A stretch of DNA of 64,000 nucleotides from the human T2T-CHM13v2.0 reference genome, Homo sapiens: the NCBI RefSeq assembly GCF_009914755.1, contig NC_060935.1. The stretch is one strand, 5' to 3'. The position numbers and the translations under genes were made by a program. Under the pieces are notes generated by a model. It did no database searches. It was not told where the DNA came from and saw only the letters and a program-made list of their open reading frames with translations. Numbering within the stretch: the stretch's first letter is position 1; every line of letters begins with the position of its first letter. Shown here one piece after another: positions 1 to 64,000 of this stretch.

Positions 1-588
1 ACACACCAATCAGTGCTCTGAGTCTAGTTAAAGGTTTGTAAATGCATCAATCAGCACTCGGTAAAAACACACCAATCAGCGCTCTATGTCTAGCTAAAGG
101 TTTGTAAACGCACCAATCAGCACTCTGTAAAAACGCACCAATCAGCACTCTGTAAAATGGACCAATCAGCACTCTGTAAAATGGACCCATCAGCAGGATG
201 TGGGTGGGGCCAAATAAGGGAATAAAAGCTAGCCACCTGAGCCAGGAGGGGCAGCCAGCAGTGGCAACCAGCTGGGGTCTCCTTCCATGCTGTGGAAGCT
301 TTGTTCTTTTGCTCTTCACAATAAATCTTGCTGCTGCTCATTCTTTGGGTCCACACCACCTTTAAGAGCTGTGCCACTCACTGGGAAGGTCTGCAGCTTC
401 ATTCCTGAAGTCAGCGAGACCACAAACCTACCAGAAGGAAGAAACTCTGGACACATCTGAACATCTGAAGGAACAAACTCTGGACACACCACCTTTAAGA
501 GCTGTAACACTCACCATGAGGGTCTGTGGTTTCATTCTTGAAGTCAGCAAGACCAAGAACCCACTGGAAGGAACTAATTCTGGAGATA
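1..588 (+). mobile_element. LTR12-family (ERV9) LTR, cut by the window edge
   Basis: Tandem CCAATCAGC(A/G)CTCT units, AATAAAAGC, GAAGGAAGAAACTCTGGACAC repeats. Confidence 0.9.
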
Positions 589-800
589 CCTGGACACAGG
601 GTGGGGAATATCACACATCGGTTCCTGTCGTGGGGTCGGGGGAGAGGGGAGGGATAGCATTAGGAGAAATATCTAATGTTAAATGACGAGTTAATGGGTG
701 CAGCACACCAACATGGCATTGTATACATATGTAACAAACCTGCATGTTGTGCACATGTACCCTAGAACTTAAAGTATAATTAAAAAAAAATAAGAAAAAA
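589..800 (+). mobile_element. L1PA (PA5/6-like) 3' end with A-tail
   Basis: GGGAGGGATAGCATTAGGAGAAAT...CCTAGAACTTAAAGTATAAT-A(n). Confidence 0.9.
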
Positions 801-1320
801 ACAAAGTGAAAGGTAAAACTCTAAAGCAGATGTAAGAGGTAACTTTGTGGCCTAGGGCTGGGGAAATACTTCTTCAACAAGACTCCTGAAAAATACAAAC
901 AATAAAGTGAAAAATTGATATATCTGAGTTCATCGAAATTAACTATAAAGACGGCAGCTGTGGTGCTGGTGGCGACGCAGTTGCTGCAGGGATCGGGTTC
1001 TCGGGGCTGCCCGCGGCTAAGGTGAGCCACAGGTGAGCCAGGCCTTGGCCTGGGACTGGGGCAGCTGGAGTCTTTCCAGAGGCTCTATCTTTGGGTTCTG
1101 CAGGCTCATGTCCTCAGGCAGGCTCACCCCTGGAGACACCAGCCTCATCCCAGAGGCGATGGGGGTGCTTCCCAGCTTTGCATCTCCACCCCTGGCTCAC
1201 AGTCCCATTTGTCTCTCCTCTCCTCCTTGGCTACTGGGTACTATCCTGCCCTCACCTCTTCAGCAGAGGCCATGTCTCATCTCTCTGCCTCTGCCCCACT
1301 CTCCTTTGGCATTTTTCCCT

Positions 1321-2173
1321 TGTGTCCAGAATTTGTGGGTTCTTGGTCTCACTGACTTCAAGAATGAAGCCGGGGACCCTTGTGGTGAGTGCTACAGTTC
1401 TTAAAGTTGGTGTGTCCGGAGTTTGTTCCTTCAGATGTTCAGATGTGTCTGGAGTTTCTTCCTTCCGGTGGGTTTGTGGTCTCACTGACTTCAAGAGTGA
1501 AGCCGCGGACCCTCGTGGTGAGTGTTACAGCTCTTAAAAGCAGTGCATCTGGATTTGTTCATTCCTTCCAGTGGGTTCGTGGTGTCACTGGCTTCAGGAG
1601 TGAAGCTGCAGACCTTCATGGTGAGTGTTACAGCTCATAAAGTTAGTGCGGACCCAAAGAGTGAGCAGCAGCAAGATTTATTGCAAAGAGCGAAAGAACC
1701 AAGCTTTCATAGCATGGAAGGGGACCCGAATGGGTTGCCGCTGCTGGCTCGGGTGGCCTGCTTATATTCCCTTATCTGGCCCCACCCAAATCCTACTGAT
1801 TGGTACATTTTACAGAGAGCTGGTCCATTTTACAGAGAGCTGATTGGTCCGTTTTGACAGGGTGCTGATTGGTGCGTTTACAAACCTCTAGCTAGACACA
1901 GAGTGCTGATTGGTGCGTTTACAATCCTTTAGCTAGACACAAAAGTTCTCCAAGTCCCCACCCGACCCAGAAGCCGGCTGGTTTCACCTCTCAATGGCTC
2001 CAGCCGCTGTCTCTCCCTGCACACCTCCTCGCCAGCAGAGGGAGCCCGCTCCAGCCTTGGCAAGCCCCAGAGAGGGGCCGCCACAGTGCAGCCGCGGGCT
2101 GAAGGGCTCCTCAAGCACGGCCAGACTGGAGGCGGAGAGCGAGTGAGGGCTGCTAGTACATTGTCACCTCTCA
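1321..2173 (-). mobile_element. LTR12 (ERV9) solo LTR with 4-bp TSD CCCT
   Basis: TG...CA termini (minus strand TGAGAGGTGAC...GGACACA); CCCT at 1317-1320 and 2174-2177. Confidence 0.92.
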
Positions 2174-2234
2174 CCCTCAGAAGGCTGAGCTGGTGGGGGC
2201 TGAGTTCTGTTACGTGTGACAGCAACGTCTAGGC

Positions 2235-2466
2235 CAAGCTTGTCCAACTTGCGGCCCACCAGCTGCATACAACTCTGGACGGCTTTGAATGCAGCCCAAC
2301 ACAAATTCGTAAACTTTCTTAAAACATAGTGCGTTTTTTTTGTTTTTTTTTTTTTGTTTTTTTAAGCTCATCAGCTATCATTAACGTCAGTGTATTTTAC
2401 GTGTGGCCAAAGGCAATTCTTCCATTGTGGCCCAGGGAAACCAAACTGAAAGATTGGACGCTCCTG
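2235..2466 (-). mobile_element. MER30 (hAT-Charlie MITE) with 8-bp TSD GTCTAGGC
   Basis: Ends CAAGCTTGTCCAA...TTGGACGCTCCTG; identical TSD at 2227-2234 and 2467-2474. Confidence 0.88.
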
Positions 2467-4322
2467 GTCTAGGCTCTCGATTGCTGAACTCGTTTCCTCT
2501 CAGCTGTTGATTCCCGACATTTGAGGACTTTTTCTGTCCCCTCTGCTCTTCCTGCCCAAGAGGCAATATCTGCCTTTCCCCACAAGGGTGCGTTCATTCA
2601 GGCAACAGGTATGTATTACCCTTCACTACATAATGAGCACTACTTCAGGGGTATGGAGGTGACCAGAGAGAGTTGCTGCCCACAGGAAATGGAGACAGAC
2701 AATAGTGTGAACAAAATATTGCCAATCATGAAAATGGTTTGAAGTAAATAAGCAGAGTTTAGTGGCAGAAAATAGTAGGAAAGCCTAGACAGACTGAGTG
2801 ATAGCCCCTCATCAAGGTGACATTTAAGCCAAGAGATGAAGAATGAAAGAAGGGGAGGCCACATGAAAAAGGCAAGCCCTGGAATAGTGAGAACAGAAGC
2901 TTTGGAGGTGATGAGCCCGGTGTGTTCTGGGAATTGATGAAAGAGTCGGAGTGACTGGGACCCGTAGGGGTGGGAGGTTCAGGAAATGAGTGTGGAGAAA
3001 GAGACACAAGGCCTTCAAAGCAGATTAATAAGGGGTGTGGCTTCCACCTAGACTTCAGTGACACTGCTAAATGGCAGAGCTGTTCTAAGTGTTTTATCTG
3101 TATGAACTGTGCTTCAGTGAGTTTTGGTTGTAAGCCCTGTTTTACAGAGATGGCAATTAATTAATTAAGACCCAACGTACTGAATCAGCTTGCCTCAGGG
3201 TCCCTTGGCTGAGCCAGGATCACTCCTCTATGTTGTCTTTCAAGATATGTAGAAAGAAATCCTTTAGAAAGGCAAATGTCGATTTCTAATGCAGACAAAA
3301 CATAACTAACTGCACTAAGTGGTCATCATAGGCTCAGTTGTCTCAATTTTGTGGTACTGGGTCAGTTTCTCTGTTTTAGGTTTGGATTCCCTGCATACAG
3401 ACACTTTAGAAGTGATGGCACCTCTCCCAACATCCCCATGCCCCACTTCTGTCTTACCTGGAGTACCTAAGCTTGTTTTTCCTACAGTCAATGGACAGGC
3501 AAAGTTTGAAACCAAAGTTACTATGTTGGATAATGGGCTTTGTGTGGCATCTTAAAATAAGTTTGGAAGCTTTTATATGGCAGGAAGTAAATACTTTTGC
3601 TAATATTGTGGGTGGTCTCCTTGTTTTAACATGTACATGCTTTAGCTGACTCTCAGTTGCAATTAACATGTCAATTATGAATTGTACTCTGAGTAGATGT
3701 ATGCTAGAAAATCCAAAAACTTAGTAACCAAAATATCAACAGTGGTCATTTTTGTTGGTGGCATTTAGGATGGGTTCCCTCTTCCCCCCACTTTTAAAAA
3801 TCCTTTCTGTAATTCTAAAAGTTTTCTACCACAGACATGAAGTGTATGGCTTCATAAATGTTGACCTACGTATATACCTGTGAAGCCACCATTACAATGA
3901 AGATAATGAGTATATCCGTCACCCTCATATAATTAAATCTGGTTATTAAGTCATTGACAATTTTAAAAGGTATCTCTTGACTAAATCTTATTTTGAACAT
4001 CTGATTTAACCTGCGAATTTTCTTTATATTACTAGTTCTTATTAATTCAGGATCAAGATACAAAGCAAAATATCATGGTGAAATTGCGCACTCTTTGGAA
4101 AGTTGGCATTTTCAGTCAGTTGTCTAATTTGTAGTTTTTGAGACAATACTATAGAAAGATGTTTCAAGTTTTTCTTTTTTAGAATGGTTATTTTAATACA
4201 TTATTAAGTTGCTAAGTTAATGCTAATAAAAGACCTTTAAGTTTTAAAAAAAAGCATAGAAAGAGTTAGCAAATACATGACACACTGGGAGAAAATATTT
4301 GTGGCATTTAAAACCAACACGG

Positions 4323-4698
<376 letters not shown>

Positions 4699-5061
4699 CT
4701 AATAGAAAAATGGCAAAGGATATAAATAAGCAGTTCACACTCAAATGACCAACATGTAGAGATAATACCAATCTCACTAATAATCAGAGGTACACAAATT
4801 AAACCAATGAGCTACCACCTGACGTCAATATGGCAAAACTTTTTATAAAGGCATATCATTCCAAACTGGAGGTGGAAATAAGGAAACAGGAATGCTTAGC
4901 CTACTGGAAGGAGTATAAACTGTGCTTGTGAAACTCATTTATGTCTGTCTTATGATTCTACTTCTGGATAACGATCCCAAAGAAATTCTCACACAGTTCC
5001 ATAAGAGGACATATTCAAGAATACTCACCGTGCCATTTCTCTACCAGGGAGTCAGAGACAC

Positions 5062-5575
5062 TGTCCACTCCACCTTCTAGTGTGTATTCCTCTATTACAT
5101 AGGTTGGCAAGTTAAAAACTACATTTTCCAGACACCTCTGCAGCTAAGGTTCAGCAAATCATATGCATTCTTGTGAGAAAGGGAAGGCAGAAGTAAGGTA
5201 ATCTGCCACTTCTCCCTTTCTGCTGGCAAGCATTGTTGTGGACCGGTTTGATTTTACTGTACTAGTGTTAGCAAACGTTACAATGACAAGGCACTGACAG
5301 ATGTCAATAGGCAGAATGCTGGACATCCGTTTTGCTGGGGTGGATGGTAGAGGTGTAGTGTGTTTCTGGAACAGCAGCTGCCTCCTGATCAGGGCAGTCT
5401 CAGGATAATAGTCAAGGCAGCTACTGCTATTAGAAGAGAGAATCGCTCCCTCAGTGACTTTGAGTCTTTCCTAGATTGTTTCCTTCAGCATTCTCTATGA
5501 TTCTGTAATGCATCCCTTTCTATTTAAAGTTAATTTTCTTTGCATTTAAACTACAGTTTGATTGATTCCACCAGA
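5062..5575 (+). mobile_element. LTR33-like (ERVL) LTR
   Basis: aaaaactacattttccagacacctctgcagctaagg motif; boundaries approximate. Confidence 0.6.
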
Positions 5576-5649
5576 ATGCAAGAAATTTGTTAATATTCTT
5601 CTGTTCTACATTTTACAAAGTTCACTTACCGTTAAACTTCCATCTCAAT

Positions 5650-6445
5650 TGTTCATTCTATCAGGCAAGTCTACTCTCTCTGTATCTCACAGTATTTTGT
5701 ATTTGTATTGTAATTACTTGCTTACCTATCTGTCTTTCTCCATTAGAAAATGAACTCTTTGAGGCCAGAGATGGAATCTTATTCATTTTTGTAATCCTGG
5801 CTCTTAGCATTACAGCCATCTTCCCTCCCAACTAAGGGCCTTTGCATATGCTATACCACCTGCCTGGGAAACCCTCCTACTTCTTTTCATCTAGTTAACT
5901 CTTAGTCATGTTTCTTATTCAGCTGGATCATCTTGAGATTGAACTATACTGTTCAGTATAGTAGTCACTAACTGTATGTGGCTATTTCCATTTTTTATTT
6001 TATAATTTTATTTAAATTAATTTTAAATTAAATTTAAAATTTAAAATCATTCAAATTGACGAAGGGATTGAAAATAAAAATAAGTAAATAAAAATCAATC
6101 ATCAGTCACACTACCCACATTTTACATAAATGAACATGTGGCTACCATATTGGACAGCACAGAATACAGAACATTTCTGTCATCACAGAAAGTTCTGTTG
6201 GACAGCACTGATCTAAGTACATTAGGGCTCTGTATTTTACACTCCAATATTTTGTGCTGTGCTTACATAGCACTTATCAAACTAAATTATGAATTAATAA
6301 TATCTGTCTTCTCTGTTAAATCTTAGGCCGCATGTAGACAGAAACCATGTCTGTTTTGTTTGCCATTGTATGCCAGTGCCTAAGACAGTACACGACAAAC
6401 AATAAACACTAAATAGATATTTGTCAAATGACAAATGAATGAATG
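5650..6445. mobile_element. L2 fragments interrupted by MER3-like hAT element (~5945-6210)
   Basis: L2 3' motifs and tgaatgaatgaa tail; MER3 end cagaaagttctgttggacagcactg. Confidence 0.6.
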
Positions 6446-6812
6446 AAATTATCTTCTAATAGATACAAACATTCTATTTCTTGCAATTTTGCGTCCAGAT
6501 TAGAACTATGATTAGTGGGTTTTTATGTAGGGGCAAATACTTTTTCAAGTTTCGGACCCCTTTATGCCCCCTTTTTTTGCTGAGCATTTTATTTCCTTTC
6601 CTGAAACCAAAAGGACAACAGTATTGAGCTAGTGAAGATTTGGAAACCTAATACTTTGGTAATACTAAAACATTGATGTTCAAAATATCCAAATGTGAAA
6701 CACATGACTAAAAAAATACTTTGTATTGTTCTACCTAGTCATGATCAATGTAAACATGTGGGTATCAGTGATAACCAAAAAGATATACTTGCAATGAGTG
6801 AGAAATACTTCA

Positions 6813-6889
6813 TTTATTTAGACTTATGATCATTACATTTTTGTTTTACATTTTAAGGTAGAAGAGAGGTTTAAAAGTGCAATTTTATT
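6813..6889 (-). terminator. PTH: PTH polyadenylation signals (AATAAA at 6889-6884 and 6818-6813)
   Basis: Two AATAAA hexamers on the minus strand at the end of the 3'UTR. Confidence 0.85.
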
Positions 6890-6909
6890 CTTTTATAAAT
6901 TATGCAATA

Positions 6910-6935
6910 ACATACTTTAAAAAGAATAAACAATA
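6910..6935 (-). promoter_or_regulatory. PTH: PTH 3'UTR 26-nt AU-rich stability element (AUF1/KSRP-regulated)
   Basis: Minus strand reads TATTGTTTATTCTTTTTAAAGTATGT, matching the recalled conserved element. Confidence 0.75.
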
Positions 6936-7145
6936 GAAAAGATAATTAAAATAACTCAAATGAATAAAAGTGGAATCAGAATAATCAATTAAAATTGCAG
7001 TTATCATGGCTAGTGATGGATTACATGTAGTTTGTTATATCAGAAATATTGGCACTTGGAAATCTTAATAGAGCTTTGAATTAGCAGCATGTATTGTTGC
7101 CCTACACTGTCTAGAGCAGAACTCTGACAATATCTGTTTTCATTT

Positions 7146-7442
<297 letters not shown>

Positions 7443-7509
7443 TTAGCTCCCCACTTCGAAATGATAAAGTCAACATTAAAAATCCAATTCCAAGGCAAAA
7501 CAGTACTTA

Positions 7510-7629
<120 letters not shown>

Positions 7630-7823
7630 TTAAAATATTTTTAATATTCCAAACTATAGTACACAGAATGCAATACTAACTAATTGGGTTGGTTTTCATG
7701 AGAAGCTTTTGGAATCAACCTCTTTATTTTATGGATACATTAGTATACATTATATATACACATAATTTAACTTATAAATTAGTTTTATGCTCCTAACTAT
7801 CTTTTGGAGATTTCTTGTGCAAG

Positions 7824-7861
7824 TTTTATTTATTTATTTATTTATTTTTATTTATTTTTTT
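7824..7861 (-). repeat. (AAAT)n microsatellite / decayed poly(A) in PTH intron 1
   Basis: (TTTA)n run on the plus strand. Confidence 0.9.
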
Positions 7862-9380
7862 AGAATGCAATTTTTTATTGTTTTCTAAATCTATTTGTAC
7901 ACTTAATATGCTAGTATTAATTTCACAAACAGTATAAAGAATGTACTCCAATGATATTAAGCGGCAACTACTCACCTGAAAAAGAAAACATTGTCTCTGA
8001 AATAATTCCTAATTATACAATTTTGCAAACTAATAAGCACTATAAATATTAAAATGTTAAGACTTCAATGTATAATGTCAATAACATCCTGCCTTTTTAA
8101 AATTGCTTAAAACATTTGTTAAAGATCATGCAAAATAAACACTGTATTAAAATGCTAGATTACACTCAAACATCAAGGCAATGAAACACAAAAGAGCAAC
8201 TATTTAGCACAATGACTGGCCAAGTAAATAACTTAATCAGCATATTAATAAAAATCCACTGAGTGATAAACATCAAAAATGTAACACTGAATCTAGATAA
8301 TCACGCATCTGCGATCTCACCATCTACCGTCCTAACTGTGACTTGGGGTAAACTGCCAGAATTCATTCTGCATAAATGAGCTATGTTAAAATGTTAGCAA
8401 CATTTCATTGCATGATGACAGAGTACATTTCTAGTCCACACAGTACTTCAACGTGATCATTCTCTTAACTCAGCTAATAACTAATGGAAAGTACAGTTTT
8501 ACAGTCATACCACTTATGTATATACATATATTTTACCCTTGCTTTGTTACATGTTTTTAAATTTTTTTTAAAAAAGTATTTCCTTTCTTATGATCCTCCC
8601 CCAGAATTAACATGCTGACTTAGGAAAAGACGAAGTAGATAAAGTCTATCCTAGTATAGAGAGCAATGGTTTACTTTTACCTAATTAAATATTTCCTTGT
8701 CATTTATCAATTGTCACTGACCTTTTTTATGTAATTATTTCCTCATTCACTCATCTATAAATATTTATTAGTGCCTGTTGTTACCCATGTCTCCTTGATT
8801 TTCCAGAAAAATAATTCATGTTTTTTTTTTCTTCTCATTGCTAAGCTCACTTAGAAAAATTAGGCACCATTTAAAAGACTTGGAGAACAGACCAGCGTGG
8901 CTTCTTGGGCACAGCTGGATGGTGCTGGAAGCCAGGCCTGGGATTTGGAGAGAAGAGTCTCCAACAGATAAACCCACGGAGGTCACCAGCCCTCCCTGCA
9001 TCTACTCTCCTAACAGCTCAGGATGGCCCTGTTACACTACTGCCAGCCCTGGTGACTCGCTTTCTTAGCAATTTTTAAAGCCCTCTTCATTATGTACTTC
9101 CTACTTAAAATTCAGAACCTCTGTGATAAGCAATGCCTCTGTCATACAGAATGCTGGATCTCAGTTTACTGAGCCTCTCCCTGTAGTGTCACAGGCTGTG
9201 CACTCACCTAGATGAGCCCCTAAGAGCAGGGTTTGCTTCTGCTTCATCTAATGCCACATCTTCCCTCAAATGTGTGGTCACCAAATGTTCTGCAAAAAGG
9301 GTCTCTAGCTTTTTACTTTTCTTTTTGGCAAATTAAGCCCTTTAAAATACTTCTGACCTATCTTTATACTCAGATCTCAC
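7824..9380 (-). pseudogene. Probable retrocopied mRNA 3'UTR fragment in PTH intron 1 (parent uncertain, tentatively NUS1)
   Basis: Minus strand: long sequence not matching a known repeat, then AATAAA (7879-7874), 12 nt, and an A-rich tail (7861-7824). Far boundary uncertain (~9380-9650). Confidence 0.6.
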
Positions 9381-10647
9381 CTCGTCTCAAGTTTTATGGG
9401 GTAATGCGCCAGTGAAAGGTACAGTGGTATTAGTGAGTTCTGAAGCTTCTAATTACATAGACAATAGAGGCTGGCTGGTGAGCCATGCTTCTCATGCTCC
9501 CTTCTGTCACACTGCAGAAATCTTAAGCTACAAGAGGAATGAAAGAGCCTATTTTTGAGAAATCCCCCCGCACTGCATTTTATGTTGATTATACCTAAAT
9601 GTTTATAACTTGCTTGAAAATGCCTAATTTTCTTCATAGTGTAAATTGTTAACACTATTTACGTAGCAAATCCTTTTCTTAAGTAACCTTCATTTCAGGC
9701 ATTGTAATAACCATAAATACCAAACTAATAGGTGCTAATCTAGAGATTTTCACTAAATTAATTCACATTTCTCCTAGCATTAAAAATAATGTGTCAAAGC
9801 ATTTAAAAATCATCTGATTAATTACTTGTGATATGGATTTCGAGCTTTATCTCTGAATGGAATGCTTGTTTGTAGCTTATTTCTTCAACTTATTTTATTA
9901 ACAATTATCTTTTAATATAACTTTTGTCTCTTTCCTCGTTTCACATCAGTATAGGATATTCTTGCCTTAATCTGCATTTCAGTACTTGCAAAGGCTGTTA
10001 TTATAGAAGTGCTTTTCCTTAATGCTCAGTGTACTACCTTTTAACATACACATAGAGTAGTTATGTACTCCTATTTTACAGGGAAACTGCATCATTTAGA
10101 AATAGCATAGGAAATACTGTTTTCAGAATACAGCTGTCATTTATGTAAAGGAAATAAATATTTACTAGTCAAACTGGGCTTATCCAACTTTAGTATACAG
10201 ATTGGGCTCTTTATGAGCCATAAAATAAATAATCTAGATAAGAATACTCTGCAGGAAAAACAGAATATTAACTCCACTTAATAAATTTATAAAGATTATT
10301 TAAATCAGAACTATTCATTCACCATCAACCTGTTTTATTTCAAAATTTTGACACCGATACTATTATATTAAAGCATAGCATGCCAAATTTTAATGATTTT
10401 TTGTTGTAATTTCAGATGAGGTTTTAAAAGGCAAGGTATCTCAGAAGACTTTAATCAAAAAGGATTTTGTGATTTGAGTAGCATTAATTTATTTTGTATG
10501 TGGCATTTTATATTAAACATAACTCAAACTTCTTAGCATTTTACCTTGAAGAAACAACATGGTATTTGTAGAAATGGTACACATTAAATAATAGCTTGAT
10601 TATCAAAATCTCATGAGATTCAGAAGTGAATTTTTAAGTTTACTTAC

Positions 10648-10733
10648 CATACAATGTCTTAGAACAAGATCTTCGTTCAGGTATGTTAGTAGCTGATGCT
10701 GAGTAAACTAAAGACAACTGATGAATTGGACTG
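10648..10733 (-). other. PTH: PTH non-coding exon 1 (5'UTR)
   Basis: Ends ...GACATTGTATG|GTAAGT; lies ~20-30 nt downstream of the TATA box; 5' end approximate. Confidence 0.9.
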
Positions 10734-10753
10734 CAGACCCCTTAAATGGTGAC

Positions 10754-10907
10754 TTTTATATATAGGTCTTCTGCTTACCAAGAGAGGCTCTTTTATTGTT
10801 ACAGATGATGTCACTCCCAATTCTCTGGATCTCAACTATAGGTTCAAAGCAGCACATACACACACCCATTGGGCGGTGCACACTCTTCTTAAGTTTCAGA
10901 TAATTGG
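10754..10907 (-). promoter_or_regulatory. PTH: PTH proximal promoter: TATA (10754-10764), CRE-like TGACATCA (10806-10813), nVDRE half-site AGGTTCA (10840-10846), CCAAT/GC box (10868-10876), GATA + second CCAAT (10898-10907)
   Basis: Motifs read directly from the sequence; positions fit the known vitamin-D-repression and Sp1/NF-Y elements of the human PTH promoter. Confidence 0.85.
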
Positions 10908-11354
10908 ATACTAAAAGGAAAACAGCATTTGGCTTGACAAGGGGCTTATGCAAAGACTTTTAACAAATACAGAATTATACCATCGAGAAAAATTCTATGT
11001 GGATTAATGAATCTGAATTTATACTGTAAAAAGACTGATTTCAAAGGTTTATGATAAAGTCATTATCTTACTTGAAAATAAAATCCAAAAATAAGTGTAT
11101 TTGTTATAACCGTACTGTTGGTACAGTTTTTATGGTAATAAATCATAAATGTTAGGCTTACTTTACAAGCCATTTTCAACCAATCCATGTCACTTCTGGT
11201 CATCTTTCAAAAAACAGATATAGCCCTTTTCTTAAAGGAAGTGTTAAGAATAATTTGAGAAAATGCTCTTAGTACATAATTACTTTAAAAGCTTCAAAAG
11301 TGAAATTATTTTAAAATTTATTTAACTTATATTTTATTTGTGCATCTTAATCTA

Positions 11355-11555
11355 TAATAATAACATTTGATAAGCACTAACTGCATGCCTAACTACATAT
11401 ATTATCCCACTAGATCTTCACAGCAGTCCTTTAAAGTTAGTACTTAAAGTACTAAAGTTAAGTGCTTATCCCCATTTTTACATGAGGAAACTTAGGCTTG
11501 GAAAGCAGAAAAGATGGAATTCAACAAAGGTCTTTATGACACCAGATTCTTACTA
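11355..11555 (-). mobile_element. MIR
   Basis: cccatttttacatgaggaaacttaggc core. Confidence 0.65.
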
Positions 11556-12039
11556 CCTCAGTTTCTGCCTAGAAATACAGCCCTTCTTTGAACTCCAGTC
11601 TTCTTGACTTTAATTTGCAAAGTCATCTGAAAACACAGCAAAAGCTCTTTGCAACATTTTCCCCTAGGGGTTAGGTCTTTATTCTCATGTTCCCTAAGGG
11701 ATGATGAGAGCCTGCTCCAAAACCTATTGGAGGCATGATGCTGCCACATGTCTGACTTCAAATATTCCTCCAGCAATATTTGCCTGGTCCACCTGTCAAA
11801 ACACCCTGAATGTCTTTGATATATCTAGGACTCCTTTAGACAGCTTTGCCTTCCCACCAAAGATCCGGTGCCAGAGTGGGATCAGTTCTCTCAGCTCTGG
11901 TCCCATCCTGGCTTCATGTCATCCTTTTTCCTACTAGCCATTGTCAAGGTTTGACTCTACCTTAGGTAAGAGCCAGTACAAATTTGAATAGTAACCGTAT
12001 GGAGTTTATAATGAGAGATATATACTAGTCCTGTCCTAG

Positions 12040-12500
12040 GAGATTCTCCACTCTGGGTTAACCTCACTTAGAGTGTTGCTCCAGGCTCCATTTTAGAAGC
12101 AGTAGAAACAAATGGGAACATACACTGAGGATATCAATCAGTTTGGTGAAAATGTTGAAAACTATAACATGAGAAGTAGTTGAATGAAACTAGAAAAGTC
12201 TGAGGAAAAAAAGACGGGATGACTTTATAGCTGTGTTTAATTATTTATAGGGTTACCATAAGGAAGAAGGAGTATTCTCTGTGGTTTAAGAAGGAAGGGC
12301 TGGGTTCATTGGGTTTAACTTGGACATTATAATTGTCAAAATAAGGAATCAAGTACCTTCTCAAATAGTGATTTCTCCATCACTGAGAATATTCAAGTAG
12401 AAGGTAGATGAGCATTTATCAGGCATACTATAGAGATTCATACATAGAAGAAAGTTGAACTAGATAACCAAGAGGTCTCTTTTAACTGTAAAAATCTGTT
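12040..12500 (+). mobile_element. L3/CR1 3' fragment
   Basis: Diverged CR1-type 3' sequence ending gaggtctcttttaactgtaaaaatctg. Confidence 0.5.
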
Positions 12501-12609
12501 GTCTTGATCTTTTTAAAGACCTCTTCTGATGCAAACTCTACATGTGATGTTTGTGTGTCATTTTTCTGCTATACTCTGTTGAGAAGAAGAATTGGAAATA
12601 CAGATGGTT

Positions 12610-12890
12610 TTTCTTTTTTCTTTGAGATAGGATCTCACTCTGTCACTCAGACTGGAGTGGTGCAGTGGTATGGACATGGCAGCCTCAACTTTCGGGGCTC
12701 AAGCAGTCCTTCCACCTCAGCCTTCTGAGTAGTGGGGGCTATAGGCACACAGCACCACAACCAGCTAATTTTTAAATTTTTGTGGAGGCAGAGTGTAGCT
12801 AAATTGCCCAGGCTGTCCTTGGCTCAAGCAGTCCTCCCACCTCTCGCTCCCAAAGTGCTGGGATTACAGGCATGAGCCACCACACCCAGC
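12610..12890 (-). mobile_element. AluJ
   Basis: Reverse Alu consensus. Confidence 0.9.
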
Positions 12891-12900
12891 CACTAATGGA

Positions 12901-14077
12901 TTTTTATTTTTTAACTTTTAAGTTCAGGGGTACATGTACAGGCCTGTTATATAGGTAAACTCATGTCGTGGAGGTTTATTGTACTAATTATATCATGACC
13001 CAGGTATTAAGCCTAGTGCCCATTAGTTATTTTTCCTGATCCTCCGCCTCCTTCCACTCTCCATCCTTCAGTAAGCCCCAGTGTGTGTGGTTCCCTTCTT
13101 TGTGTCCATGTGTTCTCATCTTTTAGCTCCCAATTATAAGTGAGACCATGAGATATTTGGTTTTCTGTTCCTATGTTAGTTTGCTAAGGATAGTGGCCTC
13201 TAGCTCCATCTTGTTCTTTTTTATGGCTGCCTAGTATTCCATGGTATGTAGGCACCACGTATTCTTTATCCAGTCTACCACTGTTGGGCATTTAGGTTGA
13301 TTGCATGTCTTTGCTATTGTGAATAGTGCTATAATGAACATACGCATGCATATGTCTTTATTATAGAATGATTTATATTCCTTTGAGTATATACCCAGTA
13401 ATGGGATTGCTGGATCAAATTGTAGTTTTGCTTTTAGTCTTTGAGGGATCGCCACACTGTTTTCCACAATTGTTGAACTAATTTACACTCCCACTAACAG
13501 TGTATAAATGTTCCTTTTTCTCCACAACCTCACCCATACCTGTTATTTTTTGGCTTTTTGATAACAGCCATTCTGACTGGTGTGAGATGGTGGCTCGTTA
13601 TGGTTTTGATTTGCATTTCTCTGATGATCAGTGATGTTGAGCTTTTTTCCATACGCTTGTTGGCCACATGTATGTCTTATTTTGAAAAATGTCTGTTCAT
13701 GTCCTTTACCCACTTTTTAATGGGGTTGTTTGTTTCTTGTAAATTTGTTTAATTTATAGATGTTGGATATTAGGCCTTTGTCAGATGCATAGTTTGCAAA
13801 AATTTTCTCCCATTCTGTAGGTTGTCTCTTTACTCTGTTGATAGTTTCTTTTGCTGTGCAGAAGCTCTTTAGTTTAATTATATCTCATTTGTTAATTTTT
13901 GCTTTCATTGCCATTGCTTTTGGCATCTTCTTCATGAAATCTTTGCTCATTCCTATGTCTATAACAGTATTGCCAATGTTGTCTTCCAGGGTTTTTATAG
14001 TTTCGGATCTTTAATCCATCTTGAGTTAATTTTTGTATATAGTGTAAGGAACAGGTCCAGTTTCAATCTTCTGCATA
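12901..14077 (-). mobile_element. 5'-truncated L1PA13-15-like element
   Basis: Reverse L1 3'UTR and ORF2 C-terminus. Confidence 0.88.
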
Positions 14078-14086
14078 CACAAATGG
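14069..14086 (-). promoter_or_regulatory. nCaRE-A-like motif CCATTTGTGTATGCAGAA
   Basis: Matches the recalled PTH negative calcium-response oligo A; ~3.3 kb upstream of the TSS. Confidence 0.65.
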
Positions 14087-14644
14087 TTTTATAAACACAT
14101 TTTTTGCATTGTTATTATAAAGCCATGCTTAATATTCTGATTTGGAGATTTTTCCCGCTTTGGGTAAGTTTAATGTAATTGACAGCCTTCTAGGAGTGAT
14201 GCAATTATCACTTTCTTGTTCTTCTTTCTCTTACACTTATTTATAGAATAAATTGTCATACCAAGGCAACCACATTATTAAACTAGTTTTACAGAAAAAT
14301 AAAGCAAATAGTTCAGACAGTGGTCACTCATTTGTTCACTCAAAAAAATGCGTTGAATACTATCTGCCAGGGGCTGTATTAATCACTGGATAATTGAGAC
14401 ATAATCAATGCCTTGAAATTTAACACATAATTATAATATAATGTGATAGGTATTATAATAGGGTTATGAACAAAGACTTATAAAAGCACAGAAGAGGAAG
14501 TGACAATTTCCCTAAAGTTGTTGGAAGCTGTTTTACTGAAAAGCTGAACTGTCCTGACAGGTGATTGTGTTTTCCATCAGAGAAGGTAAGAAAGGACAGA
14601 GGGAACTGCATGCGCACAGGCATGCAGGCAATGAAGACTGAATA

Positions 14645-14941
14645 GACGCAGTGGCTCACACTTGTAATCTCAGCACTTTGGGAGGCCAAGGCAAGGGGAT
14701 TGCTTGAGTTTAGGAGTTTGAGACCAGCCTGGGCAACATAGCAAGACCTCATCTCTCCTAAAAGTTAAAAAAAAAATCAGCAGGATGTGGTGGTGCACAC
14801 CTGTAGTCTCAGATACTCAGGAGGCTGAGATGGGAGGATCACCCAAACCTGGAAGATGGAGGCTGCAGTGAACTCTGATCATGCCACTGTACTCCAGCCT
14901 GGGCGACAGAGTGAGACCCTGTCTCAAAAAAAAAAAAAAAA
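14645..14941 (+). mobile_element. AluJ with TSD AAGACTGAATA
   Basis: TSD at 14634-14644 and 14942-14952. Confidence 0.92.
14907..14930 (-). promoter_or_regulatory. nCaRE-B (TTTTTGAGACAGGGTCTCACTCTG), Alu-derived APE1/Ref-1 site
   Basis: Palindromic core TGAGAC-AGG-GTCTCA at the 3' end of an Alu, ~4.2 kb upstream of the TSS. Confidence 0.75.
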
Positions 14942-15619
14942 AAGACTGAATATTGAGTATATGCTTGTGGATGGAGAGGGAAAATGGGGAAATGGATGAT
15001 GACTCCAAAGAAGTAAGATTTGGGTACAATTTTGGAAGATTATTGTGTGAATGCCAAGGAGTTTTGTCTTGCAGTCCTCTCTAAACTCTAAATGTGTGCA
15101 TGAGTAATATTGTTGTGTCCTTCAAATTTTTCAAAGGACTACTTGACCTTCCCACAAAGCAGTAATATAGCTGCCAAGACTTGATATATAGTTTATCTGA
15201 ACCATCACGTTCTGGACCTGCAGGTATTAGATAGAAGGAAATCACTTAGGAGGACAGGGTTAGGGGATATGTGGGCACAAGAGACTGATGACACCGTGAC
15301 AGAGAAGAGCTGAGCACAGCTTTTTGCTTTGAAAACGTCAGCTTTTCTTAGCATTCTAAAGTACTGAAGCTAGGGTCAAACAATCTAATGTATTCCTCAC
15401 ATTTGGGAAGGACAAAATACCATGTGTTGTGCCCTGTTCCCTTATGGAAGGTTTAAGTTAAGACGGATACTTTTTCCTTCTGTTTGCTCAATAGGAATTA
15501 GTACAGCTTTGGGAATTTGACATCAACAAGCTTCCAGGGCTGAAAAATCCAGCTACATCTCTCTAATTCCATGTTTTGTGAACAGATTGGATAATTTCTA
15601 CTCCCTTTTTAAAAAAAAA

Positions 15620-15882
15620 AAACAAATTTACTGAGGTTCAATTGATATACAAAGAACTGTTCATATTTAATGTGTACAATGTGATGAGTTTGGACATACA
15701 TGTTATCCCTGTGATACCATCACCACAATTAAGGTAATAGACATAGCCAGCACTTCTCAAAGTTTCCTTGTCGTTTAGAAGAACACAACATGAGACCTAC
15801 CTTCTTAAATTTTGAAGTTCACAATGCAGTATTATTAGGTATAAACACTATATTGTATAGCAGATCTCTAGAACTTATTCTG
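15620..15882 (-). mobile_element. L1MA/MB 3' end
   Basis: tttactgaggttcaattgatatacaa...agcagatctctagaacttatt. Confidence 0.7.
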
Positions 15883-15906
15883 AATAGTGTCTATCTTAAT
15901 GGTTGA

Positions 15907-16263
<357 letters not shown>

Positions 16264-17057
16264 ACCAAGCTCCTTTTGATCTGTCAGAAAAAACTTTCCT
16301 CTCTGCTTCCTTTCACCAGCCCTAAACTTGTTTATAGTTAGAGGCAATGAACAAAATGCTTAAAGTGACTTAGCACATAATAAATGATTAATATTCCAAG
16401 TATTTATGATAGTATTCTGTTCCTTATTTTTCTTTCTCTAGAATTTTTATTGATGGACGCTGTGATTGTGGTTCTCTAATAGGCAGCATTTAGAAGGCCA
16501 CTGATCTCTATATATTCATGTTATAAACTCTGGGATCCATTATATCTGAGTAGCTCCTCGAAGTTAAAATGTGTAGCCACATTCACAAATACAATATTAC
16601 TTGTTGTTTTTTGTGTGTTCTGTCAGTGAACATCTAACCCTGCATGAGTTTTCAGCTTTCTACATGTTTATATGGATTGGAGGAGTGTTAAGATGATATG
16701 CAATGTTTCCACGATCAGAAAGAGGCATCTCTAGAGGCAGGGACTGAAGGAAATAGCGAGTTACTGGATGCCTGGGATGAGACTGTCTTTCTAAATACAG
16801 TAAGGAATGTCTCTGTCTTGTCACAGAGCAAACCTAGAGAGTCACTTATGGACTTATGGAAACCTTTAGATCTTTATTTAATTGAAAAGGTTTTAGTTGC
16901 CTGTGCAAAGTTCTCTGTTTCTTAAAAAAAGAGAGGGAAAGAAGTAGACACAATTGAGTCATCACTTTTTGAATCATAAGAAAGCCATAGCAATTTAATT
17001 GAGAAGTAAAGTCTCAAATTTTCTGTGGCCCTTTCCAGTGAAGTAAACAGACCACTA

Positions 17058-17398
17058 ATATTATTATTATTATTATTATTGTTAACTTGTCACCCAAGCT
17101 AGACTGCAGGGTCATGAACATGAGCTAACTGTAACCTCAAACTTCTGGACTTAAGCAATCCTCCCACCTTAGCCTCTTAAGTCCTAGTAGCTAGCCTCCT
17201 AGCTACTAGTAAGCCTCCTAGCTACTCCTAAGCCTCCTAGTAGCTATGCTTGTGCTATCACATCCAGCTAATTTTTTTTGTAGGTACAGGGTCTCCCCAT
17301 GTTGCCTGGGCTAGTCTTGAACTCCTGGCCTCACGTGATCCTCTTGCCTTGGCCTCCTAAAGTGCTTGGATTACAGGTGTGAGTCAATGCACCTGGCC
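17058..17398 (-). mobile_element. AluJ with internal short reiteration
   Basis: Reverse Alu with (TTA)n tail. Confidence 0.85.
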
Positions 17399-19159
17399 CA
17401 ACACTTTTGATTCTAAATATTCTCTTTTATTGTCCCATAAATGTAGTTATACTGGTTAGACCAAGTGTTTCAATTCAGGGTTCATACTCTATTAGTTCCT
17501 GCCAGAAAAAAGAATAGTATAAAAAATTTTTTGAAGTTTAGATAATATGGTCTCCTCAGTTAATGTGGATCTTACTCTGGATTACATAGATAGCTTTCTG
17601 CTCTACTCTTTCTTTATCTTTGATAGAATATCATGATGATGCAATTTATGATACAACAGCAAAACAAGAAAATAAAATGTCTTGTACATCCCTTATCCAG
17701 TGTTCAGCTGGAGCAAATAGGCTATGTACTTGATTCTTCCCTTTATGTTTTTGAAATAGTGTGGGAAAATAGTGGGGCATGGGGTATTGTTTTCCCATTA
17801 GTGAAGCTCTAAGTCAAATGATCTGGGTTCTCAGACTCCAGTTCAGGAATGCCAACACTGCAATTTACATTATGGTTTTCATCTAATATGGTAAAGTTTC
17901 ACTGAGCACTTACAGTCAACCAGGCAAGATTTCCCTGCTCATAATCTTTGTGAGTTTTGTTTTTATGTGATTTTTTAAAAAATTTATGACATCTTAACTT
18001 TTCATAGTTTAAAATTCCACATCTCAAAATAGAATACTGCCTTCCCTCATTTGATGAGCTTTCAGATACGAGCTATCATATGTGAAAATGCTTTGCATAT
18101 AATTGACATTCAAAAAATGCTGGTTGAATCTAAATCTGAAAGTGTCCCTTATCTCTTCCCTCAGGTGAGTCCATCTCACTCTAGGAGTTCCTAGTAATAA
18201 GCATAGAGAGTGCTGAGCAACTTGGCCCAATCTGGTCTCTGCCTCCCAGATTTGTGAGTCCAGCTCCCTGAAGTGCAAAGAATTCTGAGGCAGTAGGCAG
18301 TTATGATGTTCATAAAATCCATGCTGTGTTTGCTAATTGCACAAGGAGTTGTTGTAAAACTTAAACTAAAGCTAAGTATATCTTTGTTCTTCTGGTAGCA
18401 ATATGTACTAAGCGTGATTAGAGAGTGGACTCTTATTCAAGTTAACAAACCAACAAGCAGCCCCAGAAGCTGTGTTGTTCTTACATCCACTTGGCAGCAC
18501 TGTGCAGTGGAAACACTCAGGATCTGGAAGCAGACAATGTGGGTAGTTTGTAGCTGTGATACTTATCAGCTGCACAACCCAAGATAAGTCATTTTACATA
18601 GCAGAACTTCAATTTCCACAGAAAAATAGGTATAAACTATCCCCCTAGACTTTGTGAGGATCATGTAGAATAATGTATATCCAAGTACTTTGTCAACAGT
18701 ATCAATGGTACTGATTAGAATCTCAATAATAATAACAGTCTATGTGAATCCTGTTAAGATGATGTAATTCAACTTTGTAGCTTTCTGTGTCTCTGTTGCT
18801 GATTGCATGACATTTCAAATAACATTTCAGAGCTGTTCTAAAAGTTAATGCTAGAATGCTATTGACTTTATCTTTCAACAATGGAAAGAATCTTCAGCAT
18901 GGCCTAACTCAATACATTGTTCAGAAGAATGCCCTAATGGATGCAAAGAGAGGCATGAAGATGAGATTCTCTATTTTCTCTCCAGGGACAGTTTCCTAAT
19001 GTTTAGGGCAACAATGAAGTATGTAAAAGTAGCTGTAAAATTTAATTCAAACACACTCATGCAGTTGGTTATTTTATGTAATCAACTGAAGGGAAGGTCA
19101 TAGTAGAAAGAGCACTAGATTTGGAATCAGAAGACCTGAGTTCAAATCCTGGCATTACA

Positions 19160-19330
19160 AGGGTTGCTGGATTTAGCAAATGAAAGCACAAGACACCCAG
19201 TTAAATTTGAATTATTTATTTCCTAAGCATATGTACACTGAGATAAAAAAATATTGCATGGGACCTACTTATACTAGAAATATTTGTTGTTTATCTGAAA
19301 TAAATTATAAGTATCTAAATTACATGCTTC
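19160..19330. mobile_element. MER53-like hAT element next to MIR fragments
   Basis: agggttgctggatttagcaaat...cacccagttaaatttgaat. Confidence 0.6.
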
Positions 19331-19419
19331 TCTTTTACATTATTTTTTCCTGATGATTTGGCTCTTCTTAACAGTTCCTATTTTGCAGAATTTGTTTCAA
19401 GATTTTTTGCAGTTGTAGT

Positions 19420-20512
<1,093 letters not shown>

Positions 20513-21449
20513 TCTGTTCATTTAAGAAAAGTCATGGAGATATAGCAGACAAAAAGAAATAAATAAGTGAAGCTCTCAGCAAAAAGAAAAAGTTTAGGAA
20601 TTTAATTGAGAAGTAGAGCATTTGATACAGCAAAATTAAGAGTCAAGTAAGATTGTTTTGATCATCTACTGGCAATTTCCACAACACTTTATATTATACT
20701 TTGTCTTACCTGGTTCTCACCAGGTATCTTTGAGGTAAATATTATTTCTGTCTTATAAATGAGAGGCTTAAACTTGGACTTCTGAAGTTTTTGGTTCAAG
20801 TTTAGTCAACTAGTAAGGGGCAAGGCCAAATTTAAATCTATGCATCTGGACTTACATCTTTTTCTTTAATATCATACTGCAAAGAATAAAGGTCAATAGA
20901 AAGGAAACAGAGAATTCAATCCAGGGCATACTTGCTGAGGTCAAGGCCCTGTTTTGAGAGGTATGGGATTATAGAGAAGGTTAGGCATAGACTGTGACCT
21001 GGAGGAATGTATGTTCTAGTGGTGGAGACAGACAAGTATGATTTATAATAACGCCAGATCCATTAGAGTGGGGAGGTGGAACAGATGTGGCACAAGCTTA
21101 TGGTGGGGCTATAATGATGTGCTCTCACAAGCTTTTGGCTGTCGGTGGTAAGAAGTTGCAAGGTCAGATCCCTACACCTATGTGCAATCTCTGCAGATTA
21201 GAAGATTACTTCTTTATGCCTGAGAGAGTATTGAAGGATGGGCATCTCAATTTCTTTTCAGATGTAAGTAAGATGACACATATGAATGATAAAGCTGACA
21301 ATCTTTTATCTAGTATAAAGGTCTCTATCTATAGTTTTCAACCGTAAATGCTTTCCTTGCCACTAAATAGTTTAGTTGACAATCTGATACTAAGTTTGGA
21401 TTCAGCAAAAGACCCATATGTTTCATTAACCAAAGTGCAATTATATAGT

Positions 21450-21700
21450 ACTAGTCATACTCACAGAGCAGTTGCTATATGCTAGAAACTGTTCTAAGTG
21501 CTTTATAAATATTATCTCTTTAGTCTTTACAGCAACCCTGAGGTAGATCTATTTTAACCCGTTTTACAACTGAAGAAACTGAAGCATAAATAAGTTAAAG
21601 ACATGTCTAGGGTTATCCAACTAGTAAGTGGCAGGGACCTGGTTTGAACAGAGGCAGTGTGACTCCAGAACCCATGCTTTTGATAATTATGGAATACTGT
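21450..21700 (-). mobile_element. MIR
   Basis: ttttacaactgaagaaactgaagc core. Confidence 0.7.
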
Positions 21701-21887
21701 CCACACATGTACCCCCATAGACACACACTGGAACAGTATATTAAAGTATGTTTACTTATATGATAACTTAGATTTGAGAAAATATAGTTTCTCTAATCTG
21801 TAAAATTTTTTATATCTTCTCAAGCTTCCCAAGTGCTAGTTAGCAGCAGAATAAGAAGTTCTATATTTGGTTTAATTTAAAAAATGA

Positions 21888-25397
<3,510 letters not shown>

Positions 25398-26279
25398 ATC
25401 ACCAAGTGGGATTTAATGCTGGAATGCAAGGACAGTTCAACAGACAAAAATCAATTAATGTAATACCCAACATTAACAGAATGAGGGGAAAAAAGTTACA
25501 TGATCATCTCAATTGATGCAGAGAAAACATTTCACAAAATTCGATGCCCTTTCATGATAAAAACACTCAACAAACTAGAATTAGAATAAAACTATATCAA
25601 CATAAAATAAAGACCGTATATGAAAAACCTACAGCTAACATCATTTTTTAAGACACATTTTTTTCTCTAATATCGGCAACAAAACAAGGATACCCACTCT
25701 TCACGATTTCTATTCAACATAGTACTGGCAATCCTAACCAGATTAATTAGTCAAGAAAAAGAAATAAAAGGCATCCAAGCTGAAAAAAAATGAGGTTATC
25801 TCACTTCTCAGATGACATGATCTTATAGTTAAAAAACCCTGAAGGTTCCACACACAAAAAATAAGACTAATAAACAAATTCAACAAGTTTGCAGCATGCA
25901 AAATCAACACAAACAGTTGCACTTCTTTACATCAATAATGAATAATCTGAAAAGGAAATTAAGAAAACAATCCCATTAACAAAAGCATTAAAAGAAATAA
26001 ATGCTATTGAACTTACAGTGATCACTACAAGCAATGAATTTACAGTGACAACTACAAAACATGACTGAAAGAAATTAAATACATCAATATATGGAAGGGT
26101 ATTCTGTGTGCATGAATTTGAAGACTTAATACTAATATTAGGAAGTCAATACTACCCAAAGCAATCTACAGATTAAATGCAACATCTATCAAAATCCCAA
26201 TGATTTTTTTTGCAGAAATAGAAAAATTTATCCTAAAATTTATGTAAAATCTCTGGGACCCTGAATGTCCAATACAAGT

Positions 26280-28923
26280 TTTTCCTTATTTTATTTTATT
26301 TTATTTTAGGTTTGGAGCTACATGTGCAAGTTTATTACAGGGGTATATTGTGTGATGCTGAGGTTTGGGCTTCTATTGATCCCATCACCCATATGATTAA
26401 CACAGTACTCAACAATTAGTTTTTCAGCCCTTGCCTCCCTCTCTCCCAGCTTTTGAAGTCCCCACTATCTATTGTCCCCATCCTTATGTCTGTATGTACC
26501 CAATATTTAGCTTCCACTTATAAGTGAGAATAGGTGATATTTGGTTTTCTGGTTTCTGCATTCATTCGCTTAGGATAATGGCCTGCAGCTACATCCATGT
26601 TGCTGCAAAGGAAATTATTTCATTCTTTTTTATGTCTATGTAGTATTTTATGATGTATATATACCACATTTTCAAAATACAATCCACCATTGATGGGCAC
26701 CTAGGTTGTTTTCATTTCTTTGCTATTGCGAGTAGTGCTGCAGTAAATATATGAGTGAAAGTGTCTTTTTGGTAGAACAGTTTATTTTTCCTTTGGGTAT
26801 ATATCCAGTAATGGGATTGCTGGGTCATGTGGTTGTTCTGTTTTTAGTTCTTTGAGAAATCTCCAAATTGCTTTTCACAGTGGCTGAACTAATTTACATT
26901 CCCACAAACAGTGTATAAGCATTCCCTTTTCTCCACAGCCTCACCAACATCCGTTATTTTTTTAATTTTGGTAATAGCTATTCTGATTGGTGTGAGTTGG
27001 TATCTCATTATGGTTTTGTTTCGCATTTCTCTGATGATTAGTGGTGTTGAGCATTTTTCCTGTTTGTTGTATGTCTTTTGAGAAGTGTCTGTTCATGTTC
27101 TTTGTCCACTTTTTAATGTTTTTTTTCTTGTTGATTTGTTTAAGTTCTTTATAGATGCTGGATATTAAACTTTTGTCAGATGCATAGTTTGCAAAAACTT
27201 TCTTCCACTGTATAAGTAGTCTGTTTAATCTGTTGATAGTTTCTTTTGCTGTGCTGAAGCTCTTTAGTTTAATTAGGCCTCCATTGTCAATTTTTGTTTT
27301 TGTTGCATTTGCTTTTGAGGACTTAGTCATAAATTCATTGCCTATGCTGATGTCCAGAAGAGTATTTCCTAGGTTTTCTTCTAGGATTTTTATAGTTTGA
27401 GGTCCTACATTTAAGTCTTTAATCCATCCTGAGTTAATTTTTGTAAGAGGTAGGGATTAATTTCAATCCTCTGCATATGGTTAGCCAGTTTTCCCAGCAC
27501 CATTTATTGATAGGGAATTTTTTTGCCATTGTTTATTTTTGTTGACTTCATTGAAGATCAGTTGGTTGTAAGTGTGTAGCTTTATTTCAGGATTCTTTAT
27601 TCTGTTCCATTGGTCTATGTGTCTGTTTTTACACTAGTACCTTTCTGTTTTGTTTACTGTAGCCTTGTAGTATAGTTTTAAGTCAGATAATATGATGCTG
27701 CTGGCTTTATTCTTTTTACTTAGGATTGCTTTGGCTATTCAGGCTCTTTTTTATTTTCATGTGAATTTTAGAATACTTTTTTTTCTAATTATGTGAAAAA
27801 TTCTGTTGGTAATTTAATAGGAACAGCATCAAATCTGTAGATTGCTTTGGATAGTATGGGCATTTTAATGACATTGATTCTTGGAATCCATGAGCATGGA
27901 ATGTTTTTCCATTTGTTTGTGTCATCTGTGATTTCCTTCAGCAGCGTTTTGTAGTTCTTCTTGTAGAGATCTTTCACCTTCTTGGTTAGATATATTCCTA
28001 GGTATTTTATCCTTTTTGTGGCTATTGTAAATGAAATTGTATTCTTGATTTGGCTCTCAGCTTGAGATTTATTGGTGTATAGCCATGCTGTTAATTTTCG
28101 TACATTGATTTTGTACCCTGAAACTTTACTGAAGTTTTTAACAGGTCTAGGTGTCTTTTGGTGAAGTCTTTAGGGTTTTCTAGGTATATAATTATATTGT
28201 CAGTAAAGAGAGATAATTTGACCTCTGCTTTTCCTATTTGGTTGCCTTTTATGATTTTTCCTTGTCTGATTGCTCTTGCTAGGACTTACAGTTCTATGTT
28301 GAATAGGAATGGTGAGAGTGGGCATCCTTGTCTTATTCCAGTTCTTAGGGGGAATGCTTCCAGCTTTTGCCCATTCAGTATGATACTGGCTGTGAGTTTT
28401 TCATAAATGGCTCTTATTATTTTGATGTACATTCCTTCAATGCCTAGTTTATTGAGGGTTTTTATAATGAAAGAATGTTGGATTTTATTGAAAGCTTTTT
28501 CTGTGTCTATTGAGATGATCATGTAGTTTTGTTTTTAATTCTGTTCATGTGTGAATCACATTTATTGATTTGTGTATGTTGAACCTATCTTGCATCCCAG
28601 GAATAAAGCCCACTTGATCGTGGTAAATTAACTTTTTGATGTGCTGCTGGATTCAGTTTGTTAGTATTTTGTTGAGTATTTTCACATCTATGTTCATTGG
28701 GAATATTGGCCTACAGTTTTCTTTTTTGTTTTGTTTTCTTTGCCAGATTTTGGTATCAGGATGATGTTGGCTTAGTGGAATGAGTTAGGGAAGAGTTCTT
28801 CCTCCTTGATTTTTTTGGAATAGTTTCAGTAGGATTGGTATCAGTTCTCTGTATGTCTGATAGGATTCAACTATGAATCCATCTAGTCCAGGCATTTTTT
28901 TTTTGGGTGGTAGATTTTTTATT
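26280..28923 (-). mobile_element. 5'-truncated L1PA15/16-like element
   Basis: Reverse L1 3'UTR with T-tail and ORF2 fragments. Confidence 0.88.
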
Positions 28924-28945
28924 ACCAAAATAATCTTGAAAAAGA

Positions 28946-29365
28946 TAAGAAAAAGTGGCACATATACACCATGGAATACTATGCAGCCATAAAAAATGAT
29001 GAGTTCATGTCCTTTGTAGGGACATGGATGAAATTGGAAACCATCATTCTCAGTAAACTATCGCAAGAACAAAATACCAAACACCGCATATTCTCACTCA
29101 TAGGTGGGAATTGAACAATGAGATCACATGGACACAGGAAGGGGAATATCACACTCTGGGGACTGTGGTGGGGAGGGGGGAGGGGGGAGGGATAGCATTG
29201 GGAGATATACCTAATGCTAGAGGACGAGTTAGTGGGTGCAGTGCACCAGCTTGGCACATGTATACATATGAAACTAACCTGCACAATGTGCACATGTACC
29301 CTAAAACTTAAAGTATAATTAAAAAATAATAATAATAATAATAATAGTAATAATAAAAAAAAAAA
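28946..29365 (+). mobile_element. Short L1PA2-like 3' end, TSD GAAAAAGA
   Basis: Young L1 3'UTR with (AAT)n/A tail; TSD at 28938-28945 and 29366-29373. Confidence 0.9.
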
Positions 29366-30579
29366 GAAAAAGAAGAATGAAGTTGGAATTCACAACTTAC
29401 TTCGGAGCCATAGTAAATATTAGCACAGTGTGGTACTGGCATAAAGAAAGACATACAGATCAATGGAATAGAATAGAGACCCCAGAAATAAACCCTTTCA
29501 TATGTGGTCAAATGATTTTTGACAGTGATGCAAGACCATTCTATGGGGAAAAGATCATCTTTTCGCCAGTGTCGAGAAAACAGAATAACCACATGTAAAC
29601 AACAACAGTAAGACAGAGCCAAGTATCTGTTCTGAGACTTGGGTTTCTCCCTTGGCCACTTGGCAAATACCTGCTCATTTCCAAGATCTGGCCTAAATGT
29701 AACATTTTCTGTGATGCCTGCCAAAGTATTGACCACTGGGATATTCCCAAGACACTTTATACTCATCTCTTACCAAAGCTCTGAAAGTGGCAGCCAAGGA
29801 TGGAATCCAATCCAGGGCTCTTTCCATCACCCCAGTACCTCTCACATTCACTTCTAAGCTATGGCACTAGCAGGCTGACTCACCAGTGAAACTCAAAACA
29901 GGGAACTAATGGAGGCTTGGAGATTGACTTTTCAGGAAGGCACTAAGCTATATGATAGTGGTTTTGAGTGCTGTGGCCATCTCTATACAGACTTAAAGAA
30001 TTCCCTTCAATCAGCCCTTACATTATCTGAAATGCAGAAGAGGGATTGACTATTTAAGTGTTTAGGAGCTATGGGATATAAGCAGCAATGAACAATATCA
30101 TGTTTCTCTGAACCAGGTACTATGCAGATTTCTCTTGGGTCTTCTGTGGCAAATTCCATTCATCTACCAATTGCCCTCTGTTCTCACCAAACTCCAAGCC
30201 ATTACTTTTAGGACCAATGAAAAGTACTTCAGATCTCTTTCACATTAACCTCCTGCTGTATACATACATATATGCTCAGTTTTGCACTATTAAGTGTAGA
30301 AGTAATATATTAATTGAGCAGCACTGAATAAACCTCCTCAAAAGATTTGAGATATGAGTACAATTTTCTTCAAAGATATCATTCTCACAATATCTCTTCT
30401 TCTATACTTCTTTATAGTATAGAAGTGGGTAAGAAGGTTCAAGAGTCATGAAATGGATTTTCTCATTTCCTTTGCAAATTCTGTCCGTGAAGATTTATTT
30501 TGCACAAATTTTGATGCCTGTACTTAGCACCTTGGTGCAAACTGAGACAGGAGGGACCCTATCTAATATGATGTTATAC

Positions 30580-32690
<2,111 letters not shown>

Positions 32691-32923
32691 CTAATACGGT
32701 CGTTTATGTTTCTTAATATTTAGAGATATTATAAGTGAAATGTCTAGAGACATTTGTTTGAGTTCTGACTCTTCTCCTCACAATTTGATATTAACTCAAG
32801 AAATACCAAGTTAGGATAATAATGCCTATCTTTTAGAGTTGCAGTTATAATCAAATTAAGACAACATATATGAAAATCCCTAGTACAGTGTCAGTTACAG
32901 AGATAGCAATGGGTAAGGTATTT

Positions 32924-33298
32924 TGATATGATTTGGCTGTGTCCCCACCGAAATATCATCTTGAATTGTAGTTTCCATAATCTGCACATGTCATGGGAGG
33001 GAACCAGTGGGAGGTAATTGAATCATGGGGGCAGTTACCCTTATGCTGTTCTCATGGTAGTGAGTGAGTTCTCATGAGATCTGATGGTTTTATAAGGGGC
33101 TTTCCTCCCTTTGCTCAGCAATTCTCCTTCCTGCCGCCATGTGTGAAGAAGAATGTGTTTGCTTCTCATTTCACCATGATTGTAATTTTCCTGGGGCCTC
33201 CAAACCCTGTGGAACTATGAGTCAATTAAATCTCTTTCCTTTATAAGTTACCCAGTCTTGGATATGTCTTTATAGCAACCTGAGAAAAGATTAATACA
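32924..33298 (+). mobile_element. THE1D-like solo LTR
   Basis: TGATATG...AATACA; near-TSD TATTT/TATAT. Confidence 0.88.
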
Positions 33299-33597
33299 TA
33301 TATGAACCAGCAATTCACAGAAGATGAAAATTAAATGGCTCTTAAGCATATGAAAAGATGCTCAACCTCACTCATAGTAAGATAAATTTAAACTAAAATT
33401 ACACTGAGATACTATTTCTCACCTACTGGCAAAAATCTAAGAGGTTGACAACACAGTCTATTGGCAAGACTCTGAAAGGACAAGGTCTTTTATACTTGGC
33501 TGGTGGGAATTGCTGGTACACTTGCTATGGAAGGGAATAATGCAAAATTACATTTGAATTTACCTTTTGACCCACCCATCCCACTTCTAAGACTATC

Positions 33598-33958
33598 TGA
33601 TATGATTTGCCTGTGTACCCACCCACATCTCATCTTGAATTGTAGCTCCCACAATTCTCCCGTGTTGTGGGAGAGACCCGGTGGGAGGTAATTGAATGAT
33701 GGGGGTGGGTCTTTCCCATGCTGTTCTTGTGATAGTTAGTAAGTCTCACAAGATCTCATGGTTTTTATAAAGGGGAGTTTCCCTGCCCAAGTTTCTCTTC
33801 TCTTGTCTGCCACCATGTGAGATGTGCCTTTCGCCTTCCACTATGATTGTGAGGCCTTCCCTGCCACATAGAACTATGAGTCCATTAAACTTCTCTTCTT
33901 TGTAAATTGCCCAGTCTCAGGTATGTCTTTTTCAGCACCATGAAAACAAACTAATACA
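33598..33958 (+). mobile_element. THE1B/C-like solo LTR within an L1ME remnant
   Basis: TGATATG...CTAATACA. Confidence 0.85.
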
Positions 33959-34318
33959 TTCTCCAAAAGCTACACTGGCAAAAACCACAAACCCACTTCT
34001 GTATATTATTATATGTATGTACTACTATGCATTATTATTCATACTATTAATAGCACAAGATTGAAAACACCCAAAATGTACATGAATGGGAGGCTGGCTG
34101 AGTAAACCATGACATACTATGGAACAAGGAAGATTCCCTATACATGGATCTGGAGAGAGATCCAGAATATAGTGCTAAGTGAAAAAAAAAAAAAGATGTA
34201 GAACAATATATTCTAACTTTGTCTGAGAAAGTAAAAGAAATAAGAACGTACATGCATATTTAATTATATTTTCTAAAAAACATAAGGATAAAGCAGGCAT
34301 TAAAAAAACAAAGGTTAC

Positions 34319-35509
34319 ATACAGAAAACTGAAACTGGACCCCTTCCTTACACCTTATACGAAAATTAACTTAAAATGGATTAAAGACTTAAATGTAAAA
34401 CCCAAAACCATAAAAACCCTACAAGAAAACCTAGGCAATACCATTCAGGACATAGGCATGGGCAAAGACTTCATGATGAAAACACCAAAAGTAATTGCAG
34501 CAAAAGCCAAAGTTGACAAATGGGATCTAATTAAACTAAAGGGCTTCTGCCCAGCAAAAGAAACTATTATCAGATGAACAGGCAACCTACAGAATGGGAT
34601 AACATTTTTGCAATCTAACCACTTGACAAAGGTCTAATATCCAGAATTTACAAGGAACTTAAACAAATTTACAGGAAAAAAACAAACAACCCTATCAAAA
34701 AGTGGGCAAAGGATATGAAAAGACACCTCTCAAAAGAAAACATTTACACGGCCAACAAACATATGAAAAAAAAACTCAATATCACTGATCGTTAGAGAAA
34801 TGAAAATCAAAACCACAATGCAGTACCATTTCATGCCAGTCAATATGGCAATTATTAAAAAGTCAAGAAACAATAGTTGCTGGTGAGGTTGTGGAGAAAT
34901 AGGAACACTTTTACATTGCTGGTGGGAATGTAAATTAGTTCAACCATTGTGGAAGACAGTATGGCGATTCCTCAAGGATCTAGAACCAGAAATACCATTT
35001 GATCCAGCAAGCCCATTACTGGGTATATACCCAAAGGAATATAAATCATTCTACTATAAAGACACATGCACATGTATGTTTATTGCAACACTACTTACAA
35101 TAGCAAACTCATGGAACCAACACAAATGCCCATCAATGATAGACTGAATAAAGAAAATGTGGTACATATGCACCATGGAATACCACACAGCCATAAAAAG
35201 GAATGAGATCATGTCCTTTGCAGGGACATGGATGAAGCTGAAAGCTATCATCCTTAGCAAGCTAACACAGGAACAGAAAACCAACACTGCATGTTGTCAC
35301 TCATAAGTGGGAGCTGAACAATGAGAACACATGGACACAGGGAGCGGAGCAACACACACCAGGGCCTGCTGGAGTGGGAGGTGAGGAGAGGGAACTTAGA
35401 GGAGGAGTCACTAGGTGCAACAAACCACCATGGCACATATATACCTATATAACAAACCTGCACATTCTGCACATGTATCCCAGAACTTACAGTAAAATAA
35501 AATAAAGAT
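34319..35509 (+). mobile_element. 5'-truncated L1PA8A/10-like element
   Basis: ORF2 C-terminus and 3'UTR; TSD AAAGGTTAC/AAAGATTAC. Confidence 0.88.
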
Positions 35510-35888
35510 AAAGATTACTACTAAGAAAAGAGAGAAAAGGGGTAGAAGGGAAAGTGATGGAAATTGAACCCTGAATATATTTTGTTATAATGACATCATT
35601 GTTATGTAAGAAAATGTCCATAGTTTTTGGAGATGGATAATGAAGTATAGAGGGGAAAACTGACAGGAGGTTTAGAGTTGTTATTTCCCCAGAAAAAGGG
35701 AGTGAGGTGGGATGGGCAGGATGGACTGATGCAAGTGTGGCAGAATATTGATAATTATCTGGATGCTATTTATATTGAGCTGCATATACTACTCTCTCTT
35801 ACATGTGTTGAAAAATTTTAATATTTCACTTAAAAATAATCTGTGATATAATTTTAAAATGCTGAAAAACTTACTTAAAACCTTTTGA

Positions 35889-36391
<503 letters not shown>

Positions 36392-37369
36392 GACAAACTC
36401 TTTCTTTAATTGGTGATGGACAGAAAGGAGAATAGAGAAAATAATGTACACTTGTTGCTAAATGTTATTACTCAGCATCTTTAGACCCAGCCTCAGATCC
36501 ATACCGTCAAGGTCCTAGAAGGATGCCACCTGCCTAGCCACTACTTCACCACTTTCTGAGTGGTGCCACCTTATCGCTTGCAAAAGAAAACATCTTGAGC
36601 ACTTCACCTGTCTTGAATTTAAAATTGCACCTCTGATGAAGCAGTTTGCATGGCTATTGCTCTAGTCCTTATTTTCTGTTCCAGGATCAGCATCTTTCCA
36701 GGCTGACAGGATGAGCAAGAGTACAAATATCCACTTCATTCAGGAGAAACTCCTTCTATTGTCCACAGAGGGATTCTCATAAAGAATGGCCCATGAAAGT
36801 ACAATCTCATCAGATCAATATTTCAACATCAGCACAGTTGAGTTATTTATTCAGATCATCTGTAGACATCAACAGTTTAGTTCCAGGTAAAGTTTAGGAC
36901 CTTATATTTTGGTACATTTTTCAGATTTTCAGATCTCTTGGAGTAAAGACACACTCTCATATATTCATAAGAACAAAAAATAAAGCTGTTTAAATTCAAT
37001 TAAAGAAAAGAAAAATTTTCCCTAAATAAGCAAAAATTCTGCAGATAAGTACTCCCAAAACATACATCAAATTTACATAATCAGACAGAAAACTGAGGTA
37101 CTTCATGCAAAACATCTGCTTTCAGATTGTTTCCATTTTCTCCAAGAACAATGGATGGGTATTGGACATACATTGATATAGATATAGATGTTTATTTGTA
37201 ATAAAAATCTTCAAGTGGTTTTCTCAAAATCAAGTAAGATCTTCCTCGAAGACAAAACAAATCTTCATATTTTATTTTAAAAAACTGCTTTAAGCTAGAA
37301 AAGTACACATATTTGACTTCTATTCATGAAAGTTTAAAAAAAACTCTTGGGGATTAAAATATTCTTGAG

Positions 37370-38980
37370 TAAATGAATGACTGGATGAATTGAATTGAAT
37401 TAACTGAAATCTTATTGAATATCAATTATATGCAAGGCACTGAACCAGGTGATTGGTACACTACTGGAAAAAGAGAAACAAATATGCTACTTGCCCTCCT
37501 GGGACAGCAGCCTAGTGGAGAATATAGGCAACAAATGAACACTCAAATGCAAATTGTGATGAGCAAAATGGATGAAATGAACTTGATGCTAAGATAGAGA
37601 ATAAAGATATATGTGGAGGGGATGATATCTTCTTTAAATAAGATGTCATGGAGGGCCTCTCTGTGGTCATGCCTTTTAAACCAAGATTGAAAATTGAGAT
37701 GGAGACAGATATGTTGAACTGGGGGAGGCACGAGTGTGGAGGCCCTCCTCCTCCAGTGTGCATAAAACTGAAAGAAGGTGTTTAAAGATGAGAGAAGAGA
37801 GGAGAAGCGGGGTTAACTCATGTAGGACACTATAAAGGGTTTAGATTCTACATTGAGTGCAATAGGGGAGCCAGACAGGATTTTAAATAGGGCAGAGATG
37901 AGGGTTGGCAGATATGATTAAATTTACAATTTCAAAAAATTAGTCTGCCTACTATGTGGAGCATAGATAGGAAGGGCACAATGGAGAGAGTCCAGGAGAC
38001 CAGTTAGGAGGTTCTCTCAGGTGAGAGATGAGGGTCAGTTCATGTGAGAAATGAAGGTGACTTGGCCTAGGATGGTGGTATGGAGAGTTGATCTGTAGGT
38101 GGAACTAGATGTGAAGGGTAAGAAAAAGATAAAAATCAAGGGCTGTTTGCTGCTCCTGTCTTCAGGGCACTGATGTAAAGGCTTCTTTCTGTGAATGTGT
38201 GTCCTCTTGGCCTTAGATTCAATGACACTTACAGAATATGATCAAGTGCATATTTTAAAATCTGCAATTCCCCCAGAAGCTAACTAGAAAATGTAGTTGC
38301 TTTCCTTAACCATTATACATCATAACATTTATCCCTACTAGGCAGTAGTCTTAAATATCTTGCTTGCTGGCACTAAGGTCTATTCATTTTTATAGTTTGA
38401 AACACTTGGCCTTCTATGAGAACAAGGTTGATGACCAATATGTTGAATTAAATAAGAGAAATTAAATATTCTCAAAGTCAGCAAGTCAACCCTGGGATAA
38501 TGGTTTCCGAATTTGGGAGTAGCCAAAAAGTCATTAAGAGACAGATATAATAATAATTCTACTTAAAGGCATGATATGGCCATAAATTAGTAAGTGATTT
38601 TCTTTCATGGCTCATAAACTGACTGAAAAGGCTATTCCTAGAGAGGGTTACTGCCTCCTTAGACTCTTGAATCCACACATCAAGCTGAATGTGCTCATTC
38701 ATTGAGCACTTACAATACTTATGGTACTACCTGAGCACTAAAGATATAAAGCTGGAAAAATATGGCCCTTGAGAAGAGTAAGATGACTCCTATATGATTC
38801 ATTCATAGCAATCTATACTTTCTCTATTAAAGCATATATCTGACTTTATTATAATTTCTTATTGGTCTGTCTTGCATTAAACAAGACGTGTATTCCGTGA
38901 AAGCAGAGATGTGTATTTTTTGTTCCTCATTGTATCCCTTGCCTCTAGCAGTGCCTGGTATGTGGTAGGTAGAGAGGACA
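37370..38980. mobile_element. L2 fragments
   Basis: Diverged L2 motifs; boundaries approximate. Confidence 0.5.
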
Positions 38981-39164
38981 TTTGCCTTTGTCTACCCATC
39001 CTTCCTCCCACTTCTTTGCTAAAACAACCCTCTTTCCAGTGAAGCACCCACTCGACATGATTTGATTGGCTCTGACTCCATCTGTCTTGCAAAACAGTTG
39101 CTCACATCAGAGTTCTCCCTGGAACAGTACAGTCAGAGCTCTAGGGGAAAAGGTCTTTCTTTTG

Positions 39165-39560
39165 GGGTTACCCAAGATTCATATGAATGTGCTACTGGCA
39201 GCCATCATGCCTGCCACGTGGATGCTATTGGTGCCTCACCCAGAGCTCCTTCACCAAGCAGATTAGCACAATACTCCCCCATCCCATAGCACTCAGCTCT
39301 TGACTGATGGGAAGCAGGTGCAAAAGGCAGACCCCTTTGCCTCAAGGTAGGATAAACTATGTGTATAGTTTATGCTCCAGATCTCCCCATGGGAAAAGGC
39401 TGAAAGTAGTCTCCAGCTGAGACAGCATCGTTGCTTAGGTTTCTTTCCCTGTCCTATCCTGTTTCCGTCATGCACCTTTTCCTGAAAGTGTTCCTTTAAT
39501 AAATCATTGTCATAAGAATCCCTGTCTCAGGCTCTATTTCTAGGGAACTTAACCCAATCA
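39165..39560 (+). mobile_element. LTR16-like (ERVL) LTR
   Basis: cctttgcctcaaggtaggataa...aataaatca...ctcaggctctatttctagggaac. Confidence 0.6.
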
Positions 39561-40450
39561 GCCTGAAATTTCATCATGTTTTTCCTTGCGTTTTTTAGTT
39601 AGGTGAGTGAGTTTGTTTAAGCTACTTGAATTTTAGTTTCTGTTATTTGCATCTTAGAGTCCCGGCATTAAGCAGAATTCTATAAATATTTGTTGAATAA
39701 GTATATTAATTTATAAAGAAAGTGGAAAAATTGGTGAGATCGAAAACATGGTGAGCTGGTTTGTTTAATCTATTTGGATTGGGTTTCTGCCATTTGCATC
39801 TTGAAGAGTTCTGACATTCAGCAGGCATTCTATATATGTTTGCTGAATAAGTATATTGAATTATAAATAGAGTGAAATGAAAATATAGATGAGGATGTAA
39901 TGAATTCCATCTAGTGTTTTAAGGAGAAATCATAATTTACATTTATTTGAGCCCATACTTATTCATAAGTATAAATAGCAGACCAGCAGGAGGATGAGTA
40001 GTGGGGGCGTTCTAGGCCAAAGGAATCTTTGTAAGAACAAAGGTTTGGCAATGTTAAAGTACACAGTGTTTGAGAAAAAATTGAGTTGTTCTACATCGGT
40101 AGAGTGAAGAGGTTAAAAAAAAAAGAAAAGGAAAAAAAACCTATTTTGTTGAATCAGCAAGTCTATGTGATTGTATAGGACAGAAAGTAAACCATCACTT
40201 CCATGTCTTACCAAGGTCATGAACTGATGCTGACAGGTGGGCTCTTAAAGAAGGTACAAGATGTACAGGTAACACTGACGTATTTGAGATGCAATGGCAA
40301 AGAGATAGCAGCCATTGTAATCAAGCTGTGACTGTTAGTCATGGTCACAGAAAATCAGGGTAAAGATCTGCTGAGGCTTACTGATTCTGAAGGGTGTTGC
40401 ATGTGTTCTACAACACATGGGAGCTCAGTGTACACACATCAGTCTCTCTC

Positions 40451-40750
40451 TTTTTTTTTTTTTTTGAGATGGAATCTTACTCTGTCATTCAGGGTAGAGT
40501 GCAGTGGTATGTGATCTCAGCTCACTGCAACCTCTGCCTCCCGTGTTCAAGTGAGTCTCGTGCCTCAGCCTCCAAAGTAGCTGGAATTACAGGTGCATGC
40601 CACCACACCTAGCTAATTTTTGTATTTTTAGTAGAGACGGGGTTTCACCATATTGGCCAGGCTAGTCTCAAACTCCTGACCTTAAGTGATCCACCTGTCT
40701 CAGCCTCCCAAAGTACTGGGATTACAGGCATGTGCCACGGCACCCAGCGT
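40451..40750 (-). mobile_element. AluS, TSD CATCAGTCTC
   Basis: Reverse Alu with flanking duplication. Confidence 0.9.
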
Positions 40751-41289
40751 CCCATCAGTCTCCTTTATATCCCTTTGTCCTGATCTGCTTCACCTGGGTA
40801 ATGCAAGAGCTGGCCTGTCTAAGGGAAACTAAATCTATTCGGGTTATGTTAAGCCATCACCAAAGTCATTAGTTATTTGTAGAAAGCAATATTTATCCAG
40901 TATTATTCATATTGATTTCTCATAATAATGCCTACTCCCAAAATGTATAATATTAACCTATATTTATATGGCCAGATGCTTTCATGTGAATTATTCTATT
41001 CAGTTTTCACAACTATTCAACAAAGATAAAAGAAGTTTAAACTTTGCCAAAGTAACCAGGCTTTGAACCATGTCTTCTCTCTTCAAGTTCATGCCTCCTT
41101 CTACTACCTCGGGAGTAGTCTCATGGTGGTCCCTATGGCCACTCAAAAAATATTTGCTAAGATGAGCTGAAACAGCAACATTAGTTGTTGGTTCTTGTAT
41201 CTCTGTGCTCTTCAAAATAATGGCCTTCTTCATCAGACACTTGCCTCACACTCAAGGAACCAAGTTTTCCTTGACAGTAAGCCCTCTTT

Positions 41290-42400
41290 TTCAGCTGCTT
41301 CTCTTGCTGAAAGACCCTGACCTTTATCCTAAATGCGTATTGATATTGCCATTTGGGTATTTTCTAGGCATGTCAAACTTAAAATGTCTAAATAGAATGC
41401 TTGATTTTTTTTTTGCCTATATATTCTCGTCTTCTCTGACTCTTCATCATTTCAGCAAATGGTGCTACTATCCAGTGAGTTATTAAAGCTGGAAACTTGA
41501 ATGTAAACCAGTTAATTCACTTCCAAAGTATATAGTCTGTTCACACCTATTTATTTATTTTTCTTTCTTTTTTCTTTCTCTTTTTAAAATGGAGATAGGG
41601 TCTCACTGTGTTGCCAAGGCTGGTCTCAAACTCCTGTGTTCAAGTGATCCTCCCACTTCAGCCTCCCGGTAACTGAGACTACAGGTATGTGCCACTATGC
41701 CTGGCTTTCTCCATTTATTTCCACTAGTGCCATTGTCGTCAAAGACACCCTTCTTTCATTTTGGCAGCTGGAGTAACCTCCTAACTAGACTTCCTGATTC
41801 TACTTTTATTTGCCCTATATGCCAAACCCATTCTACGCACATCGGCCAGAGTCAGTTTTTAAAAATGTAGATCAGATTACAACAGCCTTTAGTTTAAAAT
41901 CATTTAATGGCTTTCTACTGGACTTTGGGTAAATCAGCTATTGAGTAACCCTGTGACACATTGCCTGCTTACCTGTCCTTAGTATACTCTGGTCACATTA
42001 GCTTTCTATCAGTTGCTAGGGTACATTTAGCTCTTTCTTGCCTCAGGGATTTTGCCATTGTACATTCTCTGTTTCGAATGCTCTTGATGGGGCAAATTCT
42101 CCCTTATTCTTCATGACTTGACACAATTTTAACTCTTCAAAGAGGCTTTCTGTGAAACTCTTGTCTCAAGTAGTTGTTTCTGGTCTTCTGAATTATGGTA
42201 CATTTTGCTTTTCTTTATAGCAATCTGCAATTATTTTCTATAATTATTTTATTATTTAGGAAATTCCTTATACTACATCTCTAATGAAATAAAGTGAACT
42301 TCACGAAGGCAGAGAGTGGCATTGTCTGGTGTTGAGTATATCATTAATTCTTGGCATGCAGTAGGCCCTTAAGAAATATTCTTTAAATGAATAAATAATT
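41290..42400. mobile_element. L2 remnant with an Alu monomer (~41550-41705)
   Basis: L2 motifs; reverse Alu monomer. Confidence 0.55.
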
Positions 42401-42672
42401 GATCTACCATCTAATGGAGAATACTGTGAGATCCAGTATTTATCCTTGCCCTCATGCCATTAAGGTGACTACTCACCTAGCCCAGGTCAGATAGAAAGTG
42501 TAGCAGAAGGTAGGGGATTACAGAAAAGGAACCACCTATCAGTCTTGTTGTAGTGGAAACACTACAGGATTTAGAGTTAAAAGAACTGCATTCTAATTCA
42601 CCTGGGCTGCTTGGAAGAACCTCTAAACTTTCTGAGCCTCAATTCCCTCATGTGTGAGAACAGGGATCATGA

Positions 42673-43085
<413 letters not shown>

Positions 43086-43109
43086 TTACAGGTTTTTTTG
43101 TGATGATTA

Positions 43110-43200
43110 ACTGATATATATATATCAATTATATATGTATGTATATGACATATATATGCATATGTCATATATATGCATATATATGATATATATGTCAGTT
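43110..43200. repeat. (TA)-rich quasi-palindromic simple repeat
   Basis: TATA/CATA/TATG reiterations bounded by AACTGA...TCAGTT. Confidence 0.8.
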
Positions 43201-43395
43201 TCAGATACATGATAAATCTCCTTAAATGCCTACGTCATAGAAGTTAGAGTCGAATAAATTTAAAGAACATTGCCCATTCAAAGCAACTCTGAAGAAGAAC
43301 AAAGTTAGAGGACTCATTCTTTGTGATTTCAAAGCTTGTGGCAAAGCTATAATAATCAAGAGAGTGTGATACTGCCATAAGACTACATGTATAGA

Positions 43396-49802
<6,407 letters not shown>

Positions 49803-49830
49803 ACCAGTAATAATAATTTTTAAAAGCCTA

Positions 49831-50040
<210 letters not shown>

Positions 50041-51256
50041 TTACACTTAAGAACTATTTAAACATACAATCATATGTAAATAATATGTCATTAAAGCTGA
50101 TGTGAAGACCCCTTCTCTCCCCAAAAAAACTCATTTAAAAGTGAAAAAATTGAGGTCTAAAGGTAGGTGATCACTCAATTAGCAGAAGTTAGAAGTTCAT
50201 CCAGCATTAGAACCAGTCCTTGACTCTTTATCTACGGTCCCTTGTATTACAGTTTGTAGCTGATTATCTTAAAAAGGAAAACATCAGATATACTTTCATT
50301 TATTTACCCTCCCCACCCCCCATCTCCTATTTGCAAGATCTTTTTGGGAAGATGATAATTAAATGTTTGTCTTCTTGTGTTTGTCCTCTATTGAGCTCAA
50401 CCTGGGATCAAACCTGTGAATAAATAATATATTGAATTCCTCAGTCGAGTGACAGTTTGTCTTTTAGTATTTATATCTCTTTAGTAGTAGAGGATTGGTA
50501 ATTCCTTCTACTAGTTTAACAGGCTAAGAAGAAGTAAGAAAGTCTCAGACAGTGGTTTGATAAAAACGAATGATGTTGTTTCTAGGTTTGTGAATTCTTT
50601 TATGTTGTCTTGTTCCAAGAGAGCAAATACTTTGGAACTCAGAAGTATTTGGGTTTCCTGTGAAGGCCACTTTGCAGACTTCATATGGAAAATACAGGGG
50701 AGCCCCCTGGTGTAACTTCTTGTTATTGACTTGAGTAATGCCCCCATCGAGTGGAGCAAAGAGAACCTGGTGGTAGGGTGGTTGGTAGAAGGGATGAAAC
50801 CTGGAATAAAGGGTATTTTGACATCTTGCTGATTCAAATGCTCCTTACACTTGTGTGATGAACTTTATAATTAAAAGTTCATCACACTTTAATTCTACAG
50901 GTGACTTTAGAATTAAAAGTTATATGTTACAGTATGGTTTACAAAGGGCATTTGTTTAAATTATTAGGTTCAATTTACTAATGGTTTTATGGAGTAGGTA
51001 TTACAATTTAAATTTTACAAATTAGGAAAGTGAAGCTTAGAGATGCAGAGATTGACTCGAAATAACTTTTTAGAAAGCACTTTAAAATTGAATAGCTTCT
51101 ATTTTGTACCACAGCCTTGGCCAGGTTCCAGGGAAACAAGTTTTAGAACCTCAATGTTGGGTGTAGATGTGTACAGTAATTATAATACACAGAAAATACA
51201 GTTGAGGAAAGCCCTAACTGTGATAGGGAGAATTGGGAAATATTTCCCAAAAGCAG

Positions 51257-54014
51257 TGATATCGTTTGGCTGTGTCCCCACCCAAATCTCGTCTTGTATT
51301 GTAGTTCCCATAATCCTCACATGTCATGGAAGGGACCTGGTGGGAAGTAATTGAATCACGGGGCCTGTTACCCCCATACTGCTCTTTTCATGACAGTGAG
51401 TGAGTTCTCATGAAATCTGATGGTTTTATAAGGGACTTTTCCCCCTTTGCTTAGCACTTCTTCCTGCTGCCATGTAAAGAAGGACATGTTTGCTTCTCCC
51501 TCCACCATGATTGTAAGTTTCCTGAGGCCTCCCCAGCCCTGTGGAACTGTTAGTCAATTAAGTCTCTTTCCTTTATAAATTACCCAGTCTCGGGCAGTTC
51601 TTTATAGCAGCATGAAAATGGACTAATACAGTAAATTCGTACTGGGTAGTGGAGTGCTGCTGTAAACAAACAAGAAAATGTGGAAGAGACTTTGGAACTG
51701 GGTAATGGGCAGAGGTGGAACAGTTTGGAGGGCTTAGAAGAAGACAGTGAAATGTGGGAAAGTTTAGAACTTCCTAGAGACTTGTTGAATGGCTTTGACC
51801 AACATGCTGATAGTGATATGGATAATAAAGTCCAGGCTGAGGTGGTATCAGATGGAGATGAGGAACTTTTTGAGAACTGGAATAAAGGTGACTTTGCTAT
51901 ACATTAGCAAGGAGACTGGTGGCATTTTACGTCTGCCCAAGAGATCTGTGGATTGTTGAACTCAAGAGAGATAATTTAGGGTATCTGGCAGAAGAAATTT
52001 CTAAACAGCAAAGCATTCAAGATGTGACAGTGTGCTCTTAAAAGCATTCAGTTGGCCGGGTGCAGTGGCTCATGCCTGTAATCCCAGCACTTTGGGAGGC
52101 TGAGGTGGGTAGATCATGAGCTCAGGAGATCGAGACCATCCTGGCTAACATGGTGAAACCCCATCTCTACTAAAAATACAAAAAAAAAATTAGCCAGGAG
52201 TGGTGGCAAGTGCCTGTAGTCCCAGCTACTCAGGAGGCTGAGGTGGGAGAATGGCATGAACCCAGGAGGTGGAGCTTGCAATGAGCTGAGATTGCATCAC
52301 TCCACTCCAGCCTGGGTGACAGAGCAAGACTCTGTCTCAAAAAAGTAAAAAATAAAAATAAAAAATAAAAAGGCATTCAGTTTTACATATTCACAAAGAT
52401 ATGGTTTGGAATTGGAACTTAATGTTTAAAAGGGAAGCAGAGCATAAAAGTTTAGAAAATGCGCAGCCTGACAATGCAATAGAAAAGAAAAACCCATTTT
52501 CTGAGGATAAATTCTAGCCAGTTGCAGAAATTTACAGAAGTAACAAGGAGGCAAATGTTAATCACCAAGACAATGGGGAAAATGTCTCTAGGATATTTCA
52601 GAGGTCTTCATGGCTGCCCCTCCCATCACAGGCCCAGAGGCCTAGGAGGAAAAAAATGGTTTCACAGGCCAGGCCCAGAGCCTTGCTGTTTTTTGCAGTT
52701 TTGCGACTTGCTGCCCTGTGTACCAGCTGTGGCTAAAAGAGGCCAACATACAGCTTAGTCCATTGTTTCAGAGGGTGCAAGCCCCAAGCCTTGGCAGCTT
52801 ACATATGGTGTTCAGCCTGTGAGTGCACAGAAGTCAAGAATTGAGGTTTTGGAACGTCCACCTAGATTTCACAGGATGTATGGAAATGCCTGGATGTCCA
52901 GACAGAAGTTTGCTGCAGGCATGGAGCCCTCATGGAGAACCTCTGCTAGGGAAGTATGGAACAGAAATGTGGGGTCAAAGCCCCCACAGAGTCCCCACTG
53001 GAGCACTGCCTAGTGGAGCTGTGAGAAGAAGACCACTGTCCTTCAGGCCCCAAAATGGTAGATCCATCTACAGCTTGCATTGTGTGACTGGAAAAATCAG
53101 ATACTCAAAGCTAGCCCATGAAGGCAGCTGAGAGGGGGGCTGTACCCTACCAAGCCATGGGGCAGAGCTGCCTAAGGCCATGGGAATCCACCTCTTGCAT
53201 CAGCATGACCTGGATGTGAGAGGTGAAGTCAAAGGAGATTGTTTTGGAACTTTAAGGTTTATTTACTGCTTATTGGATTTCAGACTTTCATGGGGCCTCT
53301 AACCCCTTTGTTTTGGCCACTTTCTCCCATTTGGAACAGGTGTATTTGCCCAATGCCTGTACCCCTATTGTATCTAGGAAGAAACTAACTTGCTTTTGAT
53401 TTTGCAGGCTTATAGGTGGAAGGGACTTGCCTGTCTTAGATGAGACTTTGGACTTGGACTTTTGTGTTAATGCTGGAATCAGTTAAGACTTTGGAGGACT
53501 GTTGGAAGGGTGTGATTGTGTTTTGAAATGTGAGGACATGAAATTTGGAAGGGGCCAGGGGCAGAATGATATGGTTTGGCTGTGTCCCCACCCAAATCTC
53601 TTCTTGAATTCTGATGTGCTGTGGGAGGGACCCAGTGGGAAGTAATTGAGTCATGGGGATGGGTCTTACCCACGCTCTTCTTATAATAGTGAATAAGTCT
53701 CATGAGATCTGATGGTTTTAAAAAGAGGAATTCCCCTGCATAAGCTCTGTCTCTTTGCCTGCCACCATCCACATAAGATGTGATTTGCTCCTCCTTACCT
53801 TCCACCATGATTGTGAGGCTTCCCCAGCCACGTGGAACTGTGAGTTCTCCATTAAACCTCTTTGCTTTGTCTCGGGTATGTATTTATCAGCAGCATGAAA
53901 ATAGACTAATATGGTTCCCATAATTCCAATGTGTTGTGGGAGGAACCTGGTAGGAGGTAATTTAGTCATGGGTGTTGTTACCCCTATACTGGTGTTCACG
54001 TGATAGTAATGAGA
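51257..54014 (+). mobile_element. THE1 (MaLR) provirus: 5' LTR 51257-51630, internal region with AluY-like insert (52054-52368), 3' LTR 53567-53911, LTR remnant to ~54014
   Basis: LTR termini, THE1-int sequence, polypurine tract before the 3' LTR; Alu TSD AAA(A/G)GCATTCAGTT. Confidence 0.88.
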
Positions 54015-56787
54015 ACAATAATAATTTTCTTGACTCATTCTTATATTTGGGAATTGGCCCCAGTCAATACTTGAAAAGAAAATATTGTTTGTCGAGTGTC
54101 TATTTAAAGTTTTATTAGTGTCACTAATAAAAATTTTGCTCTATATGTTGCATAATCTAAATGATTGTTTATGTAGCAGCCACTGGACAATCACTGAGAG
54201 GATCTTATTCCTCAAGCATGAGGGAGGGAGGCAACTTGGCTTCTTATCACCTACATGGCTCTTGGCAAGTCCTATGGCCCTTCCCTGGCTCCTGTGGAGC
54301 TCTTTGACATCACCTAGCACTAGTGCTATCTTGCACTTTATGCCCTAGAAACATAAGATGGCTTATAAGTTGTCTTATACAAGATATTTTGTTCATTTCT
54401 AGGGAAGTTCAAAGAACTGTGCACTTTTAAAAAGTTTTATTTCAATAGTTTTTGGGATACAGGTTGTTTTTGGTTACATGGATGTTTTTTAGTGGTGATT
54501 TCTGAGATTTTGTTGCACCCATCACCCAAGCAGTGTACACTGTACACAATATGTTGTCTTTTATCCCTCACCCCCTTCCCACCCTCCTTCCTGAGTCCCC
54601 AAACTCCATTTTATCACTCCTATGCCTTTGTATCCTCATAGCTTAACTGCCACTTATAAGTGAGAACATACAATATTTGGTTTTCCATTTCTGAGTTACT
54701 TCACTTAGAATAATGGCCTCCAGCTAGACATTATTTTATTCATTTTTACAGCTGAGCAGTATTCCATGGTATATATATACCAGATTTTCTTTATCCACTT
54801 GTTAGTTTATGGACACTTAGGTTGGTTCCATATTTTTGCAATTACGAATTGTGCTGCTATAAACGTGTGTGTATGTGTCTTCTTCATATGACTTCTTTTC
54901 CTTTGGATAGATACTCAGTAGTGGGATTGCTGAGTTGAATCATAGTTTTACTTTTAGTTCTTTAAGGAATCTCCATACTGTTTTCCATAGTGATGATACT
55001 GGTTTACATTTCCACCAGCAGTGTAAAAATGTTCCCTTTTCATCACATACATGCCAACATTATAATTTCTTGACTTTTTAATTATGGTCATTCTTGCAGG
55101 AGTAAGGTGGTATCTCATTGTGGTTTTAATTTGCATTTTCCTGATAATTAGTGATGTCGAGCATTTTTTCATAGGTTTGTTGGCTGTTCACATATCTGCT
55201 TTTGAGAATTTTCTGTTCATGTCCTTTGCCCACTTTTTGATGGGATTATTTATTCTTTTCTTGCTGATTTGTTTGAGTTCCTTGTAGATTCTGGATATTA
55301 GTCCTTTGTCAGATGCATAGTTTGTGAATATTTTCTCTCACACTGTGGGTTTTCTGTTTACTCTGCTGATTATTTCTTTTGCTGTGTAGAAGGTTTTTAG
55401 TTTAATTAGGTCCCATCTATTTATTTTTGTTTTTGTTGCATTTACTTTTGGGGTCTTAGTCATGAAGTCTTTGCCTAAGCCAATGTTTAGAAGAGCTTTT
55501 CCAATGTTATCTTCTATAATTTTTATGGTTTCAGGTCTTAGATTTAAGTCTTCGATCCATCTTGAGTTGATTTTTGTGTAAGATGAGAGATGAGGATCCA
55601 GTTACATTCTTCTACTTGTGGCTTGTCAGTTTTCCCAGCACAATTTTTTGAATAGGGTGCCCTTTCCCTAATTTACGTTTTTGTATGCTTTATTGGAGAA
55701 CAGTTGGCTATCAGTATTTGGCTTTACTTCTGAGTTCTCTATTCTGTTCTATTGGTCTATGTGCTTATTTTTATAACAGTACCATGCTGTTTTGGAAATT
55801 ATAGCCTTGTAGTACAGGTTGAAGTCAAGTAATGTGATGCCTCTAGATTTGTTCTTTTTGCTTAGTCTTGCTTTGGCTATGCAGGATCTTTTTTGTTTCC
55901 ATATGAATTTTAGGATTGTTTTTCTAGTTCAGTGAAGAATGGCCATGGTATTTTGATGGGAGTTGCATTGAATTTGTAGGTCGCTTTTGGCAGTATGGTC
56001 ATTTTTGCAATATTGATTCTTCTGATCCATAAGCATGGATGTGCTTTCATTTGTTTGCGTCATCTATGATTTCTTTTAGCAGTGTTTTGTAGTTTTCCTT
56101 GTAGAGATCTTTTACCTCATTCATTAAGTATATTCCTAAGTATTTTATTTTATTTTTTGTAGCTGTTGTAAAAGGGATTGAGCTATTGATTTCATTCTCA
56201 GCTTGGTTGCTTTTGGCATATAGCAGTGCTACTGATTTGTATACATTGATTTTGTATCCTGAGACTTTACTGTATTTGTTTATCAGATCTAGGAGCTTTT
56301 TGGATGAGTCTTTAGGGTTTTCTAGGTATACAATCACATCATCGGTAAACAGCAAGTTTGACTTCCTCTTTTCCAATTTTGATGCCCCTTCTTTCTTTCT
56401 TTTGTCTGATTGCTTTGGCCAGGACTTCCAGTACTGTGTTGAATAGAAGTGGTGAGAGTGGGCATCCTTGTCTTGTTCCAGTTCTCAGGGGGAATGGTTT
56501 CAACGTTTCTCCATCAGTATGATGTTGGCTGTGGGTTTGTCAAATATGGCTTTTGTTACTTTAAGGTATGTCCTTTCTACGCCTATTTTGTTGAGGGTTT
56601 TTATCATAAAGCGATGGTGGATTTTATCAAATGCTTTCTCTGCATCTCTTGAGATGATCATATGATTTTTGTTTTTAATTCTGTTTATGTAATGTATCGC
56701 ATTTATTGACTTGCATATGTTAAACCATCCCTGATTCCCTGGTATGAAATCAACTTTATCATGACGTATTATCTTTTTGATATGCTA

Positions 56788-56928
<141 letters not shown>

Positions 56929-58213
56929 TCATACAATGATTTAGCAAAGATTCCATCATTCTCTATCTTTTGGAAAAGTTTCAGTAAGATTGGTACCAAT
57001 TTTTCTTTGAATGTTTGATAGAATTCAGCTGTGAATCCATCTTGTCCTGGACTTTTTTGTTGGAAAATTGTTTATTGCTTGCTGCTTGTTATTGGTCTGT
57101 TCAGCATTTCTATGTCTTCCTAATTTAATCTAGGAGGGTTGTATATTTTCAGGAATTTATCCATCTCCTCTATATTTTCTAGTTTGTTTGCATAAAGGTG
57201 TTCATAGTAGCCTTGAATGATCTTTTATATTTCTGTGGTAGTGGTTGTAATATCTCCAGTTTCCTTTCTAATTGAGCTTATTTGGATCTTCTCTCTTCTT
57301 GGTTAATCTTGCTACTGGTCTATCCATTTTGTTTATCTTTTCAAAGAACCAGCTTTTTGTTTCATTTATCTTTTTTGTTTTTTTTCACTTTCATTTAATT
57401 CTGCTTTGATCTTTGTTACTTCTTCTCCTGAGTTTGGGTTTTGTTTGTTCTTGTTTCTCTAGTTCCTTGAGGTGTGACATTAGGTTGTCTATTTCTGCTC
57501 TTTCAGACTTTTTGATGTAGGCATTTAATGTTATGAACTTTCCTCTTAGCATCACTTTTGCTGTATCCCAGAGGTTTTGATAAGTTGTGTCACTATTATC
57601 ATTCATTTCAAAGAATTTTAAGTTTCCATCTTGATTTCATTGTTAACCCAAAAACCATTCAAGAGAAGATTATTTAATTTCCATATATTTGTATAGTTTT
57701 AAAAGTTTCTTTTGGAGTTGATTTCTAGTTTTATTCCACTGTGGTCTGAGAAGATACTTGATATGATTTCAATTTTCTTAAATTTATTGAGACTTGTTTT
57801 GTGGCTTATCATATGGTTTGGAGAATGTAACATGTGCTGATGAGAAGAATGTATAGTCTGCAGTTGTTGGGAAGAATGTCCTGTAAATAGCTGTGAAATC
57901 CATTTGTTCTAGGGTATAGTTTCATTGTTTCTTTGTTGACTTTCTGTTTTGATGATCTGTTTAGTGCCGTCAGTGGAGTATTGAAGTCCCCCACTATTAT
58001 TGCGTTGCTGTCTATCTCATTTCTTAGGTCTAGTAGTAACTATTTTATAAATTTGGGAACTCCAGTATTAGTTGCCTATAAATTTGGGATTGCAATATAT
58101 TCCTGTTGGACTAATCCTTTTATCATTATATAATTGTTCTTTGTCTTTTTTTTTTTTTGTAACTGTTGTTGCTTTAAAGTCTGTTTTGTCTGATATAAGA
58201 ATACCTACTCCTG

Positions 58214-58433
58214 GGCTGGGTGTAGTGGCTCACACCTGTAATCTCAGCATTTTGGGAGGCCAAGGTGGGAAGATCGCTTGAAGTCAGGAGTTTGAGACCA
58301 GCCTGGCCAACATGGTGAAACCCCATCTCCACCAAAAAATACAAAAATTAGCTGGGTGTGGTGGCATGTGCCTGTAGCCCCAGCTACTTGGGGGGCTCCA
58401 TCTCAAAAAATAAATTAATAAATAAATAATAAT
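58214..58433 (+). mobile_element. Alu with most of the right arm deleted (inversion breakpoint)
   Basis: Jumps from CAGCTACTTGGGGGGCT to CCATCTCAAAAA. Confidence 0.88.
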
Positions 58434-58922
58434 AATAATTGTCAGCCAAGAATTTTGTATCCAGCAAAATGAACCTTCATAAATGAAGAAGAGATAAAGC
58501 CTTTTTCAGAAAAACAAATGCTGAAACAACTTGCCACTACCAAACCAACACTACAAGAAATGCTAAAAGCGTTTCTAAATCTTGAAACCAAACCTTGTTA
58601 TACACCAAAATAGAATCTCCTTAAGGCATAAATCTCACAGGATGTATAAAACAGCAACACAATGAAAAATAAAGTATCTAGACAACAACTAACAAGATGA
58701 ATAGAACAGTACCTCACACCTCAATATAACATTGAATGTAAATGGCCTAAATTCTCCACTTAAGAAATACAGAATGGCACAATAGATAAGAATTCACCAA
58801 CCAAATATCCGTTGCCTTTAACAGACTCACCTGACACATACGGACTCACAAAAACTTAAGGTCAAGAGGTAGAAAAAGATATTCCACTCAAATGGAAATC
58901 AAAAGCGAGCAGGGTTGCTTTT

Positions 58923-59210
58923 TTTTTAGACAGGATCTCACTCTTGTCACTCAGGCTGGAGCACAGTGGCATGATCTTGGCTCACTGCAACCTCTGCCTC
59001 CTGGGTTCAAGCGATTCTCCCTGCCTCAGCCTCCCAAGTAGATGGGATTACAGGTGCCTGCCACCATGCCTGGCTAATTTTTGTATTTTTAGTAGAGATG
59101 AGGTTTTGCCATGTTGGCCAGGCCAGTCTCAAACTCCTAAGCTCAGGTAATCCTCCCATCTTGGCCTCCCAAAATGCTGGGATTGTAGGCATGAACCACC
59201 ATGCCCAGCC
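58923..59210 (-). mobile_element. AluS (inversion breakpoint)
   Basis: Reverse Alu. Confidence 0.9.
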
Positions 59211-59591
59211 ATGACAATTATTTTGTTTAAGGAGGCTAAAGATAGGACCCTAAGCCCTTCTGGCTTGTGAAGTTTCATCTGAGAAATTTGCTGTTAATCT
59301 GATGGGTTTTCCTTTATAGGTTACCTGATGCTTTTGCCTCACAGCTCATTTTTTTTCCTTCATCTTGATTTTAGATAGCCTGATGACTGTGGGCTTTGGT
59401 GATGATCTTTTGTGTGATGAATTTCCCAGGAGTTCTTTGAACTGTTTGTCTTTGAATGTCTAGATCTCTAGCAAGGCCAGGGAAGTTTTCCTCAATTATT
59501 ACCTCAAATAAATTTTCCAAACGTTTAGACTTCTTTTCTCCCTCAGGAACACCAATTCTTTCTGGGTTTGGCCATTTTACTTAATCCCATA

Positions 59592-61896
59592 TGATATGTT
59601 TTGGCTGTGTCCCTGCCCAAAACTCATCTTTAATTGTAGCTTCCATAATTTCCATGTATTGTGGGAGGGACCCAGTGGGAGATAATTGAATCATGGCAGT
59701 GGTTTTCCCCATACTGTTCTTGTGTAGTGAAAAAGTCTCATGAGATCTGATGATTTTATAAGGGGAAACCCCTTTCACTTGGTTCACATTTTCTCTCTTG
59801 CCTGCTACCATGTAAGACGTGCCTTTTGCCTTCCACCGTGATTGTGAGGCCTCCCTAGTCACATGGAACTGTGAGTCCATTAAATGTGTTTTTCTTTATA
59901 AATTACCCAGTCTCAGGTATATCTGTATCCGCAGCATGAAAATGGAGTAATACAGTAAATTGGTATCAGTAGAGAGGGGAGCTGTTGTAAAGATACCCAA
60001 AAATGTAGGAGTGACTTTGGAACTGAGTAACAGGCAGAGGTTGGAACAGTTTGGAGGTTCAGAAAAAGACAGGGAAATGTGAGAAAATTTGGAACTTCCT
60101 AGAGGCTTGTTGAACGGCTTTGACCAAAATGCTAATAATGTTATACACAATGAAATCCAGGTTGAGGTGTTCTCAGATGGAGATGAAGAACTTGTTGGGA
60201 ACTGGAGTAAAGGTAACTCTTGCTATGTTTTAGCAAAGAGATTGGTGGCATTTTGCCCCTGCCCTAGAGACTCATGGAACTTTGAACTTGAGGGAGATGA
60301 TTTAGAGTATCTGGTGTAAGAAATCACTAAGCAGCAAAGTGTTCAAGAGATGACTTGGGTGCTGTTAAAATCATTAAGTTTTAAAAGGGAAAAAGAGCAT
60401 AAAAGTCTGGAAAATTTGCAGCCTGATGATGCAATAGAAAAGAAAAACCCATTTTCCGAGGAGAAATTTAAGCCAGCTGCAGAAATTTGCATACGTAATG
60501 AGGATCCAAATGTTAATCACCAAGACAATGGGGAAAATGTCTCCAGGGCTTGTAAGAGAACTTTGTGGCAGCCTCTCCCATCACAGGCCTGGAGGCCTAG
60601 GAGGAAAAAATGTTTTCATGGTCCAGGCCCAGGGCCCCTCTGCTGTGTGCAGCCTAGGGACTTGGTGCCATGTGTCCCAGCTGCTCTAGCCATGGCTAAC
60701 AGGGGCCAAGGTACAGCTTGGGCTGTGGCTTCAGAGAGTGTAAGCCCCAAGCCTTGGCAGCTTACACATGGTATTGAGCCTGCAGTGGCACAGAAGTCAA
60801 GAATTGAGGTTTGGAAACCTCCACCTAGATTTCAGAGGATGTATGGGAATGCCTGGTTGTCCAGATAGAAATTTGTTGCAGGGGTGGGGACCTCATGGAG
60901 AACCTCTGCCAGGAAAGTGTAGAAGGAAAATGTGGGGTTGAAGACCCCACCCAGAGTCCCCACTGAGGCACTGCCTAGTGGAGCTGTGAGAAGAGGGCCA
61001 CTGTCCTCCAGATTCCAGAATGGTAGATCCACCAACAACTTGCACTGTGTGCCTGGAAAAGCTGCAGACACTCAATGCCAGCCTGTGACAGCAGCCGGGA
61101 GGGAGGCTATACCCTACAAAACCACAGGGGTGGAGCTGTCCATGACCATGGGAACCCACCTCTTGCATCAGCGTGACCTGGATGTGAGATATGGATTCAA
61201 AGGAGATAATTTTGGAGCTTTAAGATTTGACTGCCCTGCTGGATTTCAGACTTCCATGGGGCCTTTTTTCCCTTCATTTTGGCCAATTTCTCCCATTTGG
61301 AATGGGTGTATTTATCTAATGTCTATACCCCCATTGTATCTAGGAAGTAACTAACTGGTTTTTTATTTTACAGGCTCATAGGCAGACGGGACTTGCCTTG
61401 TCTCAGATAAGACTTTTGACTGTGGACTTTTGAGTTAATGCTGGAATGAGTTAAGATTTGGGGGACTGTTGGGAAGGCATCATTGGTTTTGAAATGTGAG
61501 GACATGAGATTTGGGAGGGACCAGGTGTGGAATTATATGGTTTGGCATTGTCCCCTCTCAAATCTCATCTTGAATTGTAGCTCCCATAATTCCCACATGT
61601 TGTGGGAGGGACCTGGTGGGAGATAATTGAATCGTGGTGGCAGTTTCCCCCATACTGTTCTCATTGTAGGGAATAAGTCTCACAAAATCAGATGGTTTGA
61701 TAGGGGGAAACCCCTTTCACTTGGTTTTCATTTTCTCTCTTGCCTGCCTCCATGTAAGACTTGCCCTTCACCTTCCACCATGATTGTGAAACCTCCCCAG
61801 CTATATGGAACTGTGAGTCCATTAAACGTGTTTTTCTTCATAAATTATCCAGTCTCAGGTATGTCTTTATCAGCAGTGTGAAAATCGACTAATACA
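59592..61896 (+). mobile_element. Complete THE1B/C-like provirus (LTRs 59592-59954 and 61533-61896)
   Basis: Two similar LTRs flanking THE1-int; near-TSD CCATA/ACATA. Confidence 0.92.
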
Positions 61897-64000
61897 ACAT
61901 ATTTCTTGGCGAGTTTGTTCATTTAAAAAAAAATTTTGTCTTTGCCTGATTGGGTTAATTCAAAAGCCATATCTTTTAACTCTGAAATTCTTTTTTCTGC
62001 TTGTTCTAGTCTATTGTTGAAACTTTCACTGCATTTTCTATTTCTCTAAGTGTGTCTTTCATTTCCAGAAGTTCTGAGTGTTTTTTCTTTATGGTTTCTT
62101 TTTCCCTGGAAGATTTTTACATTCATATCCTGGATTTTTTAAAAAAATATTTAAGTTGGTATTCACCTTTCTCTGGTATCTGGGAAATATTAAGCTACCT
62201 TGAGTAACTTAATAATCAACCCTCCGAATTCTTTATGTGGCATTTCAGAGACTTCTTTTTGGTTTGGATCTACTGCTGGGGAGTTAGTGTGATCTTTTGG
62301 GGGTGTTTATAGAGCCCTGTTTTGTCATATTACCAGAATTACTTTTCTGGTTCCTTCTTATTTGAGCAGACTATTTCTTGAAATTGTTCATGAATTTATT
62401 TTTGATTGGACTGTGGTTTTTTAATTTCATTTTTCCCCTCCTGAGGATCAGACTTTAATGTTTATACTTTATTTTTGCCTAATTTGATTATTGGTGCTTT
62501 TAGGGGTGAAGACTCTGTATGAGTTCCTTAGTTATAGAGTCTTTTTGCACTGGCTTTCTTAGATGCTGGTTGTAGTAGTTATATACTCATTGTGTGGGCA
62601 AGTTTACTGTCTCCTATTGGTTGAGAATGGCAGGGATCTCTTGAAGCTTATCCCATTCTCTCATGGCGTACATTTTATTTATTTGATTTTTACTCAGTAT
62701 TTTACTTATGGAGTTGATGATTCAGGCTTCAGGCCAATAGGGGAGGTATCCCTTAGTGGGCACTGGTTGTAGCTAAGGCAGATGGGTAGATGTAATACTC
62801 AGTGGTGGGCAGAGGTCCCAGCCTTGATGAAGGTGGCTGAGGGAGCTCTCAATTATATGTGCTGAGGTTTTATCAGGTTGAAGAGGGGGAGCTACCTCAG
62901 CTCCCCTGCCAGGCAAGAAGGAAAGGTATACACCTCACAGCTTAGCTTCACTCCTGTCCCAGTGTTCTGGCTATTCAGTTCAGACAGGCATCTTTTTTTC
63001 ATCTATAGGAATTTAATGTTCCAACTAGGGAGGAATTCTGACTCTGTGTCTCATGCAGGCCTGAATCTGGGGAGTACTCCTCCTGTGGGCTGTAATTACC
63101 CTGCATTGTTTCAGGAAGGCTGTCTATAGGTGCATCCATGCTGCTTTCCTGAGGCAAAAAGCCCCAGCTGTGTCTGCAGTGGTGTGCCTGAGGGAACAAT
63201 GATCCCTTCTCCAAAGCCCTTCATGATCACAGAGGTTACCTGCCTATTGGGGTAGAGGTGCAGACTTTCCCTACTGTGCCCAGCACTGCAGTTGTGGAAA
63301 TATCTGGGACTCAAGGCCTGCTGTTCAGAATCTTTTATTCCATGAGGTTATCCCTTGATGTGGTGCTCTCCCCCTTCCCCTGGGAACGGGGCTTCCTGAG
63401 AGCCTGACTGCAGTGATTTTTATTGCTCTTCTGGGTCTAGCCACCCAGTAAGGCTACCAGTTTCTGGGCTGGTGCTGGAGAATGTCTGCCAAGGATCCAG
63501 TGATGTGACCTGTCTTCAAGTGTCCCAGAAATGGATACCAGCACCTGCTCTGATGGAGGTTACAGGGGAGTGATGCAGACTCTGTGAGACTACTTGGTTG
63601 TGGATAGATTTAGCGTGCTGGCTTTCTCAAATGCTGGTTATGCTAGTAGTGAACTTGTCATGTGGACAGACTCAGGACCTCTGGTTAGCCAGGATGTTGC
63701 AGGCAGTGGTGTTAGCAGCTATTTTCTCCTTCCTGGGAGCAGTATTAATCTGCCAAGATGTGCTGTAATGGCCTGAGTTGGTTGGCCTTCAGTCACGAGG
63801 TGGCACTTGCAAGAGAGCACCAGCTGTGGTAGTAGCAATGGGATTTGAGCTTGCCCTAAGTTGTAAAGAGGAAGTATGCTGGTTTCTCAGGTGATGGGTG
63901 GGGCCATAAAACTCCCAAAAGTTTGTCTTTTTGTTAGGCTCCTAGGGCAAGTAGAGGAATACCATCAGGTAGGCTCAGGGTTAGGAGGGTCTGAGCTCAG

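What the first reader, a model, noticed from the sequence alone, without database searches (positions are those of the whole stretch)
7815..9397. Foreign mRNA 3'UTR retrocopy in PTH intron 1, in sense orientation; the (AAAT)n marker is its decayed tail
Seen on the PTH strand: ~1.5 kb or more of UTR-like sequence, AATAAA (7879-7874), 12 nt, then an A-rich tail decayed to (AAAT)n, ~220 nt before the exon 2 acceptor. A weak candidate TSD is cttgtgcaagttttat (~7814-7829) versus ctcgtctcaagttttat (9381-9397). The sequence resembles my recollection of the NUS1 3'UTR (unverified). As I recall, cow and rat intron 1 are much shorter than the 3046 nt here, which would fit an insertion. Inference: the insert brings a real poly(A) signal, plus further AATAAA hexamers per AAAT unit, into PTH pre-mRNA. 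Intronic cleavage could attenuate PTH in a repeat-length-dependent way.
Basis: partly seen in the sequence, partly recalled or inferred. Interest (0 to 1): 0.7.

Follow-up and report, generated by a model that had tools for sequence, protein, structure and literature searches.

The report
KIDINS220 3'UTR retrocopy in PTH intron

Summary
The structural observation holds, with corrections. On the PTH strand, window 9518-7862 aligns at 94.35% identity over 1665 columns with one other place in this genome, chr2:8752675-8754325. That place is the 3'UTR of KIDINS220, not NUS1. The open frame just upstream ends 140 nt before the homology starts and is 100% identical to the C-terminus of human KIDINS220. 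The copy covers the last 1651 of about 1791 UTR bases. It stops 12-13 nt after the parent's AATAAA and is followed by a 37-nt A-rich tail that the parent lacks, now (AAAT)n. It lies in sense to PTH. Insert plus tail is 1694 of the intron's 3046 nt.

I found no significant duplication at the true borders.

The proposed repeat-length-dependent intronic polyadenylation is untested and looks weak. The U/GU-rich downstream element was not copied, and the intron outside the insert already holds 8 canonical hexamers. A full human PTH gene with both introns is reported to express well in HEK293 (PMC2681451).

This is an ordinary 5'-truncated retrocopy, roughly 20-40 million years old by inference. Interest is low to moderate.

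The parts
7862..9518 (-). Body of the retrocopy: 1657 nt homologous to the last 1650-1651 nt of the KIDINS220 3'UTR (chr2:8752675-8754325, minus strand)
   Evidence: the genome search own. blastn gives 94.35% over 1665 columns, window 9518..7861. Alignment with 74 substitutions in 1643 aligned sites and 7 indel events.
7825..7861 (-). Remnant of the retrocopied poly(A) tail, 37 nt, now A7T-A3T-A5T-(A3T)4-A4, that is the (AAAT)n microsatellite. It holds 7 overlapping AATAAA hexamers.
   Evidence: TRF 7825-7862, period 4, 10 copies. The parent has no A run at this point; it continues ATTCTGACTCATG. Hexamer list.
7874..7879 (-). AATAAA poly(A) signal inherited from KIDINS220 mRNA, 12 nt before the tail
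   Evidence: Identical hexamer in the parent at L002 1518-1513. The window +10..+55 downstream in the copy has T fraction 0.22 and 0 GT, against 0.47 T in the parent.
7970..7993 (-). Pyrimidine tract plus CAG directly joined to a perfect 5' splice-site 9-mer, CAG|GTGAGT (7978-7970). It is inherited from the parent UTR and lies 96 nt upstream of the AATAAA.
   Evidence: Motif scan. Identical in the parent.
9202..9210 (-). Second 5' splice-site-like 9-mer, TAGGTGAGT (8 of 9), inside the retrocopy
   Evidence: only two 9-mers in the scanned intron reach 8 of 9, and both lie inside the insert.
9519..10647 (-). 5' part of PTH intron 1 outside the insert, 1129 nt. Presumed ancestral intron; single-copy in this genome.
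   Evidence: the genome search own returned only the window itself.
7602..7824 (-). 3' part of PTH intron 1 outside the insert, 223 nt, ending at the exon 2 acceptor
   Evidence: hub gene table for the exon 2 border.

Best explanation
Window 9518-7825 on the PTH strand is a 5'-truncated processed retrocopy of the KIDINS220 mRNA. It holds only 3'UTR: UTR bases about 141 to 1791, ending at the proximal KIDINS220 poly(A) site.

Shown here:
- The homology to the KIDINS220 3'UTR.
- The end of that homology at the parent's poly(A) site.
- The A-rich tail that the parent lacks.
- The sense orientation relative to PTH.

Inferred:
- A polyadenylated KIDINS220 transcript was reverse-transcribed and inserted, most likely by LINE-1 machinery, into what was then a PTH intron 1 of about 1.35 kb.
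- This happened in an anthropoid or catarrhine ancestor, roughly 20-40 million years ago.
- The insertion more than doubled the intron.
- The poly(A) tail then picked up A-to-T changes and slipped into an (AAAT)n microsatellite.
- The insert is now spliced out with the intron and has little or no effect on PTH output. Its AATAAA lost the parent's downstream U/GU-rich element, so any intronic cleavage there should be minor.
For: - Only one other full-length match exists in the 3.1-Gb assembly: chr2:8752676-8754207, 94% identity. blastn extends it to 1665 columns at 94.35%.
- The chr2 locus is the KIDINS220 terminal exon. A 413-codon open frame ends ...EERESIL-stop at L002 3291-3293, 140 nt before the homology starts. 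It is 100% identical over 100% of its length to human KIDINS220 isoforms (1109 proteins at E<=0.001, with the top-ranked rows KIDINS220 of mammals or unnamed). KAP_NTPase exons lie upstream on the same strand at chr2:8.80-8.81 Mb.
- Homology stops 12-13 nt after the AATAAA in both sequences. The PTH copy then has 37 A-rich bases and the parent has none.
- The copy starts inside the UTR, and no inverted or further upstream piece of the parent is found in window 6701-11000.
- Where the two differ at a CpG, the parent keeps it 12 times and the copy 4 times. That is the direction expected if the copy is the freely decaying one (binomial p = 0.08).
- Weak poly(A) context: T fraction 0.22 and 0 GT dinucleotides in +10..+55, against 0.47 T in the parent. 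There are 8 AATAAA/ATTAAA hexamers elsewhere in the same intron.
- A CMV-driven human PTH gene with both introns is described as 'efficiently transcribed, processed and translated' in HEK293 (PMC2681451, passages read).
Against: - No target-site duplication. The best local alignment of the 40-nt flanks scores 13, a score reached by 326 of 2000 shuffles, and it is not adjacent to the borders. No ungapped anchored match reaches 70%.
- Intron loss cannot be used as a hallmark, because the copied stretch lies within a single parental exon.
- No empty site in another species could be examined, so the age and the 'ancestral 1.35 kb' rest on divergence (K2P 4.7%) and on recalled primate divergences.
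- Neutrality is assumed, not shown. The last 418 aligned nt differ from the parent at only 7 sites (1.7%) against 67 of 1225 (5.5%) upstream (Fisher p = 6e-4; scan statistic 16 of 5000 shuffles). A freely drifting copy fits this only if the parent's distal UTR is fully constrained and the upstream UTR is neutral in both (P = 0.12).
- No transcript 3'-end data were available, so some use of the intronic site is not excluded.
Confidence: 0.82

Rival explanations
1. First reader's functional model. The same retrocopy acts as an intronic polyadenylation site. Its AATAAA, plus the AATAAA hexamers made by each AAAT unit, cause premature cleavage of PTH pre-mRNA and attenuate the hormone in a repeat-length-dependent way.
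For: - The insert is in sense orientation and carries a poly(A) signal that was used in the parent mRNA.
- There are 7 more AATAAA hexamers in the tail.
- Sense-oriented transposable elements in introns are reported to supply termination sites, and sense ones terminate more efficiently (PMC3517506, abstract read). Transposable elements are associated with 3188 human poly(A) sites (PMC2553571, passages read).
- Expressed retrocopies inside host genes gave new 3' exons in 18 of 726 cases (PMC2584115, table passage).
Against: - The downstream U/GU-rich element of the parent was not copied. The 45 nt downstream have T fraction 0.22 and no GT.
- The intron has 8 other canonical hexamers outside the insert without any annotated intronic 3' end (hub gene table).
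- A perfect U1-type 9-mer lies 96 nt upstream. From recalled work on U1 snRNP, such sites suppress nearby cleavage.
- The intron-containing gene expresses well in HEK293 (PMC2681451).
- The insert has been kept for an estimated 20-40 million years in a dosage-critical hormone gene.
Confidence: 0.06
2. The retrocopy, or its last roughly 420 nt, has been co-opted in the PTH intron. It might act as a splicing element: a juxtaposed 3'/5' splice-site motif that could serve as a recursive splice site or a U1 anchor, or a cryptic 5'UTR exon. It might instead be another regulatory element. Either way that part would be under constraint.
For: - Window 8283-7862 is significantly less diverged from the parent than the rest: 7 of 418 against 67 of 1225.
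- The only two strong 5' splice-site-like 9-mers in the intron lie in the insert. One follows a pyrimidine tract plus CAG.
Against: - The low divergence is still compatible with a neutral copy if the parent's distal UTR is fully conserved (P = 0.12).
- The splice-like motif is simply inherited from the parent.
- The hub's RefSeq table shows no exon or functional element in 7800-9520.
- No Rfam family matches.
- The intron is only 3 kb. By recall, recursive splicing is described mainly for very long introns.
Confidence: 0.07
3. The block arose by DNA-level duplication or transposition of the KIDINS220 terminal exon region, not through an RNA intermediate. The A-rich repeat would then be an unrelated microsatellite.
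For: No target-site duplication was found. No intron-loss evidence is possible, because the copied region is a single exon.
Against: Homology ends exactly 12-13 nt after AATAAA, where mRNA cleavage is expected, and the A-rich tract starts at that very base. The parent's flanking genomic sequence is not copied at all.
Confidence: 0.02

Closest known systems
LINE-1-mediated processed pseudogenes and retrocopies of cellular mRNAs
   Same: It is a copy of a mature mRNA 3' end. It ends at the parent's poly(A) site, carries an A-rich tail, is 5'-truncated and lies on another chromosome. One survey lists over 12,000 putative retrocopies in human (PMC2584115, abstract passage).
   Different: It holds no coding sequence at all, only 92% of the 3'UTR, so protein-based pseudogene pipelines would probably miss it (inference). 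The hub's RefSeq table lists no gene or pseudogene other than PTH across 6795-10918. No target-site duplication is recognisable.
A-rich microsatellites born from retroposon poly(A) tails (recalled: Arcot et al. 1995; Nadir et al. 1996; not read here)
   Same: The (AAAT)n array starts at the exact base where the retrocopied mRNA ends.
   Different: The donor is a cellular mRNA rather than an Alu or L1. That this array is the published PTH intron 1 (AAAT)n marker is recalled (Parkinson et al. 1993), not verified. Searches found no held paper describing it.
Retroelement-derived or retrocopy-derived intronic poly(A) sites and alternative 3' exons
   Same: A sense-oriented element with an AATAAA inside a host intron (PMC3517506 abstract; PMC2553571 passages; PMC2584115 Table 1: 18 of 726 new 3' exons).
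   Different: No evidence of use here. The downstream element is missing, and the hub table shows no alternative 3' exon.
Recursive splice sites (juxtaposed 3' and 5' splice-site motifs; recalled from the literature)
   Same: Pyrimidine tract-CAG|GTGAGT at 7993-7970.
   Different: This is a motif resemblance only. It is inherited from the KIDINS220 UTR, the intron is short (3 kb), and there are no RNA data.

Membership tests
Processed (L1-mediated) retrocopy | Sequence matches the mature mRNA of a gene located elsewhere | tested here: met
   94.35% identity over 1665 columns to chr2:8752675-8754325. That locus is the KIDINS220 terminal exon 3'UTR.
Processed (L1-mediated) retrocopy | 3' end coincides with the parent's cleavage/poly(A) site, 10-30 nt after the signal hexamer | tested here: met
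   Homology ends 12-13 nt after AATAAA in both copies.
Processed (L1-mediated) retrocopy | Poly(A) or A-rich tail that is absent from the parent's genomic sequence | tested here: met
   A 37-nt A-rich tract at 7861-7825. The parent continues ATTCTGACTCATG.
Processed (L1-mediated) retrocopy | Parental introns are absent | tested here: inconclusive
   The copied 1651 nt is collinear with a single parental exon, so no intron could have been removed.
Processed (L1-mediated) retrocopy | Flanking target-site duplication of about 7-20 bp | tested here: not met
Best flank alignment scores 13, reached by 326 of 2000 shuffles, and is not adjacent to the borders. No anchored ungapped match reaches 70%.
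Processed (L1-mediated) retrocopy | Empty orthologous site in species that diverged before the insertion | not testable with these tools
   No non-human mammalian genome is held. Literature on the cow and rat intron size could not be read.
Functional intronic poly(A) site | Canonical signal hexamer | tested here: met
   AATAAA at 7879-7874, plus 7 in the tail.
Functional intronic poly(A) site | U-rich or GU-rich downstream element within about 40 nt of the cleavage site | tested here: not met
   T fraction 0.22, 0 GT and 0 TGT in +10..+55. The parent has 0.47 T.
Functional intronic poly(A) site | Transcript 3' ends with non-templated poly(A) at the site | not testable with these tools
   No RNA data are available. 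The hub's RefSeq table shows no transcript ending in intron 1.
Retroposon-tail-derived microsatellite | Repeat array begins at the 3' end of a retroposed sequence and is A-rich | tested here: met
   TRF array 7825-7862 abuts the last homologous base, 7862/7861.

The most novel reading that the evidence does not exclude
The insert is not inert. Its distal roughly 420 nt (8283-7862) carries a juxtaposed 3'/5' splice-site motif and the AATAAA with the polymorphic (AAAT)n. In this reading that segment is kept under constraint in the PTH intron and modulates PTH pre-mRNA processing in anthropoid primates, through U1 recruitment, recursive or cryptic splicing, or low-level premature cleavage that depends on repeat length. 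That would give primates a layer of PTH dosage control that cow and rodent models lack.
Probability: 0.06. Interest if true: 0.6.

Novelty: new member of a known kind. Interest (0 to 1): 0.25.

Why it matters
- **Gene history:** it explains in one event why more than half of human PTH intron 1 (1694 of 3046 nt) has no counterpart expected in non-primate PTH genes. It also gives the origin of the (AAAT)n repeat in that intron.
- **Practical use:** anyone building human PTH minigenes, interpreting intron 1 variants, or mapping reads and probes to the KIDINS220 3'UTR should know that a 94%-identical copy sits in PTH.
- **Biology:** otherwise this is an ordinary retrocopy. It would matter more only if intronic cleavage or splicing effects were shown.

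Tried and rejected
- **NUS1 as parent:** rejected. The genome search returned only the window itself and two chr2 places.
rejected. The second arm is inherited from the parent.
- **Gapped candidate at the true borders (CTTGTAGCTTAAGATTT against CTTGCACAAGAAAT):** considered and rejected. It needs 3 mismatches and 3 gap bases and does not stand out from shuffles.
- **5' inversion (twin priming) or further parental pieces:** none in window 6701-11000 at E 1e-3.
- **Naming the parent's C-terminal frame:** the protein atlas and PDB gave nothing. The search for homologous proteins did name it.
- **Rfam scan of 7400-10800:** 0 matches.
- **Literature:**
  - No held paper with Kidins220, PDZ-binding motif and ESIL together.
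  - No usable source for cow or rat intron A size.
  - The 1983 human PTH gene paper is not held.
  - No held paper on the PTH (AAAT)n marker.
  - No paper linking KIDINS220 to a PTH-intron retrocopy. One search listed 10 of 390 papers, and none of the 10 mentions KIDINS220; the other 380 were not seen. One search found 2 papers, judged unrelated from the listing's titles and abstract starts (not opened).
- **Third look-alike (L003, chr2:26928045-26928150):** examined. It is only a 110-140-nt stretch of 76-85% identity around the splice-like motif, and it does not extend to the poly(A) site. It was left unexplained.

Full report
**1. What is in the sequence**

Read on the PTH (minus) strand, intron 1 runs from 10647 to 7602 and is 3046 nt long. 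AATAAA sits at 7879-7874. Twelve bases follow (7873-7862), and then comes an A-rich tract at 7861-7825 that reads A7T-A3T-A5T-(A3T)4-A4. Tandem Repeats Finder calls 7825-7862 as a period-4 array with 10 copies, 83% matches and score 55. The tract ends 223 nt before the exon 2 acceptor.

**2. What it is**

A search of the window's own 3.1-Gb assembly with 7862-9400 (minus strand) gave three matches:
- the window itself;
- chr2:8752676-8754207 (minus strand) at 94% identity over the whole query;
- a 104-nt piece at chr2:26928045-26928150.

blastn of window 6701-11000 against the chr2 locus gave a single alignment. It runs from window 9518 to 7861, covers 1665 columns at 94.35% identity, and has no second or inverted piece. 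In the global alignment the similarity begins abruptly at 9518 and ends abruptly at 7862/7861.

The chr2 locus was identified as follows.
- Immediately upstream on the same strand is an open frame of 413 codons that ends ...EERESIL-stop at L002 3291-3293.
- That frame is 100% identical over its full length to the C-terminus of human KIDINS220 isoforms. It is 92-96% identical to KIDINS220 of other mammals (1109 proteins at E<=0.001, with the top-ranked rows KIDINS220 of mammals or unnamed).
- Exon-sized matches to KAP_NTPase (PF07693) lie upstream at chr2:8.80-8.81 Mb on the same strand.

The parent is therefore the KIDINS220 3'UTR and not NUS1.

The UTR runs from L002 3290 to about 1500, or 1791 nt. 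The PTH copy starts 140 nt into it and covers the remaining 1651 nt, which is 92%. In the parent the AATAAA (L002 1518-1513) is followed by AAATTGCATGCT and then ATTCTGACTCATG. There is no A run there.

Four features are the hallmarks of a 5'-truncated retroposed mRNA:
- a copy of an mRNA 3' end;
- an end at the cleavage site;
- an A-rich tail that the parent lacks;
- a location on a different chromosome.

The copy has the same orientation as PTH.

**3. What is missing or wrong**

The letters are there. However, 9381-9397 lies inside the homologous block, and the parent has the same words at that place. It cannot be a duplication of the target.

At the true borders I compared the 40 nt upstream of 9518 with the 40 nt after the tail. 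The best local alignment scores 13, a score reached by 326 of 2000 shuffles, and it is not adjacent to the junctions. No anchored ungapped pairing reached 70%.

Intron loss cannot be scored, because the copied stretch is one exon. An RNA intermediate therefore rests on the precise poly(A)-site end plus the tail. I consider that sufficient; I give DNA duplication about 2%.

**4. Age**

Copy and parent differ at 74 of 1643 aligned sites: 54 transitions and 20 transversions, K2P 0.047. There are also 7 indel events. At non-CpG sites the difference is 58 of 1597 (3.6%), and at CpG sites it is 16 of 46.

I set this against recalled genome-wide divergences: human-orangutan about 3.4%, human-macaque about 6.5%, human-marmoset about 10-11%. 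If both copies drift freely, the figure places the event near 20 million years. If the parent UTR is partly or wholly constrained, it could be up to about 40 million years. This is inference. No other primate or mammal genome could be consulted.

Removing the 1694-nt insert leaves 1352 nt: 1129 nt on the 5' side and 223 nt on the 3' side. The 5' part is single-copy in this genome. I recall cow and rat intron A being about 1.6-1.7 kb, but I could not read a source.

**5. Does it do anything?**

In favour:
- The hexamer is one that the parent mRNA really used.
- The tail adds 7 more AATAAA.
- Sense-oriented elements in introns are a documented source of termination sites (PMC3517506 abstract; PMC2553571 passages).
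- Retrocopies gave new 3' exons in 18 of 726 expressed cases (PMC2584115 table passage).

Against:
- Retroposition copies only what lies upstream of the cleavage site. The parent's U-rich downstream region (T fraction 0.47) is replaced by the A-rich tail (T fraction 0.22, no GT or TGT in +10..+55).
- The intron already holds 8 AATAAA/ATTAAA hexamers outside the insert, and the hub's RefSeq table shows no transcript ending in the intron.
- A perfect CAG|GTGAGT lies 96 nt upstream. From recalled work on U1 snRNP, such sites tend to suppress nearby cleavage. The same motif did not prevent use of the site in the parent.
[quoted passage not shown] That paper did not look for truncated RNA.

I put the functional model at about 6%. 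It can be settled only with 3'-end data from parathyroid RNA.

**6. An unexplained detail**

Divergence from the parent is uneven. There are 7 differences in the last 418 aligned nt (8283-7862) and 67 in the upstream 1225. Fisher's test gives p = 6e-4. No 418-nt window holds fewer than 6 differences, a minimum matched in only 16 of 5000 shuffles. Base composition does not explain it: the AT-rich bins 8900-8491 show 4.9-6.9%.

A freely drifting copy fits only if the parent's distal UTR is fully conserved and the upstream UTR is neutral in both copies (P = 0.12). With a half-constrained upstream parent the fit is poor (P = 0.016). Constraint on the copy, or ectopic conversion, cannot be excluded. 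An outgroup UTR would settle it.

**7. Comparison with what is known, and verdict**

This is a member of a very common class, the 5'-truncated processed retrocopy. It is unusual only in three respects: it holds no coding sequence, it lies in sense orientation in the first intron of a classic hormone gene, and it has given rise to the microsatellite there.

I found no paper that links KIDINS220 to PTH intron 1 (with the limits stated under Tried and rejected). mRNA-based retrocopy catalogues could not be consulted and may already list it.

The structural finding is real and is corrected here. The functional claim is unsupported. Interest is 0.25.

Noticed in passing
window 8283-7862 (minus strand) against L002 about 1920-1500: The last 418 aligned nt of the retrocopy differ from the KIDINS220 parent at only 7 sites (1.7%), against 5.5% upstream. 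This may reflect strong constraint on the parent's distal UTR, constraint on the copy, or ectopic conversion. It is not resolved without an outgroup.
   Followed up: partly
window 7993-7970 and 9210-9202 (minus strand): The only two 9-mers in PTH intron 1 that match the 5' splice-site consensus at 8 of 9 or better lie inside the retrocopy. CAGGTGAGT (7978-7970) directly follows a pyrimidine tract plus CAG, which looks like a recursive splice-site motif. A 3' splice-site-like tract at 9545-9528 sits just upstream of the insert, so a 320-nt pseudo-exon (9527-9208) is formally possible. No annotation supports either.
   Followed up: no
L003 (G000:C2:26928045-26928150 and about 30 nt on either side): A third, short look-alike of 110-140 nt and 76-85% identity covers only the part of the KIDINS220 UTR around the TTTTCAGGT(A/G)AGTAG motif. 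It does not extend to the poly(A) site. Its nature is unknown: it could be an old repeat fragment or a conserved element.
   Followed up: partly
L002 1518-1440 (chr2, KIDINS220 3' end): The parent has tandem poly(A) signals. AATAAA at L002 1518 is the one used by the retrocopied mRNA. ATTAAAAATAAA at 1455/1449 is followed by a strong GT-rich downstream element with 7-9 GT in 45 nt. This suggests alternative 3' ends about 65 nt apart.
   Followed up: no
window 9519-10647: The 1129-nt 5' part of PTH intron 1 has no other match in the assembly.
   Followed up: yes
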